From an uncultured Gracilibacteraceae bacterium (GTDB taxonomy: Bacteria; Bacillota; Desulfitobacteriia; Desulfitobacteriales; Syntrophobotulaceae): DNA of 64,000 nt. Position 1 is the stretch's first letter, and every line of letters begins with the position of its first letter. The notes under the pieces were generated by a model. That model was given only the letters and a program-made list of their open reading frames with translations. It was not told where the DNA came from and made no database searches. A program made the position numbers and the translations under genes. This document shows positions 1 through 64,000 of this stretch, one piece after another. The stretch spans positions 1,233 to 65,232 of the forward strand of contig CAYZDF010000005.1 of NCBI GenBank assembly GCA_964477085.1. The letters are read 5' to 3'.

Positions 1-1091
1 AGCGGCAGCGAGATGATCCGGTCGAAGACTCCTTCTGCCACAGGTAAGTCACCAAGTTTATAGCCGAAGGTCTCTCTGTAATAGGGATGGAGATGAACCG
101 GGATAAAGTGAACGCTCGTGCCGATGTTTTCTTCTTTAAGAAGCTCGATGAACTCAGCCCTGTCTACCCGTATTCTCTCCAGATTCAACTTGATAATATA
201 CAGGTGCCAGGCATGTTGTATATCGTCCTTATTGACTGGAATCTCAAGTTCCGGCATCTGACTGAAAGCTTCATTATACTGCTCTGCTATATGCTCTCTG
301 GCCTTCTGCATGGATTTGAGCTTGGCTAATTGCGTCATTCCCAGGGCTGCCTGGATATCGGTCATATTGTATTTGTATCCGGGGAAATTGATCTCATAGA
401 ACCAGGATCCTTTGGCTGAATAACGGTTCCAGGCATTCCGGCTCATACCATGCAGGCTGTAGACTCGGATACGGTCGGCAAGTTCATCATCGTTCGTGGT
501 TACCATCCCGCCTTCACCGGTCATCAGGTTCTTCGTGGCATAGAAGGAGAATGCGGTCGCATCTCCAATACAACCGACCATCTTGCCCTTGTACTGGGAA
601 TATACGGCATGGGCAGCATCTTCCAGAACAAACAGCTGATGCTTTTTGGCTATATTTATTATTGAATCCATGTCACAAGGCAGCCCGGCCAAATGTACAG
701 GGATGATGGCCTTAGTATGGGGAGTAATCCTTTCCTCTATCTTGGACGGATCAATATTCATGGTTTGGGGGTCAATATCCACGAAGACCGGTGTTGCTCC
801 GCAATGGATAATAACGTTGGAGGAAGCTGCAAAGGTCATTGGGGTCGTGATGACTTCATCGCCCTCAGCGATCTCTGCTGCTACCAAAGCGGTATGTAAC
901 CCTGCCGTACAGGAGTTGACAGCGATGGCATATTTAGCTCCAACATATTCAGCGAAACGCTTTTCAAATTCCACCGTTTTGGGGCCTTTAGTCACCCAAT
1001 TGGATTTGAGACTGTCCACAACGGCTTCAATATCATCGTCTTCAATGAGGGGCAAATTATAAGGCAACATGTCTTTTCTTCTTTCACTCAT
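1..1091 (-). CDS. DegT/DnrJ/EryC1/StrS-family PLP-dependent sugar aminotransferase (3' end cut by window edge)
   Basis: Own minus-strand translation from ATG 1091-1089: MSERRKDMLPYNLPLIEDDDIEAVVDSLKSNWVTKGPKTVEFEKRFAEYVGAKYAIAVNSCTAGLH... Missing from the ORF track because it is open at position 1. Plus-strand ORFs 450-1062 are its shadows. Confidence 0.85.
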   Translation of the reverse strand, partial: MSERRKDMLPYNLPLIEDDDIEAVVDSLKSNWVTKGPKTVEFEKRFAEYVGAKYAIAVNSCTAGLHTALVAAEIAEGDEVITTPMTFAASSNVIIHCGATPVFVDIDPQTMNIDPSKIEERITPHTKAIIPVHLAGLPCDMDSIINIAKKHQLFVLEDAAHAVYSQYKGKMVGCIGDATAFSFYATKNLMTGEGGMVTTNDDELADRIRVYSLHGMSRNAWNRYSAKGSWFYEINFPGYKYNMTDIQAALGMTQLAKLKSMQKAREHIAEQYNEAFSQMPELEIPVNKDDIQHAWHLYIIKLNLERIRVDRAEFIELLKEENIGTSVHFIPVHLHPYYRETFGYKLGDLPVAEGVFDRIISLP

Positions 1092-1202
1092 CGGTAACTC
1101 CCCTTCCTTATATCTACACTAACAATATAAGCTTACTATATGTTCTGCCTAAATCCCATTAATATTCCGGGCTGTTTTTTCGGCAATCAAAAAGTCAAAT
1201 TT

Positions 1203-2414
1203 TTATGAATTCAGTGCTCCTAGCCAGGAGCTGATAATGTTCTTCCAGGAATAATGCTTAATCACATAAGCCCTGCCGTTAGTCGCTAGTTCCTGGCATT
1301 TTTCCGGGTTAGCCAGAAGCTCCTGGATGGTTCTAGCGAGCAGCTCCGAATTTTCGGGTTCCAGAATTACCCCGCCGTGACTTTCCTTAGCGATCTCTGC
1401 TCCTTCACCTTCACCCACATAGATGAGCGGCTGACCGCTTGCCAGGGCAGGAAATACCTTAGAGGGTCTTACCCCTTCGGAAAGCTTATATCGCCTAAGT
1501 GTGGACAGATTGATCGTACTGAGGGAGTAATAGCGCGGTATCTCTTCAAGTGGCTGGAAGTCGATAAACCTTACATTGTCCAAGTTTTTCTCCTGAGCCA
1601 TCTTCTCCAGCCTGGGTCTCTCTGACCCATCACCGACAAAGAGGAAGAGGACGTCTTTCTGATCTCGTAAGATGTCAGCTGCCTCTAAAGCAACCTCGAT
1701 GCCATGAGCATAGCCCATGGTTCCGGCATAGAGAATAATGCGCTTCCCTTGAACACCCAGTACCTCTTCGAGGGCCACATCCCTTTCTCTCGGTTGAAAG
1801 AGGTCTGTATCTACCCCATTGGGAAGAAAGAGAATATCCTCCGCCGCTACACCTTTTTTCTTAAGTCCTTCCACAATGCCCCTGGTCTGAGCGGAAAGCT
1901 TGAAAGCCTTACGGTAGAAATATCCTTCCAGCCATTCACTCATCCTAATGAGGTGCTTATTGGTCACCAGTCCCAATTGAACAGCTGATTCCGGCCACAG
2001 GTCGGAAACATTGAAAATGTAAGGAGCCTGCTTAACCATAGAAGCAATGATGGCTGAAAACCCTATGAATAACGGCGGAGATTCCACCACGATAAGGTCC
2101 TGTCTCCCACTGCGGAAAATCCCGTAGAGAGATGAAAAGACAAAAGAGAAGTAATTAAGCAGCCTCAGCCAAAATCTGCCTCGTTTTACCGGATAGATCC
2201 AGGTTCTGAGAACGGTGATGCCCTCCATATCTTCCTTTACAAACATCTTCCCCTGATATTCAGGAGGGATAATACCCGTCGGATGATTAGGAAAAGCAGT
2301 AACAACAGTGACATCATGTCCCTGTCCTTTAAGTCCTTTGGCCAATTCCCAAAGCCGAACCTGAGCCGCCCCCTTCTCCGGTGGGAAATATTGAGTTAGA
2401 AGCAAAATACGCAT
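1203..2414 (-). CDS. Glycosyltransferase, GT4 family (WcaI-like)
   Basis: ORF 1203..2438. N-terminus MRILLLTQYFPPEKGAAQVRLWELAKGL is typical of GT-B/GT4 enzymes. Start moved to the internal Met at 2414, which removes the overlap with the upstream gene. Confidence 0.8.
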   Translation of the reverse strand: MRILLLTQYFPPEKGAAQVRLWELAKGLKGQGHDVTVVTAFPNHPTGIIPPEYQGKMFVKEDMEGITVLRTWIYPVKRGRFWLRLLNYFSFVFSSLYGIFRSGRQDLIVVESPPLFIGFSAIIASMVKQAPYIFNVSDLWPESAVQLGLVTNKHLIRMSEWLEGYFYRKAFKLSAQTRGIVEGLKKKGVAAEDILFLPNGVDTDLFQPRERDVALEEVLGVQGKRIILYAGTMGYAHGIEVALEAADILRDQKDVLFLFVGDGSERPRLEKMAQEKNLDNVRFIDFQPLEEIPRYYSLSTINLSTLRRYKLSEGVRPSKVFPALASGQPLIYVGEGEGAEIAKESHGGVILEPENSELLARTIQELLANPEKCQELATNGRAYVIKHYSWKNIISSWLGALNS

Positions 2415-2418
2415 ATGA

Positions 2419-3756
2419 TCAATCCAACCCCACATCATAATTCCGCCTAAAGCTCATAACCACCAATACCGCACAACTCAGCCAAAGTATCGGATCCTCG
2501 AAGAAGCGTCCTTCTCCCTGGGAGCTGATAAAAACAGTTGCTGCCCAAAGGAGGTAACCTGCTCCGACATAATACATATTATTATAATCGTTGAACATAC
2601 TCAAATAATCATTACTCAAGGAACGAAGCACTATCACTTTACCTAAGAGAACCAGCCAGAGCGCAGTGAGTACGGTGAGGCCAACGATGCCGAGTTCGGC
2701 CGCAATCGTGAGGATGGTGGTATGGGAAAGAGTCGCTCCGTCGGAAACTGTTTTAAAAGTACTATAGTCTTTCAAGAACACTGTCTGAAAGGTTCCCAGA
2801 CCCGTTCCGATAATCGGATTATCCTTGAAAATGGCTATTCCTGCTTTCCATAAGTATAGCCTTTGGGGGTTGGATACTTCCATGTTATGGAAGATAGCAA
2901 GCATCCTGTCCCAAATATCAGGCCGGATGAAGAGAACGATGGCTCCGCAGAAAACACCCAAGCCCAGGACCCAGAGCACAGCCTTACGGTTAGGAAGGAA
3001 GATCAAAGCTGCAATCAGGATGGCAATAAGGGTTAGGACACCGCCGCGGGAAGAGGTAAGAACCAACTGAGCGAGCAACACAGCAAGAGATGCCATATAG
3101 AACATTTTAATACCTTTATCCCTGACATAGAGCTGAAGGACAAAGTTGGCTACAATCCCCAGGACGATATAACGGGCAAAAATATTAGGATCCACAAAAG
3201 TGGCATTGATTCTGATTACATTTTCTTTTAACAGGTGCTCGGCCTGCCAGATCAGGTTACCTGTAAACGCTTCGTAGAATGTCAGGGGGGTAAGAGCCAG
3301 GGCAGTAATATGTACGGCTTTGAAAGGGAGCAGAGAACGATCTTTATCCATGAGTAAAGCCGCTGAAAGAAAAACAGCAAATAACACCAGAAGTCTGATG
3401 GTCTCAGCTACAGTCTTGCCAGAATCTGCCGAATATACAACACTGGCAGTGCCTAAGACCAGATAAACCATGAGAATTATCGTTAAAGGGTCTCTAAGGA
3501 TATCGCCGAATTTTCGTTTCATTTCCCAGGAAAACAAAAGACGGGAGAATGCGGCTAAGATCAAGGCTACACTTGTAAATCGGGTTAAAGATACCGTTCC
3601 CATCATCTTCCCGACCAGCCCCAGATCAGGGTACCAGATGCTGGAGATCTCTAAGGCAACGGCTGCTCCCAGTAAGGGAACCAGCCAAAGCGGTTTTCTG
3701 ATCATCAATGCTCCCAGAATTAACACTGTGATTGCAAGTACAATCCATTGACCCAT
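2419..3756 (-). CDS. O-antigen ligase/polymerase-like (Wzy family) polytopic membrane protein
   Basis: 445 aa with many hydrophobic helices and one larger loop. RBS GGGGGA lies 6 nt upstream of the ATG. Sits inside a glycan locus. Confidence 0.65.
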   Translation of the reverse strand: MGQWIVLAITVLILGALMIRKPLWLVPLLGAAVALEISSIWYPDLGLVGKMMGTVSLTRFTSVALILAAFSRLLFSWEMKRKFGDILRDPLTIILMVYLVLGTASVVYSADSGKTVAETIRLLVLFAVFLSAALLMDKDRSLLPFKAVHITALALTPLTFYEAFTGNLIWQAEHLLKENVIRINATFVDPNIFARYIVLGIVANFVLQLYVRDKGIKMFYMASLAVLLAQLVLTSSRGGVLTLIAILIAALIFLPNRKAVLWVLGLGVFCGAIVLFIRPDIWDRMLAIFHNMEVSNPQRLYLWKAGIAIFKDNPIIGTGLGTFQTVFLKDYSTFKTVSDGATLSHTTILTIAAELGIVGLTVLTALWLVLLGKVIVLRSLSNDYLSMFNDYNNMYYVGAGYLLWAATVFISSQGEGRFFEDPILWLSCAVLVVMSFRRNYDVGLD

Positions 3757-3778
3757 TCTTATTCCCCCATTTGTTAAT

Positions 3779-5215
3779 TTATTTTATTCCGGCTATTTTT
3801 AGCATGTGCTGAAGTGCATAATTTCCGATCTTTCTAAAATCTTTGTCCAAAGCAATGAGAACAAGACAAAAGACAGTTCCAGCCAATGCTGAAGAGATCA
3901 TGGGATTTAAGCTTTTGAAGAGCCAGGCACTGACAGCCATCAGAAGAGATGCCACTATAATACTGGGCAGCTGGCGCCAGACCCGAATCTTATAAACCCC
4001 TCTCCTGACCAGGATATAATAGCATAAAAAGATATAACCTTCCACGAAGATTAAGGAATAAGCAGCACCGTAAATCCCCAGGTAGGGATAAGACACGAAA
4101 ATGAGAATAAATAACATCAATACAGCAGTCCCTTGAACGACGGTACGCTGCCATTGGCGATCGGTTGTCGTGAGGACGTCTCCCAGTGAGAAGCTCATGC
4201 ACTCTAACGCCAGAAGCCAAGATACGATCATGAGGATAGGTATGGATTCATTGAATTTTCCAGCATAAAGCCACTCGGTATAAGGGCCGGCCAGAACAAA
4301 GATAAGAGTACTTCCGGCTATCCCAACCGCTGAGAGAACCTTAAAGACTTTTTCGATAATATCCTGGTGTTTATTCTTATCTGACTCGCCTAACTGGTAA
4401 AGCACCGGATAGATCGCACTGGTCATCAAACTCGGCAGAAAAACAAGGATAAGTACTAGTTTATAGGCTGCGGAAAAAATCCCCAACTCGACGTTCGTTG
4501 TCGTGAGCGACAGGATCAAAATACTCAATTGAGTAAAAACATAGTAAAAAAGTCGGTGAATGCCAAAGGGCAGACCGCCCTTCACCATTGCAGGAAGACT
4601 CTTGATTTCTACTTTAGGTATAATCTCCTTCCTTAATGCGAAGTAAAGAAGGATACTGATGATAATATAGCTGAACAAATGGGTAAAGGTCACAGCGACT
4701 ACTCCCATCCCTGTCAAGACCACAACCATGGTAAATAAGGCAATGAGCAGTGTTGTGAGAAATTGATAAATGGCTGCCAGATAGAGCTTCTGTACAGCTT
4801 GATAGTAGTTATATACTGATTGATTTATAGCATTGAAGCAAACCGCTATCCCGACAAAGGCAATCATGGTTTTGACCGTCACGCTATACCCAGCAGGATA
4901 CATGAAAATTAACATGAGAATATAGCATATGATTACAGTGATGCTTTTGAAAAATAGCGTATTGCCAAAATACTTGGGAAGGACGGACAAATCCCGCGAT
5001 CCCTCCTGAACCATGAGTTGACTGATTCCCAACTCGGCAAAAAGAATAAAGGTTCCCACGTAGGCATAAGCTGCAGAATAGTCTCCATAAGGTCCCGGCC
5101 CTAAATATCGCGTCACAACGATTCCAACAACGGCAGCGATAGCCTTGGCCAGAATCCCTGAAATTCCTAAAGCAGTGGAGTTTTTAATAATTAGACGGGT
5201 ATCCATATCTATCAC
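3779..5215 (-). CDS. Polysaccharide flippase, MOP/Wzx family
   Basis: 478 aa, roughly 12-14 TM segments, N-terminus typical of polysaccharide biosynthesis (Wzx) proteins, locus context. Confidence 0.75.
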   Translation of the reverse strand: MIDMDTRLIIKNSTALGISGILAKAIAAVVGIVVTRYLGPGPYGDYSAAYAYVGTFILFAELGISQLMVQEGSRDLSVLPKYFGNTLFFKSITVIICYILMLIFMYPAGYSVTVKTMIAFVGIAVCFNAINQSVYNYYQAVQKLYLAAIYQFLTTLLIALFTMVVVLTGMGVVAVTFTHLFSYIIISILLYFALRKEIIPKVEIKSLPAMVKGGLPFGIHRLFYYVFTQLSILILSLTTTNVELGIFSAAYKLVLILVFLPSLMTSAIYPVLYQLGESDKNKHQDIIEKVFKVLSAVGIAGSTLIFVLAGPYTEWLYAGKFNESIPILMIVSWLLALECMSFSLGDVLTTTDRQWQRTVVQGTAVLMLFILIFVSYPYLGIYGAAYSLIFVEGYIFLCYYILVRRGVYKIRVWRQLPSIIVASLLMAVSAWLFKSLNPMISSALAGTVFCLVLIALDKDFRKIGNYALQHMLKIAGIK

Positions 5216-5293
5216 TTCAATTCAGGTATTTTTAAATAATCGACCGTACTGTTTTTAGGCCGGAAGTGTATTAAAGATATATTTTGTCTATAG

Positions 5294-6484
5294 TTATTCC
5301 AAACACTTCTCGTAAACCTTGATCGTTTGTTGAGCATTCTTTTCCCAGGTGAAATTATCGTAAACGAGCTTACGGCCTTTACTTCCCATCTCTTCTGCTA
5401 AATCAGGGTTTACCAATAATTTTTGTAAAGCTAACCTCACATCTGCAGTATTTCTGGGGCGAACTGTCAGGCCAATTCGTTCTTTTTCGATGAGGGAGGC
5501 AATCCCTTCTCCTTCAGTTCCGATGACCGGTTTGCCATGGGCTAAAGCTTCCAGGTAGACAACCCCAAAAGCTTCATCCCAGCTGGGCATGACAAAGATA
5601 TCACAGTTTGCTATCTCTTGCATGGCCCTAGCATGGTGAAGGCTGCCTAAGAATTCAACATGATCCTCAAGACCCAGTTCTTTGACTTTTGCTTCAAGGG
5701 TTTCCCTTTCAGCCCCATCACCAACAATCCGATAGACCAGATCCGGATAGGATTGCACTAAACCTGTTTTCCCCGCCAGAGCTTCTAAGATATAAATATG
5801 CCCTTTCGGTTTGCGAAGAAACCCTACCGTCACAAGAACAGGCCTGCTCCCGGAAGAGGTACTCCCTTCTGAGACATCTTCCAGGTTCACACCATTATAG
5901 ATGACGTTGTACTTATCCAGATTATCGGCCCATTGTTCAAGCCCATAGTTGGCTTTCAGTTTATCACTCACCAGGATTACTTGCCTGGCTCGTCTCAGGG
6001 TATTTTTGACACTTGCCGCACATCGGGGAGAACGCCTTAAGGTATGGGCGAAGTCTTGTCCATGGATCGTAACGACGACCGGTAAGTTGTACTTCTCCCC
6101 TATAGCTGCCGCTGCCGCTCCGTCAGGATGAGCAACATGGGCGTGAATGAGGTCAGGCTTCTTTTCCTTGACCAATTGATCGATCAGTTTAGCCATACCC
6201 TTTTGATAAGTCACATCGTAATAGGCAAAGAAATACCCGTTGGGCAATTCAATAACTTTGGGATGGTAAATCTCCATTCCTTGATGCCTCTCGAATTCTG
6301 GTACCCGTGCATATCTTCCCCAAACCCCAGCATTACGCAGAAAGCTTGGAAACCAAGGCGTCGGATTAACTAACGTGACGTTTACTCCCTGAGAGGCAAG
6401 TGCTTCGATTTGCTTTTGCACAAAGATCCCACTGAGAGGTTGTGCGATGGTGGGATACATATGAGAGATGACGATCACATTCAT
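5294..6484 (-). CDS. Glycosyltransferase, GT4 family
   Basis: ORF 5294..6529. MNVIVISHMYP start chosen. C-terminal motif PSWDEAFGVVYLEALAHGKPVIGT is typical of GT4. Confidence 0.8.
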   Translation of the reverse strand: MNVIVISHMYPTIAQPLSGIFVQKQIEALASQGVNVTLVNPTPWFPSFLRNAGVWGRYARVPEFERHQGMEIYHPKVIELPNGYFFAYYDVTYQKGMAKLIDQLVKEKKPDLIHAHVAHPDGAAAAAIGEKYNLPVVVTIHGQDFAHTLRRSPRCAASVKNTLRRARQVILVSDKLKANYGLEQWADNLDKYNVIYNGVNLEDVSEGSTSSGSRPVLVTVGFLRKPKGHIYILEALAGKTGLVQSYPDLVYRIVGDGAERETLEAKVKELGLEDHVEFLGSLHHARAMQEIANCDIFVMPSWDEAFGVVYLEALAHGKPVIGTEGEGIASLIEKERIGLTVRPRNTADVRLALQKLLVNPDLAEEMGSKGRKLVYDNFTWEKNAQQTIKVYEKCLE

Positions 6485-6571
6485 AGGGAACGTTCCTTTT
6501 CTTTGAGATATAAATTTACGACAGCTCACAACATAATAGCGTATTATAATTGTGTACTTATAATTTCAAAC

Positions 6572-7747
6572 TTATGGTTTGGCCTTCAGAACATCCGAAT
6601 ACAACTTAAGAAGCTTAGACTCTTCACTTTCCCATGAGTATTTTTGCTGAAAAGCATCCCAACTATTCCGGGCATAAGTTAAAGCCTTTTCTGGATTATC
6701 GATCAGATAACAGATCTCTTCAGCCAGTGATTTGGGATCTGCAGGCTTGACCAAACGACCACAATCGTTTTGATTAATGATGCTCTCGATATAGCCAAAA
6801 CGCGAACCGACAACCGGCAGTCCTGCAGCCATGTATTCAATCAGTTTGACTGGTATAGCCTTCTGATAATTGAGGGTGGGCAGCAGCGGGACCAACGCGA
6901 TATGGCTGTTTTTTAATATACCAGGAACCTCACTGTAAGGTATCTTCCCTCGTATGCTGATATTTCCTCTTCTTAACCAATCTTCCAGCGGGAGGTATTT
7001 GTCAGAGATTCCCCCCAGATCCACATTCCCAACCAAGTCACAAACGGCTTGGGGATGCTTCTCCCGAACTAAGGGCATCGCTTCCAGGATAGTTTCCAGA
7101 CCTCTTTCCTTGTTGATGCCACCCAAGTATAGGATATGAGGTTGAGATCCCCAATCTTTTATTCCGTCAATAGGTCTGTCGAAAACAAATTGCTCCCTTA
7201 AAGGGAAATTAAACAAACTAACCCCAATCGGGTTATACTCTTTAAACTGAGCTTCCATATGTTCATTAACGGTAATGATCCCTGCAAATTTACGGGCCGA
7301 GCTTTTCTCCAGTTTATCAAATAAGGAAGAGGCTACGTTTCTTAAAGGAACCGGAAGCCAGTAGCGTGTCTTGAGGCTGTCTGCGTAGTATTCATGCACA
7401 TCGTAAATGACCGGCTTTCTTAGTTTAGCTTGTACCCTTAAGCCAATCGGGATGAGATCAGGGTCATGGAAGTGATAAATATCAGCTTTCTCATCAAGTG
7501 AAGCCTTGTAGATTTTTCCAAGGTTAAGAAACCTCTGCACCCGGCCCTTAAAAGCAGGTACATAACGGATGCGGATGCCTTCAACCACTTCCTCTTCTGC
7601 TTGTCTGAAGGTAGGCTTAGCCTCCCCCAAAGGATGAGGTGCGATAAGCACGACATCATAACCAGCCTTTTTTAAGGAATGAGCTTCTTTATAAAAGATA
7701 CGCGCATCCAAAGGGGGATGAGCAGATGTTAAGATTCCGATTTTCAA
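6572..7747 (-). CDS. Glycosyltransferase, GT4 family
   Basis: MKIGILTSAHPPLDARIFYKEA... with C-terminal KLIEYMAAGLPVVGS motif. TTG start overlaps the stop of the upstream gene. Confidence 0.75.
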   Translation of the reverse strand: MKIGILTSAHPPLDARIFYKEAHSLKKAGYDVVLIAPHPLGEAKPTFRQAEEEVVEGIRIRYVPAFKGRVQRFLNLGKIYKASLDEKADIYHFHDPDLIPIGLRVQAKLRKPVIYDVHEYYADSLKTRYWLPVPLRNVASSLFDKLEKSSARKFAGIITVNEHMEAQFKEYNPIGVSLFNFPLREQFVFDRPIDGIKDWGSQPHILYLGGINKERGLETILEAMPLVREKHPQAVCDLVGNVDLGGISDKYLPLEDWLRRGNISIRGKIPYSEVPGILKNSHIALVPLLPTLNYQKAIPVKLIEYMAAGLPVVGSRFGYIESIINQNDCGRLVKPADPKSLAEEICYLIDNPEKALTYARNSWDAFQQKYSWESEESKLLKLYSDVLKAKP

Positions 7748-9072
7748 CTTTCTTCCCTCACAGTGTTATAGGCAAAGCCGATAATGATCCCCAGAATAGT
7801 CATCAACTGCAGATGATAGAATACACCGGCCATAAAGTTGTAGACAAAGATAGCAGGTAAGAGAGCAATATAGGCGACAGCCCACCACGTCTTGAGATCA
7901 AAACGATCGAGCTGTAATCGGCCGGCTTTTTCTCTAATTCGTTTAAAGGCTAGAATCCAGGGCTGAAGGAAAAACCAAAGATAGATAGCGAGCCCCACAA
8001 ATCCGTATCTCCTGGTATAGAGGGCATATTCGTTATCTACAACGGTCGTCATCACGTATTTCTGTGTACCCCAGCCAAAAACAGGGGATTCCCAGATGGT
8101 TCCCACTGCAGTACCGAGACGTTCCACATGTCCCTGGAAGGAAGTACTGTTGGAAAAGTCCAGACCTTCATTAAGCCTCAGGAAGAAATCATCGGAAGCG
8201 GTAACAAAGAGAAGCATGGTTAAAACAAACAGGGCCGCTATCCGAATCATAATCTTTTTGCTTTTACCGTAATAAATAAAGGCCCAGATACTAAGAATTG
8301 AAAAAACAACGGCTATCCCAAAAAGAGAAGTACGGGAAATAGTGAGAAACTCAAGCTTAATGACGAGTCCAATAAGTATAAAAAGCGCGATGGGAAATCT
8401 ATTCTTGGAATCAACAAAATAGTAATGGGAGACCAAAAAAGCCAGAGCCATGACGGTTAAAATCCCAAAAACATTCGGATTATCAAAAGTTCCTAAGACC
8501 CTCGCCGGATTACCCACGATCAAATGCTCCCAGTGGCTTTGATTGAAGTAAGGCGCCAGCCAGGTATTCAAATTGAGGATGTTAAGGTGCTGACCCCAGC
8601 CGAATAGAATCAAGAAAGCCAGTCCGCTCAAGAAAGCTGTCTTAAAGAAATCGAAGTCTTTACGGAAATCAATGGATAGAGTCAAGGTGATCACACAAAA
8701 AATTTTAAAAAAAGTGACAAGTTCCATGACATCTCTCATGCCATAGTAGCCTGCGCCTCTGATGACTACTCCATAAATATTGGACACGATGTAAGAAGCG
8801 ACCAAAAGACCAAAAAGAATAATCACACGCTTCAGGCCCTGCTTCTGCACCTTTAGTTCTTCTCTCTCTTCCCTTTTAAAACGGAACCGATTCAAGATAA
8901 AAGCTAAGACATTGAACCCAAAAACCCCGAATAATAACATCTCATCCAAGCGGATATTGGGCAGAGACGGATGAATTTCAAACGAGGGTAAGATTATTGC
9001 TGAAAGCATAACTGTAACAAGTAAGAACAGCCTTGTTTCGTTCTTCCTTGTGATGCCGTTATTCCAGAACAT
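7744..9072 (-). CDS. Second O-antigen polymerase-like polytopic membrane protein
   Basis: 442 aa, highly hydrophobic multi-TM protein. RBS AGGAGG. Locus context only. Confidence 0.55.
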   Translation of the reverse strand: MFWNNGITRKNETRLFLLVTVMLSAIILPSFEIHPSLPNIRLDEMLLFGVFGFNVLAFILNRFRFKREEREELKVQKQGLKRVIILFGLLVASYIVSNIYGVVIRGAGYYGMRDVMELVTFFKIFCVITLTLSIDFRKDFDFFKTAFLSGLAFLILFGWGQHLNILNLNTWLAPYFNQSHWEHLIVGNPARVLGTFDNPNVFGILTVMALAFLVSHYYFVDSKNRFPIALFILIGLVIKLEFLTISRTSLFGIAVVFSILSIWAFIYYGKSKKIMIRIAALFVLTMLLFVTASDDFFLRLNEGLDFSNSTSFQGHVERLGTAVGTIWESPVFGWGTQKYVMTTVVDNEYALYTRRYGFVGLAIYLWFFLQPWILAFKRIREKAGRLQLDRFDLKTWWAVAYIALLPAIFVYNFMAGVFYHLQLMTILGIIIGFAYNTVREES

Positions 9073-9122
9073 TTTTCCTCCTTATAGCAACGTCCTAAAC
9101 ACTGAGAAGGTTTTTTCCTGTT

Positions 9123-10238
9123 TTACTTGGAGAAGACTTTAAGAATGACATCAACGATTTTTTCTTGCTGTTCCAGGGTTAATTCCGGATAGCAAGGAAT
9201 AGCGATACCCTGGGTACAAGCTTCTTCTGCTATAGGCAGGTCGCCCTGCTTATAGCCAAGATATGCAAAAGCATTCTGCAGATGGAGCGGGAGCGGATAA
9301 TAAATGCCGCTGGCAATCCCCTTTTCATGTAAGGCCATGGCGATAGCCTCCCTGTCATCTGATCTTAAAACATAGAGGTGATAAGCATGCTTGGTGTCCG
9401 GATGTTTTCCAGGCAGGATCATTTTTCCTTCTTCGGCCAGCGGAGCCAAGAGACGGTCATAGACAGCAGCCTTTTCTCTCCGGGCCTCATTCCATTGATC
9501 TAAGTACTGGAATTTGACCCTGAGGATCGCCGCTTGAATCTCATCCAGGCGACTGTTATACCCAACTTCTTCATGATAGTATTTGGTCTTACAGCCATGG
9601 AAACGTAAGGTTCTGGCTTTATCCGCTATCTGGTCATCACTGGTCACGATCATGCCGCCATCACCATAGGCGCCTAGGTTCTTGGTCGGAAAGAAACTGA
9701 ACGTACCTGCATCTCCGATAGATCCGGCTTTTTGTCCTTTGTATTCTGCCCCGATAGCTTGTGCTGAATCTTCGATCACTTTAAGATTATATTTCTGAGC
9801 GATGGCCATGAGTGGTTCCATCTCTACCATCTGGCCAAAAATATGCACAGGAATAACCCCTTTGGTTCGGGGGGAGATTCTCTCTTCCAATTTTCGAACA
9901 TCTATGTTAAGCGTAATGGGATCGATATCGACAAATACGGGTGTGGCTCCTACGTTAGCTATCGTTTCGGCTGAGGCGAAGAACGTAAAGGGGCTTGTGA
10001 TGACTTCATCACCAGGTCCAATCTTGCAGGCCTGAAGGGCTAAGACCAAGGCATCTGTCCCATTGGCAACGGCAATGGCATACTTTGTTCCGCAGTATGC
10101 CGCAATTTCCTCCTCTAAGGCTTTCATCTCTGGACCGAGGATAAATCTGCAAGAATCAAGAACCCCAAGCACAGCTTGATCAATATCATTTTTTATGGCT
10201 AAATATTGAGCCTTTAAATCCAATAACGGAATGGACAC
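9123..10238 (-). CDS. DegT/DnrJ/EryC1-family aminotransferase (WbpE-like, UDP-2-acetamido-3-keto sugar aminotransferase candidate)
   Basis: MSIPLLDLKAQYLAIKNDIDQAV...NGTDALVLAL...FFPTKNLGAYGDGG (PLP-lysine region). GTG start with RBS GAAAGGAG. Confidence 0.9.
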   Translation of the reverse strand: MSIPLLDLKAQYLAIKNDIDQAVLGVLDSCRFILGPEMKALEEEIAAYCGTKYAIAVANGTDALVLALQACKIGPGDEVITSPFTFFASAETIANVGATPVFVDIDPITLNIDVRKLEERISPRTKGVIPVHIFGQMVEMEPLMAIAQKYNLKVIEDSAQAIGAEYKGQKAGSIGDAGTFSFFPTKNLGAYGDGGMIVTSDDQIADKARTLRFHGCKTKYYHEEVGYNSRLDEIQAAILRVKFQYLDQWNEARREKAAVYDRLLAPLAEEGKMILPGKHPDTKHAYHLYVLRSDDREAIAMALHEKGIASGIYYPLPLHLQNAFAYLGYKQGDLPIAEEACTQGIAIPCYPELTLEQQEKIVDVILKVFSK

Positions 10239-10405
10239 TTTACATTCTCCTTTCTGACGGCCATAGATGGCCTAATGTCGCAGTGCCTTGAAAGGCAAGG
10301 AGCGACTACCGGTGGCAACCCAACTCCTACTTAGACTACACCGAATACATCTATATTTCAAGATATGAGAACTTGACTTCTTTAATTAAGTTCAGAGAGT
10401 TTTGA

Positions 10406-11278
10406 CTATCCGTTATTCTCTGCCAATTCTTCTGCGGGAACATCCCTGAGTTCTTTAGCCGGGAAGCCTTTGATGACTTTACGCGGAGATGTATCCTTGG
10501 TCACAAGAGAACCTGCAGCGACGAATGTTTCCTCTGCCACTTCCACTCCTGGGAGAAGGATGGCTCCTCCACCAATCCTTGCGCCTTTCCTGATCGTGGC
10601 TCCTTTAATGTATTGAAATCGTTTCTCAGTCCTGCCCATATAATTGTCATTAGTAGTAGTCACCATGGGAGCGATAAAGACTCGCTCCTCTATTTCCATA
10701 TAAGCAGTGATATAAGAACCGGTCTGAATCTTGGTATAAGCACCGATCTTGGTATCATTTTCCACCGCACTGCCACTGCCGACGACAACTTTATCCCCTA
10801 ATAAGCAACGTTCCCGGATCAGGGCCCGATCTCCGACAAATACGCTGTTTCCAAGTATAGTCCCTGAATAGACAACAGCCGAACAACCAATGGTACAGTT
10901 ATCCCCCACTAAAAGAGGGGAAAGATCAGCTTGTTTCTTTACCGTACTGGTAGAGGCTGCCCGCGGAGGTCTGCCGACCGCAGAATTGCTTCCGATATAG
11001 GTTCCTTCTCCAATTACAGCTTCGGGATACACGGCAGTATGATCACCAATCACCACAGCAGCTTTAACAGTTGCTCCTTCTCCGATCGTAACATGGGAGC
11101 CCAGTTTAACGTTTTTTCCAATTTGCGATCGATCAGCGATAATACACCCTGGGGAGAGAACTGAGCCGCTGCCAATGACAGCATTTTCCCCGATCATACA
11201 AAAAGGTGCTATAGAAACTTCGCTCCCAATGACGGCTGTAGCAGAAATCACCGCACTGGGGTGGATATGTACACTCAA
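10406..11278 (-). CDS. Left-handed beta-helix (hexapeptide repeat) acetyltransferase, WbpD-like
   Basis: 290 aa made of repeated [LIV]G-x4 hexapeptides (IGSEVSIAPFCMIGENAVIGSGSVL...). TTG start. Adjacent to the aminotransferase. Confidence 0.75.
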   Translation of the reverse strand: MSVHIHPSAVISATAVIGSEVSIAPFCMIGENAVIGSGSVLSPGCIIADRSQIGKNVKLGSHVTIGEGATVKAAVVIGDHTAVYPEAVIGEGTYIGSNSAVGRPPRAASTSTVKKQADLSPLLVGDNCTIGCSAVVYSGTILGNSVFVGDRALIRERCLLGDKVVVGSGSAVENDTKIGAYTKIQTGSYITAYMEIEERVFIAPMVTTTNDNYMGRTEKRFQYIKGATIRKGARIGGGAILLPGVEVAEETFVAAGSLVTKDTSPRKVIKGFPAKELRDVPAEELAENNG

Positions 11279-11422
11279 ACTAAGACCTTCTTTCCTTTTA
11301 ATCCTCTATCATTACACTATTATATCCCCTTTGGGGATACATCCTTATTCAACCCTATCGGGTCTAATTCTCGATTCCTTTTACAGTTTTATTCCTTGAA
11401 ACAGGATGTCCGTTACTTCTAT

Positions 11423-11450
11423 ATTATGACACAAAATTAGAATGAAACAA
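11423..11450 (-). promoter_or_regulatory. Candidate sigma-A promoter for the downstream half of the glycan locus
   Basis: Minus strand reads TTGTTT - 16 nt - TGtCATAAT (extended -10) in the AT-rich gap upstream of 11278. The leader contains the hairpin TATCCCCaaaGGGGATA. Confidence 0.3.
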
Positions 11451-11616
11451 ATAATGTCATTATTTATCTTTTTTATTCCAGATTTTTCTCATTTATTCAT
11501 AACAATATGCAGAACGTGTGATCACATATTCTTCAACTATAAACATAATTCTTTCATTTAAGTTATATAAATTACCGAAGACCAAATTTCCATTTATTTA
11601 CAAGGAGGATGTGTCT

Positions 11617-11814
11617 ATGATTAGGAAGTACTGCCCCCTGTGCTTGACTTACTCTTATTCGGCTTCAACAAAAAGTCCTTGGTTATGCGCAACCTGTCAA
11701 CTGGATTTATCAGCAGAACCCTTTTTACAAATCGATGAAAAAGCAGCAGCCGATACAGAGCAAAATGACCAGAAAATACCTCTCATTATATCAGAAAGCG
11801 GCTTTAGCCAATAG
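11617..11814 (+). CDS. Small CxxC...CxxC (zinc-ribbon-like) protein, unknown function
   Basis: RBS AAGGAGG lies 7 nt before ATG 11617. MIRKYCPLCLTYSYSASTKSPWLCATCQLDL... Followed by a terminator hairpin. Confidence 0.5.
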   Translation: MIRKYCPLCLTYSYSASTKSPWLCATCQLDLSAEPFLQIDEKAAADTEQNDQKIPLIISESGFSQ

Positions 11815-11832
11815 GTTAAAGCCACTTTTTTG
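11798..11832 (+). terminator. Rho-independent terminator (possibly bidirectional)
   Basis: Stem GGCTTTA (11800-11806) / TAAAGCC (11817-11823) followed by TTTTTT. Confidence 0.55.
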
Positions 11833-11871
11833 TGTAATGACGCGTTTCGAATTTGTTATTGGCTGGAATAC

Positions 11872-12114
11872 CTACATGGGAAAGCTTTCATAACGTTCCC
11901 AAGTCTCCACGATACGCACTGCCTGGTAGTAGTCATAGCCTTTACCGATCAGATAGGCTATGAGGGCGGCTTCCGTGGCAGCATGTTTCACACTCACCGG
12001 CCTGGCTTCCCTCAGACTGTGCCTGACAGCTGGCATGACCTGCATAATCACACGGTTATAGTCTGGTATCATCGGAGGTACTCCTGGGCCGGTTCCATCA
12101 TAGGGCGGTCTCAT
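11872..12114 (-). CDS. Hypothetical 80-aa protein
   Basis: RBS GGAAAGGAGA upstream of the ATG. The overlapping plus-strand ORF 11830..12252 is His/Cys/Trp-rich junk. Confidence 0.5.
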   Translation of the reverse strand: MRPPYDGTGPGVPPMIPDYNRVIMQVMPAVRHSLREARPVSVKHAATEAALIAYLIGKGYDYYQAVRIVETWERYESFPM

Positions 12115-12180
12115 ACTATATCTCCTTTCCGGCTTGGTGTGATATTACATTATGTTCACACCGGAAAGGAGGTGAATTTT

Positions 12181-13236
12181 TTACACCACAATGTCTTCGA
12201 TCAGGGGCAGCTTTACTGGCTGACCCGTTTCCTGGCATCGATATATGGCTAAAATGATCTCCAAGGCCTTGCGGCCTTCTTCGCCGGGAACTGCCGGGAG
12301 TCTCTCATCTTTAATCGCCTGAATCATATCTTCAATGATCTCTTTGTGACCGAAACCATAGACAGTAGGTGGATCATTTTCCTGGGCAGCGAAGATCTGT
12401 TCCTTTTCCTCTTCATTTTGCGGGAATTCCCAGACTTCGACTCGGTTGACAGCAATGCCGCCGATGATCACGGATCCGGTTTCACCGAAGATATTGATGG
12501 TTTCTTCAATATTTTTAGGATAGATAGTAGTAGCCGCTTCGATCAGTCCAATCGCACCATTTTTGAATTTGATGACCGCACCGGCGACATCTTCCATCTC
12601 AATTTTTCTCAGGGCTGTAGTGGTATAACCATATACGGATTCTACCGGTCCCATCATCCACTGCAGGAGATCGATATTGTGGATGGATTGATTCATCAGT
12701 ACCCCGCCATCCTGAAGCTTGGTTCCCCGCCAAGGTGCCTGGGTGTAGTATTCCTGGTTACGGTTCCAACGAACGCTGGCTTGACCATGGGTAAGCTTAC
12801 CAAAGCGACCTTTTTCCAAAGCAGTTCTTAACAGCTTAATGGATTTATTAAAACGATTCTGATGGATAACCCCCAGCTTAACACCGCATTCCTTACATGT
12901 CTTAATCAGCAAATCCGCTTCAACAAGTGTCATGGACATAGGCTTCTCCACCATCACATGCTTTCCAGCCTTTGCTGCAGCTATTCCGATCTCAGCATGG
13001 TTACCACTGGGGGTAGCGATGGTGACAACATCGATATCCTCTCTGGACAGAAGTTCGTTGTAATCCAGATAAGGCTGAGCATTATATTTGCGGGCAAACT
13101 CCTCAGCTCTTTCCGATACAATATCACAGACAGCAATCAGTTCGGCTTCTGGGATAGCCATAATGGATTCCGTATGTTTTGAGGCGATCCTGCCGCATCC
13201 AATTACACCAAAACCAAACTTTTCCTTTGTTTTCAA
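12181..13236 (-). CDS. Gfo/Idh/MocA-family NAD-dependent sugar oxidoreductase (WbpB-like)
   Basis: N-terminal Rossmann motif FGFGVIGCGRIASKH and the EKPM motif (VMVEKPMSMT) are typical of the family. Confidence 0.85.
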   Translation of the reverse strand: MKTKEKFGFGVIGCGRIASKHTESIMAIPEAELIAVCDIVSERAEEFARKYNAQPYLDYNELLSREDIDVVTIATPSGNHAEIGIAAAKAGKHVMVEKPMSMTLVEADLLIKTCKECGVKLGVIHQNRFNKSIKLLRTALEKGRFGKLTHGQASVRWNRNQEYYTQAPWRGTKLQDGGVLMNQSIHNIDLLQWMMGPVESVYGYTTTALRKIEMEDVAGAVIKFKNGAIGLIEAATTIYPKNIEETINIFGETGSVIIGGIAVNRVEVWEFPQNEEEKEQIFAAQENDPPTVYGFGHKEIIEDMIQAIKDERLPAVPGEEGRKALEIILAIYRCQETGQPVKLPLIEDIVV

Positions 13237-13250
13237 CTTCGAACAACTCC

Positions 13251-14606
13251 CTAGATTTTATAAATCTTTTCCCTCATCTTGCTTACATCTTTGGTGGCAT
13301 TGCGGGTATCCACCACAAGCTGAGAATGCTCTACGACGTAATTGTAATCAATATCACTGTGATCGGTGATAATCAGAACGCAATCAGCAGCAACAAGTTT
13401 CTCGAGGGTCAGTTCTACGCTCTCTAAGTGGATGGTACTGCCGCCATGCGGCTCGATCACTGGAATGTAGGGGTCGTGATACGTAATGTTAGCACCTTCT
13501 TTACGCAAACGCTCCATGATAATCAGAGCCGGTGATTCACGTACGTCATCAATGTCTTTCTTATAGGCAACACCCAGAATCAGGATGTTGGCATCCTTCA
13601 TCGCTTTCTTATTTTGGTTCAAGGCCCGATAGACCTTGTTGACAACATAGTAAGAAACTTCAACATTGATCTCGCCAGCCAATTCGATAAAGCGGGTATG
13701 GAAATCATACTCCCTGGCTTTCCATGTCAGATAGAAGGGATCGATCGGTATACAGTGTCCTCCTACACCTGGTCCCGGGTAGAAGGTATGGATACCAAAA
13801 GGCTTTGTGGAAGCTGCCTCGACAACCTCCCATACATCCAGACCCATCCGGTCACACAAAAGCATCATTTCATTGACCAGAGCGATATTGACAGCACGAT
13901 AGGTGTTTTCGAAAACTTTGGTAAGTTCAGCTGCACCGGGTGAACTTACAGGAACGACGTTTACTATAGTCTGCGCATATAAAGTATAGGATATCTCCAG
14001 GCAGTAAGGGGTAACGCCACCAACCACTTTAGACGTATTTTTGGTGGAAAAGCGTTTATTCCCCGGATCCACCCTCTCCGGCGAGAAGGCTAAGAAGAAA
14101 TCCAGACCGACTTTAAGTCCTGATGTTTCCAGGATTGGCAGAATGACTTCCTCGGTGGTACCGGGGTAAGTTGTACTCTCTAACGTAATCAGTTGACCCG
14201 GGCGGATATATTTGGCAATCTGTTCAGCAGAAGCTTTCATGTAAGAGATATCAGGGTCACGAGTGATGGTGAGTGGTGTAGGTACACAGATGATGATGAC
14301 ATCACAGTCTGCAATCCTGGAGAAATCTGTGGTTGCTCTGATAATCCGTTTCTCAGCTAGTTCTTTAAGTTCATGGTCTTTGACATCACCTATATAATTC
14401 TGACCAGCGTCCACCTTAGCGACTCTATCCTGGTTGATATCAAAGCCAAGCACAGGAAAGCCTACCTTCCCTTTTTCCACTGCCAAGGGCAGACCCACAT
14501 ATCCCAGACCGATAACCCCTATCTGGGCAGTATGATTCTCGACCTTTTTCTTAAGTTCCAAAGCTATTGTATCTTTCTCTGTGATGACCTGTTTGACTTG
14601 TAACAT
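13251..14606 (-). CDS. UDP-N-acetyl-D-glucosamine/mannosamine 6-dehydrogenase (WbpA/WecC/Cap5O family)
   Basis: IGVIGLGYVGLPLA NAD motif and catalytic GGHCIPIDP motif. RBS AGGAGG. Confidence 0.9.
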   Translation of the reverse strand: MLQVKQVITEKDTIALELKKKVENHTAQIGVIGLGYVGLPLAVEKGKVGFPVLGFDINQDRVAKVDAGQNYIGDVKDHELKELAEKRIIRATTDFSRIADCDVIIICVPTPLTITRDPDISYMKASAEQIAKYIRPGQLITLESTTYPGTTEEVILPILETSGLKVGLDFFLAFSPERVDPGNKRFSTKNTSKVVGGVTPYCLEISYTLYAQTIVNVVPVSSPGAAELTKVFENTYRAVNIALVNEMMLLCDRMGLDVWEVVEAASTKPFGIHTFYPGPGVGGHCIPIDPFYLTWKAREYDFHTRFIELAGEINVEVSYYVVNKVYRALNQNKKAMKDANILILGVAYKKDIDDVRESPALIIMERLRKEGANITYHDPYIPVIEPHGGSTIHLESVELTLEKLVAADCVLIITDHSDIDYNYVVEHSQLVVDTRNATKDVSKMREKIYKI

Positions 14607-14662
14607 GGACAGGTACCTCCTTAATATATCTCTGACGTTGCGTGGGGTGGTTGAGAGTTGAT

Positions 14663-16510
14663 CTAGTCTCCTGTTTTCTGTCTGAAGGTAGGAATCAACT
14701 GCCGGATGGCATCTTCTATCTCTTCCCTTGCCAGATAACTTCCGCGCTCACGTATCGTCTCCAAGAGCTGTGCGATATCGTCACTTTGAATATGATTGGG
14801 TCTGGCTACAAAGATACGTTTATGTTTGGTAGCCGTGGTTCCCTCTTCCGAGGTGAGCAGTTCTTCGAAGAGTTTTTCACCGGGCCTGATACCCGTAAAT
14901 TCAATCTTGATATCTTTATCCGGTTCTAATCCAGACAGACGGATCAGGTCTTTGGCCAGGTTGACGATCTTAACCGGTTTACCCATATCGAGAATAAAGA
15001 TCTCACCCCCTGAAGCCATGGCACCGGCCTGAATGACCAACTGACTGGCTTCGGGTATCGTCATAAAGTAGCGGGTCATGTTAGGATCCGTAACAGTCAC
15101 CGGGCCACCCGCACTTATCTGCTTTTTAAAAGTAGGAATAACACTGCCTCTGCTTCCCAGGACATTTCCGAAACGGACTGCAACAAACTTAGTCTCTGAT
15201 CTTCGGTGGAAGTCTTGAATGATCATCTCTGCGATACGCTTGGAAGCACCCATCACACTGGTAGGATTCACGGCCTTATCTGTCGAAATTAGGACGAAGG
15301 TTTTGACACCGACCCGATCAGCTGCTGCAGCCAGATTATATGTACCCAGGATGTTATTTTTCAACGCTTCCTCAGGATTACCCTCCATCAAGGGCACATG
15401 CTTGTGGGCTGCGGCATGAAAGATAACAGAAGGCTTGTACCTCTCAAAAACAAGTTGAACCTTTTCCCGATCCTTGATATCGAAAATCTCGGTCGCAACG
15501 GGATGCGCCTTGAGCTCCTGCTCTATATCAAAAATACTATTCTCCCCATGGCCGGTGAAGATAAGTTTAGCGGGATGGAATCGAACAATCTGCCTGCAGA
15601 GTTCGGAGCCAATCGAACCTCCGGCCCCAGTTACCAGAACAGTCTGGCCTTTTAAATACTCAGCGACTTCGTCCAGGTCAAGCGATACAGGCTCACGTCC
15701 CAGGAGATCTTCCACCTGCACTTCACGAATCGAGCTTACCGTTAATTTTCCGCTGAGGATATCGTGCACACCCGGTAGGATTTTCAGAGTAGAAGCCTTG
15801 GTCTCTTTACATATTTCAACGATTTCCCTGATGGCATCCCCCGATGCTGAGGGAATGGCAATAATAATCTCATCGACATCATATTGTTCGACTACCCTGG
15901 GAATATCTTCTCTCGCTCCCAAAACGGGAAAACCCTGAAGATGAAGATTGATTTTATTCTTACTGTCATCAATAAATCCGACAGGCATTCCTTCATGGAA
16001 GTCTCTTTTTTTGAGTTCGCGCAGAGCAAGCACTCCGGCATCTCCGGCTCCAATTATGAGTACTTTGCGTTGGTCTTTATTTCTAACGGTAAAGATGGAG
16101 TTCTCCTGTCTTATGCGCTGACTAAAGCGGAATCCTCCTGAGAAGAAGATGACCAATAACAGAAACAGGACGCTTACCGAATGGGGCAGTCTCATGGGGG
16201 AAATAAAATAAACGACGGAAACCGTAACAGCAGCACCAACTACCACCGCATAGACGATGGACAGAAGTTCTCCTACACTGGCGTACCGCCAGATGTTGCG
16301 ATATAGACCAAAAAGATGAAAACATACTAAAAGTACAACTGTCGCAACCAATGCTGCATTCTGGTAAGTCTTCACATATTCTGCAGGCAGACTATCTTCA
16401 AAACGAAGATAAAAACTCCCAAAAAGCGCTAGGTTAATCAAAAGGGCATCGAGAAGCATGAAAAAGAAGGTCCGTTTGGGATGTGACACTATTCTTTCCT
16501 TCCTTTCCAC
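14663..16510 (-). CDS. Membrane-anchored polysaccharide biosynthesis protein CapD/PglF-like (UDP-GlcNAc 4,6-dehydratase family)
   Basis: N-terminal TM helices followed by two Rossmann motifs (LIIGAGDAG, LVTGAGGSIGSEL). The true start may be an internal GTG a few codons in. Confidence 0.85.
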   Translation of the reverse strand: MERKERIVSHPKRTFFFMLLDALLINLALFGSFYLRFEDSLPAEYVKTYQNAALVATVVLLVCFHLFGLYRNIWRYASVGELLSIVYAVVVGAAVTVSVVYFISPMRLPHSVSVLFLLLVIFFSGGFRFSQRIRQENSIFTVRNKDQRKVLIIGAGDAGVLALRELKKRDFHEGMPVGFIDDSKNKINLHLQGFPVLGAREDIPRVVEQYDVDEIIIAIPSASGDAIREIVEICKETKASTLKILPGVHDILSGKLTVSSIREVQVEDLLGREPVSLDLDEVAEYLKGQTVLVTGAGGSIGSELCRQIVRFHPAKLIFTGHGENSIFDIEQELKAHPVATEIFDIKDREKVQLVFERYKPSVIFHAAAHKHVPLMEGNPEEALKNNILGTYNLAAAADRVGVKTFVLISTDKAVNPTSVMGASKRIAEMIIQDFHRRSETKFVAVRFGNVLGSRGSVIPTFKKQISAGGPVTVTDPNMTRYFMTIPEASQLVIQAGAMASGGEIFILDMGKPVKIVNLAKDLIRLSGLEPDKDIKIEFTGIRPGEKLFEELLTSEEGTTATKHKRIFVARPNHIQSDDIAQLLETIRERGSYLAREEIEDAIRQLIPTFRQKTGD

Positions 16511-16582
16511 TTAGAATGAGTTTTTACCGTTTATCAGTTTACTACAGTTTCCCCTAATTTACAATCAAGGAGACCTTTAAAG

Positions 16583-16636
16583 GAGACAAGGGGGGGAGAC
16601 AAGGGGGGGAGACAAGGGGACGGTTCTCTTGTCTCA
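16583..16636. repeat. Left REP-like array: 3 x GAGACAAGGGG(GG) ending in an imperfect hairpin
   Basis: GAGACAAGGGGGGGAGACAAGGGGGGGAGACAAGGGGACGGTTCTCTTGTCTC. The last 27 nt are the reverse complement, with one mismatch, of 17549-17575. Confidence 0.8.
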
Positions 16637-16653
16637 CTTGTATCGTTTACTAA

Positions 16654-17436
16654 TTAATCTTTAAGGAATCTGTTAACTTTACTCTTATCTATCTCAGCGA
16701 TCTCAGCAATTTTCCTGATTGATAAACCTGATTGCTCTTTGAATTGTATAATGATTTCTCGCAGAACTGTTCTTGGTACTGTATCCTCACTTTTTATCTG
16801 CCTGTTACCTAGTATCTCAAGGAATAACTTCTTCGCCTCGTTCTCATCCAGGGAGTCCTTTTCATCAAGGTCAAGATAAGACTCAGACGATTCGAAATTC
16901 ATAAATTCAACAAATAGTTTCTTAGCTTTCTGTGGCTGTTGGTCAAATAACTCTAGTATGATCTCCTTATCAACGATAGGGTGCCTGGGGACTTCTTGGT
17001 TGACATAAGCATGGTAGGAACTCCATGGGTATTCTCTGATATCATTAACTATTCCAGCTTTGAGAGGATTTCGATGAATATACCTGGCTAAGGAAAGTAA
17101 ATAGCTATCACTACCAACCACTTCGCTTCGGAAACGGTCCTGAAACAAATGACCAACGCGCTTATATTTTTTATTGAAATAATGAACATAACTAACATTT
17201 ATTTTTTGCATAATTCTAGCTATCTCTTCCATTTCTTCTTTAATCAACAGATGGACATGATTGTCCATGAAACAATAGGCTAATAAAAGGAAAGCATCAT
17301 TTTGCTTTTTGAAGTATAGTGTCTGTAAAAATCTGTCTTTATCCTCAGCATCAAGGAATATATCTTTCCTTTCATTTCCTCGAATCATGACATGGTAGTA
17401 TCCAGTATCACTTTTTAATCTTTGAATTCTCGGCAT
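16654..17436 (-). CDS. Y1 (HUH) transposase of the IS200-like / REP-associated (RayT-like) type with C-terminal HTH
   Basis: MPRIQRLKSDTGYYHVMIRGNERKDIF...AYCFMDNHVHLLI (HuH motif)...ARYIHRNPLKAGIV (catalytic Tyr region). C-terminal SIRKIAEIAEIDKSKVNRFLK looks like an HTH. Confidence 0.8.
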   Translation of the reverse strand: MPRIQRLKSDTGYYHVMIRGNERKDIFLDAEDKDRFLQTLYFKKQNDAFLLLAYCFMDNHVHLLIKEEMEEIARIMQKINVSYVHYFNKKYKRVGHLFQDRFRSEVVGSDSYLLSLARYIHRNPLKAGIVNDIREYPWSSYHAYVNQEVPRHPIVDKEIILELFDQQPQKAKKLFVEFMNFESSESYLDLDEKDSLDENEAKKLFLEILGNRQIKSEDTVPRTVLREIIIQFKEQSGLSIRKIAEIAEIDKSKVNRFLKD

Positions 17437-17538
17437 TATTCATCACCAAGAACATTGTAAGTTGGATATATTTTCCATGTCAACAAAAACCTACAAATTT
17501 TATTTAAAGTCTTTGATTTAAAAAAACAAGATAAAAAT

Positions 17539-17645
17539 GAGACAAAGGGAGACAAAAGAACCGTCCCCTTGTCTCACCTCACCCTTGTCTCACTTGTCTC
17601 AGTCCCCTTGTCTCAGTCTCACCCTTGTCTCACTTGTCTCAGTCT
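17539..17645. repeat. Right REP-like array: hairpin plus about six copies of CCCTTGTCTCA, inverted relative to the left array
   Basis: GAGACAAAAGAACCGTCCCCTTGTCTC followed by repeated (CC)CTTGTCTCA units. A 27-nt block CTCACCCTTGTCTCACTTGTCTCAGTC is duplicated 40 nt apart (17578-17604 and 17618-17644). Confidence 0.8.
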
Positions 17646-17651
17646 TTGTTG

Positions 17652-19304
17652 TCAGATCTTTTGATTATTAAGTATAGTTTTAATCTTGATGATACTTCTG
17701 TCAGTTATGGCTGAAGGACCGCCGATGGCTTCAAGTTGTACGTTACTGGGTAGTGTTTGAATGTACTTTTCTGTGGTTGAACCCGTTCCTGGACCGTCGG
17801 GTGAGATGAGGAGAATCGGTGAACCAGTCTTGGATGCCAGAGCAGCACCTGCTAAAGCATCAGGAAAGTTGTTTCCTGTTACCAGGAAAATCTTCATGAT
17901 GTCAGGGTATAATCCTTGAAGAATTTGGGTTGATGTTTCATAGCGGTCTTTTCCAGAAAATCGTGTAATATTTTCCTGAGTTAAACCGGTTACTTCCTGT
18001 ACCTTCTGGACGAGTTCGGATGAAACAACTTGTTCCCCGCCGGCGACGTATACGAAACTCGGGCTTAAGTTTCTTAGAACACCTTCTGTTGACTCTGGAA
18101 GTTTGTCTTTATCCACGAGCAGTAAGGGGTAACTCTCAGCTGCAGCCGCTGAAGCCAGACTTAGGGCATCTGGGAAGTTGCAGCCGGTAGCGATCGCTAC
18201 TCCACTGGCTTGGGGAAATTGGGCAGCGATCAAAGCAGCAGTCTCAAACCTGTCCTTCCCTGCTATCCTCTGGAAATCATCAGTCCAGTAAAGTAATTCC
18301 TTCAGTTGATTTTCCACATGATCGGAGATAGCTGATTTACCTCCGAGGATAATGATTTTGAGGGGCTTTAATCGGAGTAAAGCTTCTTGAACTCTAGGAT
18401 CGAGGCTATTGCTTGGTGTGATTAGGATGGGTGCATTATACTTCTTGGCTAAAGATGCTCCGGCCAAGGCATCTGGGAAATCCTCAGACTTGGCAATAAC
18501 TACGGTTTCGGTACCATATGGCCACCCTTGTTCTGCTATCTTTACCGTTGTATCAATACGGTCTGTACCCGAAATTCTTGGCACCGTTTGCAGTAAAGCT
18601 AATTCTGCACTACTGAATACAGGAGCAGCCATCTTGTAAGCAGCATAATGAATTGGCTGAGGCGTGTTCCAGGTTACGCCCTTCGATGGTACTGTTCCTG
18701 CCGGCAAAGAAGATTTGGGAACCGGCGTAATGCGAACAGGTGTGACAACACCCTTGTGAAATTCTTTAGCAATCAAATCAAGAATCTTATCCTGGTATGC
18801 TATTCTGCCCGCAGCTGCTGCATTATTGGGATTATTGCGTGTTGACCAGGTATTGTAAGCCCAGATGGCAAAGTACCAGTTCTCAAGCTTGGCCTTGTCA
18901 CCATCTCCTATCTGCGGTGTCATATTCCACTTAGAGATAAGGACGTCTGCGCCATAAGCAATGTTGAATTCTATATCATTTTTTAATTTACTGACGAAAG
19001 CAGTATCTGCAGGGTTATAGGTTCCAACCTGCATAATACCAAGATAAGGTGTTCGGCTGGCATAGTTGGCAACCACGTTTCCGTTACTATCCCATTGACG
19101 CCATCCTGATTCAACATAAGCGATAGCTTTGAGAATCTCGGCGGGAACTTGCTTTTCTTGAGCAACTTTATCAAAGATCTTGGCTATCTCTTCCAAAGAG
19201 GGGTTTTGTCCAGCATTGGCCGCACGAGGAATACCGGGTAATACCAGGCAAACAATGAGGAGTATAGTAAGAATCATTTTTAAATTTCTTTTCTGATTAC
19301 TCAT
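17652..19304 (-). CDS. Secreted cell-wall protein: N-terminal lytic-transglycosylase-like (SLT) domain + 3 CWB2 cell-wall-binding repeats
   Basis: Signal peptide. AIAYVESGWRQW...LGIMQV...NIAYGA motifs. Three repeats of the RISGxDRxxT...FPDALAGAxLA...PILL type. Confidence 0.7.
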   Translation of the reverse strand: MSNQKRNLKMILTILLIVCLVLPGIPRAANAGQNPSLEEIAKIFDKVAQEKQVPAEILKAIAYVESGWRQWDSNGNVVANYASRTPYLGIMQVGTYNPADTAFVSKLKNDIEFNIAYGADVLISKWNMTPQIGDGDKAKLENWYFAIWAYNTWSTRNNPNNAAAAGRIAYQDKILDLIAKEFHKGVVTPVRITPVPKSSLPAGTVPSKGVTWNTPQPIHYAAYKMAAPVFSSAELALLQTVPRISGTDRIDTTVKIAEQGWPYGTETVVIAKSEDFPDALAGASLAKKYNAPILITPSNSLDPRVQEALLRLKPLKIIILGGKSAISDHVENQLKELLYWTDDFQRIAGKDRFETAALIAAQFPQASGVAIATGCNFPDALSLASAAAAESYPLLLVDKDKLPESTEGVLRNLSPSFVYVAGGEQVVSSELVQKVQEVTGLTQENITRFSGKDRYETSTQILQGLYPDIMKIFLVTGNNFPDALAGAALASKTGSPILLISPDGPGTGSTTEKYIQTLPSNVQLEAIGGPSAITDRSIIKIKTILNNQKI

Positions 19305-19561
19305 TTTGCCTCCATAAATTATAAATAAGATGATTAAAGATGGTAATAATCGAAATCAACACGTAGCAGAATTAAACCTTATCCGTTAAGCCTGGGATAA
19401 ACATTTAACATAAAATATTCGTTATTAACAACTGATTTCCTTTAATCAATTATTTCCAACTCTTAATCCATACTGAGTTGTCATCGGAATACTTGTCTGG
19501 TATAACGTATTCACGGTTGTAAAGAATGTGCCGGTATATGCCAGTGTCTTCTATTGTTTGT

Positions 19562-19602
19562 CAAAAAAATGCCCAGCTAAGTGTGATAACTTGGTCGGGC
19601 AT
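19562..19602 (-). terminator. Rho-independent terminator after the upstream paralogue
   Basis: Minus strand reads ATGCCCGACC..loop..GCTGGGCAT followed by TTTTTTT. Confidence 0.6.
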
Positions 19603-19656
19603 TGTCTGGCTCTTAATGATTCTTGGTTATAAGGCTTTGCTCTTTGATTATTGTTG

Positions 19657-21306
19657 CTAAATATGTTTAAGTAAATATCTCACCTGCTTAACGGTGTCTT
19701 CGGTGATATTGCTTTCTCCGCCAATGACTTTAAGATTGGTAGATGCCGGCATAGTTCTTAGATATTGCTCTGTCGGACCATTGATAGTGAAACCCAGTGG
19801 GGAAACGAGTAATAGACACGCATTTCGTGTCGCTGCTAAAGCACCAGCTGCCAAAGGGTCAGTATAACTTTGTCCGGTAGCAATAAAGATTTCCTCTGTT
19901 CTGGGGTAGAAGGTCTGGGCGATTTTCACAGAAGTCTCATACCGGTTACTGCCTTGAATTCTAACGATGCTTTCATTAGAAGCACCTGATATCTGAGCAA
20001 TCTGTTCAACGACTTTGGTCGATACGGCCGCTTCTCCTCCGGCAATATATAACTTATTGGGCAAGAGCTGCTGAATCATATTTTTAGTCACTTCGGGTAT
20101 TTCTTGAGATGTGACCAATAAAAGCGGCATATCCCCACTGGCTGCAGCTGAAGCAAGGCTTAAAGCATCAGGAAAATCCATACCGGTAGCGACAGCTAAT
20201 CCATTTTCTTTGGGGAATTGCTGAGCGATCAGGGCTGATGTCTCAAATCTGTTCTGTCCGGCAATTCTCTCAATCGTACTTTCCCAATAAAGAACCTCAT
20301 CCAGCTTACTCTCGACTGCACTGCTGACTGCACCTTCTCCGCCGAGAATGATAGCCTTAAGTGGTTTAAGTTTTTGAAGGACTTCAATAACCTCTTCGTT
20401 TAGTTCATTGGGATCCGTTATCAGAATGGGTGCATTATTCATCTTTGCCAGGGGCACACCGGATAAAGCATCCGGAAAATCGTCGGAACGTGTAATAATC
20501 ACGGTCTCAGTGCCATAGGGCCAACCGTCTAAAGCGATTTGATTAACGGTATCAATCCTGTTCTGTCCCGCGATTCGGTAATAGGACCCAAGCGCAGCTC
20601 CACGGCTGGGGTCATCCCCGACACCAACATTTAAATCACCCAGAATATATGGTTCAGGTGTATTCCAGGTCTGACTTTTCTTAGGTACAGTCCCTAAGGG
20701 AATAAGCTCCGGCGGGATGGGCGTGATCTGAACGGCTGTTACCACTCCTGAGTAATACTCGGTGGCTGCTTTTCTTATAATGGCATCCTGGTAGGCCACT
20801 TTCCCCCGGGCCGCTGCATTATTGGGATTATTGACCGTCCCCCAGCTGTTATAAGCCCAAAGGGCGAAATACCAATTCTCCAGCTTGTTACGGTCTCCAT
20901 CTCCGATCTTGGGAACCATGTTCCACTTAGCATTCAAGAGGTCAGCACCGTATGCAATATTGAAATCAATATCATATTTCAATTTATTTACGAGTTCGGT
21001 ATCGTCGGGATTATAGCTGGTTACCTGCATAATTCCTAGTCCTGGACGCGGTCCGGCATTATTGGTCACGACGTTGCCATTCTTGTCAAATTGTCTCCAA
21101 CCTGTCTCGCAAAAAGCAATAGCCTTCAAAATAACACTGGGTATACCCTTTGATCGGGATATAATCTCTATTTTACGCGCAGTTTCTTCTAAGGATGGAT
21201 TCTGATAAGCCTGAATCTCAGCCCCCTGGATGGGACTGGCGTAAAAGGGCAAAACCAAAAGCACTGCCAGCAGAACTACCAGCAACCTTGGTTTTCTTTT
21301 AGACAT
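19657..21306 (-). CDS. Paralogous secreted SLT-like + 3 x CWB2 cell-wall protein
   Basis: Same architecture and collinear similarity to 17652..19304 (AIAFCETGWRQF, LGIMQV, NIAYGADLL, CWB2 repeats). RBS GAAGGAG. Confidence 0.7.
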   Translation of the reverse strand: MSKRKPRLLVVLLAVLLVLPFYASPIQGAEIQAYQNPSLEETARKIEIISRSKGIPSVILKAIAFCETGWRQFDKNGNVVTNNAGPRPGLGIMQVTSYNPDDTELVNKLKYDIDFNIAYGADLLNAKWNMVPKIGDGDRNKLENWYFALWAYNSWGTVNNPNNAAARGKVAYQDAIIRKAATEYYSGVVTAVQITPIPPELIPLGTVPKKSQTWNTPEPYILGDLNVGVGDDPSRGAALGSYYRIAGQNRIDTVNQIALDGWPYGTETVIITRSDDFPDALSGVPLAKMNNAPILITDPNELNEEVIEVLQKLKPLKAIILGGEGAVSSAVESKLDEVLYWESTIERIAGQNRFETSALIAQQFPKENGLAVATGMDFPDALSLASAAASGDMPLLLVTSQEIPEVTKNMIQQLLPNKLYIAGGEAAVSTKVVEQIAQISGASNESIVRIQGSNRYETSVKIAQTFYPRTEEIFIATGQSYTDPLAAGALAATRNACLLLVSPLGFTINGPTEQYLRTMPASTNLKVIGGESNITEDTVKQVRYLLKHI

Positions 21307-21378
21307 CTTACTCTCTCCTTCAAAATTATACTATTAAGCTGGACACTCAATCGCAGAAACCATAAAGTTGAACAAATA

Positions 21379-21412
21379 ATAACAACTTAAGAGTTATATC
21401 TTAAGTTGTTAT
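21379..21412 (-). terminator. Hairpin terminator candidate
   Basis: Perfect 13-bp stem ATAACAACTTAAG / CTTAAGTTGTTAT with an 8-nt loop. T-rich tail on the minus strand. Confidence 0.5.
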
Positions 21413-21446
21413 ATTTCGCCATTTTCTTATTATTTCCTGCCAAGGG

Positions 21447-22109
21447 TTAAATCACAGTTTCTCCCGTGATCATCCATTTGGAATCTATCTTAACAAGATT
21501 AGCTCTGACATGAACGAAGTGTTCGAACTTTTCACCGACAGGATATTCTTCATCGAGATCAAAATCACTGACTGTATACCTATAGATGGCGTTGACTGTC
21601 GCTGAATATTTATCAGCTGATTCAATATCCACATCATCAAAACTCACATCACTGACATATAGACCTATTCCTTTAGAGATATACTTTTCAGCTTTTCTAA
21701 TATGACTTTCCATAATCTCCCCAGTGTAAGCACTGCCAATAGTTGATCTGAAAGTTGGCATATCCTTAACCTTCCAGGCATCAAACAGGATCCCTAGTGC
21801 CTGTTTATAATCTGAAACAATTCTGTCTTGTTCTGTTATGCTTATAGCAATTGAATTCTTATCCTGATCGCTGACGGAATTGTCCCCGGTCAGACTTCCT
21901 ATCCCTGCATCATGCCCTTTAATATTGGGATCAGGCAGTTCATATTTGGGAATATCAGCTTTCATAGCATTGACTTTCGCTGCATTTTCTTTCTCCGGTT
22001 GGTTTACACCCGGTTGAATACTTGATCCCAAATACATATGTCCCACAAAACCCAAAGCAATACCCAAACAAAATATTAAGATAGTCAGAAGCCAATACGT
22101 TTTACGCAT
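21447..22109 (-). CDS. N-terminally membrane-anchored protein, unknown function
   Basis: 220 aa with a single N-terminal TM helix (YWLLTILIFCLGIALGFVGHMYL) and a soluble C-terminal domain. No family recognised. Confidence 0.6.
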   Translation of the reverse strand: MRKTYWLLTILIFCLGIALGFVGHMYLGSSIQPGVNQPEKENAAKVNAMKADIPKYELPDPNIKGHDAGIGSLTGDNSVSDQDKNSIAISITEQDRIVSDYKQALGILFDAWKVKDMPTFRSTIGSAYTGEIMESHIRKAEKYISKGIGLYVSDVSFDDVDIESADKYSATVNAIYRYTVSDFDLDEEYPVGEKFEHFVHVRANLVKIDSKWMITGETVI

Positions 22110-22225
22110 TAAATCACAAGCCCCTCAAAATAAAAATTTATTACCATTATTTCCTTATCAAGGGGTTTTTAAACATCTTTCTTTCGACTTCTTATCTCGG
22201 GAACTATCCTAGAGATGACCACATA

Positions 22226-22278
22226 TAAAAAATGTTATCCGATTCTTCAGGGAGGTACTGAAGGGGATAACATTTTTT
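22226..22278. terminator. Bidirectional rho-independent terminator
   Basis: A-run, then ATGTTATCC-CTTCAG..CTGAAG-GGATAACAT nested stem, then T-run. Confidence 0.6.
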
Positions 22279-22449
22279 ATCATTTTAGTTATTTTTATTA
22301 TTTACTTTTGAAATCTTTTAGATACACCTTATTCCTTTTGATCCAGATCAGATCGGTGACACACATATATTTTGGAAAATACCTATATTTATTTTTTCCC
22401 CAGTCGCCCTAGACTCTCATAACGTCCCTGTAAAACCGGAGAAATAGAT

Positions 22450-23184
22450 CTATTCCGAGCGTTTGGTTGAGAATGGTGTAGCTCCGTACACTTTGGAGCT
22501 CATATCATCTCTGAATAGGTGTGTATCCAGATCGTGGATTTCGAGGTGGAACTGCTCTATCCTTATCTTGTCTTTGGTATCGAAAGCATCTACTCCTCGG
22601 TTGAGTAGATTCCGGAGATAGACATCAAAGGTGGCAGCCTGATTGGAATTTACCTCGTTTTCCATCTGTTTTTCCCACAGAGTCTTGTGGAAAATGATAT
22701 ACTTCTTGATATCCGATTCATTCATCTGAGGACCAGCAGTGATCCCAAAGAGATAACCATCAACATATTGATGAATATTCCAGGAAGCTCCGAAGGCCAG
22801 TGTTCTGGCTGCATCACTTAATGCTCCTTCGGTAAAATAATCTTCAATCGATGGAGCAAGGTTGATGAGGCTTAAATCTGGCTCCCTGTACTTCTTCATA
22901 CCAGCGGTATCTGTCCCAGAGTTGGGAGTTGTATCGGGCTTAGTCGCTGTTCCCCCAGTAGTTGGAGCAGAGTTCTCTCCGCCAGGAGATGCCTTATTAT
23001 CTCCCGCTTTTGGATCGGCATAATTAACGGGCGGGGTTTGGATTACGACCTGATCTTCGGGAACATCGGCCTGCCCACGGAATACTTTCCAAGCTGTGGG
23101 TCCATAAATACCGCCAACAATGATTGCCCCTGCAAGAACAATCGCTCCCGACAGGGTCAATACGCTTTTGCGGCTAAAGTTCAT
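22450..23184 (-). CDS. N-terminally membrane-anchored protein with Pro/Thr/Gly-rich linker, unknown function
   Basis: 244 aa, RBS AGGAGGG, TM helix VLTLSGAIVLAGAIIVGGIY followed by a low-complexity linker. No family recognised. Confidence 0.6.
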   Translation of the reverse strand: MNFSRKSVLTLSGAIVLAGAIIVGGIYGPTAWKVFRGQADVPEDQVVIQTPPVNYADPKAGDNKASPGGENSAPTTGGTATKPDTTPNSGTDTAGMKKYREPDLSLINLAPSIEDYFTEGALSDAARTLAFGASWNIHQYVDGYLFGITAGPQMNESDIKKYIIFHKTLWEKQMENEVNSNQAATFDVYLRNLLNRGVDAFDTKDKIRIEQFHLEIHDLDTHLFRDDMSSKVYGATPFSTKRSE

Positions 23185-23390
23185 TTTTTTCCCTCCTAAC
23201 TAAAGGTATTTTCTGTATAAGATTACCAATAATTAGGAGAAAAGCTTGTCGCATTGGGGCTGTCCAAACGTCTATTTTCCGTTACAGTCCGTTATTATCC
23301 GTCATTATCCTCAATGTGCGACCAAAACCAGGCATTTTGAGTAGATGTTTCATCAATATGCTCTAAATATTGTCCAAAGAATAATCCTGC

Positions 23391-24383
23391 TTACTGATTA
23401 TGATACTTACCGTCAGCAGTCTTTGAAGTTGGAATTTCTTGATTACTGGTGAAGGCTGAAAGATAGTCTGATGCTCGGGAAATAAGTCTTAATTCGTGAC
23501 CTTCAAGCTCATATCGATTTACGAGGTCTACCAAATATTTAATCAACCTCTCGCCGACTTCTTCGTGCCGAAGTGCAAATTCGATAGTCGCTCTGACAAA
23601 TCCAAGTTTGTCCCCAACATCATATCTCTTCCCCTCAAAATGATAAGCTAAAACATCCTGCTGCCTGCTCAACTTTAGAATCGCATCGGTTAATTGGATC
23701 TCTCCTCCTCTGCCGGGCGGGAGGTCAGCGATAATATCAAGGATCTCCGGGTTAAGAATGTAACGTCCCATGATAGCCAGCGGACAATCCGGGGCCTCTT
23801 CAATGGACGGTTTTTCTATCATATTATTGGACTTGTAGAGTCTGGGCGAAACCTTGCTTCCATCTACAATACCGTATTTGGAGACATCAATTCGAGGTAC
23901 TTCCTGCACACCAATAATATTACTTTCATAGAGTTCGTAGTACCGGATCATCTGCTTAAGACAGGGTTCTGCTGAGTAAATGACGTCATCACCCAAGAGG
24001 ACAGCAAAAGGCTCATTTCCTATGAATCTTCTTGCACTGTAAATGGCGTGACCTAAGCCAAGTGCCTCTTTTTGACGAACATAATGAATATCGACCATGT
24101 CTGCGATGTTTTTTACCATGTCCAGAAGCTCTAATTTATCACTTTTTTCTAAGAAAACTTCCAGCTCCACTGAGCGATCAAAGTGATCTTCAATGGCTCT
24201 TTTATTTCTTCCGGTAACAATGATGACATCTTCAATACCTGATTGTACCGCTTCCTCAATAATATACTGGATCGTTGGTTTATCAACGATAGGAAGCATT
24301 TCCTTGGGTTGAGCTTTGGTTGCAGGAAGAAATCTTGTCCCCAAACCTGCAGCAGGTATGACTGCTTTGCGAATTTTGCTCAA
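23391..24383 (-). CDS. galU: UTP--glucose-1-phosphate uridylyltransferase
   Basis: KAVIPAAGLGTRFLPATKAQPKEMLPIVDKPTIQYIIEE is the canonical GalU N-terminus. TTG start with RBS AGGAGG. Roughly 40-aa C-terminal extension. Confidence 0.9.
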   Translation of the reverse strand: MSKIRKAVIPAAGLGTRFLPATKAQPKEMLPIVDKPTIQYIIEEAVQSGIEDVIIVTGRNKRAIEDHFDRSVELEVFLEKSDKLELLDMVKNIADMVDIHYVRQKEALGLGHAIYSARRFIGNEPFAVLLGDDVIYSAEPCLKQMIRYYELYESNIIGVQEVPRIDVSKYGIVDGSKVSPRLYKSNNMIEKPSIEEAPDCPLAIMGRYILNPEILDIIADLPPGRGGEIQLTDAILKLSRQQDVLAYHFEGKRYDVGDKLGFVRATIEFALRHEEVGERLIKYLVDLVNRYELEGHELRLISRASDYLSAFTSNQEIPTSKTADGKYHNQ

Positions 24384-24457
24384 GATACTTCCTCCTTTTA
24401 TTCGTTTTACTTTATGTTTATCACTACTCTAAGTAGTATGACAGGTTTTGTTGAATT

Positions 24458-24482
24458 TTATGAAATTTAAAAAGCGCAGACT
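24458..24482 (-). terminator. Rho-independent terminator downstream of clpP
   Basis: Minus strand reads AGCGCAG gtaagt CTGCGCT TTTTAAATTT. Confidence 0.6.
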
Positions 24483-24623
24483 TACCTGCGCTTCTCTGTC
24501 TTTTAATGATGAATGGAAATTCAAACGATGTTTTTGTTTAGCTTATTTCCCATAAAAACTTAGAACATTGATTCCAAATATTTAAATACTGTTTAGATTG
24601 GCCTGTCTAACTGGAATTGGATT

Positions 24624-25247
24624 TTATTTCAGTTTCTTTTTAGGATCAAGCGTCGCGGCTTTCTCTAATATCTGGTCGACCAGACCATATTCCTGTGCTT
24701 CCTCTGCAGACATATAGTAATCACGATCGGTGTCTTTTTCAATTCTCTCCAAAGGCTGTCCTGTTCTTTCACTTAAAATCTTATTGAGTTTAGCTTTAAT
24801 CTTAAGTAATTGCTTGGCATGTATTTCAATTTCCGTTGCCTGACCGGAGAGACCCGAACCAGCGATCAACGGTTGATGGATAAGAATCTCAGAATTAGGC
24901 AAAGCCGTACGTTTACCTTTAGCACCGGCAGCCAACAGGAAAGCTCCCATGCTGGCAGCCATTCCGACGCAGATGGTTTGAACATCAGTTCCGATGTATT
25001 GCATTGTATCATAAATAGCCATTCCAGCAGTAATTGATCCACCAGGACTGTTAATATAAAGGAAAATGTCCTTCTCCGGATCTTCAGCGTATAAGAATAA
25101 CATCTGTGCGATAACAACGTTGGCCACAGCGTCATCGATAGGCCCACCCAAGAAGATGATGCGATCTTTAAGAAGTCTGGAATAGATATCATAAGAACGC
25201 TCACCGCGGTTGGTTTGTTCAACGACCATTGGAATTAAATAACTCAT
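24624..25247 (-). CDS. clpP: ATP-dependent Clp protease proteolytic subunit
   Basis: [31 protein letters not shown]...[11 protein letters not shown] (Ser nucleophile)...IHQP (His). Start chosen at the Met 8 nt after GGGGG; the ORF track start at 25262 is a TTG. Confidence 0.92.
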
Positions 25248-25305
25248 GCTCATTACCCCCAAAGTATTCTAGATAGTATTATTGGATATTCTTATTTTAG
25301 TACAA

Positions 25306-25323
25306 AGGTCAATAAAGGTCAAA
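25306..25323. promoter_or_regulatory. CtsR operator (class III heat-shock repressor box)
   Basis: AGGTCAATAAAGGTCAAA matches the tandem heptad consensus A/GGTCAAA-NAN-A/GGTCAAA. Lies about 60-75 nt upstream of clpP in the clpP/hsp20 divergent gap. Confidence 0.7.
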
Positions 25324-25485
25324 TATTTCGTGCTCATATTTGAATTTTTTCTTTTATTTTTTTTTTGATACAACTATAAACTTACCATTCCACAACTAAC
25401 TTAAACATCCTTTTCAAACTGCATATTATTCACTCCGCAGGGAAAAATATTTTCAGAAATTTATTAAGTTCTGGAGGTAAGGTTA

Positions 25486-25932
25486 ATGAACATGATCCCT
25501 TTCGAAACCATGCGAAATATTGATAACATCAGACGAGAGATCGACCGGGTTTACCGCTTCCCTTTCTCCTTCTTCGAAGACAATTTCTCACAACATCTAA
25601 CTCTTCCCTATACGGATGTCTATGAAACGGATGAAGAGATCATTGTATCCTGTGATCTTCCAGGTCTGCAACGGAGAGAAGATGTGAATATCCACATACA
25701 AGGTAAAGAGCTAACAATCAGCGGTACGTTGAACCGGGAACAACATGTCATTCAGGAAGATCGTATGCACCGCAAAGAAAGATTCACCGGACAATTCCGC
25801 CGTTCACTTGCACTTCCTGCTAATGTTTCCAGTGAACATGTGAGAGCCATCTATAAGAATGGCGTGCTCAATATCTTCCTGCCAAAGTCAAGCTCAGGTG
25901 AGAAGAAAAGCGTCAACATTGATTTTCAATAA
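25486..25932 (+). CDS. Small heat-shock protein, Hsp20/alpha-crystallin family
   Basis: 148 aa. TDVYETDEEIIVSCDLPG...GTL...ERFTGQFRRSLALP...AIYKNGVLNIFLPK alpha-crystallin core. RBS GGAGG. Confidence 0.88.
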   Translation: MNMIPFETMRNIDNIRREIDRVYRFPFSFFEDNFSQHLTLPYTDVYETDEEIIVSCDLPGLQRREDVNIHIQGKELTISGTLNREQHVIQEDRMHRKERFTGQFRRSLALPANVSSEHVRAIYKNGVLNIFLPKSSSGEKKSVNIDFQ

Positions 25933-25948
25933 CCATTAAAGTCAATCT

Positions 25949-26006
25949 GAACAGCATGGTATGAAGGCTCCATAAAACAACTTCAACACCGTGCTGTTCT
26001 TTTTTA
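25949..26006 (+). terminator. Rho-independent terminator after hsp20
   Basis: GAACAGCATGGT ... ACCGTGCTGTTC stem (one G-U pair) followed by TTTTTT. Confidence 0.6.
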
Positions 26007-26084
26007 CATGCTTTTGATACCATCTGCAATTAATAGATATTGAAGTAGATAAGGTGTATTTTTTTCTATTCTCAAAGAATAAGC

Positions 26085-26111
26085 TTGTTTCTCTTTCCAA
26101 CCTGCTATAAT
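26085..26111 (+). promoter_or_regulatory. Candidate sigma-A promoter (extended -10)
   Basis: TTGTTT - 15 nt - TGcTATAAT. Leaves a roughly 220-nt leader before the nucleotidyltransferase gene. Confidence 0.35.
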
Positions 26112-26331
26112 ATGGTCATAGATGAAAACACTGCTACATACTCTTCCTTTCTATCGCAGGTGCTATGAGATATACTTAACAATATTTTAATGCAATGTTA
26201 ATAGGATGATAAACACCTTTTGGTATTATAACTCTAATAAGGAATAAAAGTTAAGCGCAAAAAAATTAGACCATTCCTTAGACAAATTCTTTTTGAGAAG
26301 ATTATAAAAATGTTTGAAGATGGTGATATCA

Positions 26332-27402
26332 ATGAAAGCCATGATCATGGCAGCAGGGATCGGAACAAGGCTTAGGCCTTTAACCGACCCTATACCTAAA
26401 CCTATGGTGCCAATTTTGAATACACCTGTAATGGAATACGCCGTTAAACTACTTCGGATGCATGGAATTAAGGAGATTATCACCAACACGCATTACCAAC
26501 CCAAATATATTACAGATTATTTCGGCCAAGGTCAAGATTTTGGGGTAGAGCTTCAATACTCCTATGAAGAAGAGCTATTGGGAACTGCCGGCGGCGTCAA
26601 AAATAACAGAGATTTTCTTGATCAAACCTTTTTTGTCCTAAGTGGTGACGCCTTAACTGATATTAACCTGACTGAAATGTATCAGTTCCACAAAGAGAAC
26701 CGTTCCCTGGCCACTATAGCTCTTAAAGCTGTTAAAATTGTTTCCGATTATGGGGTTGTAGTTACAGACCCATCAGGAAAAATCAAGGCTTTTCAAGAAA
26801 AGCCCAAACCAGCAGAAGCATTGAGCCAGGTTGCGAATACCGGAATTTATTTGTTTGAACCCGAGATTTTCGATTTTATTCCCGATGGATTCTATGATTT
26901 CGGTCGTGAACTTTTCCCTAAACTTTTGGAGATGCAAGTTCCTTTCTATGGCTTTGAAACCAGTGACTATTGGTGTGATATCGGTGCCATCAATGTGTAT
27001 CAAAAAGCACACCGAGATACGTTAGGCCGGCCACTTTTAAAGAATATGGTTAGTAAAGACAGCATATTCAATATTAGCAAATATTGTTTAGCCGGTATCA
27101 ATTCGACGATTGATCTTAGTGCTAAAATTAGCAATAATGTATTTATCGGTAAGAATTGTAACATCGGCCAGCGCGCATCCCTCAAAAACTGCATTATATG
27201 GGATAACTGTACATTACTGGAAAACGTCATAATCGAAAATGCTATCATTGGTATGAACTGTTTCATTGGAGCAAATTCCATCATAAAAGGTCATTCCGTT
27301 ATTGGTAATAGCGTCCTAATCGGTAAGGATATCCTGATTTCTAAAAATAGATCTATTGACTCGGATGCTATCATCCTGACAGGAAAGGCTGCCTCAGCTT
27401 AA
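26332..27402 (+). CDS. Sugar-1-phosphate nucleotidyltransferase with C-terminal hexapeptide-repeat domain (GlmU/GMPP-like architecture)
   Basis: MKAMIMAAGIGTRLRPLTDPIPKPMVPI signature and a C-terminal left-handed beta-helix (IGKNCNIGQRASLKNCIIWDNCTLLENVIIENAIIG). Start set at the Met preceding the G-x-G-T-R-L motif. Confidence 0.8.
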   Translation: MKAMIMAAGIGTRLRPLTDPIPKPMVPILNTPVMEYAVKLLRMHGIKEIITNTHYQPKYITDYFGQGQDFGVELQYSYEEELLGTAGGVKNNRDFLDQTFFVLSGDALTDINLTEMYQFHKENRSLATIALKAVKIVSDYGVVVTDPSGKIKAFQEKPKPAEALSQVANTGIYLFEPEIFDFIPDGFYDFGRELFPKLLEMQVPFYGFETSDYWCDIGAINVYQKAHRDTLGRPLLKNMVSKDSIFNISKYCLAGINSTIDLSAKISNNVFIGKNCNIGQRASLKNCIIWDNCTLLENVIIENAIIGMNCFIGANSIIKGHSVIGNSVLIGKDILISKNRSIDSDAIILTGKAASA

Positions 27403-27448
27403 TACATAAAGGATAAGGTACAAACTCTTTTAAGAGGGGGTAAAGAAA

Positions 27449-28576
27449 ATGTCAAATGTTTTGATTCTCACTGCTTCTACCGGAAACGGACATAATCAAG
27501 CCGCATGCTGTTTAAAGAATGAACTTGAATTATCCGGCTACACCGTCCATATCGCTGAGCCTTTGAAGGAAGAAGGTAAAATGATGGAGTTGCTTATCGA
27601 TGATGGGTATAATATCCTGGCTACAAAGTTACCAAAAATGTATGGCAAAATCTATAAGATAACAGGTCATAAGTTTGTCAACAAGGGTGTTGTTACCTTT
27701 TTTAATCTAACCTTAAGCAGTACGGTGTACGAACTGATTAAGCAATATAAGCCTGATCTACTCATCTGTACGCATCCTCTTCTCGTTAATGTTGTTTCTT
27801 TCCTTAAAGCCAGCGGAAGGATTAGCTTGCCTTTTATCGCCATTGTGACCGATTACATGGCGCATCGGTTCTACGTCAATCAATACGTTGATGCCTATAT
27901 CGTTGGTTCTAGCTTCACAAAGGATACGCTCATTGAAAAGGGTGTATCTGAGAGCAAGATCTATACATACGGTATACCTATCCGTAAGGAATTCCGCCAA
28001 CCACGCAAAGTAAGCAAGGATAAACCCTTTACGATCCTTGTCATGGGCGGAAGCATGGGGATATCTTATATTAAAAAATGTTTGGAAAAACTCGTTACTA
28101 ATCCGTATCCTTTTAGAGTACTGGTGGTCTGTGGCAACAACCATAAGCTTAGAAATGAATTAGAAGCGAAATACAGCGGCACCATAATTGGTAAAGAGGT
28201 CAAAATTTTTGGATTTACGCGTAATGTCCCGGAACTGATGGATGAATCTGACGTCATTGTCACCAAACCGGGTGGACTTACCGTAACAGAGGCTATCAAT
28301 AAAAATATCCCTATCATTATTCCCTTCTTTATCCCTGGACAAGAAGAAGAAAATACTGAAATTCTCGTTAAAGCTGGTGTTGCGGTAAGTGTCACAAATA
28401 CTGTGGAACTAAATAACATCATCAGCCGTTTTTATGAACAACCATACCTCCTTGAGGAGATGAGTGCTAAAGCAGTAGAAATCGCCAAAGACTTATCTCC
28501 GGACAGTATTGTTCAACTTGCTGACAGGCTATTATTCCATCACCAGCATTTGGTTCAATTGAGCCAGAGTATCTAG
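27449..28576 (+). CDS. Diacylglycerol glycosyltransferase (MGDG synthase/UgtP-like, GT28)
   Basis: MSNVLILTASTGNGHNQAA is the typical UgtP/MGDG-synthase N-terminus, with a C-terminal KPGGLTVTEA motif. RBS GAGGGGG. Confidence 0.8.
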   Translation: MSNVLILTASTGNGHNQAACCLKNELELSGYTVHIAEPLKEEGKMMELLIDDGYNILATKLPKMYGKIYKITGHKFVNKGVVTFFNLTLSSTVYELIKQYKPDLLICTHPLLVNVVSFLKASGRISLPFIAIVTDYMAHRFYVNQYVDAYIVGSSFTKDTLIEKGVSESKIYTYGIPIRKEFRQPRKVSKDKPFTILVMGGSMGISYIKKCLEKLVTNPYPFRVLVVCGNNHKLRNELEAKYSGTIIGKEVKIFGFTRNVPELMDESDVIVTKPGGLTVTEAINKNIPIIIPFFIPGQEEENTEILVKAGVAVSVTNTVELNNIISRFYEQPYLLEEMSAKAVEIAKDLSPDSIVQLADRLLFHHQHLVQLSQSI

Positions 28577-28634
28577 TTTTAGAATGTCGGATAAGCACAT
28601 GATTGGACAGATCGACTGAAGAGTTGACAAAGGG

Positions 28635-28665
28635 CTATACCGCAAGGTATAGTTCCTTTTTTTTT
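28635..28665 (+). terminator. Rho-independent terminator (last host feature before the prophage)
   Basis: CTATACC gcaa GGTATAG followed by a T9 run. Confidence 0.7.
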
Positions 28666-28686
28666 ATGATAAGATGGAATATAATA

Positions 28687-28736
28687 TGTAGCTTCGCAAA
28701 AATTTCTGCAAAAGTTTTCAGCCTTTTTCGCAAAAG
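28687..28736. repeat. Putative prophage right end with repeated transposase-binding-like motifs
   Basis: TGTAGCTTCGCAAAAA at 28687-28702, i.e. ...CA-3' in phage orientation. TTCGCAAAA(A/G) at 28693 and 28727, and the related CTGCAAAAG at 28706. Confidence 0.5.
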
Positions 28737-28780
28737 TAATTTACTGAACTAATTTTTTTCTTTCCTATATTTATGTATCC

Positions 28781-28814
28781 TACCCCAAAGGTAAGCTCAA
28801 TTCTCCTTGGGGTA
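28781..28814 (-). terminator. Hairpin downstream of the last late gene (weak terminator candidate)
   Basis: TACCCCAAAGG ... CCTTGGGGTA stem. No clean U-tract on the minus strand. Confidence 0.3.
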
Positions 28815-28837
28815 TATTTATAATACTAGATACGCCT

Positions 28838-29221
28838 TCAACTTACAATTTGATAATCCTCTGCTAACAGATCTATCTGACTGGGTACCCATGGAACCAA
28901 CTTATTATCTGCTGTTTTTAACTCGAAATATGGCAGGTTTTCATATCCCATATCAAATTCAAGATTATCCCCACCAGGAATAACTAACCTTACCCACATA
29001 TTCTTACCATTCCAGCCAAGTCTTGAAACTCTAAAGTTTTTCTTCATAGCTTCGGTCGCTAGTCCTAATGTCAAACCGTCTGTTTTTCTATATGCTTCTT
29101 CAAATACAGTTTTTGGAGACCAGCTTTCATATGCATCTAGATAAACCACTTTATATCCATCTTCTGCATTCTTCATTTGTGGCTCTGCATGAATAATTTT
29201 CACACCAATATATTGTTCCAT
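28838..29221 (-). CDS. DUF2829-like protein (family of the anti-Thoeris sponge Tad2) with an N-terminal N4-gp49/Sf6-gp66-like segment
   Basis: C-terminal half AMKKNFRVSRLGWNGKNMWVRL...PYFELKTADNKLVPWVPSQIDLLAEDYQIV matches my memory of the DUF2829 pattern (R..W...........W.psq.DlLaeDW). RBS AAGGGGA. Confidence 0.55.
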   Translation of the reverse strand: MEQYIGVKIIHAEPQMKNAEDGYKVVYLDAYESWSPKTVFEEAYRKTDGLTLGLATEAMKKNFRVSRLGWNGKNMWVRLVIPGGDNLEFDMGYENLPYFELKTADNKLVPWVPSQIDLLAEDYQIVS

Positions 29222-29247
29222 TACTCATTTCCCCTTAGTTTTAAATA

Positions 29248-29427
29248 TTATCCTGGGTATGATAATCGCAGGAATAGTAGATATAACCCTACAAGCAGTA
29301 GTAATACTATTACTAGAATGGTGGCTATTATCCAATGACCCGTGACATACAAAGCAATCGAAGCATAAATGAAGGTTGCAAATATAAAACCAATAATAAC
29401 CCAGAACCAATCAACAATTTCACCCAT
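29248..29427 (-). CDS. Small two-TM membrane protein (59 aa)
   Basis: Start moved to the Met preceded by AAAGGTGGA. MGEIVDWFWVIIGFIFATFIYASIALYVTGHWIIATILVIVLLLLVGLYLLFL. Confidence 0.5.
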   Translation of the reverse strand: MGEIVDWFWVIIGFIFATFIYASIALYVTGHWIIATILVIVLLLLVGLYLLFLRLSYPG

Positions 29428-29464
29428 GATTCTTTTTCCACCTTTCTTCTGTCGCTTAGTGAAT

Positions 29465-29605
29465 CTAATGTGCAATATACTCCTGACTAGTTATATCTTG
29501 ATACTCTTGCTCAGTGATTTTACCTCTTGTCACCCAAACACTAAGTTGTTCAAGGGTTGCACCGTACTGCTCGAATGCCTTTTTACACCATGTATAGAAA
29601 TCCAT
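29465..29605 (-). CDS. XkdX-like small phage protein (46 aa, below ORF-track cutoff)
   Basis: Own translation: MDFYTWCKKAFEQYGATLEQLSVWVTRGKITEQEYQDITSQEYIAH. The ...V..GkIT.eeY..IT pattern is typical of the XkdX family. The ATG overlaps the upstream TAA (TAATG). Confidence 0.6.
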   Translation of the reverse strand: MDFYTWCKKAFEQYGATLEQLSVWVTRGKITEQEYQDITSQEYIAH

Positions 29606-29910
29606 TATTCGAGTACTCCTTTCATGAGAAGTTCTGTTTGCAAAGCAAATAACTGAGTTCCTAGCGTTTGGTTGTCTTGTTGTAAAAGGATTAATTTTTC
29701 ACTGTCGTTTAGATTTCTATCCTCGTATTCATAGTAAATTTCTGATACTGATGGTAGACAGAGTTGTATAGGATTTTTCCCTATAATCATTTCTGGTTGA
29801 GGAACTTCTTTTATTAAGAAAAATGGTTCATTTACTACAGTTTGCTCACTAGTAATAGACATAACCTTGAACTTGTCGGCTTCGATTTGTTCATATAATA
29901 CCTTAAACAT
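29605..29910 (-). CDS. Hypothetical protein downstream of the tail fibre (assembly/chaperone position)
   Basis: 101 aa, RBS GGGGG. Position only. Confidence 0.45.
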   Translation of the reverse strand: MFKVLYEQIEADKFKVMSITSEQTVVNEPFFLIKEVPQPEMIIGKNPIQLCLPSVSEIYYEYEDRNLNDSEKLILLQQDNQTLGTQLFALQTELLMKGVLE

Positions 29911-29926
29911 CTTAAACGCCCCCTGT

Positions 29927-31468
29927 TTATAGTGTATAAAATAAACCCCAATTAGCTAATACTTCGTGATAGTAAGCAGATATATACTGTCTTGTTGTTA
30001 AGACAGCCTTACTCCCATTTTCAACAACGTCCATTATAGCAGGAGATGAACCGAAAGAACGTAATACTTGAGTTGCCCCAGTCTGTATAGAATGGCGAGT
30101 TACCTGCCCGAAAGAAGAACTATATATAACTGCATCAGTAAGTAAGAAAAGCTTATTCATATAGCCAGTATAGTTTAAATCTGCTGTAATCCATATAAAT
30201 TCACCATTAGGATTAACTTTGATAATTTTAATAATATTAGAAGAGTTGCTTGCTACAAAATAAATATTACTCTCATGGTCTACTACTACCCCATTTGGGG
30301 TATTAACGCTATTTAGTGACGTAGGAAGTCCTGTTAAAATTATGGTTCTAATATGAGCATGTGTTATTCTATCAAAAACTTCTATTCTAAGGGGATGACA
30401 GACTACGTAAATATTATCTTCAATTATTCTAGCCGTGTTTACTCTATAATCACACGCATAGGTTGCAATTAAATTACCGTTAAAGTCATAACGCTTAAGG
30501 GTTGAATCTGGATAATCTACAAAATAAACATCATCGTTAGACTTATCTACCGTCATAATGTTACAAGGTATTGATTGTTGTGAACTTGTATAAATAACAG
30601 TAAATTGATTACTCACTGAAGTGTGTGTATTTCTGGCTATCCTAGAATAGTTAGAAGTGTCAAAGTACGGGAAGAAAACATAATCTTTACCTCCCGAAAA
30701 GTGTTTTAGAATACTTGAAGCACTTGGCGGAGTAATGCTAGAGTAATATGAACTAAAACTGACAATAGAACTAATGGTTACATAGTTATACCCGCTACCG
30801 AGAATTGCTTGTACATTTGTAGCTCCGCCTACACCTCTTTCGATTGCAGGCGTCACGGTACTTTCCAACATTTGATAACCTAAATTTCTTGCACCATCAA
30901 TACCAAACATGCTGGAAACGGGTATCTTACTACCCGTACCGAATAGATCATTAGTTATAGAATCTGCTATCTCTGTTGGTTTTTTTGGATCTGCAATAGT
31001 ACCACCCTTTGATTCTACCGCCGTAATAATTTCATCTAATTTCGCCCCTCTAGGGGGCAAGACAAAAAAATCATCACTCAAGCTATAATAGGCTTCATAT
31101 CCTTTCCCCGCTTCTAAGTCTCCAGCTACTAAAGCACCCCTATCGCTATTTTTTAAAGCTTTTGCTCCTTTACCATCGATATTGATAGTAGTTGCTCCTG
31201 TATTAGCCCCTGCTTGAATCCACTTAACAAAATTGCCTTGGGTAAGCGTAAAATCACCACCTGTTGTAATGGCTATCGTGTTACTTCCTGTGGCAGTCTG
31301 GTACTTCGCTTTTTCCGCCTCATGTACAGCTTGAGCATCCTTCAGATGCTTCGTATTATTCAGCAGATCCTGCAGAGGAGGGTTCACAGTCGTTGGGTGT
31401 ATAGGATCACTGGTCTCTATCCCACGGATTGTATTCTTAAAAGTCGGGGTACCTGTTAGATCAGCCAT
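29927..31468 (-). CDS. Tail fibre / receptor-binding protein with C-terminal beta-propeller-like repeats
   Basis: The N-terminus (PLQDLLNNTKHLKD, ..NTGATTINIDGKGAKALK..) is typical of phage fibre shafts. The C-terminus has repeated hydrophobic-Y-F-V blades (DDVYFVDYP.., SNIYFVASN..). RBS AAGGAGG. Confidence 0.7.
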   Translation of the reverse strand: MADLTGTPTFKNTIRGIETSDPIHPTTVNPPLQDLLNNTKHLKDAQAVHEAEKAKYQTATGSNTIAITTGGDFTLTQGNFVKWIQAGANTGATTINIDGKGAKALKNSDRGALVAGDLEAGKGYEAYYSLSDDFFVLPPRGAKLDEIITAVESKGGTIADPKKPTEIADSITNDLFGTGSKIPVSSMFGIDGARNLGYQMLESTVTPAIERGVGGATNVQAILGSGYNYVTISSIVSFSSYYSSITPPSASSILKHFSGGKDYVFFPYFDTSNYSRIARNTHTSVSNQFTVIYTSSQQSIPCNIMTVDKSNDDVYFVDYPDSTLKRYDFNGNLIATYACDYRVNTARIIEDNIYVVCHPLRIEVFDRITHAHIRTIILTGLPTSLNSVNTPNGVVVDHESNIYFVASNSSNIIKIIKVNPNGEFIWITADLNYTGYMNKLFLLTDAVIYSSSFGQVTRHSIQTGATQVLRSFGSSPAIMDVVENGSKAVLTTRQYISAYYHEVLANWGLFYTL

Positions 31469-31481
31469 TCTTTACACCTCC

Positions 31482-31865
31482 TTAAAATAGTTCATCAATC
31501 TGGAAGTCAAGGTTAACTCCTGAGACTTTTTCTTTGCCTGAGAAGGTCATCCTGACGGCCAGATCCCCGTCGTCGTCGATGAGTCCAGCTTCGGTGAATA
31601 TTGTGTCATTAACCTCATCTGCGTCCGTAATACTTATATAGTTTCGAACCTTTACTCCATCAATGATTGTCTTAGTGGGAGCCTTACTTACCACTTGAGT
31701 TTCCAGTGCTGTGTCATCAGAGGTTGGAGACACCGGCGTAGTAACATCTCCCGGCATGTGTCCACCAGTCCCAAGTACCATGGCGGTGATCACAGGCATT
31801 GGTATGTCTCCTTTACGTGCTTGAGCAATCTTATTTCGGGTTGATGTCGTTGTTACGATGAACAT
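31482..31865 (-). CDS. Tail-collar fibre N-terminal domain (DUF3751-like) protein
   Basis: ITAMVLGTGGH and FTEAGLIDDDGDLAVRMTF resemble P2 gpH N-terminal motifs (ITTMAVGDGGG, ELGLYDDAGTLIAV). Confidence 0.55.
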   Translation of the reverse strand: MFIVTTTSTRNKIAQARKGDIPMPVITAMVLGTGGHMPGDVTTPVSPTSDDTALETQVVSKAPTKTIIDGVKVRNYISITDADEVNDTIFTEAGLIDDDGDLAVRMTFSGKEKVSGVNLDFQIDELF

Positions 31866-31922
31866 TTTTTCACTCCATTCACCTTGTATTTTTGCAGGTT
31901 TTCCTGCTAATGATGTTAGGTA

Positions 31923-32579
31923 TTAACTTACATATCCTTCAGCTCTGGTTGAGTCAGCTAACACTGTACCGTCACATCGATATGTGCCATCGCAAATCTT
32001 GAACCCTGGGGGATAGCTTGCTTGCTCTAGAATCAGTAAGATTACTCTTCCTTTAGCTATATAACCGATGTGAGAATCAGTAAGATAAGAAATTGCTAGA
32101 TCAGCCACTACAGCATGGGAGGCTTTGGTATCCTTGACAGCTTTAATGATTGCATTTTCTGTTGGAGCAGTGAGCACCTCATCGATGTTTCCAGCAAGAG
32201 ATATATTCATCTCTGCCCATCTATCGGGATCTATCTCCCTTACATTCTGGATGGTTGCCTGGAAGCCGAGTCTGGCCATGGCTTCAATTATTCCAGGATT
32301 GGTACCGCCCAGAGCATATATAGTCCTGGCTGACTGCAGCCTCCGTCTGTAAGTATTGTCTGGCTCACCTGGTAGACGGTAAAGGTTACGATCTTTGCCA
32401 TGTAGGTCTAATGCCCAGCCGGGAGCCGTCTCTATAATCCATGCTCTCCGGATATCAAAAATCGTGTCCTTGATGTCCTGATATTGGCTGCCGATAGATT
32501 GGCATAGGATGTAGATATCAGATCCTGTTTTCTTCAGTGGCCTTACTAGCTGAGCGTATATATATTCACCGAATGTCAC
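31923..32579 (-). CDS. Baseplate/tail protein, Mu gp48 / P2 gpI-like (DUF2313)
   Basis: GTG start with RBS GGAGGGG. WALDLHGKDRNLYRLPGEPDNTYRRRLQ motif region. Follows baseplate J. Confidence 0.6.
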   Translation of the reverse strand: MTFGEYIYAQLVRPLKKTGSDIYILCQSIGSQYQDIKDTIFDIRRAWIIETAPGWALDLHGKDRNLYRLPGEPDNTYRRRLQSARTIYALGGTNPGIIEAMARLGFQATIQNVREIDPDRWAEMNISLAGNIDEVLTAPTENAIIKAVKDTKASHAVVADLAISYLTDSHIGYIAKGRVILLILEQASYPPGFKICDGTYRCDGTVLADSTRAEGYVS

Positions 32580-32604
32580 TTGCTTTCCCCTCCATCCTGG
32601 GTGT

Positions 32605-33765
32605 CTATGTCAATCTTTCAGAAGTTATTGTAATCGTTCCAGGCACCAAGAGATCTCCGCTGCTTGCAACAACATCAGCTACAGGAGCCGTGATAATTAC
32701 ATTCAGTACCGGAGTTACACCCATACCAATCGATGTCAATCTTGCCAGGTATAAAGATTCGTCAATCTGCAGAGGCTTAAGAGCTTCAATGTCTTTATAA
32801 TCTTCATTGTAAGCGAACAGTGCATTATACCGGGCTTCTCCTTCAGCCTGAGTTGCTGTCAGATCTCCCTGAGCAGATGGCAGTACTAAAGTAATAGTAA
32901 TATCAACCGGAACTTCGTTAGGCCCTTTAACAAGCACATCAGCAATATTAGGCTTTTTTGTTCCGATATAGTCTTGAACCTGGGTAATCAAAGCAGGGGA
33001 TGGGATCCCTGACTCAGATGCTATCGTGACATCAACAGTACCTTGGCCACGGGGGTGGTTTGAATCTACTGTGGCACTTCGGACTCCTGGGATGCTTCTT
33101 GCCCATGAGATGTATGACGCATCGATGCCACCCTGGGCAAGCTCACTCCATTTTAACTGATATCTCTCTTGTAGGGCTTCATCCGTCTCTTCATCAGTGC
33201 CCTCAGTAGTAATCCAGTCAACTTCATTACGTACGTAATCGATTCCAGATACGTAAGTAACCATATCAGTGATGGTTTCTTCACCCACGTTATATTCGGA
33301 TCCGGAGAACTCAGCAATAATCGGCACAGATATTTCACTGCTCCCAGCAGATAGAACAAGAGAAGAGGTGTTCGTTGTGATGTATTTTAATTCTTTGCCA
33401 TTAGGTAAAACTTTGGTTTTGATGACGGAGCCAGCTGGAATATTAACGTTACCACTAGTGCTATTACGTCCATAAATAAGGTTCCCAATAGTCTTTGTTG
33501 CTGGGTACCTGGTGATGTCAACATCAGCACATTTAGCATCTAACCATTGTCCGGAAGATGTAGAAGCAAAACCATTAGGTACAACAGTTAAGAGCAAATT
33601 CCATAAATCCACTGCACCCTTGAGGCAAGCACTAACGAGACGGCGAAAGGCTCCAAACTTGTTATAGTTAGTGACTCTGCCACCGTTAGCACGGTATTCA
33701 TCGAAGGTTTCAGTTTCCATAGTTTCCTTATCCTTGTATCCTATGAGCGATTTCCAATCAATCAC
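32605..33765 (-). CDS. Baseplate J-like protein (Mu gp47-like)
   Basis: 386 aa. Position after the gpW/gp46-like gene and size/pattern typical of the Baseplate_J family. Confidence 0.65.
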   Translation of the reverse strand: MIDWKSLIGYKDKETMETETFDEYRANGGRVTNYNKFGAFRRLVSACLKGAVDLWNLLLTVVPNGFASTSSGQWLDAKCADVDITRYPATKTIGNLIYGRNSTSGNVNIPAGSVIKTKVLPNGKELKYITTNTSSLVLSAGSSEISVPIIAEFSGSEYNVGEETITDMVTYVSGIDYVRNEVDWITTEGTDEETDEALQERYQLKWSELAQGGIDASYISWARSIPGVRSATVDSNHPRGQGTVDVTIASESGIPSPALITQVQDYIGTKKPNIADVLVKGPNEVPVDITITLVLPSAQGDLTATQAEGEARYNALFAYNEDYKDIEALKPLQIDESLYLARLTSIGMGVTPVLNVIITAPVADVVASSGDLLVPGTITITSERLT

Positions 33766-34147
33766 GAGTTAACACCTCCACAGATAGTCCATCCAGATCA
33801 TATCCTAACACTAGGTTCATCGGGTTTCCTTCATCAATCGGGGTAAAACTACCTTGTATTCTGACGTTGTCCCGCTCCCATAGATCAACCACACATGCAG
33901 CTGATCCTGGTATAACTCTTGGGTCAGCTTCCAGCAGATCAACTACTCTCTGTTCAAAGTCCAGCCGGTTGATTTCGGTATACTCATCTTTGAGCATTTC
34001 AACTAGAGTGATCTCTGATAAAAGCATGATCCGCACGTCCTGAGCTAGGCAGTCTCTTCCTGTTACAAGGTTGATGTCACCATCAGCCTTGAGCACGAAG
34101 TCCCCGTCGATTATTTGAATATCGGTACCGAATTGTTCATTACTCAT
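33758..34147 (-). CDS. Baseplate wedge protein, gpW/gp25/Mu gp46-like
   Basis: 129 aa. GTDIQIIDGDFVLKADGDINLVTGRDCLAQDVRIML pattern is typical of XkdS/gp46-like proteins. Confidence 0.6.
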   Translation of the reverse strand: MSNEQFGTDIQIIDGDFVLKADGDINLVTGRDCLAQDVRIMLLSEITLVEMLKDEYTEINRLDFEQRVVDLLEADPRVIPGSAACVVDLWERDNVRIQGSFTPIDEGNPMNLVLGYDLDGLSVEVLTRD

Positions 34148-34400
34148 AGGTATGACCCTTTCTCTCAGTGTTATATGGAGCTTTTAGCAGTATCTTTACC
34201 AACTCTTTCGGGCTAATCCGTACCGCTCCCAAGGCTCTAGCCTTCTTCTTCATTCGTTCTGTGGTGAGGTCATAATGTGCTTGCCGAGTACCTTCTTTTT
34301 GAAACCAGACTCTTTTCAGGCCAACCATTCTGGCAAATGAATGAAGCTCTTCAAGGCTGGTATCAGATATAAGATGGCCTATCTGGTCATAATAGAGCAT
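34140..34400 (-). CDS. DUF4031-like small protein
   Basis: MLYYDQIGHLISDTSLEELHSFARMVGLKRVWFQKEGTRQAHYDLTTERMKKKARALGA fits my memory of the DUF4031 pattern (H..sD...eLh.fA...Gl...wfq....pHYDl). Translationally coupled to the upstream gene. Confidence 0.5.
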   Translation of the reverse strand: MLYYDQIGHLISDTSLEELHSFARMVGLKRVWFQKEGTRQAHYDLTTERMKKKARALGAVRISPKELVKILLKAPYNTERKGHTYE

Positions 34401-34402
34401 CT

Positions 34403-35452
34403 TTAATATACATTGATATAGACACTGAATCCTTTAGCCTCAAGGCGTTCCTTTTCCTTCTCTGCATTTTGCTTGTAGGCATAGGCTCCGGTTTGCACCT
34501 TAAACCAGCCATCCACAGTGGTGATAAACGTCTTCGGCCAACCATCAGAGGCTAGGTTAGCTTTTAGCCTGTCTGCATTTTCTCTAACCTTAAACGCTCC
34601 CACCTGGACCCGGTAAAGCTTCGGTAATGGTTTTGGATCTGTTTTATCATCCGGCTTTATGTCGTCCGGGAGTTCCTCTTTCTGGTTTGTTGTCACAAAT
34701 GCTTCCATGAACGGATACTCATAAGGGAAGAAGCAGATGCCGTTTAGACCCCAACTTGGTCCCCAAGAGTTCTTTGTCGGCAGCCAACGTTCTTTATCAC
34801 TGTACCCAAGGTTACTCATGGCATGATACCCTAGCAGAGCTTCTCCCTTTTTAGGTATTGGCACAACAGGGTTGTCTTTGGTCACTTTCCGGAATGACTC
34901 ATATACCGGAATGTTGTACTGTACTTTTCCACTTTGCAGTAAGCCGTTTTTGATAACGAATATAGGATCATAATCAACGTACTCACGATAAACCGGTGAA
35001 TATGCTTCAATTTTAAAGTGAGCTGCGTCAAGAATTACTTCTGTCCAACGTTCCTGAAAGATCTCATACAGTTCCGGGAAAGTTCCTATCTCCGGGAAGA
35101 GCGGGTATCTACAAACACCCCTATTTAATGCTCTTTGCCACATCGCTTTGGCAAACATTCCTTCTCCCCACCAATCAGATCCCGGAACACGGTTGCTGTA
35201 CATACAGCCGAAGGATAAGCGTATATCGATACCATGTTCTTCTTTTTCCTGATCTTCTCGAATATCTACACCTGAAAAGGCAGAGCACATATCTTTGTCT
35301 TCTTGGTCGTAGACAGATCCGATTGGACGCATAAACTCTTCTGGGAATACGTTGACCGGTGCCATAAGAAGCTGAACACTAAAATCTTTTTTAGGTTCCC
35401 TGGGTGAAGGTAAAAGGGTTAATTTACGGTCTTTGAGAGCTATCTCTGACAT
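34403..35452 (-). CDS. Papain-like (C1 family) cysteine peptidase fused to a C-terminal SPOR peptidoglycan-binding domain
   Basis: Q-x5-C in DQEDKDMCSAFSG (Gln/Cys), YHAMSNLGY (His) and WLPTKNSWGPSWGLNG (Asn-Ser-Trp-Gly) match the papain catalytic motifs. C-terminal LYRVQVGAFKVRENADRLKANL...FKVQTGAYAYKQNAEKEKERLEAKGF is SPOR-like. RBS AGGAGGGG. Confidence 0.75.
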   Translation of the reverse strand: MSEIALKDRKLTLLPSPREPKKDFSVQLLMAPVNVFPEEFMRPIGSVYDQEDKDMCSAFSGVDIREDQEKEEHGIDIRLSFGCMYSNRVPGSDWWGEGMFAKAMWQRALNRGVCRYPLFPEIGTFPELYEIFQERWTEVILDAAHFKIEAYSPVYREYVDYDPIFVIKNGLLQSGKVQYNIPVYESFRKVTKDNPVVPIPKKGEALLGYHAMSNLGYSDKERWLPTKNSWGPSWGLNGICFFPYEYPFMEAFVTTNQKEELPDDIKPDDKTDPKPLPKLYRVQVGAFKVRENADRLKANLASDGWPKTFITTVDGWFKVQTGAYAYKQNAEKEKERLEAKGFSVYINVY

Positions 35453-35470
35453 TGGTTTTCCCCTCCTAGA

Positions 35471-35713
35471 TTAATATCTTCTATTCCTGCTGGCCATCCT
35501 TTTGGCCAGCTTTTTACCTTTGGTCGGCTGCAGAACTAATTCCATTATTGGTTTCGGTTTTGGCGGTTTTGGCGGCGTTATGATCTTCGCATTTTTTGGC
35601 GGATCAGCCATCTCGTATGGAAATCCGTCAGTGATTTTTGGGGCTTCTCTAAGCAACGCTGTTCGCACTTCCTCACAGTTTAAATACTCTTGCGGGTATG
35701 TAACTCCGACCAT
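35471..35713 (-). CDS. Hypothetical Pro/Lys-rich 80-aa protein
   Basis: RBS AGGAGG. PPKNAKIITPPKPPKPKP low-complexity core and a basic C-terminus. Confidence 0.5.
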   Translation of the reverse strand: MVGVTYPQEYLNCEEVRTALLREAPKITDGFPYEMADPPKNAKIITPPKPPKPKPIMELVLQPTKGKKLAKRMASRNRRY

Positions 35714-35754
35714 TGGCTTTACCTCCTATTTTCTTACACATAAAGAAATTATTC

Positions 35755-36252
35755 TTACGGAATTGTACTTCCGTTAATAGTACCTGTCACCGTCAGATCT
35801 CCATTGATCGTGGTGACCGGTGAAGTTATGTCCACTGTCTGAGCTTCTATTTTTGCAGAATTTGCTGTGACTTTTACTTCAGTATCAGCTGCTATCACCA
35901 AGGTACCTATAGAATGGTCAGTGACAGCTCCGGAGCCGAGGACTGCATCGATGTATGGTTGTCCGGGATCATTGTAATAAAACCCCACCCTGACCAGGGA
36001 GCCGACAGCCGGTACTCCATATATTCCTGTGGATGACCCTGTCCAGAGAGCTGGTGCATTGACTGCTGGGAGTACAGGGAAGCTTTCATCCGGACGACCG
36101 TCACGGCCAAGCACTTGAATGTCTACCGCATAGGGTCCGTTCTCATATGTCTTGGTGACTATCCCTTTGACCTTATAAGGTATCCCTTTAATCTCAGGGA
36201 TTGCTTCAAAAACAAGCTTTCTCCACGCTATAAGCCACTCACTTTTTCCCAT
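35755..36252 (-). CDS. Baseplate spike/assembly protein V-like (Mu gp45-like)
   Basis: OB-fold-like VKGIVTKTYENGPYAVDIQVLG...PVLP...GVPAVGSLVRVGFYYNDPGQPYI followed by a C-terminal beta-helix-like repeat. Confidence 0.65.
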   Translation of the reverse strand: MGKSEWLIAWRKLVFEAIPEIKGIPYKVKGIVTKTYENGPYAVDIQVLGRDGRPDESFPVLPAVNAPALWTGSSTGIYGVPAVGSLVRVGFYYNDPGQPYIDAVLGSGAVTDHSIGTLVIAADTEVKVTANSAKIEAQTVDITSPVTTINGDLTVTGTINGSTIP

Positions 36253-37031
36253 TCCAGATTCATCCTCGCTTTCTCTGATGACTGATGGTAATGGGCTTTT
36301 TTAATTCTACAAATTTGTGGCTGAGCCCAGTACCTTGGGTCAATGATTTTGATTTGGTGGGAGTGTCTCAGGTAAGGTAGTGCAATGGTCTGGAGTTCTC
36401 CATGATCACCGTTTTCAGATATCCTGTGGCTCAAGATATTTTTACCGAATTCCAGTACCGGGAGATCATTAACTAAGTATCTGTCGGACTCTTCCCATGT
36501 GCCCCAGAAGAACTCTTCTTCCGGAGTACAGTAGAAGCTCCAGTCCTGCTCATCGAGCTGCCAGGTAGTGTTGATTCTTTTCAAGCAGGCTGTGACAGTA
36601 TCTGTCCTGGCTACAAAGCCGAGTTTGGATTGGAATACCTGGGGTGAGAGTGTGTATTTTTCTATACCTGCAGCATTAAGCCCGTACTTGATAATGTCCT
36701 GCGGTAACGGGGAGACAAAGGATCGAGAGATCCTTGTACTCTTGAGGACTGTCATGAGATCTTCAGCTAGGATCAAGACGGTTTTTTTCTCAGGGATAAC
36801 GTCCTTAACTTTGCCAGCGAAGATCTTCCAGAGACCGTGTCTGAGATATCCCTGGCAAATCTGAATTCGATTGCCTTTGGTTATGCTGCCGAAAGGAAAT
36901 CCCTTTTTGTCCAGTTCTACCTCTGCCCGATCGGCGGGGTTGTACCTTGATGAGTAGACATCAAAGCGATACAACTTCTTTACTGCCAGAGATCCTATTT
37001 CAATATCCCAGATTGGTGTAATGTATTCCAT
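36228..37031 (-). CDS. Baseplate hub / late-control-D-like protein (Mu gp44 / XkdQ-like)
   Basis: 267 aa in the position between the TMP-adjacent gene and the spike. RBS GGGTGAGGA. Confidence 0.5.
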   Translation of the reverse strand: MEYITPIWDIEIGSLAVKKLYRFDVYSSRYNPADRAEVELDKKGFPFGSITKGNRIQICQGYLRHGLWKIFAGKVKDVIPEKKTVLILAEDLMTVLKSTRISRSFVSPLPQDIIKYGLNAAGIEKYTLSPQVFQSKLGFVARTDTVTACLKRINTTWQLDEQDWSFYCTPEEEFFWGTWEESDRYLVNDLPVLEFGKNILSHRISENGDHGELQTIALPYLRHSHQIKIIDPRYWAQPQICRIKKAHYHQSSEKARMNLEWEKVSGL

Positions 37032-37035
37032 ATCC

Positions 37036-37617
37036 TCACCCTAGCCTTCGCATGATGTAGTCATCGTCTATGGCCGGAGTGGCATAAGCCTTCTTGGCCA
37101 TCATGTGTCTGGTGACATAGTCGTCTATGGGTTCTAATGGTGGTAGGCTGAAATCGTTGGCAGGAAGAATGTCTTCCTGCTTACGCCGGGATTCATTATT
37201 TACTACTACAGGCTGCCACTGCTTAAATACTAGGGTAGCTATGATAGTATCGTTCTTGTTATCCTCCCTGGAATTAAGGGTCTCAAAGATTATCTTCTTG
37301 ATATTCCAGATTGCAGTATGCTTGTTTACTATGTCATATACATATGGTTTGGCACTTTTATCTACGTTGTAGAGAATTGTGACAATCTGTTTGAGCTTAT
37401 CGTAGCAAGTGTCTGTCTCATCTGTTGGCAGCTCTATGGTTAAATTGATGATTGCATCCTTAAAACCATTTGGCTGTTTGGAAGTGCCGGACGTTCCCTC
37501 TATAGGGACTTCATCAGTCTTAATGCCGCTTTCAATTTCTAATTCTTGAAAGTTTCCAGGAAGAAGGATATTACCCAGTTTCACCTGGCCGAATTCATCT
37601 GTTATGATCTGTCTCAT
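37036..37617 (-). CDS. Tail protein following the tape measure (Mu gp43 / XkdP position)
   Basis: 193 aa. ATGA overlap with the TMP stop. Position only. Confidence 0.45.
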   Translation of the reverse strand: MRQIITDEFGQVKLGNILLPGNFQELEIESGIKTDEVPIEGTSGTSKQPNGFKDAIINLTIELPTDETDTCYDKLKQIVTILYNVDKSAKPYVYDIVNKHTAIWNIKKIIFETLNSREDNKNDTIIATLVFKQWQPVVVNNESRRKQEDILPANDFSLPPLEPIDDYVTRHMMAKKAYATPAIDDDYIMRRLG

Positions 37618-39731
37618 TCTTCGTCAGACACCTCCTCGGCCATCTTGGTTAAGATACTGATAAGTTGACTCTCACTGTCCACACGTTCCACCTGAAGTAC
37701 AAGCTTCTGGATGATGATTGGTCTACCTCCACCCTTTAAGTACTCAGATAGGTTCACTCTGGATTTTTGAGGAACCACACCTACCCCGGCCAGTGCCATA
37801 GGGGTGTCTTCCATACTTGACCATAGCATATTTTGTAGACCAGGTAGCCCCGTTTGCATTCCTGCACGCCATGTTTCTATGAAAGCACGTCCGCTCTTTG
37901 TTAAGCTTGATAACGGTCCTTCTTTGGCATCCGAAAAGGGAAGAAGATTACGGACTTTCTGTAGTCCTGATGTCACTAAAGCTACCGGTTGGTTGATGAG
38001 AGACTTGATACCGTCACCAAATGCTGTGATGAGACCACGTCCAGATTCAAAGAAGGCGTTCTTCTTTTCATCTATCCAAGCAATGACACCATTGATCTTT
38101 TCTCCGATGAAATCCAGTGCAGACCCTCCTGCAGTTTTGACTTTGTCCCAGTTCTTCCAGAGGAGATATACAGCTCCGGTAAGTAATAGGATTACCCCCA
38201 GCACTATACCTGCAGGACTCATTATGAAACCAATAAGGGCAGGCCCAAAGGACACTATTCGAGCGATAATGATGGGGATGAATCGTCCGAACCGGAGAAA
38301 GTATCCGAAGAATGTTCGGAGATGTTTTCCTCCTCCTAAAAATACTACTTTAAATAGTCCTAATAGCTTCTTTAAAGATGCCATCATCTTAAATCCATGT
38401 TTTTCTGAGCCGCCAAAAAACTTACGGATCATTCCATACCCTTTAAGGCTATAGCCGGATAGCATGAAGAACATTGCTAAGACCGTTAAGATAGGTGCTG
38501 CAATGCTTAAGATAGCTGCACCGATAGCAAAGAGGATAACTGCAGTTTTAGCTATACCGGGATGTGCAGTTACAAATCCTGTGAATCCTTGAATTGCAGA
38601 TCTTGTCAAAGGAATAAGCTCACGCAGGGTTGGTATAAGAGCTTCGCCAGCTTCTCGTTTGAGGTTCCGAAGATTATTAGTAGTATTGATTAGTTCGTTT
38701 GTATCTGAGCTTTCAATAATTGCCTGAGTCTTAGCTGTAGCTCCGTGGGAATATTGGATTTTCTTAAGATTCTCATGCATACCATTCGTTTGAGAGTTTA
38801 ATAACAGAATTGCTCTTAACCCTTCATCTCCAAATGCCTTTTGAAGTGCCATCTGTACTTCCGGAGAAGCTTTGGAGATGTCGCCATATTTTGCACGGAT
38901 GTTTTCTAGTGTCCCGATAAAACTCATACCGCCATCGGCATTGCGGGCGATGGTAAAACCAAGCTCCTGGGACGCTTTATTCATTTGTCGTATAGTTGCA
39001 CTGAAGGCTGTCCCTGCCATGCCACCTTGAAGACCGGCATTATTTAACTGGCCAATAACCATATTAAGTTCAGCAAATTCCATTCTGGCCTGAATAGCTG
39101 CAGGAGTACCGTACTTGAGTCCTTCTGCCAGTTGATTCAGATCCTTGAACTGAAACGTCTGCTGAGTGACTGTAAGTATATCCCCAAGTCTAGACATCTC
39201 CGTCTGTACGTCCCGGCTTTTATTACCCATGTTGTTATAACTTGTAGCAAGAAGATTAGCAGCTGATGAATGTTCTCCAAAGGTTGCCGTGGCAACAGCA
39301 AGAGCTGTTTGGGTACCGTAAATGGTTTGGATATCATTAAGCCCAGCTGAAGCCATCATGTAACTTGTGCCGATAAAGGTCTCCGCATTTTCCTTATGAA
39401 CTTTTTCCCATTCCGTAGCAGCATTCTTGGTCAAATCCATGGATTTTGCCATATTATTCATAGTAGAGGTAGTTACTGTTGATAAATTATTTAAAACATC
39501 GTTAGTACTCATGACGGGTTCCGTAATCTTGGACAGGGCACCCCGCATCTGGCTGGCTGCACCTGAGACCATAGCTCCAGAGACGGCCATCTTGTTGCCG
39601 TAGTCAATCATGCTTTGAGATTTTTTCATGGTATTTTCTAGATCAGTAACATTCTTCATGAAATCCTTAGTAGGACCAGTTGCCTGGTCGATTACTGAGA
39701 ATATTACTGCTAGTTCAAATAGTGAATTCAT
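37614..39731 (-). CDS. Tail tape measure protein
   Basis: Long alpha-helical protein with a hydrophobic central block. Start set at MNSLFELAVIFSVIDQATGPT (RBS AAGGTGG) rather than the track start 39971, whose 80-aa extension is antisense to a well-signalled plus-strand ORF. Confidence 0.75.
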   Translation of the reverse strand: MNSLFELAVIFSVIDQATGPTKDFMKNVTDLENTMKKSQSMIDYGNKMAVSGAMVSGAASQMRGALSKITEPVMSTNDVLNNLSTVTTSTMNNMAKSMDLTKNAATEWEKVHKENAETFIGTSYMMASAGLNDIQTIYGTQTALAVATATFGEHSSAANLLATSYNNMGNKSRDVQTEMSRLGDILTVTQQTFQFKDLNQLAEGLKYGTPAAIQARMEFAELNMVIGQLNNAGLQGGMAGTAFSATIRQMNKASQELGFTIARNADGGMSFIGTLENIRAKYGDISKASPEVQMALQKAFGDEGLRAILLLNSQTNGMHENLKKIQYSHGATAKTQAIIESSDTNELINTTNNLRNLKREAGEALIPTLRELIPLTRSAIQGFTGFVTAHPGIAKTAVILFAIGAAILSIAAPILTVLAMFFMLSGYSLKGYGMIRKFFGGSEKHGFKMMASLKKLLGLFKVVFLGGGKHLRTFFGYFLRFGRFIPIIIARIVSFGPALIGFIMSPAGIVLGVILLLTGAVYLLWKNWDKVKTAGGSALDFIGEKINGVIAWIDEKKNAFFESGRGLITAFGDGIKSLINQPVALVTSGLQKVRNLLPFSDAKEGPLSSLTKSGRAFIETWRAGMQTGLPGLQNMLWSSMEDTPMALAGVGVVPQKSRVNLSEYLKGGGRPIIIQKLVLQVERVDSESQLISILTKMAEEVSDEE

Positions 39732-39732
39732 A

Positions 39733-39759
39733 TTGACCGCCGCCACCTTATGGTATATT
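39733..39759 (+). promoter_or_regulatory. Candidate sigma-A promoter for the antisense small ORF
   Basis: TTGACC - 15 nt - TGgTATATT (extended -10). Confidence 0.35.
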
Positions 39760-39794
39760 CTGTAATTATGGATAAATAAAGGAGGTAATACTTT

Positions 39795-39980
39795 ATGGTC
39801 TGGGGATTTCTTGCTACTTTCTTCTTCTTTGCTGGAATCGGAGCTGTAGCTGGCATAATATATGGGACATATAAAGGCTTTCCATTGGTGATTGATGGAG
39901 TGAAAGGTTTTCTTAGAGCCTGTAAAGAAGGTTGGAACAGCGTTGACTGGGATGGTAACCCCAAGGATCATAACTCTTAA
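39795..39980 (+). CDS. Small single-TM membrane protein encoded antisense to the tail operon (moron candidate)
   Basis: AAAGGAGG lies 9 nt before the ATG. MVWGFLATFFFFAGIGAVAGIIYGTY (TM) + KGFPLVIDGVKGFLRACKEGWNSVDWDGNPKDHNS. Confidence 0.5.
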   Translation: MVWGFLATFFFFAGIGAVAGIIYGTYKGFPLVIDGVKGFLRACKEGWNSVDWDGNPKDHNS

Positions 39981-40590
39981 TTTCCAAACAATAAGCCTAC
40001 ACCTTTGTTGATTGCATGAGTCATTGCTTCAGTCTGACGTTTCTCCAGGTAGAGTGCTTTTGCAGCATAAGTTGCGAATTCTTCCTCATCAAGTTCCTCG
40101 ATTTCGGTCTCCGTTAAATCAAAATACTGCCCAATGAGTAATTCCGTCTGAAGGATCAAGGATGTTTCCAGGTCCTCCAGACGGTTTTGTATTTTGTCAC
40201 TTAGACCTTGGAGGTTAAAAAATCCTGACTGACTCCGATTACCTTATTGAGTTCGTTCCCTACAGCCACCACCAGACCGGGCTTTTCTTCAAAGAGTTTG
40301 TTGCGGACTTCAGGGGCAGGGTAGAGAGCCAGATCGTCAACCATGGTCCTCATAGCCTTATAGGCATCTTTCATAGATTCTTTAATGAACCTAGAAAAGT
40401 GTTGACGCTGCGGCTTCTTGAAATAGAATACCAGCTGGGCTTCATCATCCTCGGGTTCGTTTTTAATCAGGATGACATCTCCATATTGCTTTTTCCAATC
40501 TTCGACCTGCTGGTTCATAGCTACTGGGGAGTTGGCAGCCGCATTGGATGTTGCTGACTTATCTAGGGTGTATTCTACTTTATTGTCCAT
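39977..40590 (-). CDS. Tail assembly chaperone, -1 frameshift fusion product (gpGT-like)
   Basis: T_TTT_TTA (40222-40216) in the zero frame GAT TTT TTA. The -1 frame is open from there to 39977 and contains track ORF 39977..40159. Confidence 0.6.
40201..40590 (-). CDS. Tail assembly chaperone (gpG-like, zero-frame product)
   Basis: 129 aa between tube and tape measure. RBS AGGAGG. Contains a slippery heptamer near its 3' end. Confidence 0.65.
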   Translation of the reverse strand: MDNKVEYTLDKSATSNAAANSPVAMNQQVEDWKKQYGDVILIKNEPEDDEAQLVFYFKKPQRQHFSRFIKESMKDAYKAMRTMVDDLALYPAPEVRNKLFEEKPGLVVAVGNELNKVIGVSQDFLTSKV

Positions 40591-40660
40591 ACTGGATACC
40601 TCCTGTGGATATTGTTAATAAACTGTAAATAACTTAAAAGTAATGATAAAAGTAATTACT

Positions 40661-41089
40661 TTATGGTTCGATGCCGTTCCAGGCTATACCACCGGCAATG
40701 AGTATGTCTAAATCTATCGTCACACTTTTGTCGTTCTGGCTGTTAGATGCTGCCGTCTTGGTAAACTTAACATTTTTGAGAATGTCAGTTACAGTCGGCT
40801 GATCTTCGTTGGCATAGCTTACTGTGATAGGGACCGGGGGAAGCGAATACAAGTTCCTTTTTGCTCTCTGGCAATACTCAAGAAGTTTGTTGAATTCTTC
40901 TCTCTGAAGGGTGACTTTGCCTTCGGACTTATAGTTACCAGCTCCATATCCGGTTGGCTTAGATCCTTTCCCATATTGCAGTTCGGTTTCCTTCTCATCG
41001 GAATACTCTACGCTCTCGTAATTGATTAGCATTCCATGAGGAAAATTACAGGAAATGTCTTCCCAACTGTAACTTTTTCCATTGATCAT
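40661..41089 (-). CDS. Tail tube protein
   Basis: 142 aa immediately after the sheath gene. RBS GAGGTGA. Position and size. Confidence 0.6.
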   Translation of the reverse strand: MINGKSYSWEDISCNFPHGMLINYESVEYSDEKETELQYGKGSKPTGYGAGNYKSEGKVTLQREEFNKLLEYCQRAKRNLYSLPPVPITVSYANEDQPTVTDILKNVKFTKTAASNSQNDKSVTIDLDILIAGGIAWNGIEP

Positions 41090-41129
41090 CTTGTTTTCAC
41101 CTCTTTCTACTAAGGTTGTTAAGGGTTAT

Positions 41130-42533
41130 CTATGCGGATAGGAGAGGATTCTCGAAGCCAACTTCAAGTTCAATCTCTCTCATAATACCGATAGGAACGA
41201 TCCGAATCTTAACAAATAGCTTGCTGGTAGAGAGAATGTCTTGGCCGTCCGGAATTACAATCCTGCCTGACTGGATATCCTGAGCACCGGCCATATCATC
41301 AACTTCTTGCTGCAGGCTTGCTTTCAGATGTTCGAGATCTCCATCGGCTTCAGCATGTTTATACTGGAGAGCTGCCAGGCGAACTAGACGACAAGCTTTA
41401 TCCATTACACGTCGCAACTCTACATACTGGAAGTCACTGCCTACGGGAGCCATTATTCTACCTTCAGTAACATAGATTCCTTCGACACCTTCATATTCTC
41501 TGAAGGTGATAAACCCTGCGTCAGTAAGGTCTTTAATTTGTTCCTCTGTCAGCCCTAAAGGATTGATACTGACAACATTAAACAGTTGACCGTCACGTAC
41601 CCTAGCCGGAGAACGCTTAACCGGAATAGAGCTGACACGACCGGAATAGACTCCTGCTCCGTTACGGTTGATGATTCTGCCGGTGTTACTTTCTCTGATC
41701 TCTGACCAAGCCGCACTGACAGCTACTCTAGTGCTGGAGAACCCTGCTGCTTCTGTGACTAGAGCCTGCACCCAGGCTGATATTGCTTGACCGTCTGCAG
41801 GTCCTACAGCTTCGCACAGTACATGGGTATACTTGTACTTTTCAGTGGCTGCGGTATCCATCAGCGTGGATAGAGCTTCCCATACTGAGCTATCTGCAGA
41901 TCCGACAACATGGATGTACTCGACAAAAGTCTTGCTGTTAAGGCTGACTTCGATAGCAGCTGTAATACTGGTGATACTAGCTCCGGGAGCAGTGCTCTTG
42001 AAACTATAGATATCTCCGTCCTTGAAGCTGTCAGCCGGGGTGGTATGCTCCACAAAGGTCAAAGTGATTCCGGTATCAGGTATAACATAGGTACCGGCTG
42101 ATGGAGTTGTGATCACTTCCGACCAGGTATCACTTCCGTCCAGAGAGTATCTGAAGGCTGCAGTGTTTAAAGCTCCATCTTTGACTAACTCAATCACTAC
42201 TTCATAGGCATCAAGCGGAGTGCCTGCTGCTGTGATATTTCCCTGGCCAGTCTTGGTGGCCGTTATATCTCCGATAGTTGCAGCGACATCGGATTCTGCT
42301 TTCACTGCATAGAGCTTTCTGGCACCTGCATTAAACGCATCATACAACGCATTGGCCAGTGGTCCTGTTCCAAACGATCCAGCAATCTGATCAGGAGAAG
42401 TTAAGTAAATCATTTCTCCTACTGTCCCCAGGGAACATGCACCCACTTTAACGTGAGGTATAGTCTGGTCAGGAGAGACCAGGCCGAGCCCACCGTCTTT
42501 AACTGTTACATTGACATTAGAGAGCACGCTCAC
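41130..42533 (-). CDS. Contractile tail sheath protein
   Basis: 467 aa. GTG start with RBS GGGGGA. Position upstream of tube/chaperone/TMP. Confidence 0.65.
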   Translation of the reverse strand: MSVLSNVNVTVKDGGLGLVSPDQTIPHVKVGACSLGTVGEMIYLTSPDQIAGSFGTGPLANALYDAFNAGARKLYAVKAESDVAATIGDITATKTGQGNITAAGTPLDAYEVVIELVKDGALNTAAFRYSLDGSDTWSEVITTPSAGTYVIPDTGITLTFVEHTTPADSFKDGDIYSFKSTAPGASITSITAAIEVSLNSKTFVEYIHVVGSADSSVWEALSTLMDTAATEKYKYTHVLCEAVGPADGQAISAWVQALVTEAAGFSSTRVAVSAAWSEIRESNTGRIINRNGAGVYSGRVSSIPVKRSPARVRDGQLFNVVSINPLGLTEEQIKDLTDAGFITFREYEGVEGIYVTEGRIMAPVGSDFQYVELRRVMDKACRLVRLAALQYKHAEADGDLEHLKASLQQEVDDMAGAQDIQSGRIVIPDGQDILSTSKLFVKIRIVPIGIMREIELEVGFENPLLSA

Positions 42534-42754
42534 TTGTTATCCCCCTTTCTGGTCATCGGACCTTTCTTCCAAGCATCTACTTTTTGTAGGAATTCTTTTT
42601 CTGACATCCTTTTACCTAATCCCCAGCCATAGAACCTTTTTGTTCCGGCCATGACCCAAGAGGGAATCAGGTGCTTAATTGCTAGTTCTTCGATAGTCGG
42701 ATCCAATGCAGCCTGATTGGTTTTTGTTGCATTGGTCTCCTTATTCGTTGTCAT
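42530..42754 (-). CDS. Hypothetical 74-aa phage protein
   Basis: Overlaps both neighbours in operon fashion. No family recognised. Confidence 0.45.
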   Translation of the reverse strand: MTTNKETNATKTNQAALDPTIEELAIKHLIPSWVMAGTKRFYGWGLGKRMSEKEFLQKVDAWKKGPMTRKGDNK

Positions 42755-43262
42755 CGGTCACACCTCCAATTTCGGTTTCGATTTCCAACGCTGTTTCCAG
42801 GGGTATAAGAGTGATTTCTTTGTCTTTATATACCCCGCCAGTGAATACTATAGGTAATTCAATACCTGTACGTTGATTGAGTAAACTTTTGTCTTCTAAC
42901 CACTGGGGATTGCCCCCAGTAATCTCGATAGGGTTCTGATCAGTGTCTTTGATGTAAGTACCTAAGCCAGAAAGAAAGTTCATGAGATGAGTATTTACTA
43001 GGTTTCGATTCTTGTCTGCTAGAAGAATAATCAGAGGGATCTCAAGTTTATATAACCGGTACCGGTAAGTTCTTTTCATGGTCTCAAGGTCATCTTCGAC
43101 ACCTACACGTATGCCGTCTTTGGTAAGCCGTGCTTCATTTATAGCCAAGCCAGCAAACCTAGAACCCTTGAACTTATCGATCTCTTCTTCTTGAGTTAAG
43201 ATCTCTTTAAATCCGATACCTTCGAGTACAGTTTCTAAGTGCTGTATACAGACATTTATCAT
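42741..43262 (-). CDS. Head-tail joining / tail completion candidate (Mu gp37/38 position)
   Basis: 173 aa. ATGA overlap with the upstream gene. Position only. Confidence 0.4.
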   Translation of the reverse strand: MINVCIQHLETVLEGIGFKEILTQEEEIDKFKGSRFAGLAINEARLTKDGIRVGVEDDLETMKRTYRYRLYKLEIPLIILLADKNRNLVNTHLMNFLSGLGTYIKDTDQNPIEITGGNPQWLEDKSLLNQRTGIELPIVFTGGVYKDKEITLIPLETALEIETEIGGVTDDNE

Positions 43263-43741
43263 TTTAGAATCCTCTCAACTTCATCTTGAATTATTTCCCT
43301 GACATCCTCACGGTCATCGTCATTGATCCCCATGAAAGGCCTGGCTGGTATTACTACTTTTTTCACTGACCTCCAAGAGCCACCTACTTTAAACTTTAAA
43401 AAGTTTTTCCGCTTGGGTTTGATTGTCATACCTTCTTGGTGGGTTGATGCGTATTTGACGTTTGTTCCTATTTCGACTTTGTCAGCTGCTGCCTTATACG
43501 TTATTGAGTTGTATAGTCTACGGGTGAGCATTAATGTCTTTCCCTGGCGTTCTACTTTTGCTCGGATTGATTTGACCCAAGGTCGGTTATCTGGTCCACG
43601 TTGCTTTTTGAACCTGTCTTTCGTGTTGTTGACTATCTGTTCACCGATGTTTTGATGTAGTTGGGTGAAGCTTATTCTGTAGAATTTTTTCAGATTGTCC
43701 CCTAACCTGGACCAGTCTCCGACCATTTTTATTCCGCTCAT
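43259..43741 (-). CDS. Phage virion morphogenesis protein (Mu gpG-like)
   Basis: ...RFKKQRGPDNRPW...LTRRLYNSITYKA..VEIGTNVKYASTHQEG...IPARPFMGI pattern is typical of the Mu G / tail-S family. Confidence 0.65.
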   Translation of the reverse strand: MSGIKMVGDWSRLGDNLKKFYRISFTQLHQNIGEQIVNNTKDRFKKQRGPDNRPWVKSIRAKVERQGKTLMLTRRLYNSITYKAAADKVEIGTNVKYASTHQEGMTIKPKRKNFLKFKVGGSWRSVKKVVIPARPFMGINDDDREDVREIIQDEVERILK

Positions 43742-44175
43742 CAGTAATCCCTCAGTTTATCCCTGGAAAATATCCTGTCTGGCCCCGTAAAATGTGCTGT
43801 CTGCTCCGGGGCGACGGTCTGATCGGGAGCAGGCCCTAATGTGACTAGACCCTTAGATATGTTTTCCAGGAATTTTATTACGTCTTTGCGATCCTGGATA
43901 ATGATGGCATCCTGATTGTTATCTGGATTCAGTCCCCTGCGGGTAAATAACATATAGGTGACAAGTGTAATGCTAACCTTGCGAATAACTTTTGGTACTG
44001 GGCTAAAAGGAAGGGTGTATCTTGATTGACAGTAAGCATCTATTTCACCTGCAGCTTCCTCGATAGCCTCAGTTACTTTGGTCTCATCTACTTCATCCGT
44101 GTCGTTATCATCGGTGAGATGTATAAGAACGTTTTCAGATAGCCGGTCTTTGATATCCTGAACTGTGCAGTACAT
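43741..44175 (-). CDS. Mu gp36-like protein (DUF1320)
   Basis: MYCTVQDIKDRLSENVLIHLTDDN... is a typical DUF1320 N-terminus. Position after the major head gene. Confidence 0.6.
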   Translation of the reverse strand: MYCTVQDIKDRLSENVLIHLTDDNDTDEVDETKVTEAIEEAAGEIDAYCQSRYTLPFSPVPKVIRKVSITLVTYMLFTRRGLNPDNNQDAIIIQDRKDVIKFLENISKGLVTLGPAPDQTVAPEQTAHFTGPDRIFSRDKLRDY

Positions 44176-44693
44176 TACTGATCAGCTCCGGTTTGATCAT
44201 CCTGGGACGCACTTTGCTGATTACCATCGTCAGGCGAACCTTGTTTACTTTCTTTTCCAGATGAGTTCAATTGATCAGTATTTTCCGGATTAGGATTCTC
44301 AGTTTTTTTTGCGAAAACCGGCTCGGAAGCTATGAGGTCAACTAAATCTGTTTTCTTGATATTGGATTTGAATTCCAGATTCATGTCTTTAGCCAGTTGC
44401 TTCAGCACAGGATAGTCCATGGTTTCCAACTGAGCCGGATCGAGTTTTCCTTCGAGCAGATTACTTCCACTTTCAGTGGACGCTTTCTTTTTGGAATCTT
44501 CCTTCTGACTCTTCTTGGAAGTCTCCTTATCACCAATGTCCATGGTTACCAGCACTATGAGCATCGGTTCTTCCATGAGCATCTTCAGTTCTTTATCGGT
44601 AAATCTCTTATCCGGATATTCTACCGGACCGGCGGGGTGGGCTATCCCACACCGCCTGAATCCCGGCTTTTTACAGGTTATAATAATCGGCAT
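44175..44693 (-). CDS. FluMu HI1506-like N-terminal domain protein with SAP/Rho-N-like motif and acidic tail
   Basis: MPIIITCKKPGFRRCGIAHPAGPVEYP resembles the Mu-like prophage FluMu N-terminal domain. LKQLAKDMNLEFKSNIKKTDLVDLI is SAP/Rho_N-like. Confidence 0.5.
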   Translation of the reverse strand: MPIIITCKKPGFRRCGIAHPAGPVEYPDKRFTDKELKMLMEEPMLIVLVTMDIGDKETSKKSQKEDSKKKASTESGSNLLEGKLDPAQLETMDYPVLKQLAKDMNLEFKSNIKKTDLVDLIASEPVFAKKTENPNPENTDQLNSSGKESKQGSPDDGNQQSASQDDQTGADQ

Positions 44694-44730
44694 TCGTATC
44701 CATCCTCTCTTTTAATAATACGGTTTAGAA

Positions 44731-45627
44731 TTATTCGCCAGCGTTGGTGCCTGTAGATCCGTGTGCCAGCTGCCAGAGACCATAACCAGCGTTATATCTG
44801 GAATCCGAACCGTAAAGATACTGCTTGTTCATGAAGACGCTCTCATCTTCCGGATTATCTTTGGCAACAAATTCTGGTTTTTTCCGGTCTTGGAATATCA
44901 TCGGCATGATTGGCTTGGTGGTATCAAGTAGATGCCACTCAGTATCTGTCTTGAGATCAGGAATAACCAGAAGCTCAGCTGTCTTGTAGTAGATGTTATC
45001 TTCACCATTGGCTAGACGCTCTTTGAAAAGAATCTCCCGACCTTTATCCTCGTTGAGTGGTCCTACAACCAAAAGGTTAGGGTTAATCCTTAAAGATTTT
45101 CCATGTTCGTCTTTACGATTTTTCATGGCGGTTCTAGCTGAACCATAGGATGCGGGAGAAAGTGCCAGATCAGTAACGTTACTCACAGAGGTTTCATTAG
45201 GTCCTTCATGGTCATTGTCATAGAAGTACTGCCCGTCATAACACTCCGTGCTGAACCCATCACTTAAGAGTTCAAAAACAACCTCATCGGGATGGGCAGC
45301 CATTTGATTGCCCAACTCTTTAAACAGAGGGTTATAAACTCCAAGGGAATCGTCCTCAACGTCATCACGATCAACACCAATAGTCAGTTCCCAGGGTTTA
45401 TTTATAATGTTGTAACCTTTAGCAGAAAGGTTCTGAATCACCCTGGCTCCTATCCATTCCCTGACCCTGGGGAGTTTACCTAGCCAGCCGTAAGTCTGGG
45501 ATTTGGAAGTAGAAGGTACTACCATTGCTATCTTCTTATACTGGGGATCAGCCTTACCGAAAGCTTCCAAGGTCAGAGCCTTGAAGCTATTGTACATACC
45601 ACGAAGCACTTGGCCATTAATAATCAT
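44731..45627 (-). CDS. Major head subunit, Mu gpT-like
   Basis: 298 aa. MIINGQVLRGMYNSFKALTLEAFGKADPQYKKIAMVVPSTSKSQTYGWLGKLPRVREWIG matches the gpT family N-terminus. Confidence 0.8.
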   Translation of the reverse strand: MIINGQVLRGMYNSFKALTLEAFGKADPQYKKIAMVVPSTSKSQTYGWLGKLPRVREWIGARVIQNLSAKGYNIINKPWELTIGVDRDDVEDDSLGVYNPLFKELGNQMAAHPDEVVFELLSDGFSTECYDGQYFYDNDHEGPNETSVSNVTDLALSPASYGSARTAMKNRKDEHGKSLRINPNLLVVGPLNEDKGREILFKERLANGEDNIYYKTAELLVIPDLKTDTEWHLLDTTKPIMPMIFQDRKKPEFVAKDNPEDESVFMNKQYLYGSDSRYNAGYGLWQLAHGSTGTNAGE

Positions 45628-45693
45628 CTTTGATTCACTCCTTAATTTGAATTAGTTAATCTATTTGTTGAGTTATTAACAGATCTGTCAGGT

Positions 45694-46371
45694 TTATCCT
45701 ACGAGTCTGCCAACTTTAAGACTGGCGATGAGTTCGTTGAGTGTGGTTTTATTGGCATTGGCAAGTGTAACGACTGCGTCAAATTCTATCTTATTAGGTG
45801 CATCGGTAACCAAGGCCTTCAGCTCATTAACCAAAGTTACAACTGCGGCAAACTCTTCAGCTGTCGGTGCAGCACCTGCTGCTTCAGCTGCATCTGCCGC
45901 TACGACTTTACCTTCTGCAGCAGCTTCAGCAGCCGCTGCATCTACTGCAGCTATAGTACCGGATACAAAACAGTAGAAGGTATCTACCCATACAGCGGTA
46001 GCAGAGATTACTTCACGGATTACTCCGCAAGCAATAGAATTGGTGGTACTTAAAGCAACTGTTTGATCATCAGAAATAAATACCGGTTTACCGATATCAG
46101 CTTGGGTGATGTTGGCCGCTCCGAGAGATACAATAACTGGCTGCTCAACAACAATTGATAGTTCTCCATCGAGGCCAGCACTGTTATCGATATACTCCTG
46201 GGCAATTCCTGCGAACTTATAACCTGCAACATTTGCTCCAGGAACTGCGTATCCTGCAGCATTAGTACAAACTTGACTTCCTGCAAAGATTTTGACTCCT
46301 TCTGCTACCGGTATTGATTTTTGATAACCAGCTCTTTTAGGAGTGTTCCTGTCTTTCGTAAGTGCTGTCAT
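45694..46371 (-). CDS. Head decoration-like protein (DUF2190-like N-domain) with Ala-rich repeat C-terminus
   Basis: Sits between protease/scaffold and major head. The N-terminal roughly 110 aa resemble DUF2190. The C-terminus is AAVDAAAAEAAAEGKVVAADAAEAAGAA plus duplicated EF.AVVTL.N motifs. Confidence 0.5.
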   Translation of the reverse strand: MTALTKDRNTPKRAGYQKSIPVAEGVKIFAGSQVCTNAAGYAVPGANVAGYKFAGIAQEYIDNSAGLDGELSIVVEQPVIVSLGAANITQADIGKPVFISDDQTVALSTTNSIACGVIREVISATAVWVDTFYCFVSGTIAAVDAAAAEAAAEGKVVAADAAEAAGAAPTAEEFAAVVTLVNELKALVTDAPNKIEFDAVVTLANANKTTLNELIASLKVGRLVG

Positions 46372-46412
46372 ATGATTTTCCTCCTTATCTTTCTAAGCCT
46401 AAAATGTTTTAT

Positions 46413-47495
46413 CTACTGGTTGTACTTATCAACCAGTTCCTGTTCGATCCCCAGCTGTTTGTTGATAGACAACTGGACATCATCAGGTATTGCCGTTTTC
46501 TCTGTTCTCGTAAGATTGATTTGATCTAAGGGCACAACCACAGGAGCCTGATCAACAAATGCCTTGAATCCTTCAGGATCCTTGAGAGCATACTTCTCGG
46601 CCCAGTCCTTCTGAGCTGGAGTTATCTTTCCGTTGGATAGTGCCATCGACACAAGCTCGTTGCGGTCACGTTGATCAAGCTTGTCTTTGAGAGAAATGAA
46701 ATCTTCTTTGCTGACATAGCCGTCCGGGTTCTTCAGGGCGATTACTCTGCCTTTTACTTCAGCAAGGGTTGCAGTATCTTTGAGGTCAAGCAAGCTTAGT
46801 ACTTCTGCATGAGCTGTGGCAGGATCTGTCTGTTTGGATTTCAGAGCTTTCAAAGATGTGAGTGCTTCAGCAGCTTCTGCATCTTCTTTGATCCCGAGGA
46901 TGATGTTGATGTCTTTGAGGTTGTTTGCTGGTGGAGCAGCTTTTAAAGCTTTTACAGCCTCCAGTATTTTTGGTTCTTCAGGTGATTCAATGCCGAGTAT
47001 TTCGGCCAGTTTTTTAAGCATCAGTTTTTCCTCCTTTAAACTATTACTTTGGTTCAGGTTCTTCAGTACTATCGGTAGCACGTTGGCCATGGCCGGGTCG
47101 TTGGTAAGGGCTACGTTTTTAACTGCGACCAGCACTTTATCATTTTTACGAGTGTAGATAACAGGGGAGAAGTACCGGTATTCTTTGTTCAGAATGTACT
47201 GACTGGCATTTCCGGTCCATTCAGCTTTCGCCCATATGCCGTCTTCTCGTGCTTCGTAATCCTTAATCCAACCTGCTGCAGGTGCCTGGCCACCATCCAA
47301 GGTTTGGTGTTCGTAGTCGATCACCGTGTCGTTACCTCGTTCACGGAATGTGTTGATAATCAGATCGGCACTTTCCCTGGTGACAAAGAAGTCACCTTTG
47401 GTGCTCTTTACAAACCCCCAGGGGAAAAGTCTAAACCATTCCGGAACTCCATCTAGTTCATTAGCTAAGATAAGTGGTATAAGGTTTTTATTCAC
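46413..47495 (-). CDS. Head maturation protease / scaffold, Mu gpI-like
   Basis: FPWGFVKSTKGDFFVTRESADLIINTF...IDYEHQTL...AAGWI...YRYFSPVI is typical of the Mu I protein. GTG start with RBS GGAGGGGG. Confidence 0.75.
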   Translation of the reverse strand: MNKNLIPLILANELDGVPEWFRLFPWGFVKSTKGDFFVTRESADLIINTFRERGNDTVIDYEHQTLDGGQAPAAGWIKDYEAREDGIWAKAEWTGNASQYILNKEYRYFSPVIYTRKNDKVLVAVKNVALTNDPAMANVLPIVLKNLNQSNSLKEEKLMLKKLAEILGIESPEEPKILEAVKALKAAPPANNLKDINIILGIKEDAEAAEALTSLKALKSKQTDPATAHAEVLSLLDLKDTATLAEVKGRVIALKNPDGYVSKEDFISLKDKLDQRDRNELVSMALSNGKITPAQKDWAEKYALKDPEGFKAFVDQAPVVVPLDQINLTRTEKTAIPDDVQLSINKQLGIEQELVDKYNQ

Positions 47496-47520
47496 ATAGG
47501 TTACCCCCTCCGTTTTTCTT

Positions 47521-47557
47521 GCGTTATGGTCGCGTTATTAGGCGTTATGAAGCGTTA
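47521..47557. repeat. Four helically phased GCGTTA (TAACGC on the phage strand) repeats
   Basis: GCGTTA at 47521, 47532, 47542 and 47552 (spacing 11, 10, 10 bp) in the MuF-to-protease intergenic gap. Confidence 0.85.
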
Positions 47558-47631
47558 CAGGTTTAGTCTTGTGCTAGCCGGCAGGGTAGATCAATTCTGA
47601 GTGAAATATGAGCCTTATCTTCGTCTAATCA

Positions 47632-48351
47632 TTACGACCTCACCGCCCGTCTAAGATATTCGTCCCGGAGATCCGGAGGATATTTTGAAAGGTCTGGTTT
47701 CCATTCGGATCTGGCTGGGTTATATGCGAACCCTGGATCAGGAATTAAAGGTCTTGCCAGTTCTCCAGGGGGCTCCACATATTTGGGTATCTCATCCGAT
47801 ATCTCTAAGCCTTTTCTTTTGACATTACTTTCGGTAAGACTTCGGACTGAGCACCTACATCGGAATCCGTTTGGTGGATACCATGTATCCCAGAAGGAAT
47901 GATCAGCAGGAAATACTTTGCCGTCCATAGCTAAATGAGTCCTTCTTGTGCGGGTGTCCTCCACTGCATCGTACTGCCAATACGGTCGGCGGCTTAGTGT
48001 CTCAGGGTCTGCCATTTGGTTGTATCGTCCTACGTTGTAGGCTGTTTGGACGTTCGTTCGAAAGACGTTATCTGCTCTATATGGCGTTAGTCCCCGCCAG
48101 CCTTTACGTTCGAGTATCTCATTAGATGACTTCCGAAACTCTTCCATCGTTAATCCATCAGTGATGGCTCTATCCAGTTCTTTGTAAATATCAAAGATGA
48201 TATCCAGGGAGGATATGCCTGAGACGGTGAATGCTTTGGCTCTGGCATCGAAGGCAAGGCTGTAGAACTGATTGGGAGGTATCGGAAGCTTATCCCGAAA
48301 GAATTCTATGGCTTCATCAAAATCTACCGGCTCCAGTCTTATATCACTCAT
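47632..48351 (-). CDS. Head morphogenesis protein, Mu gpF / SPP1 gp7 family
   Basis: RTRRTHLAMDGKVFPADHSFWDTWYPPNGFRCRCSV signature. Start moved to MSDIRLEP, giving an 8-nt overlap with the portal stop. Confidence 0.8.
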   Translation of the reverse strand: MSDIRLEPVDFDEAIEFFRDKLPIPPNQFYSLAFDARAKAFTVSGISSLDIIFDIYKELDRAITDGLTMEEFRKSSNEILERKGWRGLTPYRADNVFRTNVQTAYNVGRYNQMADPETLSRRPYWQYDAVEDTRTRRTHLAMDGKVFPADHSFWDTWYPPNGFRCRCSVRSLTESNVKRKGLEISDEIPKYVEPPGELARPLIPDPGFAYNPARSEWKPDLSKYPPDLRDEYLRRAVRS

Positions 48352-49912
48352 TGGTCGTCCACCTGCCATACAAGTCTGCGATGAAGATTGCTCTGCCAAG
48401 GAGATCCTCAAACTCAGAAGAGTCCATCTCCCTGTATACTTCCGGAAGCCGGTCTCTTAGTTCCTCCAAGGACTGTGCTTCCTGAATGGCTTTGATTAGA
48501 GGTTCTAACATTTTCTCCAGTGGTTTTCCACTCTGGTCGAGACACCGATCAGCCAGGTCATCTACAGGCGGTTGGGTTCTGGCTGGGATGTTTTCAGGTA
48601 GAATTATTCCGGATTGATTATTGGATAGAGGGATAGGAGTATTCTTTAAAGCTACCTGTCTGGTTGGAGGGATGACGAGCCTTTCCTTCTGTTTAGGTTT
48701 TGGTACCCCGAACTTCTCGTATAGGTGTTCTTCAGCTACAGGTAGCCCTATATCACCGATAAGCACACTATAGGTCTCCGCAGCGGCCTTTAAGTCTTCT
48801 GATTCTTCAAAGTGATATTTAATCCAGGGAAGCCTTTCTTCGGCACTGGGTCCAAAGTTAAAGAGTACTAGCGGACGGATGATATCCTTACGGATAGTCT
48901 CCGCAAGTGCTTTACAATCAGCTTCCTTAAGATCTTGCCGTACTTCATTGTGTGTTTTGCTGGCTGCATAACTACCTTTATCGCCAACTTCAGTGGTCAA
49001 TGTCTGTCCCAAGACTGCTTTGGACATTTCCGCATTACAAAAGTTGACTAACGTTTTGTAGACATCACTGCTGCCACGTATGGCTGAAATGAATTCTATC
49101 TCCATATTCTTGGAGATGATGCCGCCCGCATCCGATCCTAGGGAACTTATGGCATCGATTAAACTAGCTTTATCTTCTGGAGTAGCACCTTTGTCATATT
49201 TACCAAGCCTTAAGGGCATCCCGTATATTTCAGCGAAGGAAACCCAATCTTTGATGCTGTAATTCTTGAAGAGATACATCCAGGCCACTACACGTAAGAT
49301 TCCAGCTCGTGAAGGATGTCCTGAACGTGCTTTGTATTTATGGACAACGAACTTGTTCGGCAGAAGCTCTTCTCCTAGGCCAGGGTTTTCTTCAGTATGT
49401 ACTTTAAGATTATTCTGCTCATCATAGGAGAACTTCTTCTGGTGCCTCCACTTAAGCTCCTTGATCCATACCTGGTTATTTTTGATCTCCCACATGATTT
49501 CATTAACCGCAAAACCCTTGCTGATCGCATCGAGAAGGTCGAGAATATTTTCTTCCAATCCTTCAAACTCTAATGCTTTTCGGATAAAATCTACTATCCT
49601 GATATCTTCACGGTCATCGGAAAAAGGTATGATCTCCCAATCAAGTCCCAAGACTGAATTCTTCCTGGTCTGAAGGACAGAGAAGAGGTGAGGGTCTTTC
49701 TCTTCCATCTCTTCAAAAAGCTCACTCTGCCGTGATATGTCTCCATAATCAGCTTCTTTGAATATCCGTGCCAGTTTACCAGGGGTGAGTCCTGAAGTAG
49801 GGTAGGTTGAATATCTGTCCCGAATAGATACAGCTGCAATCTCCCTGTCAAGGATGGGCTTATCCTGCATCTTATTAAACTTTAGTTCTTTACCATCGGG
49901 TCCATATATCAT
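48344..49912 (-). CDS. Portal protein, Mu gp29-like (DUF935)
   Basis: Large protein after the terminase. Start moved to MIYGPDGK, where RBS AAAGGGGG lies 9 nt upstream and the ATG sits 1 nt after the TerL stop. Confidence 0.75.
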   Translation of the reverse strand: MIYGPDGKELKFNKMQDKPILDREIAAVSIRDRYSTYPTSGLTPGKLARIFKEADYGDISRQSELFEEMEEKDPHLFSVLQTRKNSVLGLDWEIIPFSDDREDIRIVDFIRKALEFEGLEENILDLLDAISKGFAVNEIMWEIKNNQVWIKELKWRHQKKFSYDEQNNLKVHTEENPGLGEELLPNKFVVHKYKARSGHPSRAGILRVVAWMYLFKNYSIKDWVSFAEIYGMPLRLGKYDKGATPEDKASLIDAISSLGSDAGGIISKNMEIEFISAIRGSSDVYKTLVNFCNAEMSKAVLGQTLTTEVGDKGSYAASKTHNEVRQDLKEADCKALAETIRKDIIRPLVLFNFGPSAEERLPWIKYHFEESEDLKAAAETYSVLIGDIGLPVAEEHLYEKFGVPKPKQKERLVIPPTRQVALKNTPIPLSNNQSGIILPENIPARTQPPVDDLADRCLDQSGKPLEKMLEPLIKAIQEAQSLEELRDRLPEVYREMDSSEFEDLLGRAIFIADLYGRWTTNE

Positions 49913-49913
49913 T

Positions 49914-51569
49914 TTAGAAAGCCCCCTTTTCCGTGAATCTGCGTTTACTGACAGACTGATATTCAACCGGTCCTGCATTTCTAGTGCTTCCTAACGCTAG
50001 GGATAAGGCAATCCGTGCGGAGTTTATCGCCATACCGAAGTGATTTTCAGTATTCTTCTTATAAGAAATACGTTTCGTGCCGTCAGCCCCAACAGTCTCT
50101 TCTTTGAGTAATTTTTTGAGGTGTCGTTTAATCTCTTCCAGAGTTTTCTCTTCTTCTATGCTTCTGGGCTTAAAGAGAAGAGCCTGGGGAGGGTTGCATC
50201 CGAATAGTCCGGTCGTCTCATCCAGAGATTCGTCACGATCTACTTGGATAACATTGACCTGCTTTTCTTCTTCACCTTCAGTGGATTCTTTGTAGTTTTG
50301 CTTGAAGTACTGGATGTATCCCATAGCTTTTTCAAGAATCCGGACCACTCTCTTTGATTCTGTTTTGTATGGCATAGCATCTACAACAAGGCAACCTGCG
50401 TTATATCTTTCTTCCAGATGAGGAATGAACTCCAGTAGATCCTCGACATCCATATGCCATGCTGCTATGATTCTGAATCCTTCATCTTTATAAGGTGCGA
50501 CTACTGCAACGTGAGCGTTATCCCCCATATCTATTCCGATTCCGCATATTTCACTGGCTCTATCTTGGAAGAAGTAGTCTGAAGCTGATTCGACCAGTTC
50601 TAAGGTTGTTGAGTTGATTGGCTGCATGTTGCCGCTGTCGGCAATACCGAGTGCTGACCTGCGAACCAGGGCAAGCTTGTTTGGTTTTCCCTGGGCACGC
50701 TTCCAACGATTCCAAATAAGATCTAGTCTGGCATCCGGGATTATTAGCTGCGGGGTGCGATATCCCATGTTTTCGTCTGATCTTTCTGGGTGCTCAGGTA
50801 CCCATTCACCCTGAGCAACATCTATAAGGGTTGAGCACTTGAGACAGATAATCTGAACTTTAGTTTTACCGGCTTCCTTGCTTTCTTTAATATTGTCTGG
50901 GAAATCTTCTTCCACGATAGACCAGCGGTTACAGCCCTGGCATTTAACCAGCCATTTTCGCATATCGCTTTGACGGTAGAGTTCGTCTATCCCATCTTCT
51001 TCAAAGAGGGGAGCAGAGAAGTATCTTTGCCAGCCAAGTTTAGATGCAAGGATTCTATCCTGAGCAAGATCCATGTTCTCTCGGTTGATCAATGCTACTT
51101 CATCGAAGAGGATCTCATCAGCCGGGATGGAGATTGCTCCACCTTTACCGTGTAGTCCTAGCATATAGAAGAAGTGAGTTCCCATTTGCTTCAAACCCGC
51201 CTGATCGGTTCCAGTAAGACGAGACTTAAGGTAAGCACTGCGTTCTACGTAGGGATCAAAGCGGGTCTGTCCAAAGCGGGTTGCTAGTCTATCAGTAGGG
51301 AGGTAGTAGATCAGGTTGGCACCCAGCACGTCCACCATATACATGGCATGGGCAAGATAGAGTGTACTAAATCCTGTCTGAGCTCCCTTGGAAGTGGTAA
51401 CGTGTGGATGGCTGAAAATAGAATCAACGATCTCTTTCATAAACGGTCTGTTGTAGACATCGTAAGGAGTGAGGTCGTCTAAGATAATGTGCTGTCGGCA
51501 GTATTCTGGAAAAGAGAGCTTGGTATGTTGTTTAAACTGTTGCTTAAATTCTTCGAAATCATTCATCAT
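49914..51569 (-). CDS. Terminase large subunit (Mu gp28-like)
   Basis: About 550 aa between the gp27-like and portal genes. Has an ATPase region and a C-terminal nuclease-like acidic motif (IGIDMGDN). Confidence 0.75.
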   Translation of the reverse strand: MMNDFEEFKQQFKQHTKLSFPEYCRQHIILDDLTPYDVYNRPFMKEIVDSIFSHPHVTTSKGAQTGFSTLYLAHAMYMVDVLGANLIYYLPTDRLATRFGQTRFDPYVERSAYLKSRLTGTDQAGLKQMGTHFFYMLGLHGKGGAISIPADEILFDEVALINRENMDLAQDRILASKLGWQRYFSAPLFEEDGIDELYRQSDMRKWLVKCQGCNRWSIVEEDFPDNIKESKEAGKTKVQIICLKCSTLIDVAQGEWVPEHPERSDENMGYRTPQLIIPDARLDLIWNRWKRAQGKPNKLALVRRSALGIADSGNMQPINSTTLELVESASDYFFQDRASEICGIGIDMGDNAHVAVVAPYKDEGFRIIAAWHMDVEDLLEFIPHLEERYNAGCLVVDAMPYKTESKRVVRILEKAMGYIQYFKQNYKESTEGEEEKQVNVIQVDRDESLDETTGLFGCNPPQALLFKPRSIEEEKTLEEIKRHLKKLLKEETVGADGTKRISYKKNTENHFGMAINSARIALSLALGSTRNAGPVEYQSVSKRRFTEKGAF

Positions 51570-52119
51570 CAAGCACCAACGCCTTTGCTTCTTCGAGTAG
51601 CTCTTCCATCCGCTTACTTAGGTCGGGGTCGTTTTTAATAACTTGAGGTATTCTCTCCCTGAATTTCTGGAAGGCTAGGTCAATCTTTTTCATGAGGTCG
51701 GCTCTAACTCGATCTTTATAGACCTTGGTTCTGGAGATTGCCACGATGAGTCTACCGGCTTTATCCATAGGCATATTGTCAAACTCTTCTTGGGCAGTTG
51801 CTACCTTCTTAGTAAGTTCGCTCATGAGCATCTGCATGGTGGCCTCGGTATAATCAGTATCGGGATTCTGCTTGATAGCAGAGACCAACGCTCTTGTCTG
51901 CTCCTGAGCTTCCATTAGTTTCTGAGCCACTGCGTTTTGCCTGAGTGCGTATCTGCCAACTGCCGATTTGGATATCTCATAACCTTTTTCACGCAGCGTC
52001 ATCGAAATGTCCAAATAAGTGACGAGGGGACTGTATAGCATTTTATGGACTTCTTCCCGGATATCTTCCGGTAGCTCATCTATCTTGCTGAAAACTCTAG
52101 TCCGTCGTTTTTTACTCAT
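51559..52119 (-). CDS. Mu gp27-like protein (DUF3486; terminase small subunit candidate)
   Basis: SKIDELPEDIREEVHKML...LREKGYEISKSAVGRYA matches the gp27/DUF3486 N-terminal pattern. Confidence 0.7.
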   Translation of the reverse strand: MSKKRRTRVFSKIDELPEDIREEVHKMLYSPLVTYLDISMTLREKGYEISKSAVGRYALRQNAVAQKLMEAQEQTRALVSAIKQNPDTDYTEATMQMLMSELTKKVATAQEEFDNMPMDKAGRLIVAISRTKVYKDRVRADLMKKIDLAFQKFRERIPQVIKNDPDLSKRMEELLEEAKALVLDDE

Positions 52120-52129
52120 AAGTCCCGCC

Positions 52130-52426
52130 TCACAATATAACGCCTGGATCTATAATGGTTGCCTCTAGCAAGTCAATCCCTTTGGCCGTTAGTTCAACAA
52201 TGTCATCATCTTGGAATTCTCTGTGACCGCCTTCTTTGATTCGGATGTATTCCTTGTCAGCAAGATAGTGGAGGACTTTGAGAGTGTCTGCGGTGATAGT
52301 TATCCCTCTGGCTATTAGTGCTCCTTTAAGATCTTCGACCGACATCGGGTCTGGATAGAAAAATCCCAGCGTCTTAATTACCTGACCCCGGTACATCTTG
52401 TTCTTGGTAGTCTGCACATCTCCCAT
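52130..52426 (-). CDS. Hypothetical winged-helix-like 98-aa protein
   Basis: RBS AAGGAGGG. No family recognised. Confidence 0.45.
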   Translation of the reverse strand: MGDVQTTKNKMYRGQVIKTLGFFYPDPMSVEDLKGALIARGITITADTLKVLHYLADKEYIRIKEGGHREFQDDDIVELTAKGIDLLEATIIDPGVIL

Positions 52427-52428
52427 TT

Positions 52429-52755
52429 TCAGCCCTCCTTGTTTCCATTGCTTTTCATACTCATGACTGCATCATATATCTTGTCTAGCTTACGTTCGTA
52501 GTTGGCCGTTACCCGAACAAACTCACTCTTACTGACATAGTCTTTAAACTGTCCGGCGATCTCTTTGGCTTGCTCAACCCTAAAGGTGTTATACTCTTTT
52601 TTAAATGCTTCCAGCTTACAGTCAGTGTCTTCAATTTTTTGCTTGTTTTCAGTGATATCTTCCTGGATGCTTTTCTTCAAGTCTTTGATAAAGTAAGCAA
52701 TAATCCCCAAGGCAACCATCGTAAGTGTTTGTACTATCCAGCTCATCTCCGGCAT
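52429..52755 (-). CDS. N-terminally anchored coiled-coil membrane protein (lysis accessory candidate)
   Basis: TM helix IVQTLTMVALGIIAYFI followed by a charged helix. Follows the holin-like gene. Confidence 0.45.
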   Translation of the reverse strand: MPEMSWIVQTLTMVALGIIAYFIKDLKKSIQEDITENKQKIEDTDCKLEAFKKEYNTFRVEQAKEIAGQFKDYVSKSEFVRVTANYERKLDKIYDAVMSMKSNGNKEG

Positions 52756-52765
52756 GATACCACCC

Positions 52766-53281
52766 TTAGCTGCTTATTTCAGGAGCTACTGGATTGTCTT
52801 TCAAAGCTATTTCATCAAGACGAGGTACTTTAGCTAATGCTAATTGAGGGCTCCTCTGCTTGACTAATTCCAGTTTCTCCTCAATAAGATTCATGATGTA
52901 TGTTTCTGCATCGCCCATGGTGCCATTGATAACGTTTAAATATTCCGGTTCGAGCGTTTTGACAATCTCCTTGTATGCTTCTAGAGATAACAATTTAAGG
53001 TCTTCTTTGTTTTTAACACCATTCCTAATTGCAAGTAGCAGCTGTTCTTTCGTGGTCTGTTCAATCTTATTGACAGTCTTAAAAGCAACATCATCCAGAC
53101 GAGCCAGGGCAGAGAATAAGAAGTCTCTGGTAGCTTCATCCTGAACCTTTTCGGTCTCAGCTTGCAGTTTCTTAATACCTTTCTGAACATAAAAGGTAGC
53201 AAGTGCACCTAAGAGAGCCATTACGGCTATCATAAGGTTAACTAAAATCTCAGTTGCTGCAGTAGTGATTTCCACCGGCAT
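52766..53281 (-). CDS. Holin-like protein (LL-H holin family pattern)
   Basis: N-terminal TM helix (ILVNLMIAVMALLGALATFYV) plus a long charged helical tail, as in LL-H-type holins. RBS AAGGAGG. Confidence 0.5.
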   Translation of the reverse strand: MPVEITTAATEILVNLMIAVMALLGALATFYVQKGIKKLQAETEKVQDEATRDFLFSALARLDDVAFKTVNKIEQTTKEQLLLAIRNGVKNKEDLKLLSLEAYKEIVKTLEPEYLNVINGTMGDAETYIMNLIEEKLELVKQRSPQLALAKVPRLDEIALKDNPVAPEISS

Positions 53282-53310
53282 AAGCCATTCCTCCTTAAAT
53301 TTTTGGGCAA

Positions 53311-53340
53311 TAAAAAAAATCCCAGTTTACACTGGGATTG
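53311..53340 (-). terminator. Rho-independent terminator after mor
   Basis: Minus strand reads AATCCCAG tgtaaa CTGGGATT followed by TTTTTT. Confidence 0.7.
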
Positions 53341-53378
53341 TATAACTTTTTGACATAAGTCTTCGAGAAAAGTACTTT
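53330..53378 (-). promoter_or_regulatory. Candidate activator-dependent late/middle promoter overlapping the terminator stem
   Basis: Minus-strand -10 TACAAT (53342-53337) has no -35 hexamer. The perfect palindrome AAAGTACTTT (53369-53378) is centred about 40-45 bp upstream of the predicted start. Confidence 0.35.
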
Positions 53379-53389
53379 AGGAATTTACT

Positions 53390-53710
53390 TTATAAACACT
53401 GTGCCGTTCCGAATAATGTTATCTGGTCTTCGTCTACTCCTTGATCTGATAGTATCTGTCTAATCCAAACCTCTGACAGCCTGTATTTCCTTGCCAACTC
53501 TTTTTGATTACTGCCGCTAAACTCTGATTTTATACGTTTATTTCTTGCTTCCTGGATGGCTGAGTCCAGCTTGTGGAAGTAGAATCCAGTTCCCTGGTAC
53601 TTATCTGCTAGTTTCAATGTGGGCTCAAAACCGATGAGTTCGACCATCTCCCTGTAGCAGGAGGGTAGGTCCTCTAGTTTGATTTCATCCATCCATTCTT
53701 CATATGTCAA
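53390..53710 (-). CDS. mor: Mor/C-family transcriptional activator
   Basis: MVELIGFEPTLKLADKYQGTGFYF...RNKRIKSEFSGSNQKELARKYRLSEVWIRQIL is the Mor pattern. TTG start with RBS AGGAGG. Confidence 0.8.
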   Translation of the reverse strand: MTYEEWMDEIKLEDLPSCYREMVELIGFEPTLKLADKYQGTGFYFHKLDSAIQEARNKRIKSEFSGSNQKELARKYRLSEVWIRQILSDQGVDEDQITLFGTAQCL

Positions 53711-53748
53711 ATCAATTACCTCCTTTATACAGGATTAGGAGAGAAAAA

Positions 53749-54186
53749 TCAACTAAGTTTTTGCAGGTTTTCCTGCGAACTTCTCTTCTTGCGTTCGTTT
53801 CTAAGAACCTTTTTAAGTGATTCTATCAGGTCAGAAGCTTGTTTGAACTCCAGCCATTCTATCTTTTCGACCTTTGAATATTTCTCCATAAACTTGCGTA
53901 GTCTTTTTGGGTTGTCTATCCATCCAAGTTTCTCTTCTAGCTGACGGATCTTCCAGAGCTGTTGGGGAGTTGCTTTCCCAGGCAGGGTATTTTGCTGATC
54001 CTTTATCCTTCCCAAGTGGCACAACACTTTGTATAGCTCCCGGTCAGTGCATAGCTTCATGCTTTCTTTGCCTGTGGCTTCGTACATCGCCGCCCGGACA
54101 TCGTCCTCTTTCATTTGGAGTTCGTTCTTGGCCATCCCCCAAATTTGCCTGATCATATGGGTTCTAGTATTCAAAGCTTTGGCCAT
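53749..54186 (-). CDS. gemA: GemA / Mu gp16-like protein (DUF1018)
   Basis: IRQIWGMAKNELQMKEDDVRAAMYEATGKESMKLCTDRELYKVLCHL and a second QLWKIRQLEEKLGW repeat, as in gp16. Confidence 0.7.
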   Translation of the reverse strand: MAKALNTRTHMIRQIWGMAKNELQMKEDDVRAAMYEATGKESMKLCTDRELYKVLCHLGRIKDQQNTLPGKATPQQLWKIRQLEEKLGWIDNPKRLRKFMEKYSKVEKIEWLEFKQASDLIESLKKVLRNERKKRSSQENLQKLS

Positions 54187-54196
54187 ATCTTCCTCC

Positions 54197-54709
54197 TTAA
54201 GACGTAGCTTTTAGTCGTTCTCGATCTGTCTCATACCAGAAGATATCATCAATCTTCTTCATGGCTCCGACTTCCAAGATAGTGTCATCATCATACTTAG
54301 CTAAGACTTCCTTATTGACGCTTTCTTTCACGTTGATACAATCCTGCATCTTTCGCTTTTTTAAAGCATCCAGTACCTTAACAGCAGACCTGATTACAAT
54401 CTTGGTGGATTTGCGATAACCCAGTTTACCGAAATTTAATTCTTTCGTTTTGCCTTTCATCTCTATACGGTTTACTTCAGTGAACTCTTTGACATCTGCG
54501 GCAAGGTCTTCAATACGTTTATAATATGGTTTTGCAGCTTCCTCAGCTTCAAATTTAAGATCTGAAATCTTCTGGGTGAGATCTGCTTCCTGGCGTTCGA
54601 TAGCAAGTTCATATTCACAAATCTCTTTAAGACATAAATCTACATCATCCCAGCTTGCTAACCTTGGTCCTTCATCAGGCATCCGTACTCTTGTTGATGT
54701 TTTATTCAT
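54197..54709 (-). CDS. gam: Host-nuclease inhibitor Gam (Mu Gam family)
   Basis: Coiled-coil N-terminus and KTKELNFGKLGYRKSTKIVIRS...NKEVL are typical of Mu Gam. Confidence 0.75.
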   Translation of the reverse strand: MNKTSTRVRMPDEGPRLASWDDVDLCLKEICEYELAIERQEADLTQKISDLKFEAEEAAKPYYKRIEDLAADVKEFTEVNRIEMKGKTKELNFGKLGYRKSTKIVIRSAVKVLDALKKRKMQDCINVKESVNKEVLAKYDDDTILEVGAMKKIDDIFWYETDRERLKATS

Positions 54710-54872
54710 AACTGTGATCTTCTTCCTCTATAAAAAATCCTTTTACCTGTCCGGCTTCTACTCGGACGCATACTCCTTCTTTGTGTACGGTATCTATTAC
54801 TTCAACAGGGAGAGTGCTCCAATAGGCTTTGTCTTGCCACAATGACCGCATTATGATTTCCGTATATCTCAC
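54702..54872 (-). CDS. Small 56-aa protein (below ORF-track cutoff)
   Basis: Own translation: GTG 54872 lies 8 nt after AGGAGG. MRYTEIIMRSLWQDKAYWSTLPVEVIDTVHKEGVCVRVEAGQVKGFFIEEEDHSYE. The stop overlaps the gam start. Confidence 0.45.
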   Translation of the reverse strand: MRYTEIIMRSLWQDKAYWSTLPVEVIDTVHKEGVCVRVEAGQVKGFFIEEEDHSYE

Positions 54873-54890
54873 AAGTTTAACCTCCTTTTG

Positions 54891-55091
54891 TCAGAAACCT
54901 CCTTCGATATCTTCCAGCATGTCTTTCCGCTGATCTTCCTGTTTCTTTGCTCCCTGAGTTTTACGCAGATTACAGTTTTCACAGGTGGAGCGGAGGACCC
55001 GGAGGATATCGCCTAGAGCTTCTGCTCTTGGTATCTCATCTTCTTTAAATCTCTGCAGTATCTCTACTATTCGTTCTCCGGGGCTCCTCAT
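54891..55091 (-). CDS. Hypothetical 66-aa early protein
   Basis: ORF in operon register. Weak RBS. Confidence 0.4.
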   Translation of the reverse strand: MRSPGERIVEILQRFKEDEIPRAEALGDILRVLRSTCENCNLRKTQGAKKQEDQRKDMLEDIEGGF

Positions 55092-55098
55092 GCTTCAT

Positions 55099-55929
55099 CT
55101 ATCCTTTGTTTACATAATCAAGTACTGCTTTGCCGGTTTGTTTGCGGCCCTTACCAGTATGGTGCTCGAACAGTTTAATTTTCTGGCCTTCGACTACGTA
55201 CTCGTCTTCTGTACCCCCAACCCCATGAACTTCTTCAAAAGCGTTTACCAGCTGTAGTGAGGCTATCCCTAGTCGTATGGCCGGTGCCTTAAGATCTTCC
55301 TGGAGATAGGGGACGATCCTTTCTTCAGCATCGCCAAAGTAAAGTATTAGGGCTGGAAGTTTAGCCATTTTGTTTTCCTCCTGTTTATATGGAATTTCTA
55401 AAGCTTTTGAGAGCCCTACACAAATAGCTTCTGCGACCTTCTCATCAAAGCTATCCTGCTTCATTAGTGCTTCCTCTTTTGGATTTGAGATGAAACCTAC
55501 TTCGACTAAAATGGCTGGGCATTTAGTTTCTCTGATAACATGAAGATTACCATATTTAGCCCCACGATCTGCTAGATTAGTTACTTTGATAAGTTCTGCC
55601 TGAACAGCTTCAGCGATAGTTTTATCTGCTTGCTTATAGTAGAATGTTTCGATCCCGTGAGCTGATGGACTGGAGACGGAATTACCATGGATCGAAACAA
55701 GGTACTCTGCTCCCCATTGGTTAGACTTGTTACTTACATCCCATAGATCCCCATCTTGAATCAATACGGTCATCCAGCCATTTCTGCTCAGCTTAGATTG
55801 TACTAATTTTGAAACTTCATAGGCTTGATCAGATTCTTTCAGACCCGTCGGGCCAATCGCACCAGGGTCAAAGATACCTGAATTTTTTGGCCCATGTCCT
55901 GAGTTGATTACGATTCTAGGTGATGCCAT
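55099..55929 (-). CDS. N-acetylmuramoyl-L-alanine amidase (Amidase_3) with an uncharacterised C-terminal domain of about 85 aa
   Basis: VINSGHGPKNSG..DPGA...SIHGNS...HGIETFYY...AILVEVGFISNPKE Zn-amidase motifs. RBS AAGGAGG. Confidence 0.8.
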   Translation of the reverse strand: MASPRIVINSGHGPKNSGIFDPGAIGPTGLKESDQAYEVSKLVQSKLSRNGWMTVLIQDGDLWDVSNKSNQWGAEYLVSIHGNSVSSPSAHGIETFYYKQADKTIAEAVQAELIKVTNLADRGAKYGNLHVIRETKCPAILVEVGFISNPKEEALMKQDSFDEKVAEAICVGLSKALEIPYKQEENKMAKLPALILYFGDAEERIVPYLQEDLKAPAIRLGIASLQLVNAFEEVHGVGGTEDEYVVEGQKIKLFEHHTGKGRKQTGKAVLDYVNKG

Positions 55930-55943
55930 TTAAATTACCTCCT

Positions 55944-56204
55944 TCAGGCTGTTCGATAAGTTGTAATCTCACCTTTCCAGACAAAATAGTATAGTGATCC
56001 CATGAGTATCCGGTGGACCTCATCCTCCGGAATCCCGGAGACGCATGCTGCTGATCTGAGACTTACCGGGAAGCTTTGGCAGTTTCCCAAGAATTCATAC
56101 AATCTAGCTAAGCCAGCGATTGGGTTACTCCATCGAGGATTAACCGCTTCAGAGACTGATGTTACCTCTACTTTGTTTTTCTTCCGTTTCTTGCGGGACA
56201 ACAC
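55944..56204 (-). CDS. Small basic protein (about 86 aa), possible DNA binder
   Basis: Track ORF 55944..56297. Start moved to the GTG after AAAGGGG, giving MLSRKKRKKNKVEV... Overlaps the end of the upstream ORF by 56 nt, so one of the two boundaries is uncertain. Confidence 0.35.
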   Translation of the reverse strand: MLSRKKRKKNKVEVTSVSEAVNPRWSNPIAGLARLYEFLGNCQSFPVSLRSAACVSGIPEDEVHRILMGSLYYFVWKGEITTYRTA

Positions 56205-56550
56205 TATCACCCCTTTCAACTTTCTCTGCAATGCTTTGGAGCAGATCATAAAATGGGATCCAGTCGCCATTGTTGCTATAGCCAGGAGAATGAGCAAAGA
56301 TATATGGATCCCTTAGATTATGCCGTTGATATACTTTGTACTTTCTAGCTTCCTCTAAAGAAAAGAAGAAAGCTATTTCGTCATGTTCAGAGCATTCTTT
56401 ACCATCGCATGCTGGATCACATTTTGTACAAACATTCTTTTTGTCATACACGATAACTATTGGTCTGTTAGTATCCATCGTATCGGTATGAAGAAATTGA
56501 AGTAACAGCTCTTCCATTTGTGGACCAATCTCAATAGTTATTCTTTTCAT
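56149..56550 (-). CDS. Hypothetical Cys-rich early protein
   Basis: RBS AGGAGG. CTKCDPACDGKEC cluster. No family recognised. Confidence 0.5.
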   Translation of the reverse strand: MKRITIEIGPQMEELLLQFLHTDTMDTNRPIVIVYDKKNVCTKCDPACDGKECSEHDEIAFFFSLEEARKYKVYQRHNLRDPYIFAHSPGYSNNGDWIPFYDLLQSIAEKVERGDSVVPQETEEKQSRGNISL

Positions 56551-56560
56551 AGAAAACCTC

Positions 56561-56713
56561 CTAGTAAAGTAAGTTCTTTAACCTGCCGGTATCTCTATTC
56601 ACTAGTACCATCTGACCCGGTAAGTTTTTGACCACCAGCCAATTATCCGGGTTCAGACGTGCTTCTTTAAGAATGATTTTCTGCTTCAGGGTAGGCTTCT
56701 TGCCGTTCTTCAT
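56561..56713 (-). CDS. Small 50-aa protein (DUF6906-like pattern; below ORF-track cutoff)
   Basis: Own translation: MKNGKKPTLKQKIILKEARLNPDNWLVVKNLPGQMVLVNRDTGRLKNLLY. RBS GGAGTGGAG. Confidence 0.5.
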   Translation of the reverse strand: MKNGKKPTLKQKIILKEARLNPDNWLVVKNLPGQMVLVNRDTGRLKNLLY

Positions 56714-56727
56714 TAGCTCCACTCCAA

Positions 56728-57711
56728 TCAGTACAGCATCTTATAGTTAGTAGCGTTTTTAACGATATCGGCAGAAATCTCTCCACCCTCAGCAGCTTCA
56801 AGGGCTAGTTCCAGAACCTCGGTGAAGTTACCCATGCCACCGTGTTTTACATCTATGGCTATGGCCACGAGTAAGTCTTCGGCCTGTTTAGTAATCTTGT
56901 ATTTTTTAAGAACGTTACGAATCTCTTGTTCCTTAACTCCCTGAAGTTTCATCATGTATTTGCGTCTGTATAGCTGTGCAAGATTATCGTTACCTGTACC
57001 ACGAGTCAGGAGTTCCTCAAGTACCGGAGTTCCTACAAAGATAATAGGGGTATGAGTGTTATCCCAAATCTTCCTGAGCATATCAAATTTGTCGGTGTCC
57101 CATTTCTCCAGATATTCAGCTTCATCGATTACGAAAGTAAGGTTTTTCCCTTTCAGAGCTGTAATAATCTGCTGGGCTTTTTTATATGCAGAGCCTCTTT
57201 TTAGTTCCACTCCGCACGCTTCAGCTAAGACCTGGAACATATCATTCATACGCATACTAGGAAAGGCTTCGATATATACTGCTCCATCAGTTCTATCAAT
57301 GTACTCCTTCACTGCCGTGGTCTTCCCGCTGCCGGGGTATCCGATAATTACACCCATCTTGCGACGGATCCGCATGTCTTCACAAAAACCGAGTACAGCA
57401 TTGAACTCACCTGTGTGGAATATTTCTACAGTATGGCTATATTCAAAATTCGCCGGGGACTCCCCATAGCACATATTAAGGATTTTTATCAGTGCAGTTC
57501 TTACTTCAGGACTTTCTTTCCCCTGGTTGACGAACAATGAGATTCTCGAACGATGTACCCCAGTCTTCTTCGCCATCTCGGCATAGGTGATCCCCTCATT
57601 ATCCTTAATTTTTTGTATCATTTCAGATAGCTGCTCGTTGGTTAAGTTATTATAATTAACCTTTTCACTTTCGTTGTTCACTAGGATACTTGGTAATGTA
57701 GCTATACTCAT
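56728..57711 (-). CDS. MuB-like AAA+ transposition ATPase with N-terminal HTH
   Basis: Walker A GYPGSGKTT and Walker B FVIDEAEYL. N-terminal HTH GITYAEMAKKTGVHRSRISLFV. Start at the Met after GGGAGA. Confidence 0.8.
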   Translation of the reverse strand: MSIATLPSILVNNESEKVNYNNLTNEQLSEMIQKIKDNEGITYAEMAKKTGVHRSRISLFVNQGKESPEVRTALIKILNMCYGESPANFEYSHTVEIFHTGEFNAVLGFCEDMRIRRKMGVIIGYPGSGKTTAVKEYIDRTDGAVYIEAFPSMRMNDMFQVLAEACGVELKRGSAYKKAQQIITALKGKNLTFVIDEAEYLEKWDTDKFDMLRKIWDNTHTPIIFVGTPVLEELLTRGTGNDNLAQLYRRKYMMKLQGVKEQEIRNVLKKYKITKQAEDLLVAIAIDVKHGGMGNFTEVLELALEAAEGGEISADIVKNATNYKMLY

Positions 57712-57732
57712 GCAAACATCTCCCTTCAATTT

Positions 57733-59805
57733 TTAACTGTAGTTACTGCTCCGCTGCAGTACTCTTTCTCCCATACGCTCAAACCTCTTCTTAACATCGC
57801 CGTCTTCCTGCCGCTCAGACTTTAAAGACTTACGACTTGTGACAGCTTTTTCGTATTCTTTCATGGCCTTCTCATGTTCCAGGGATGTGATATTACCCTT
57901 AGCAGTATGATCAATCTCCCCAGTGAGCTGGTTCGAGCTGGCCTGTTTACGAACCGGTATTTTGCGACCGGTCAATTGGGCTATCCTTAGTTTGGTTTCA
58001 TGCTCCTGGCGTTTCTGTGCTGCGACTGTAGAAGCAACCTTGTCTTGGTCTTCAAGCACCATCTTAAGTTCTTCCTTCTGAGTAGCAGCACATATGAATT
58101 TACCTTCTTTGGTAGTCACTATGATTACCTCATCATCCTTACTGTTGTACTTGATAGTGACCATTTCCCGATTAAGGTGTGCCAGTTCTTGATGCCAGAA
58201 CATCTTGGTGTTGAACTTGATACCCTGGGGACCAACTCTTCTTAGATCAAATTCCATCTTGCAGATTCCCAGCTGTGCCCAACTTGGTTCTTCATACCTG
58301 GCTTTGGGCTTTTCACTGTAAAGCTGAAGAGGGGTCTTATTGTTGTATCCCTCACCGGTAAGTGGAGAGTTATGATATTCCGGTAGTACTGTGGATATGA
58401 AATATTCCCTGAGTTCATCTAAGGTCCAGAGCTTACCCTGGTGTATGAGTTTCTTAAGCATTTTATTGAAATCTTCCGGACGCTCATCAGGATCAGTGCC
58501 ACACCATCCAGGTATCTCTCTTACATATCTGTCAGATAAAGTCCCGAACCACCGTTCGATTGGTTTAACCCACCCGTGGTATGCTTTAGCATGAATGTTT
58601 TGAATTCTCAGCTCTGCGAGTAGACCCTTAGTCTCGATGTTGTACTCAATTGCTTTACCGAGATCCTTGAAAACAACTTTGCCACCCTCAAACATCTGTG
58701 CTCTGTAATCTCTACCATTATCCGTGTAGGTTACTAGTGGGATACCGCAAAAAGGTACGTCTGTTTTCTTCACCGATGCATGAATGAAAGCTTCAGCAAT
58801 GGTCCTACTGTTAGGCTGCATAGATATGCACCATCCGACTAAGCAGCCGGTTGCCATATCATACCAAGCGGTGAGCCAGGGTCTGCCTATATTCCCGTCC
58901 TGATCGATACAAAAACAGTTCCACTGATAATGATCTCCGAACCATACTTCGTTGACTTGCCCCGGCTTGGCTCTCTTGGCCTTGTGCAGATAATGAGCTT
59001 CCCAGTATTTTCTGCCTTGTCTAGCCATAGCTTCTATCTCAGGTGGTATATCGGAGAGTATACGAATTGCAGACTTCTCACAGTGCGAATACTTGAGACC
59101 GGTCAGGTTGTGACCTCTACATTCTTTCAGACTGGGATCATGTTCAATTAGCTTTTGTCTGGAGATGGATCCTTCTTTGAACTCACAGTTTTTACAAGCT
59201 GTATTGCCAAGTTTTTTGGCCTGTTTAACCATCATTTCATAACATACAGTCTTGCTCCGCTTAAGTGGGGTAAGGTATAGGTCCATCATGATTTGAAGTG
59301 CTTTCAGACAAAAGCTACTGCTTCCAACATCTTCACGTTCCTTACGGATTAAGCCAGCGAGCCCTTTGGTTTCATAGTTCTTAATCCAATCGCACAGTGT
59401 TCTAAACCCTATGCCTTCATCCTTAGCCAGCTTCTGGCGAAGGATTGTGACCTGACCTTTAGCATGTATATTAGTAATATTTAATGCTCTTTGCACAATA
59501 TCCAGCTTCCAGAGTAACTTTTCCATACCTTCCTCACCATATCTCTGACGGAAGGTGACCAGGTCGGTCTCTAAAGACTGTTCTAATTCAGGTTCGTCAT
59601 ACTTGACACGCCGCTCTTCCAAGTAACGGATCTGGGCTTCGGTAGGTAGAGAAGATAGCTGTACTAGATAGATTTTGTTGCCCCGGTAGTTAATCTTCTC
59701 CTTGGCTTTGTATTCGCCAGATTGGATTTTCCGTCTGACATGTCTTTCGTTATGTCTGCATAATTCAGCGGCTCTATCTGTAGTTACATAATCGTTAAAG
59801 AACAT
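57733..59805 (-). CDS. Mu-type DDE transposase (MuA-like)
   Basis: rve-like core WFGDHYQW...VTYTDNGRDYRA plus a Mu-transposase-like C-terminal region and an N-terminal HTH. Start set at MFFNDY (RBS AAAGGGGTGA). Confidence 0.85.
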   Translation of the reverse strand: MFFNDYVTTDRAAELCRHNERHVRRKIQSGEYKAKEKINYRGNKIYLVQLSSLPTEAQIRYLEERRVKYDEPELEQSLETDLVTFRQRYGEEGMEKLLWKLDIVQRALNITNIHAKGQVTILRQKLAKDEGIGFRTLCDWIKNYETKGLAGLIRKEREDVGSSSFCLKALQIMMDLYLTPLKRSKTVCYEMMVKQAKKLGNTACKNCEFKEGSISRQKLIEHDPSLKECRGHNLTGLKYSHCEKSAIRILSDIPPEIEAMARQGRKYWEAHYLHKAKRAKPGQVNEVWFGDHYQWNCFCIDQDGNIGRPWLTAWYDMATGCLVGWCISMQPNSRTIAEAFIHASVKKTDVPFCGIPLVTYTDNGRDYRAQMFEGGKVVFKDLGKAIEYNIETKGLLAELRIQNIHAKAYHGWVKPIERWFGTLSDRYVREIPGWCGTDPDERPEDFNKMLKKLIHQGKLWTLDELREYFISTVLPEYHNSPLTGEGYNNKTPLQLYSEKPKARYEEPSWAQLGICKMEFDLRRVGPQGIKFNTKMFWHQELAHLNREMVTIKYNSKDDEVIIVTTKEGKFICAATQKEELKMVLEDQDKVASTVAAQKRQEHETKLRIAQLTGRKIPVRKQASSNQLTGEIDHTAKGNITSLEHEKAMKEYEKAVTSRKSLKSERQEDGDVKKRFERMGERVLQRSSNYS

Positions 59806-59948
59806 CTTTTCCTGTCTCACCCCTTTATAACGATGCAAATGGTTGATATAATAGGTATGGAGTATATTTTAGGCTGAAGAATTTCCGGAGTTTTCGTTGG
59901 ATGCGGTAGCTCCGGTTTTCTTGATTGTTGCCCAAAATATACTCTTCT

Positions 59949-60419
59949 TCATTGGCCAGCCTCCGGCAGGATTACTCTGATCTTGACCAGGCGACGTCCC
60001 CAAGTGATAGCTTCCTGTTCTGTATCCATGAAGACATCGATTATATCTCCCTTGATCAGCCTACCGGTATCCTCAGCTACTCCGATCCCATAACCTGGTA
60101 CTTCAATGATAGAGCCAAGTGGTATTACTTTAGGATCTACTGCAATGGTCCCGACCCTCGGCCAGGTCTCTGTGAATGTCATGTAGCCGGTGTGGGTATA
60201 GGCTGTGGATTCTACTATCATAGTGATGACGTCTTGTACCTGTTCAGAAACTCCTTTTGGTTCAGGTACATAAGCTAATACTTTCGGTGCCGGTAGGATC
60301 TCATATGGCTGAGGTTTTTCCTCACTGGTTAGACCTGCCAGCTTGGCTGGTATGAAGATTGCTATGGCTACGATGATGACCAGGATGATCAGCTTATAAT
60401 TTGCTCTAATATTGAACAC
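59949..60419 (-). CDS. Membrane-anchored 3D-domain protein (YuiC/MltA-like lytic transglycosylase fold)
   Basis: N-terminal TM helix LIILVIIVAIAIFIP. STAYTHTG...GTIAVDPKVIPLGSIIEVPGYGIGVAEDTGRLIKGDIIDVF is the 3D-domain signature. GTG start with RBS GAGGAGTGAG. Confidence 0.75.
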   Translation of the reverse strand: MFNIRANYKLIILVIIVAIAIFIPAKLAGLTSEEKPQPYEILPAPKVLAYVPEPKGVSEQVQDVITMIVESTAYTHTGYMTFTETWPRVGTIAVDPKVIPLGSIIEVPGYGIGVAEDTGRLIKGDIIDVFMDTEQEAITWGRRLVKIRVILPEAGQ

Positions 60420-60426
60420 CTCTTAC

Positions 60427-60690
60427 TCACTCCTCTGGTTCTGGTTCCTTCTTTTTGAGTTCGATCAAGATTGCTAGGCGTTTTTCTTGTTCCTCCTGGA
60501 TTAGGTTGACGATTTCTTGTATACCCTGATATTTGCTCTGTAGAATTGCGATTTCGTTTTCGATTGCCTGTGCTTCTTCTTGCTTCTGGACGATAACTTC
60601 CTGTAAGCAATCTACCTGGAGATCTACTTTAACGAGCTTCAATTTCGCATCACAAACCTTTTTTGTAGCCCTGTTCAGCATAGTTACCAA
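60427..60690 (-). CDS. Coiled-coil early protein, unknown function
   Basis: 87 aa. TTG start 10 nt after AGGAGG. Heptad-rich. Confidence 0.45.
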   Translation of the reverse strand: MVTMLNRATKKVCDAKLKLVKVDLQVDCLQEVIVQKQEEAQAIENEIAILQSKYQGIQEIVNLIQEEQEKRLAILIELKKKEPEPEE

Positions 60691-60708
60691 TTAGATTTTA
60701 CCTCCTCT

Positions 60709-60906
60709 CTAGGCTGCTTCCCCGACGCCAAGGATTACAGCTATCTTTTCCCGGTATTTTGTACCAGGGCGGGTACCATAAAGGATCTCGCTGAACCTGT
60801 TCAAGGGTATGTCATTCTTCATACAAAATTCTTTCTGGCTCAAACCCAACTGCAATAGTTTTACCTTTACCTGATAACCGAACGGGGTCAGCTCCTTAAG
60901 TTTCAC
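60709..60906 (-). CDS. Ner/Cro-like HTH DNA-binding protein
   Basis: LLQLGLSQKEFCMKNDIPLNRFSEIL...KYREKIAVILGV resembles Ner/Nlp. Start set at the GTG 8 nt after AAGGAGG; the track start is 60915. Confidence 0.6.
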   Translation of the reverse strand: MKLKELTPFGYQVKVKLLQLGLSQKEFCMKNDIPLNRFSEILYGTRPGTKYREKIAVILGVGEAA

Positions 60907-61005
60907 GGCCACCACCTCCTTAGTGGATATTTGACAGGATTTCCCTCCCTTATGTCGAATTTGTAGGTGTCCAGACCACTATCAAACATAAGGGAGGTGA
61001 ATAAA

Positions 61006-61260
61006 ATGGGTGACTCTAAATTTCAACCTTTACTTAGCAGAATGGAAGAATTTAATCAAAACAAGGCTTTCAGAAGCTTAGAATCATATCTAGCTATTAG
61101 AAATGATTCGCTATACAGAGAGTTCTGCGAAGTAAGGGTAGAGAACGTGCTAAATCCAATCTTTCAAGAGTTTCTTTCAAAATCCAATGACTTGCTACTT
61201 CCTCTTGCTATCAATAACCTGAAAGCTTATATTGATCAAAAATCTAACCAAGAGACCTAG
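61006..61260 (+). CDS. Hypothetical 84-aa helical protein encoded antisense inside the early operon
   Basis: RBS AGGGAGG lies 8 nt before ATG 61006. Its 3' end overlaps the convergent gene by 17 nt. Confidence 0.5.
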   Translation: MGDSKFQPLLSRMEEFNQNKAFRSLESYLAIRNDSLYREFCEVRVENVLNPIFQEFLSKSNDLLLPLAINNLKAYIDQKSNQET

Positions 61261-61546
61261 TCTTTAGAGCCTTAACGTAATTTAGTAAAATGCTTAAGTT
61301 ATGTTCAAGAGCATTAATTAGCACAGGCAATTCTTTTTGCGAATAAGCAACTGGCATCCTCTCGTTTACCGAAAGTGTTTCGCTAATCAGTTCCGTTGAC
61401 TCTTTAATTGCCAGTGTTAAGACCACTTTTTCGTTGTCATCAAGATGTTCTAAATGCTCCAGGATTATTTTGTTTGTATAAGACATAATACATAACTGTT
61501 TATTTAGTAATAAAGGCAACGTTTCTCTAGCCAGTCTCTCGTCCAC
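61244..61546 (-). CDS. First early-operon protein, unknown function (100 aa)
   Basis: GTG start 7 nt after GGAAGGAGGG. About 200 nt downstream of the predicted early promoter. Confidence 0.55.
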   Translation of the reverse strand: MDERLARETLPLLLNKQLCIMSYTNKIILEHLEHLDDNEKVVLTLAIKESTELISETLSVNERMPVAYSQKELPVLINALEHNLSILLNYVKALKTRSLG

Positions 61547-61760
61547 TTCAAATCCCTCCTTCCCACAATTGAAGATTTTTTAAAAATTTCTCATATCCAG
61601 AAACCGATATTAAAGGATTTTTTCGACAAACGTTGAACCTTGATAGTTGCACTATTAAGGTATTTTTTTACTCCTTTCTTCATATATTCCGACATATTAT
61701 TCCGTTGTCGGTTTGTCCATATCGTGATACGCTTGTCGTGGAAATTATTCCCTTAAAGAT

Positions 61761-61789
61761 ATTATACACGTTATATATAACGCAATCAA
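61761..61789 (-). promoter_or_regulatory. Early promoter Pe candidate
   Basis: Minus strand reads TTGATT - 17 nt - TATAAT. The spacer is filled by the palindromic operator. Confidence 0.55.
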
Positions 61790-61815
61790 TAGTAAAATGT
61801 AATATTTAACGCAAT
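61768..61815. promoter_or_regulatory. Operator sites: palindrome ACGTTATATATAACGC plus a second TAACGCAAT copy
   Basis: 14-bp perfect palindrome CGTTATATATAACG at 61769-61782. 9-mer TAACGCAAT at 61778-61786 and 61807-61815. Confidence 0.5.
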
Positions 61816-61854
61816 GGGTTAGATTTTACGCTGATTTGAAATGGAGTGGTTGGA

Positions 61855-62649
61855 TTGTCCTCTTTTGGTGAGCGTTTAAAAAAACGCAGGGAAGAAAAAG
61901 GTCTTTCTTTAAGGCAAATAGAAACTGCTACTGGCATAACTAACAGTAATTTGAGTAAAATCGAACGCAATAAAATTAGCCCTTCACTTGATGCTGCAGT
62001 ATTGATTTCGGACTGTCTTGATGAATCTCTTGATTACTTAGCAAAAGGATTAGTCATATATGACGAACCTGATCCTGCTATAAATGAGTTGATAGAATTG
62101 TTCAAGAAATTAGATGAGGTTAATCAGCATACTGTAAAATCCTATACTTCTTTTCTGTTAACTCAAAATCAAAATAAAAAACGTGCTCCGGATCGTGCCA
62201 CGCAAACTGAATCTATTAAAGAAGAGAAAAGCGTTTATTTACCTGTGCTAGGATCTGTAGCTGCGGGGATGCCAATAATGGCCCATGAGCTGGTTGAAGG
62301 ATTCCTACCTGTACCTGCTGTAAAGGTTAAGAAAAACACCTATATAGTTAAGGCGAAGGGCGATAGTATGATCGACGCAGGTATAAACAACGGTGACCTG
62401 GTCATGATCCACCCGCAGCCGTCAGTAGAGCAGGGGGAAATGGCCCTCGTAAAAGTGGATGGAAACGTCACAATCAAGAAGTTCTACCGATATGATCACG
62501 AGATCAGGTTGAAACCAGCGAACGGTAATATGAGGGACATAGTGATTACCGACCTGGCTAAAATCAAAGTGCTGGGAAGAGTTATTGGAATCATACCGGC
62601 TGAGGAAGCGAACCTGACTATGCGGGATGATTTTAACGGAGATACCTAA
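61855..62649 (+). CDS. Prophage repressor: XRE-family HTH + S24 (LexA/CI-like) autopeptidase domain
   Basis: FGERLKKRREEKGLSLRQIETATGITNSNLSKIERNK (HTH). VLGSVAAGMPI...KGDSM (Ser)...VTIKKF (Lys). TTG 61855 lies 8 nt after GGAG; the track start is GTG 61846. Confidence 0.85.
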   Translation: MSSFGERLKKRREEKGLSLRQIETATGITNSNLSKIERNKISPSLDAAVLISDCLDESLDYLAKGLVIYDEPDPAINELIELFKKLDEVNQHTVKSYTSFLLTQNQNKKRAPDRATQTESIKEEKSVYLPVLGSVAAGMPIMAHELVEGFLPVPAVKVKKNTYIVKAKGDSMIDAGINNGDLVMIHPQPSVEQGEMALVKVDGNVTIKKFYRYDHEIRLKPANGNMRDIVITDLAKIKVLGRVIGIIPAEEANLTMRDDFNGDT

Positions 62650-62695
62650 AATCTTTTTTTTAGTTTCTTTTGTGGAAAGTATTCCACAAACAGAC

Positions 62696-62735
62696 AACCC
62701 ACCTTATAATTGAGGTGGGTTTGTTTATGTATTTT
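62696..62735 (+). terminator. Rho-independent terminator after the repressor gene
   Basis: AACCCACCT tataattg AGGTGGGTT followed by TGTTTATGTATTTT. Confidence 0.65.
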
Positions 62736-62810
62736 ACTATTTGTTTAAACGTGCTAAGACCTTTAGAAATCCACAAACCAAATAATTACTTCTAGGAGGG
62801 TCTTTACACT

Positions 62811-63698
62811 ATGGCTGTTAAAAAAGTTAAATTTGACTTCTATCAACTCATTTTTCCTGATGATTTTCAGGATAATCTTGCGGTGTTGTTAGATCATACT
62901 TTTCCTGCAGATGTTGGGAAAAGTGCAAAGGATTCAGGTCAATATATCCGACTTGAAAGTTATAAAAGACATACTCAGGTAAGATATGGTGTTATCAGTA
63001 AGTTTAATATTGATGTTCTTCCTCCTAAAGCTTGTATTACTAAGCCTGGCCTGGAATCATTAGGTCTTAATGATGATGAAGGGGTAGCAAATCTTACCGG
63101 TTATTTGATAGCTCCCAAATATAACGTTGTTATCCTGCAAAGGAGTCAACAAGGCGTTAGAACGGGAAGTTTTCTTCATATGCTTGAGAAAATAACTGGT
63201 CTTCGTGGATTAGAACTCTCTATTATTCTGGAACCGGACGTAATTGCAAAATTTAATAAAATGCAGATGATCTCCAAGTTTGTTTATAAAGTATCTAACC
63301 CTCAACTGCCGATAGACTTCAAAGAAATGTCGATAGAACATGCTAGTAATATAAGCCGAACATATAATGCAAGAAATGTCTCTATTGAATTGAGTATGGG
63401 AATAGGTAAAAAGACCAGCCCACTTTCAAAGCAAGAGATATCACGTACCGTAAGAAATCTCTTAAGAATCAATAAAAGTGCTGATCAATCTGTTCCAGAG
63501 ATATATAGTTTGACTGTCCGGGGCAAGGAAAATGAAGATGAAAAGATTGAACCACTAGATTTACTAAAGGGACGGTTATATAATGAAGTTGAAATCGGTA
63601 TAATTGATAGAGGTATTCCGCAGTCTGCATTAGAAAATGCCGCTTTAGCGTCATATGATAGTAAGGAAGAGGATTTGGAACACTATAAGCCTCTATGA
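62811..63698 (+). CDS. Orphan 295-aa protein, no recognisable family (candidate defence-module component)
   Basis: RBS AGGAGGG. AT-rich coding sequence. No catalytic motif recognised by eye. Confidence 0.6.
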   Translation: MAVKKVKFDFYQLIFPDDFQDNLAVLLDHTFPADVGKSAKDSGQYIRLESYKRHTQVRYGVISKFNIDVLPPKACITKPGLESLGLNDDEGVANLTGYLIAPKYNVVILQRSQQGVRTGSFLHMLEKITGLRGLELSIILEPDVIAKFNKMQMISKFVYKVSNPQLPIDFKEMSIEHASNISRTYNARNVSIELSMGIGKKTSPLSKQEISRTVRNLLRINKSADQSVPEIYSLTVRGKENEDEKIEPLDLLKGRLYNEVEIGIIDRGIPQSALENAALASYDSKEEDLEHYKPL

Positions 63699-63719
63699 AA
63701 TTGGAAGGAGTAATGAATT

Positions 63720-64000
63720 GTGTTTATTAGGGGAATAGCTATGGAAAGGTTCTATCCCTTAGCGTGTGCAATGGTAATTACTCTTATAGCAGTCTTCTTA
63801 AAATTTAGCTTATTGTCTTATCTTTCGTCTTTACCAAATATTATGGGAACTGTTGTTACCATCACTTCTATCTTTATCGGTTTTCTAAGCACACTGGCCG
63901 GGATCCTGTTGTCTAGCAATAGCAAAGCAATAAGATTTTTGAAAAGAATAGATAAACTATCCGGTTTAGTTCGGTATATTCGACTGGCAATCGAATGGCT
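63720..64000 (+). CDS. Polytopic membrane protein, 3' end beyond the window (partner of 62811..63698)
   Basis: GTG 63720 lies 9 nt after GGAAGGAG and 21 nt after the upstream stop. MFIRGIAMERFYPLACAMVITLIAVFLKFSLLSYLSSLPNIMGTVVTITSIFIGFLSTLAGILL... Not in the ORF track because it is open-ended. Confidence 0.55.
   Translation, partial: MFIRGIAMERFYPLACAMVITLIAVFLKFSLLSYLSSLPNIMGTVVTITSIFIGFLSTLAGILLSSNSKAIRFLKRIDKLSGLVRYIRLAIEW

What the first reader, a model, noticed from the sequence alone, without database searches (positions are those of the whole stretch)
34403..35452. Papain-like cysteine peptidase fused to a SPOR domain inside the baseplate operon
The 349-aa product carries all four papain-family landmarks:
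- Gln and Cys in DQEDKDMCSAFS.
- His in YHAMSNLGY.
- Asn-Ser-Trp-Gly in KNSWGPSWGLNG.

It ends in a duplicated beta-alpha-beta SPOR-like peptidoglycan-binding module (YRVQVGAFKVRENADRLKANL...FKVQTGAYAYKQNAEKEKERLEAKGF). It sits between the spike (gp45-like) and wedge (gp46-like) genes, which are contiguous in Mu.

Tail-associated wall-degrading enzymes are normally glycosidases, amidases or NlpC/P60 and M23 peptidases. A C1 peptidase targeted to septal or denuded glycan by SPOR is unusual. The host encodes CWB2-anchored surface proteins (17652-21306), so one hypothesis is a virion or lysis protease that cuts proteinaceous surface layers or stem peptides.
Basis: partly seen in the sequence, partly recalled or inferred. 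Interest (0 to 1): 0.6.

Follow-up and report, generated by a model that had tools for sequence, protein, structure and literature searches.

The report
Papain-type wall-targeted phage lysis enzyme
A Mu-like prophage of a Gram-positive (Bacillota) bacterium encodes, among its tail-baseplate genes, a papain-family cysteine protease joined to a SPOR cell-wall-binding module; its relatives sit beside or fused to ordinary phage wall-cutting enzymes, so it most likely helps burst the host, a job never tested for this protease family.

Summary
The gene lies on the minus strand at 34403-35452. It has a strong ribosome-binding site and encodes 349 aa:
- a 35-residue N-terminal extension
- a papain-fold (C1A, xylellain-type) domain with Gln50, Cys56, His210 and Asn228-Ser-Trp intact
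- a Pro/Asp/Lys linker
- one SPOR domain.

It sits between the spike and the gp25/W-like wedge gene of a Mu-like prophage. A related prophage has it in the same slot.

The pairing is not unique. Among 142 nearest 50%-identity cluster representatives, 136 score as Peptidase_C1. Their partner domains are:

| Partner domain | Representatives |
|---|---|
| SPOR | 39 |
| Cu_amine_oxidN1 | 32 |
| SLH | 11 |
| CWB2 | 1 |
| fused amidase, M23 or glucosaminidase | several |

None of the 113 family members with an identified wall-binding or amidase partner domain has a secretion signal.

In eight of the nine other gene neighbourhoods examined, the gene is fused or adjacent to an amidase or muramidase, next to a holin, or at a prophage end in the usual lysis position.

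Best reading (about 0.6): a holin-dependent accessory lysin expressed with the tail genes. It would work with the prophage's separate holin and Amidase_3.

A virion-borne entry enzyme is less likely (about 0.2). The substrate, peptidoglycan peptide or wall protein, is unresolved and untested. The same theme was noted earlier in this scan on other DNA.

The parts
34403..35452 (-). Whole gene for the 349-aa C1A peptidase-SPOR protein (P0001), stop codon included
   Evidence: ORF list and translation. Homologues.
35462..35467 (-). Shine-Dalgarno AGGAGG, 9 nt upstream of the ATG
   Evidence: Sequence read. No convincing minus-strand terminator or promoter separates the gene from its neighbours.
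35348..35452 (-). N-terminal extension (residues 1-35) carrying the family motif PSP..-..D
   Evidence: P15, S16 and D23 are invariant in close relatives. The extension is modelled packed on the domain, pLDDT 67-87. No hydrophobic stretch, so no signal peptide or SAR. Inferred equivalent of xylellain's short pro-region.
34688..35347 (-). Papain-fold catalytic domain (residues 36-255). Codons: Gln50 35303-35305, Cys56 35285-35287, His210 34823-34825, Asn228 34769-34771
   Evidence: Conservation. AF2 model and Foldseek to 3OIS, papain and cathepsins. Phage C1 folds in BFVD.
34622..34687 (-). Pro/Asp/Lys-rich flexible linker (residues 256-277)
   Evidence: pLDDT below 50 at residues 259-267 and 271-276.
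34406..34621 (-). SPOR cell-wall-binding domain (residues 278-349)
   Evidence: Pfam PF05036 E 3e-14. CwlC 1X60 at 2e-10 and FtsN 1UTA at 1e-5. 85% identical to P0002, against 57% for the catalytic domain.
35471..35713 (-). Co-inserted 80-aa Pro/Lys-rich ORF with its own AGGAGG; no family match
   Evidence: In the relative L002/L005 an unrelated 62-aa ORF with an N-terminal hydrophobic helix replaces it.
34140..34400 (-). Co-inserted DUF4031 gene (86 aa); starts 2 nt after the peptidase stop and overlaps the wedge gene start
   Evidence: Pfam DUF4031 5e-18 and PHROG 4887. Absent from L002/L005.
35755..36252 (-). Upstream neighbour: spike / gp45-like baseplate protein
   Evidence: PHROG 4011 at 1e-17; weak Phage_base_V.
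33758..34147 (-). Downstream neighbour: gp25/W/gp46-like wedge protein
   Evidence: DUF2590 3e-8 and PHROG 120.
52766..53281 (-). Prophage holin (171 aa, N-terminal TM helix), first gene after Mor. Presumed exit route for the lysin
   Evidence: PHROG 36209 'holin' 1e-36. Hydropathy.
55099..55929 (-). Prophage Amidase_3 endolysin-type gene (276 aa). Presumed partner enzyme that creates denuded glycan
   Evidence: Pfam Amidase_3 6e-42. PHROG 435 'endolysin' 2e-48.

Best explanation
The gene encodes a modular, signal-less phage lysin of the 'catalytic domain + wall-binding domain' type. The catalytic domain is a xylellain-type papain-family (C1A) cysteine peptidase and the wall-binding domain is SPOR.

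Proposed mechanism:
1. The gene is transcribed and translated with the late baseplate genes, and the protein accumulates in the cytoplasm.
2. It reaches the wall only when the prophage holin (52766-53281) opens the membrane.
3. SPOR concentrates it on peptide-free ('denuded') glycan. That ligand is produced by the prophage's own Amidase_3 (55099-55929) and by host septal amidases.
4. The Cys56/His210 dyad cleaves peptide bonds in the wall. The target is either residual peptidoglycan cross-links or wall-anchored proteins.
5. This accelerates or completes lysis as an accessory to the amidase, not as the sole endolysin.

Shown here: the fold, the intact catalytic residues, the SPOR domain, the absence of an export signal, co-orientation and tight packing with the tail genes, and lysis-cassette linkage of relatives.

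Inferred: holin dependence, cooperation with the amidase, and the substrate.
For: **Fold and catalytic residues:**

**EAD+CBD layout with nothing else:** N-terminal extension 1-35, C1 36-255, disordered linker, SPOR 278-349.

**No hydrophobic segment.** The maximum Kyte-Doolittle value over 19 aa is 0.67. None of 113 family members carrying a wall-binding or amidase domain has a hydrophobic N-terminus.

**Partner-domain tally of 142 nearest representatives**:

| Domain | Count |
|---|---|
| SPOR | 39 |
| Cu_amine_oxidN1 | 32 |
| SLH | 11 |
| Amidase_2 | 4 |
| PG_binding_1 | 3 |
| Amidase_3 | 2 |
| PG_binding_3 | 2 |
| CWB2 | 1 |
| Glucosaminidase | 1 |
| M23 | 1 |
| CW_7 | 1 |

- The partner labels are shuffled across the C1 tree, as in endolysin evolution.
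- The tree sister of the P0001/P0002 pair, P0025, is C1+Amidase_2.

**Gene neighbourhoods of relatives:**

| Locus | Arrangement |
|---|---|
| L003 | C1-SPOR, then Amidase_2, then Phage_holin_6_1 |
| L004 | BhlA holin, then C1+Amidase_2 |
| L008 (a genome of the host's own genus) | XhlA-like, then C1+Amidase_2, then holin PHROG 297 |
| L108 | Phage_holin_4_1, then C1+Amidase_2 |
| L109 | Amidase_3, then C1+CWB2 with overlapping starts |
| L110 | C1+Cu_amine_oxidN1, then Amidase_2 |
| L107 | C1-SPOR at a prophage end beside the recombinase |
| THSA-485A | GH25 endolysin, then C1 |

**This prophage has the other lysis parts, but they are dispersed.** The holin is at 52766-53281 and the Amidase_3 at 55099-55929. 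No endolysin lies next to the holin, nor after the XkdX / 2-TM genes at the right end.

**Expression signals.** There is a strong SD, the genes are tightly packed, and no internal terminator was found.

**Literature.** SPOR is a documented, if rare, endolysin wall-binding domain (PMC11674121; PlyGspY412 in PMC6963370). SPOR binds denuded glycan (PMC6895207).
Against: - The gene is not next to a holin here. It sits inside the baseplate block, and the slot is conserved in the one related prophage lineage found. That would also fit a virion role.
- No C1A peptidase has been shown to cut peptidoglycan. The closest solved relative, xylellain, is (from my own knowledge) a conventional protein/peptide protease.
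- A separate clade of single-domain phage C1 peptidases lies among DNA-metabolism genes, not lysis genes.
- One CBD-bearing relative lies in an ordinary chromosomal context.
- The residues just before Cys56 (D-M-C) depart from the family's G-S-C, so reduced or altered activity cannot be excluded.
- I could not read the model's coordinates, so the Cys-His distance was not measured.
Confidence: 0.6

Rival explanations
1. Virion-associated (tail-tip) wall-degrading enzyme. The protein is assembled on or near the spike and locally opens the wall, or a surface protein layer, during infection.
For: - The gene lies between spike and wedge, co-oriented and tightly packed with the baseplate genes.
- The same slot is occupied in the related prophage L002/L005.
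- The catalytic domain evolves about 2.5-3.5 times faster than the neighbouring structural proteins (dN 0.36 vs 0.13-0.15; 57% vs 78-86% identity). Host-contact proteins often behave this way.
- L109 places an Amidase_3 / C1+CWB2 pair right after tail-tube genes.
Against: - There is no domain left over for attachment to the virion; every residue is accounted for by extension, C1, linker and SPOR.
- A dedicated wall-binding domain is typical of endolysins rather than of virion lysins (my knowledge of the field, not tested here).
- Relatives with wall-binding or amidase domains sit beside holins or are fused to amidases.
- SPOR's ligand, denuded glycan, is enriched at septa or after amidase action, not over the general outer surface that a tail meets (PMC6895207).
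Confidence: 0.2
2. Lysis-time protease of wall-anchored proteins (S-layer or CWB2 proteins) rather than of peptidoglycan. It would serve as a 'third-layer' lysis factor analogous in logic to spanins or mycobacteriophage LysB. This is a substrate variant of the best explanation.
For: - C1A enzymes are protein endopeptidases.
- Family members carry S-layer-type anchors: SLH 11, CWB2 1, Cu_amine_oxidN1 32.
- In every lysis-type context seen, the C1 domain accompanies, and never replaces, an amidase or muramidase. One relative is fused to M23, itself a peptidoglycan endopeptidase, which hints at a non-redundant target.
- The host genome has 22 CWB2 repeats in at least 8 ORFs, some of 670-820 aa.
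- Cwp84 of Clostridioides difficile is a precedent for a wall-anchored C1A enzyme cutting an S-layer protein (PMC5842191, PMC4973711).
Against: - There is no direct evidence for any substrate.
- SPOR targets glycan, not protein.
- Two-enzyme endolysins with an amidase plus a peptidoglycan endopeptidase (CHAP, also papain-fold) are the commoner precedent.
Confidence: 0.2
3. A protease unrelated to wall lysis, for example one that processes a tail or tape-measure protein, or a moron acting on a host or competitor protein. SPOR would be incidental.
For: - The gene lies in a three-gene accessory insertion with two genes of unknown function: an 80-aa ORF and DUF4031.
- Single-domain phage C1 peptidases occur in non-lysis contexts.
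Against: - SPOR is well conserved (85% identity, dN 0.10), so it is under constraint.
- Morphogenetic proteases do not carry peptidoglycan-binding modules.
- The prophage already has a Mu-like protease I (46413-47495).
- The closest relatives are lysis-linked.
Confidence: 0.06

Closest known systems
Xylellain (Xylella fastidiosa cysteine protease, PDB 3OIS) and the 'short bacterial, xylellain-type' C1A peptidases
   Same: - Best sequence match (4e-8) and best structure match (E 3e-17, TM 0.77).
- Same Gln/Cys/His/Asn set and a short N-terminal extension in place of a long propeptide.
- PMC10380794 reports that this type was acquired by Myoviridae and Siphoviridae.
   Different: - Xylellain is a single-domain bacterial enzyme with no wall-binding module and no phage-lysis context.
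- Only about 22% identical.
- This protein adds SPOR and is encoded in a phage tail operon.
Modular endolysins of Gram-positive phages with SPOR as wall-binding domain (e.g. PlyGspY412, Amidase_3+SPOR; Bacillus phage Amidase_2/3+SPOR endolysins; B. subtilis CwlC)
   Same: - N-terminal catalytic domain, linker and C-terminal SPOR; no signal peptide.
- The SPOR here is 45-52% identical to SPOR of amidase-type lysins and matches CwlC SPOR at 2e-10.
- SPOR-bearing endolysins are described in PMC11674121 and PMC6963370.
   Different: - The catalytic domain is a C1A peptidase rather than an amidase.
- The gene is in the baseplate block, not beside the holin.
Two-enzyme staphylococcal-type endolysins (CHAP endopeptidase + Amidase_2, e.g. 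LysK/LysGH15)
   Same: Relatives P0006, P0019, P0025, P0064 and the L008 protein have exactly this layout, with C1 in the CHAP position followed by Amidase_2 and next to holins. CHAP is also a papain-fold Cys/His enzyme (PMC10318531).
   Different: - C1A is a different family from CHAP (C51) and NlpC/P60, and has no demonstrated peptidoglycan activity.
- In this window the two enzymes are separate genes about 20 kb apart.
Cwp84 of Clostridioides difficile (C1A peptidase + CWB2, matures the S-layer protein SlpA)
   Same: A papain-family peptidase is held on a Gram-positive wall by a non-covalent wall-binding module. One relative (P0283) is C1+CWB2.
   Different: - Cwp84 is a secreted host housekeeping enzyme with a signal peptide and propeptide, and it uses CWB2.
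- This protein is phage-encoded, signal-less and uses SPOR.
- Cwp84 was not among the best sequence or structure matches.
Phage Mu gp45-gp46 baseplate junction
   Same: The flanking genes match the spike and the gp25/W-like wedge, followed by Baseplate_J and a P2-I-like gene.
   Different: - Three extra genes are inserted here.
- A distant transposable prophage (G008) has nothing homologous to them at this junction, and its hub and wedge genes lie close together.

Membership tests
Peptidase family C1 (papain family, subfamily C1A, xylellain type) | Catalytic Cys preceded by the oxyanion-hole Gln six residues upstream | tested here: met
   Q50 and C56 are invariant in the 9-sequence alignment and at least 90% conserved in 142 representatives.
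Peptidase family C1 (papain family, subfamily C1A, xylellain type) | Catalytic His and orienting Asn followed by Ser-Trp | tested here: met
   H210, N228 and S229 are at least 90% conserved. W230 is invariant in the 9-sequence alignment.
Peptidase family C1 (papain family, subfamily C1A, xylellain type) | Score above the curated Pfam PF00112 threshold | tested here: not met
   19.3 bits against a cut-off of 20.7, E 1.3e-3, C-terminal half only. However, 136 of 142 nearest relatives pass at E <= 0.001, best 1e-23.
Peptidase family C1 (papain family, subfamily C1A, xylellain type) | Two-lobed papain fold | tested here: met
   The AF2 model has pLDDT 87. By Foldseek, 3OIS scores E 3e-17 and papain, cathepsins and Der p 1 score about 1e-11.
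Peptidase family C1 (papain family, subfamily C1A, xylellain type) | Cys-His geometry and thiol-dependent, E-64-sensitive proteolysis | not testable with these tools
   Model coordinates were not readable in the Python box. No biochemistry was possible.
SPOR domain (PF05036) | HMM match above the curated threshold and the beta-alpha-beta-beta-alpha-beta fold | tested here: met
   53.5 bits against a cut-off of 21. Model elements: E280-287, H290-302, E308-313, E316-324, H327-339, E345-348.
SPOR domain (PF05036) | Binding to denuded (peptide-free) glycan strands | not testable with these tools
   Property of the family per PMC6895207. Not assayed.
Phage endolysin (holin-dependent, modular EAD+CBD) | Catalytic domain plus wall-binding domain, with no secretion signal | tested here: met
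Phage endolysin (holin-dependent, modular EAD+CBD) | Gene adjacent to a holin in a lysis cassette | tested here: not met
   - In this window the holin (52766-53281) is about 17 kb away and the gene lies in the baseplate block.
- The feature is met in relatives L003, L004, L008 and L108.
Phage endolysin (holin-dependent, modular EAD+CBD) | Demonstrated peptidoglycan hydrolysis / lysis from without | not testable with these tools
   No tested lysin with a C1 domain turned up in six full-text searches aimed at it.
Virion-associated peptidoglycan hydrolase (tail lysin) | Encoded in the tail/baseplate module | tested here: met
Virion-associated peptidoglycan hydrolase (tail lysin) | Fused to or containing a structural (tape-measure, hub, spike or fibre) domain | tested here: not met
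   No residues are left unassigned outside the extension, C1, linker and SPOR.
Virion-associated peptidoglycan hydrolase (tail lysin) | Present in purified virions | not testable with these tools
   Needs proteomics.
Cwp84-like S-layer-processing C1A peptidases | Signal peptide, propeptide and CWB2 anchor | tested here: not met
   No signal peptide. The anchor is SPOR, not CWB2.

The most novel reading that the evidence does not exclude
Papain-family (C1A) peptidases are a widespread, so far untested class of phage lysis enzyme in Bacillota. In this prophage the enzyme is not a peptidoglycan hydrolase at all. Its SPOR module would recruit it to glycan that the phage amidase has just stripped, and there it would cut wall-anchored proteins (S-layer or CWB2 proteins). 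That would be a dedicated step for removing the proteinaceous outer layer, analogous to what spanins or LysB do for other envelope types.
Probability: 0.2. Interest if true: 0.8.

Novelty: new variant of a known kind. Interest (0 to 1): 0.5.

Why it matters
- **A possible new lysin catalytic domain.**
  - Catalogues of endolysin catalytic domains list glycosidases, amidases, and CHAP, NlpC/P60, M15 and M23 peptidases. I found no report of a tested C1A domain.
  - This gene belongs to a family of at least 329 clusters at 50% identity (E <= 1e-10). The family has all the genomic hallmarks of lysins: wall-binding modules, fusion to amidases, holin neighbours and no export signal.
  - If it is active on walls, it adds a catalytic module for engineered lysins against Clostridia and Bacilli.
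- **A biological question.** What does a protein-type protease do at lysis, given that it always accompanies an amidase or muramidase?
- **An annotation lesson.**
  - This locus shows that a phage's lysis functions can be scattered. Here the holin sits after Mor, the amidase in the early region and the peptidase in the baseplate operon.
  - A 'missing endolysin next to the holin' is therefore not evidence of absence.

Tried and rejected
- **Locus searches.**
  - The search for related loci with the 7-sequence family alignment failed, because no stretch was conserved enough.
  - With P0001+P0002 it found nothing in genome contigs and only the P0002 phage fragment in IMG/VR.
- **Host identification.** ClpP gave best hits of only 77% (Paenibacillus / Paenibacillaceae MAGs, then many Clostridia). 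I call the host only 'Bacillota'.
- **dN/dS between the window and L002.** Synonymous sites are saturated, so only dN values are usable.
- **Catalytic geometry.** The model file is not exposed to the Python box.
- **Literature.**
  - Six full-text searches for a tested C1-type endolysin or C1+SPOR found none.
  - The Methanobrevibacter paper only speculates about PF00112 adhesins.
- **Rejected idea: the SPOR region is two modules.** It is one SPOR domain.
- **Rejected idea: the neighbouring CWB2 proteins indicate an S-layer target.** They are SLT hydrolases.
- **Single-domain phage C1 clade.** These lie in DNA-metabolism contexts. I treated them as a separate, well-supported clade that does not inform this protein.
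Full report
**1. The observation**

The ORF at 34403-35452 is on the minus strand and encodes 349 aa. AGGAGG lies 9 nt before the ATG.

- Gln50 and Cys56 are six residues apart, as in papain.
- His210 lies in G-Y-H-A.
- Asn228-Ser229-Trp230 follows.

Q50, C56, N228 and W230 are invariant in a 9-sequence alignment that includes generic bacterial C1A peptidases. Q50, C56, H210, N228 and S229 are at least 90% conserved over 142 nearest cluster representatives.

On its own the protein narrowly misses Pfam's Peptidase_C1 threshold (19.3 vs 20.7 bits). The assignment is nevertheless secure:
- PHROG 16701 'peptidase' scores 2e-11.
- Xylellain (3OIS) matches by sequence at 4e-8.
- 136 of 142 relatives hit PF00112.
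- An AlphaFold2 model (mean pLDDT 87) has xylellain as its best PDB match (E 3e-17, TM 0.77), followed by pro-papain, cathepsins S, K and B, and Der p 1.

The C-terminus is one SPOR domain (PF05036, E 3e-14; CwlC SPOR 2e-10; FtsN SPOR 1e-5). It is modelled as beta-alpha-beta-beta-alpha-beta behind a disordered Pro/Asp/Lys linker.

**2. The surroundings**

The gene lies in a Mu-like transposable prophage that runs on the minus strand from about 62 kb to about 28.7 kb. Gene order:
- MuA, MuB, Amidase_3, Gam, GemA, Mor
- a holin (PHROG 36209, 1e-36), gp27, terminase, Mu portal, MuF, protease I, gpT capsid
- sheath, tube, tape measure, hub, spike
- [80-aa ORF, C1-SPOR, DUF4031]
- W/gp25-like wedge, Baseplate_J, P2-I-like, fibre
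- XkdX-like, a 2-TM 75-aa protein, Tad2-like
- host genes

The three inserted genes are tightly packed. DUF4031 starts 2 nt after the peptidase stop and overlaps the wedge gene start. The pattern scan gave no convincing promoter or terminator between the genes. They are therefore late genes co-expressed with the baseplate.

A related prophage (L002, and the IMG/VR fragment L005) has the peptidase in the same slot. There it is preceded by an unrelated 62-aa ORF with a hydrophobic N-terminus, and DUF4031 is absent.

A distant transposable prophage in the same bacterial family (G008) has nothing homologous to the inserted genes there, and its hub and wedge genes lie close together.

**3. What the family looks like**

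An exhaustive profile-free search found 329 clusters at 50% identity with E <= 1e-10. Pfam tally over the 142 best:

| Pfam family | Members |
|---|---|
| Peptidase_C1 | 136 |
| SPOR | 39 |
| Cu_amine_oxidN1 | 32 |
| SLH | 11 |
| Amidase_2 | 4 |
| PG_binding_1 | 3 |
| Amidase_3 | 2 |
| PG_binding_3 | 2 |
| CWB2 | 1 |
| Glucosaminidase | 1 |
| M23 | 1 |
| CW_7 | 1 |

- Almost all members begin with the C1 domain at residue 1 and end with one small wall-binding module.
- None of the 113 members with a wall-binding or amidase partner has a hydrophobic N-terminus. P0001 itself has no hydrophobic segment anywhere.
- On a maximum-likelihood tree of the C1 domain, the partner domains are thoroughly shuffled. 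SPOR needs at least 8 gains or losses even on well-supported branches. This is the modular-swap pattern typical of endolysins.
- A well-supported clade of single-domain proteins stands apart.
- The sister of the P0001/P0002 pair, P0025, is C1+Amidase_2. Other near relatives are C1+Amidase_3 and C1+M23.

**4. Where relatives are encoded**

| Locus | Arrangement |
|---|---|
| L003 | C1-SPOR, Amidase_2, Phage_holin_6_1 |
| L004 | BhlA holin, C1+Amidase_2 |
| L008 (a genome of the host's own genus) | XhlA-like protein, C1+Amidase_2 (481 aa), holin PHROG 297 |
| L108 | Phage_holin_4_1, C1+Amidase_2, at a prophage end |
| L109 | Amidase_3, then overlapping C1+CWB2, in an SPbeta-like phage |
| L110 | C1+Cu_amine_oxidN1, then overlapping Amidase_2 |
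| L107 | C1-SPOR between small ORFs at a prophage end beside the recombinase |
| Thermoanaerobacterium phage THSA-485A | GH25 endolysin, then C1 peptidase |
| L019 (exception) | C1+Cu_amine_oxidN1 in an ordinary chromosomal region |

The single-domain clade lies among DNA-metabolism genes of larger phages, and I do not use it for inference.

Thus eight of the nine other contexts of partner-bearing or close relatives link the C1 domain to lysis. In seven of them it is adjacent to, or fused with, a canonical peptidoglycan hydrolase. It accompanies the hydrolase and never replaces it.

**5. Reading**

The protein has the anatomy of a holin-dependent endolysin: a catalytic domain, a linker, a wall-binding domain and no export signal. 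Its relatives sit in lysis cassettes.

This prophage has a holin without an adjacent enzyme and an Amidase_3 in an odd, early-region position. Its lysis functions are therefore dispersed, and the baseplate position of the peptidase mainly guarantees late expression.

SPOR binds peptide-free glycan (PMC6895207), the product of amidases. A plausible sequence is:
1. The holin opens the membrane.
2. The amidase strips peptides from the glycan.
3. SPOR concentrates the peptidase on the stripped glycan.
4. The peptidase cuts what the amidase cannot.

The target may be residual cross-links, by the CHAP+amidase analogy. It may instead be wall-anchored proteins, by the Cwp84 analogy and given SLH/CWB2-type partners in relatives and a host with 22 CWB2 repeats. 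This is undecided.

A virion-borne role remains possible:
- The slot is conserved.
- The catalytic domain diverges faster than its neighbours. It is 57% identical with dN 0.36. SPOR is 85% identical with dN 0.10, and structural neighbours are 78-86% identical with dN 0.13-0.15.

Against it, no residues are left for virion attachment, and a wall-binding domain is atypical for tail lysins.

**6. Comparison with the known**

- Xylellain-type short C1A peptidases are known to have been acquired by tailed phages (PMC10380794).
- SPOR is a known, rare endolysin wall-binding domain (PMC11674121, PMC6963370).
- CHAP+amidase endolysins provide the architectural template (PMC10318531).
- I found no report of a tested lysin with a C1A catalytic domain, or of C1+SPOR. 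A survey of Bacillus-phage endolysin architectures mentions none.
- Earlier notes of this scan describe papain-type peptidases in lysis positions on other DNA. These are unverified AI notes. They show that the theme recurs, and I did not use them as evidence.

**7. Verdict**

- It is a new variant of a known kind: a modular endolysin-type enzyme with an uncharacterised catalytic family.
- Interest is moderate. It needs only routine biochemistry to settle.

Noticed in passing
window 55099-55929 (-): An Amidase_3 endolysin-type gene (PHROG 435, 2e-48) sits in the early/semi-essential region between MuB and Gam, far from the holin. Its C-terminal ~100 aa match no family. This is an unusual place for a phage's main wall hydrolase.
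   Followed up: partly
window 52429-53281 (-): Directly after Mor, where Mu keeps its lysis genes, there is a 171-aa holin (PHROG 36209, 1e-36). A 108-aa ORF with a moderately hydrophobic N-terminus (PHROG 462) follows, but no enzyme.
   Followed up: partly
window 34140-34400 (-) and 35471-35713 (-): Two further genes share the insertion. One is DUF4031 (86 aa), translationally coupled to both neighbours. The other is an orphan 80-aa Pro/Lys-rich protein with a basic tail. Both are absent from the related prophage, which instead has a 62-aa ORF with a hydrophobic N-terminus before the peptidase.
   Followed up: partly
window 28838-29475 (-): The right end of the prophage carries an XkdX-like gene (29465-29605), a 75-aa two-TM protein with no family match (29248-29475), and a Tad2-like (Thoeris anti-defence) gene as the last gene (Pfam 2e-21). 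No endolysin follows the small membrane protein.
   Followed up: partly
window 17652-19304 and 19657-21306 (-): Two tandem host paralogues, each SLT transglycosylase + 3 CWB2 repeats. The genome has 22 CWB2 repeats in at least 8 ORFs and only 3 SLH matches.
   Followed up: partly
G008:C1 (L102-L106): A closed genome of the same bacterial family carries four copies of a distantly related Mu-like prophage's Baseplate_J gene, all scoring identically against the query. This is consistent with recent replicative transposition.
   Followed up: no
L017, L018, L020: A well-supported clade of single-domain phage C1 peptidases (about 275-293 aa) lies among ribonucleotide reductase, ligase, UDG and Thy1 genes of larger phages, not in lysis cassettes. 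Its role is unknown.
   Followed up: no
L019 4547-5509: A signal-less C1+Cu_amine_oxidN1 protein lies in a conserved chromosomal region near the spore protease gpr, YceD and PlsX. It may be a host autolysin of the CwlC (mother-cell lysis) kind.
   Followed up: no

Follow-up and report, generated by a model that had tools for sequence, protein, structure and literature searches.

A DUF6731 gene and a four-helix membrane partner beside the repressor of a Mu-like prophage: a probable RexAB-type exclusion module

The window analysed here, 64,000 nucleotides from an uncultured Gracilibacteraceae bacterium (contig CAYZDF010000005.1), ends within a two-gene unit on the plus strand that lies directly after a prophage repressor and comprises a gene for a soluble protein, a 21-nt gap and a gene for a membrane protein. 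Sequence past position 64000 was obtained from an identical public contig (L001; 0 mismatches across 11,190 nt) and is given in extended coordinates. The features of the locus are as follows.

28682-28714, plus strand: right prophage end, with the TAATA target duplication at 28682-28686 and the terminal inverted repeat from 28687 starting TGTAGCTTCGC (inverted-repeat scan).
61846-62649, plus strand: prophage immunity repressor of the CI/LexA type, HTH_3 and Peptidase_S24 (Pfam Peptidase_S24, E 9e-30; HTH_3, E 2.2e-13).
62671-62688, no strand: palindrome TGTGGAAagtaTTCCACA, located after the repressor stop and ahead of the terminator (exact match).
62683-62710, plus strand: candidate sigma-70-type promoter, TCCACA-16 nt-TATAAT, 10/12 (promoter scan; L001 9873-9900).
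62696-62735, plus strand: intrinsic terminator-like hairpin and T-rich tail; stem 62696-62721 of 11 pairs, 5 of them G-C (terminator scan; L001 9886-9911).
62794-62800, plus strand: ribosome-binding site AGGAGGG, 10 nt 5' of ATG 62811 (sequence).
62811-63698, plus strand: gene for the RexA-like soluble protein, Pfam DUF6731, 295 aa, ATG start (sequence, Pfam, AF2 model, Foldseek, hhalign).
63703-63710, plus strand: ribosome-binding site GGAAGGAG, 9 nt 5' of GTG 63720 (sequence).
63720-64000, plus strand: gene for the RexB-like membrane partner with four predicted transmembrane (TM) helices, its N-terminal 93 codons within the window (translation, identical contig, TM segments, family alignment).

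Both open reading frames are present as the original prediction had described them, the first (295 aa) preceded by AGGAGGG and the second, a hydrophobic frame leaving the window, opening at GTG 63720 behind GGAAGGAG after the 21-nt gap. The extension past 64000, which had been proposed as the way to complete the operon, recovers the full second gene and the left end of the prophage. The membrane-partner gene, complete in L001 (10910-11365), encodes 151 aa and has its end at extended coordinate 64175; GTG 63720 is the start in the gene call of the public contig, and an alternative ATG at 63742 would yield a 144-aa product. Its hydrophobic segments predict four TM helices with a basic TM2-TM3 loop, so that the membrane character claimed for this protein stands and the count of two or three helices does not. 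An AT-rich hairpin and T-run lie 3' of this gene, and terminator-like hairpins are thus found on both sides of the module. The co-orientation of the unit with the repressor and its cargo-like base composition, both part of the original claim, are supported, with a module GC of 0.354 against 0.44 in the phage core. Rfam gave no significant match in the module or in the sequence flanking it.

The repressor is the immediate upstream neighbour of the module on the same strand, with its stop at 62649 and the module start at 62811, and the predicted repressor terminator is indeed found between them, as a hairpin at 62696-62721 with a T-rich tail. The promoter scan revealed no convincing promoter upstream of the module, and overall its sites were no more frequent than in shuffled sequence. 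The candidate at 62683-62710 has its -10 hexamer within the terminator loop, and any transcript initiated there would presumably be missing the hairpin's 5' arm; its -35-like hexamer is the right arm of the palindrome TGTGGAAagtaTTCCACA. This palindrome and the 9-mer TCCACAAAC, which occurs in exactly two copies (62683 and 62770), had been put forward as a possible operator. Both elements are real, but neither rises above chance: repeats just as good as the 9-mer are numerous within the same 3.4 kb, shuffled sequence contains the palindrome pattern (up to 3 mismatches allowed) at least as often, and a similar copy of the palindrome upstream of the repressor (GTGGAAATTATTCC, 61738-61751, 13/14) is within chance expectation. 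The operator role of TGTGGAAagtaTTCCACA and TCCACAAAC is hence that of a statistically weak candidate.

The module lies inside a Mu-like prophage of 35,901 bp (35.9 kb) that runs from 28687 to extended coordinate 64587. The left end reads ...GAAGTGACA up to 64587 and is followed by TAATA at 64588-64592, the same 5-bp sequence that flanks the right end. The terminal inverted repeat is imperfect (20/28), yet it is the unique best match among 12,698 positions scanned, the next best scoring 17; it begins with TGT and lies 412 nt past the 4-TM gene. The right end has three copies of the end-specific motif T[CT][TC]GCAAAA, and the left end has two of the complement. With 5'-TG-type inverted repeats, a 5-bp duplication and genes of MuA/MuB type, the element has the hallmarks of a Mu-like transposable prophage, and the locus encodes Mu-transpos_C, AAA_22, Gam, GemA and Mor proteins. 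The original prediction had reported no inverted copy of the right-end TGTAGCTTCGCAAAAA before 64000; none with up to 3 mismatches exists in the window, and exact or similarly relaxed copies are absent from the extension as well. The lack of an exact inverted copy of this 16-mer could be taken to place the two genes in the host chromosome just outside the prophage, as could the empty-site search of metagenomes with a 24-nt junction probe, which gave no match. The uninterrupted insertion site is expected to read ...GATGGAATATAATACAAGGGATTA.... A host location is nonetheless extremely improbable in the face of the unique 20/28 match with its TAATA past the 4-TM gene, the end-specific TTTTGCAGA/TCTGCAAAA motifs at both ends and the typical host genes (CapA, bactofilin, TerC), which begin only beyond 64587. 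The genes are hence placed, as had been proposed, between the immunity gene and the left end.

The 295-aa protein had been presented as a novel orphan with no family match, and neither description holds. It matches Pfam DUF6731 (PF20505), scoring 59.1 bits (cutoff 27 bits; E 6.7e-16), residues 1-264 of 295 aligning to profile positions 1-268, and it also matches phrog_10865; the DUF6731 family amounts to 1,231 representative clusters at 50% identity in a full HMMER scan. Structure prediction and fold search, which had been recommended together with HMM searches, place RexA of phage lambda first. The AF2 model (pLDDT 92.9) shows a predicted two-domain RexA/RdgC fold, and its best Foldseek match among 350,542 PDB chains is lambda RexA (8TWQ, E 3.5e-6, probability 1.0), followed by RdgC (2OWL, 2OWY; E 3.5e-4 to 1.9e-3), Iml3 and CENP-L/N. 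An earlier model built from 4 sequences (pLDDT 64) already pointed to RdgC and CENP-N. The same structural relatives (RdgC, Iml3 and CENP-L/N) have been reported for RexA itself (PMC11077077). Global TM-scores against RexA are low (0.33-0.36), as might be expected if the two domains were oriented differently relative to each other.

Comparison of profiles points in the same direction as the fold search. In hhalign, DUF6731 aligns with the RexA-family profile over 215 columns from the N-terminus (E 2.9e-6), whereas reversed controls reach E 0.06-0.1 over 14-22 columns; the accompanying probability of 88% is below the usual 95% comfort level. The DUF6731 motif DDEG-G/A-x-T-x-F/Y-L is aligned with RexA DDESLGFPSFLF, and R237-G238-K239 of the 295-aa protein with the RexA DNA-binding residues R219/K221; of 103 family members, 64 have K or R at the K239 position. 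The relationship surfaced only in the fold search and in profile-profile comparison. The curated RexA models detect lambda RexA with E 1e-97 (Pfam PF15969) and 9e-110 (PADLOC PDLC02339), and neither matches the 295-aa protein at E<=1; a family-profile sequence search of the PDB returned no relevant match and left RexA undetected, NCBIfam returned nothing, and the Pfam RdgC model did not match the 295-aa protein. Taken together, the profile alignment and the predicted fold show the 295-aa DUF6731 protein to be a remote homologue of lambda RexA, a cytosolic, dimeric protein that binds DNA non-specifically.

The case of the membrane partner is different. Neither Pfam RexB (PF15968) nor PADLOC RexB (PDLC02340) matches it, and an hhalign comparison with the RexB family gave E 0.011, with reversed controls at 0.013-0.038. 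Whether a single sequence or a 19-sequence profile was compared with a 5-sequence profile, and whether in local, global or low-mact mode, the similarity of partner and RexB stayed at the level of hydrophobic background. Homology between the partner and RexB is thus not demonstrable, and their agreement is one of length, topology and loop charge only.

The pairing of the two genes is a general feature of the DUF6731 family. Word-indexed protein searches found merely 4 and 7 relatives, and the full HMMER scan was needed to reveal the family; a degenerate nucleotide pattern encoding the DEG-G-E-TAF motif yielded further loci. A narrow-alignment search of species-representative genomes gave no related loci, a tblastn search of the 295-aa protein against 50,697 GenBank phage records gave no match, and a literature search retrieved no paper mentioning DUF6731. 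Among 25 distinct loci with readable flanks, 24 carry a homologous gene of about 150 aa with four TM helices next to the DUF6731 gene, co-directional and downstream in 20 of these and convergent in 4. The pairing is obligate and persists despite changed gene orientation.

Family members are known from many phyla, among them Nitrospira, Planctomycetota, Acidobacteriota, Cyanobacteria, Verrucomicrobia and Thermoleophilia, and many lie in metagenome-assembled genomes (MAGs) amid housekeeping genes, with no obvious prophage. Such a spread, together with the housekeeping neighbours and the close structural match to RdgC, could suggest a cellular system with no part in defence, in which an RdgC-like DNA clamp would be tethered to, or signal through, a small membrane protein (in DNA uptake, segregation or stress response, for example) and would occasionally be acquired by phages. 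The family, however, is patchy in its occurrence and has no conserved third gene or chromosomal neighbourhood; several loci lie in phages or prophages or beside restriction-modification methylases, toxin-antitoxin genes or IS elements. The cargo-like composition of the module described here, and the precedence of RexA over RdgC in both structure and profile, likewise make a purely cellular role very unlikely.

The order repressor, DUF6731 gene, 4-TM gene recurs in three independent prophage types. Besides the prophage described here, it is seen in a second Mu-like phage (locus L003), with two small genes in between, and in a lambdoid prophage (L032/L033) whose repressor is of the S24 type and whose Cro-like and YdaT-like genes are divergent. 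This presence in the immunity region of three prophage types can be read as the mark of a protein acting mainly on its own phage, through DNA binding that would influence the lysis-lysogeny switch or Mu-type transposition and replication, with a membrane protein that would sequester or tune it and with exclusion absent or secondary. In lambda, RexA shifts the CI-Cro switch in favour of lysis without the help of RexB (PMC11077077), and RdgC, which follows RexA among the structural matches, is a regulator of RecA-dependent recombination. In the Butters system (gp30/gp31), moreover, the roles are reversed, the cytosolic protein being the effector and the membrane protein restraining it (PMC12894663), and the direction from sensor to effector therefore cannot be assumed. 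The pair is also found away from any repressor, however, beside P2-type tail genes, beside terminase genes and in chromosomal contexts free of phage genes, and a role tied to the switch of one phage would lack such portability. Furthermore, the membrane partner is strictly conserved, which points to an essential function. A role confined mainly to the carrier phage is hence unlikely.

The reading of the locus that we consider probable is a two-gene, prophage-borne exclusion module of the RexAB type, composed of a remote RexA-like sensor and a 4-TM inner-membrane effector, and the original proposal of an exclusion module formed by a soluble and a membrane protein remains in this form the best one. 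From the parallel with lambda RexAB, Sbash gp30/31, CarolAnn gp44/43 and P. putida RexABpp, we infer that the genes are expressed in the lysogen, that the soluble protein binds DNA and activates its partner, and that the pair confers an exclusion phenotype. Both proteins would be made at a low level in the lysogen, either from a weak promoter within the repressor terminator or by read-through. Upon infection by a second phage, phage DNA or a protein-DNA intermediate would trigger the RexA-like sensor, which would in turn activate the membrane partner. The latter would then damage or depolarise the membrane and growth would stop, the superinfecting phage would abort and the prophage lineage would be protected. 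Several observations speak against a RexAB-type reading: the hhalign score of the partner with RexB is no better than that of the reversed controls, global TM-scores (0.33-0.36) and hhalign probability (88%) of the soluble protein are modest, a strong-looking terminator splits the module from the repressor, unlike the co-transcribed lambda genes, and the many MAG members amid housekeeping genes make a cellular, non-defence role conceivable.

RexAB was the first phage-exclusion system to be discovered, in 1955, and is the oldest known abortive-infection system. Only five Rex-like systems were counted in a 2026 paper, each of them found case by case (PMC12894663). The two-gene family described here is widespread, and current defence-finding tools miss the pair. 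Linking DUF6731 and its partner to RexA and RexB would yield a functional hypothesis for more than 1,000 protein clusters, would bring Mu-like phages of Firmicute-type hosts, as well as environmental phyla, within the range of Rex-type defence, and would provide defence annotation with new HMMs. Comparative material on the unsolved question of RexB activation by RexA would come, in addition, from the many divergent pairs. On a broader scale, the chances appear evenly balanced that DUF6731 and its 4-TM partner represent an unrecognised, pan-bacterial branch of Rex-type systems, with about 1,200 clusters at 50% identity in at least 8 phyla, carried by Mu-like, lambdoid and P2-like prophages and by chromosomal islands. 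If this is true, lambda RexAB would represent a narrow side branch, confined to enterobacteria, within a large and ancient superfamily that is invisible to current defence finders.

Among the systems with which the module can be compared, Kiwa (KwaA/KwaB) had been suggested on account of its general shape, a small multi-TM protein with a soluble protein of about 300 aa, which corresponds here to one 4-TM and one soluble protein. PADLOC, which presumably includes Kiwa models, matches neither protein at E<=1 or E<=10, Pfam assigns the soluble protein to DUF6731 only and not to DUF4868, the gene order is opposite, and the fold search leads to RexA and RdgC with no Kiwa structure among the top 50 matches. 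A Kiwa-like system (membrane KwaA with a DUF4868 KwaB) is accordingly most improbable, and the comparison is not upheld. Against known defence systems in general, PADLOC returned noise only (JetB, E 0.03; PDC-M40B, E 0.05-0.12). RdgC, the second-best structural match, has the two-domain fold in common with RexA (PMC11077077), but it is a stand-alone housekeeping gene without a membrane partner, and the profile-level similarity of the 295-aa protein is to RexA.

Closer parallels are found in Sbash gp30/gp31, CarolAnn gp44/gp43, Butters gp30/gp31 and P. putida RexABpp (PP_5643/PP_5644), all of them prophage-encoded pairs of a soluble RexA-like protein and a 4-TM protein located at or near the immunity repressor. 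Compared by description, their soluble proteins are larger (337-372 aa in the actinophages, about 37 kDa for RexApp), and phage-resistance data exist for these systems, whereas the module described here is known from sequence alone.

Lambda RexAB was cited in the original prediction as a positional analogy. That analogy is borne out, and RexAB is also the closest known system in fold, remote sequence similarity and gene layout. In both loci a repressor, a soluble protein of about 280-295 aa and a 4-TM protein of about 144-151 aa are encoded on one strand (279 and 144 aa in lambda; 295 and 151, or 144, aa here), and the canonical loci, that of lambda and four more (L008 and L027-L030 in all), show the cI-rexA-rexB order. 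The TM segments of the partner lie at nearly equal positions, with a basic TM2-TM3 loop in each case, and RexA is both the top structural match and a significant profile-profile match of the 295-aa protein. In contrast, the Pfam and PADLOC HMMs for RexA and RexB detect the lambda proteins and neither protein of this module, a terminator lies between repressor and module where cI-rexA-rexB are co-transcribed in lambda, and the carrier, whose translation signals are of Firmicute type, is a transposable Mu-like prophage rather than a lambdoid coliphage. The DUF6731 family, furthermore, extends across many phyla, with some of its members in convergent arrangement. On the reading preferred here, the module is a variant of known Rex-type exclusion, and not a new principle.

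The two genes follow a CI/LexA-type repressor and its terminator, in the layout of the original prediction, the 295-aa ORF being separated by 21 nt from a hydrophobic ORF that leaves the window:

61846-62649, + strand: CI/LexA-type repressor (HTH_3 and Peptidase_S24), upstream of the module
62683-62710, + strand: candidate promoter TCCACA-16-TATAAT, the only promoter-like site, whose -10 falls within the loop of the terminator and whose -35 falls within a palindrome
62696-62721, + strand: terminator-like hairpin with T-rich tail, downstream of the repressor
62811-63698, + strand: soluble-protein ORF, 295 aa, ATG start 10 nt after AGGAGGG
63720 (GTG) to beyond the window, + strand: membrane-protein ORF, preceded by GGAAGGAG, strongly hydrophobic

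The extension of the contig proposed with the prediction was provided by L001, a 101-kb public contig that encodes the exact 295-aa protein and is identical to the window at all 11,190 overlapping bases. The complete membrane gene encodes 151 aa with four hydrophobic segments, of which the second and third are linked by a strongly basic loop, and is followed by an AT-rich hairpin and a T-run. As predicted, both genes are AT-rich (GC 0.354 vs 0.44 in the phage core) and lie between the repressor and the left end of the Mu-like prophage, found 412 nt beyond the membrane gene, at coordinate 64587 of the extended sequence. There the sequence matches the right end (window 28687, TGTAGCTTCGC...) in inverted orientation at 20/28, the only good match among 12,698 positions scanned (runner-up, 17); an exact 16-mer search could not have found so imperfect an end. 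TAATA flanks both ends, the right end carries three copies of T[CT][TC]GCAAAA and the left end two of its complement, and host-type genes (CapA, bactofilin, TerC) lie beyond. These features delimit a prophage of 35,901 bp that contains both module genes; host-gene status, which a Mu-type end between 62650 and 62810 would have implied, is thus rejected. No unoccupied insertion site was found in a metagenome search.

Between the four-TM gene and the left end, three direct copies of TGTCCGCTTAA (L001 11424-11504; extended 64234, 64282, and 64304), absent elsewhere in 73.7 kb, are accompanied by two copies each of GCTGTAACG and CGTTATGA. These repeats, which the right end lacks, may be protein-binding sites of the left-end region. 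The 127-aa product of the first gene inside the right end (28838-29221, - strand) has a Tad2-like domain (Thoeris anti-defence 2; Pfam PF11195, E 2.4e-21), so that the prophage seems to have an anti-defence gene and a defence-like module at opposite ends. The right end also includes a cargo-like block of low GC (0.35) with ORFs of 513 aa (29927-31468, - strand) and 101 aa (29605-29910, - strand), which match nothing in the Pfam or PADLOC libraries and are, by these, real orphans.

The 295-aa protein was originally described as an orphan, but Pfam DUF6731 covers its whole length (59 bits; cutoff 27), two PHROG families of unknown function also match it, and a full HMMER search across 1.84 billion representative proteins returned 1,231 clusters (E<=1e-3), almost all of about 290 aa. 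No paper mentioning DUF6731 was found in a literature search; this large family has so far gone uncharacterised. An AlphaFold2 model built from a 103-sequence alignment (pLDDT 92.9, pTM 0.89) retrieved the lambda RexA crystal structure (8TWQ) as its top match in the PDB (E 3.5e-6, probability 1.0), followed by RdgC (2OWL, 2OWY), Iml3, and CENP-L/N, the same structural relatives listed for RexA itself (Adams et al.; PMC11077077). An earlier, poor model (4 sequences) already pointed to RdgC and CENP-N. Whole-chain TM-scores against RexA are low (0.33-0.36), which could reflect a difference in how the two domains are oriented to each other, the RexA crystal being described as a closed conformation.

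Independently, comparing the DUF6731 alignment with an alignment of 29 RexA sequences, profile against profile, yielded E 2.9e-6 (88% probability) over 215 columns, starting from RexA residue 1, against E 0.06-0.1 over 14-22 columns when either alignment was reversed. L-x-DDEG-G-E-x-TAFLY, the best-conserved motif of DUF6731, lines up with RexA LADDESLGFPSFLF, and R237-G-K239 aligns with RexA R219-A-K221, where mutation of R219/K221 abolishes DNA binding. Curated RexA HMMs from Pfam and PADLOC match lambda RexA but not the 295-aa protein, and the relationship is hence remote. The original observation holds for the most part; the reading as a novel module does not, and membership of Kiwa is rejected on the Pfam, PADLOC, and fold searches. 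We consider it fairly likely that the unit is a remote RexAB-type module, within the DUF6731 family.

Exact-protein look-ups, a degenerate DNA pattern run on species-representative genomes, and viral contigs together yielded 25 distinct loci with readable flanks. A homologous four-TM gene (146-194 aa) adjoins the DUF6731 gene in 24 of them, directly downstream on the same strand in 20, often overlapping, and convergently, with touching 3' ends, in four (L010, L013, L015, and L023) from cyanobacterial MAGs and one Rhizobium MAG. In these, the 3' ends overlap by <=4 nt or lie <=10 nt apart (in L015, 3230-3679 on the + and 3676-4605 on the - strand). That the two genes stay adjacent even where their orientation changes argues that they work as a functional pair. 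The sole exception, L024, is a weak DUF6731 copy and probably a degenerate second one. The Verrucomicrobia contig CAMVRE010000001.1 holds two DUF6731 genes (L020 and L024), one paired and the other (82 bits) with no detectable partner, which may be decaying. The partner resembles RexB in TM spacing and in its basic TM2-TM3 loop, and would equal its 144 aa if translation started at ATG 63742. Homology to RexB was not demonstrable with hhalign (E 0.011; reversed controls, 0.013-0.038), the same situation that the authors of P. putida RexABpp met with their own membrane protein (PMC12894663).

Canonical rexAB loci (lambda, Proteus, Photorhabdus, Arsenophonus, and E. coli) all run repressor, RexA, RexB. 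The DUF6731 pair occupies the same post-repressor slot in three settings: directly in the present Mu-like prophage; after an HTH repressor and two small genes in a second Mu-like phage (L003); and after an S24 repressor, with divergent Cro-like, YdaT-like, and DnaT-like genes, in a lambdoid prophage of two isolate genomes (L032/L033). It is possible that the pair controls the phage's own lysis-lysogeny decision or transposition, a role compatible with a RexAB-type module. Elsewhere the pair adjoins P2-type tail genes, a terminase and BrnA antitoxin, IS66 TnpB, DNA methylases or a type I restriction-modification specificity subunit, or ordinary metabolic genes. No third gene is conserved among the loci examined, and the pair behaves like a portable cassette of two genes. 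Its patchy and mobile distribution makes a purely cellular role less likely. In one uncultured-bacterium MAG (L009, 670-4946), the genes directly upstream of the pair encode a 547-aa N6/N4 DNA methylase and, abutting it, a product of 878 aa. They may form a restriction-modification system, which would place the pair in a defence-island-like context.

Upstream of the module, transcripts from the candidate promoter would lack the 5' hairpin arm and escape termination, which would make an attractive arrangement, but promoter-like sites are no more numerous than in shuffled sequence. The repeats originally proposed as a possible operator exist as described, with the 9-mer TCCACAAAC at 62683 and 62770 only and an exact palindrome at 62671-62688, but carry little weight, since repeats of equal quality are common within the same 3.4 kb. 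Better candidates for immunity-region operators are the 17-nt repeats GTTATATATAACGCAAT (61770-61786) and GTAATATTTAACGCAAT (61799-61815), 29 nt apart just 5' of the repressor start, with a third, weaker copy at 61955. A perfect 16-nt inverted repeat joins AAATGAGTTGATAGAA (62082-62097), within the repressor gene, to TTCTATCAACTCATTT (62838-62853), 27 nt into the RexA-like ORF; its arms could pair in a read-through transcript, and its length is marginal, being reached in about 5% of mononucleotide shuffles.

The best-supported model, by analogy with the behaviour of lambda RexAB, Sbash, CarolAnn, and P. putida (PMC11077077, PMC12894663), is a Rex-type sensor/effector pair, in which a DNA or protein-DNA structure specific to infection would be sensed by the RexA-like protein. 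This protein would then activate its membrane partner, whose activity would arrest the cell and abort infection. The module introduces no new principle; it would add to a classic class of defence systems that has few members, and would improve annotation. Unlike lambda, the present prophage has a strong terminator between repressor and module, and the Butters system shows that such a pair can also work with the roles of its two members exchanged.
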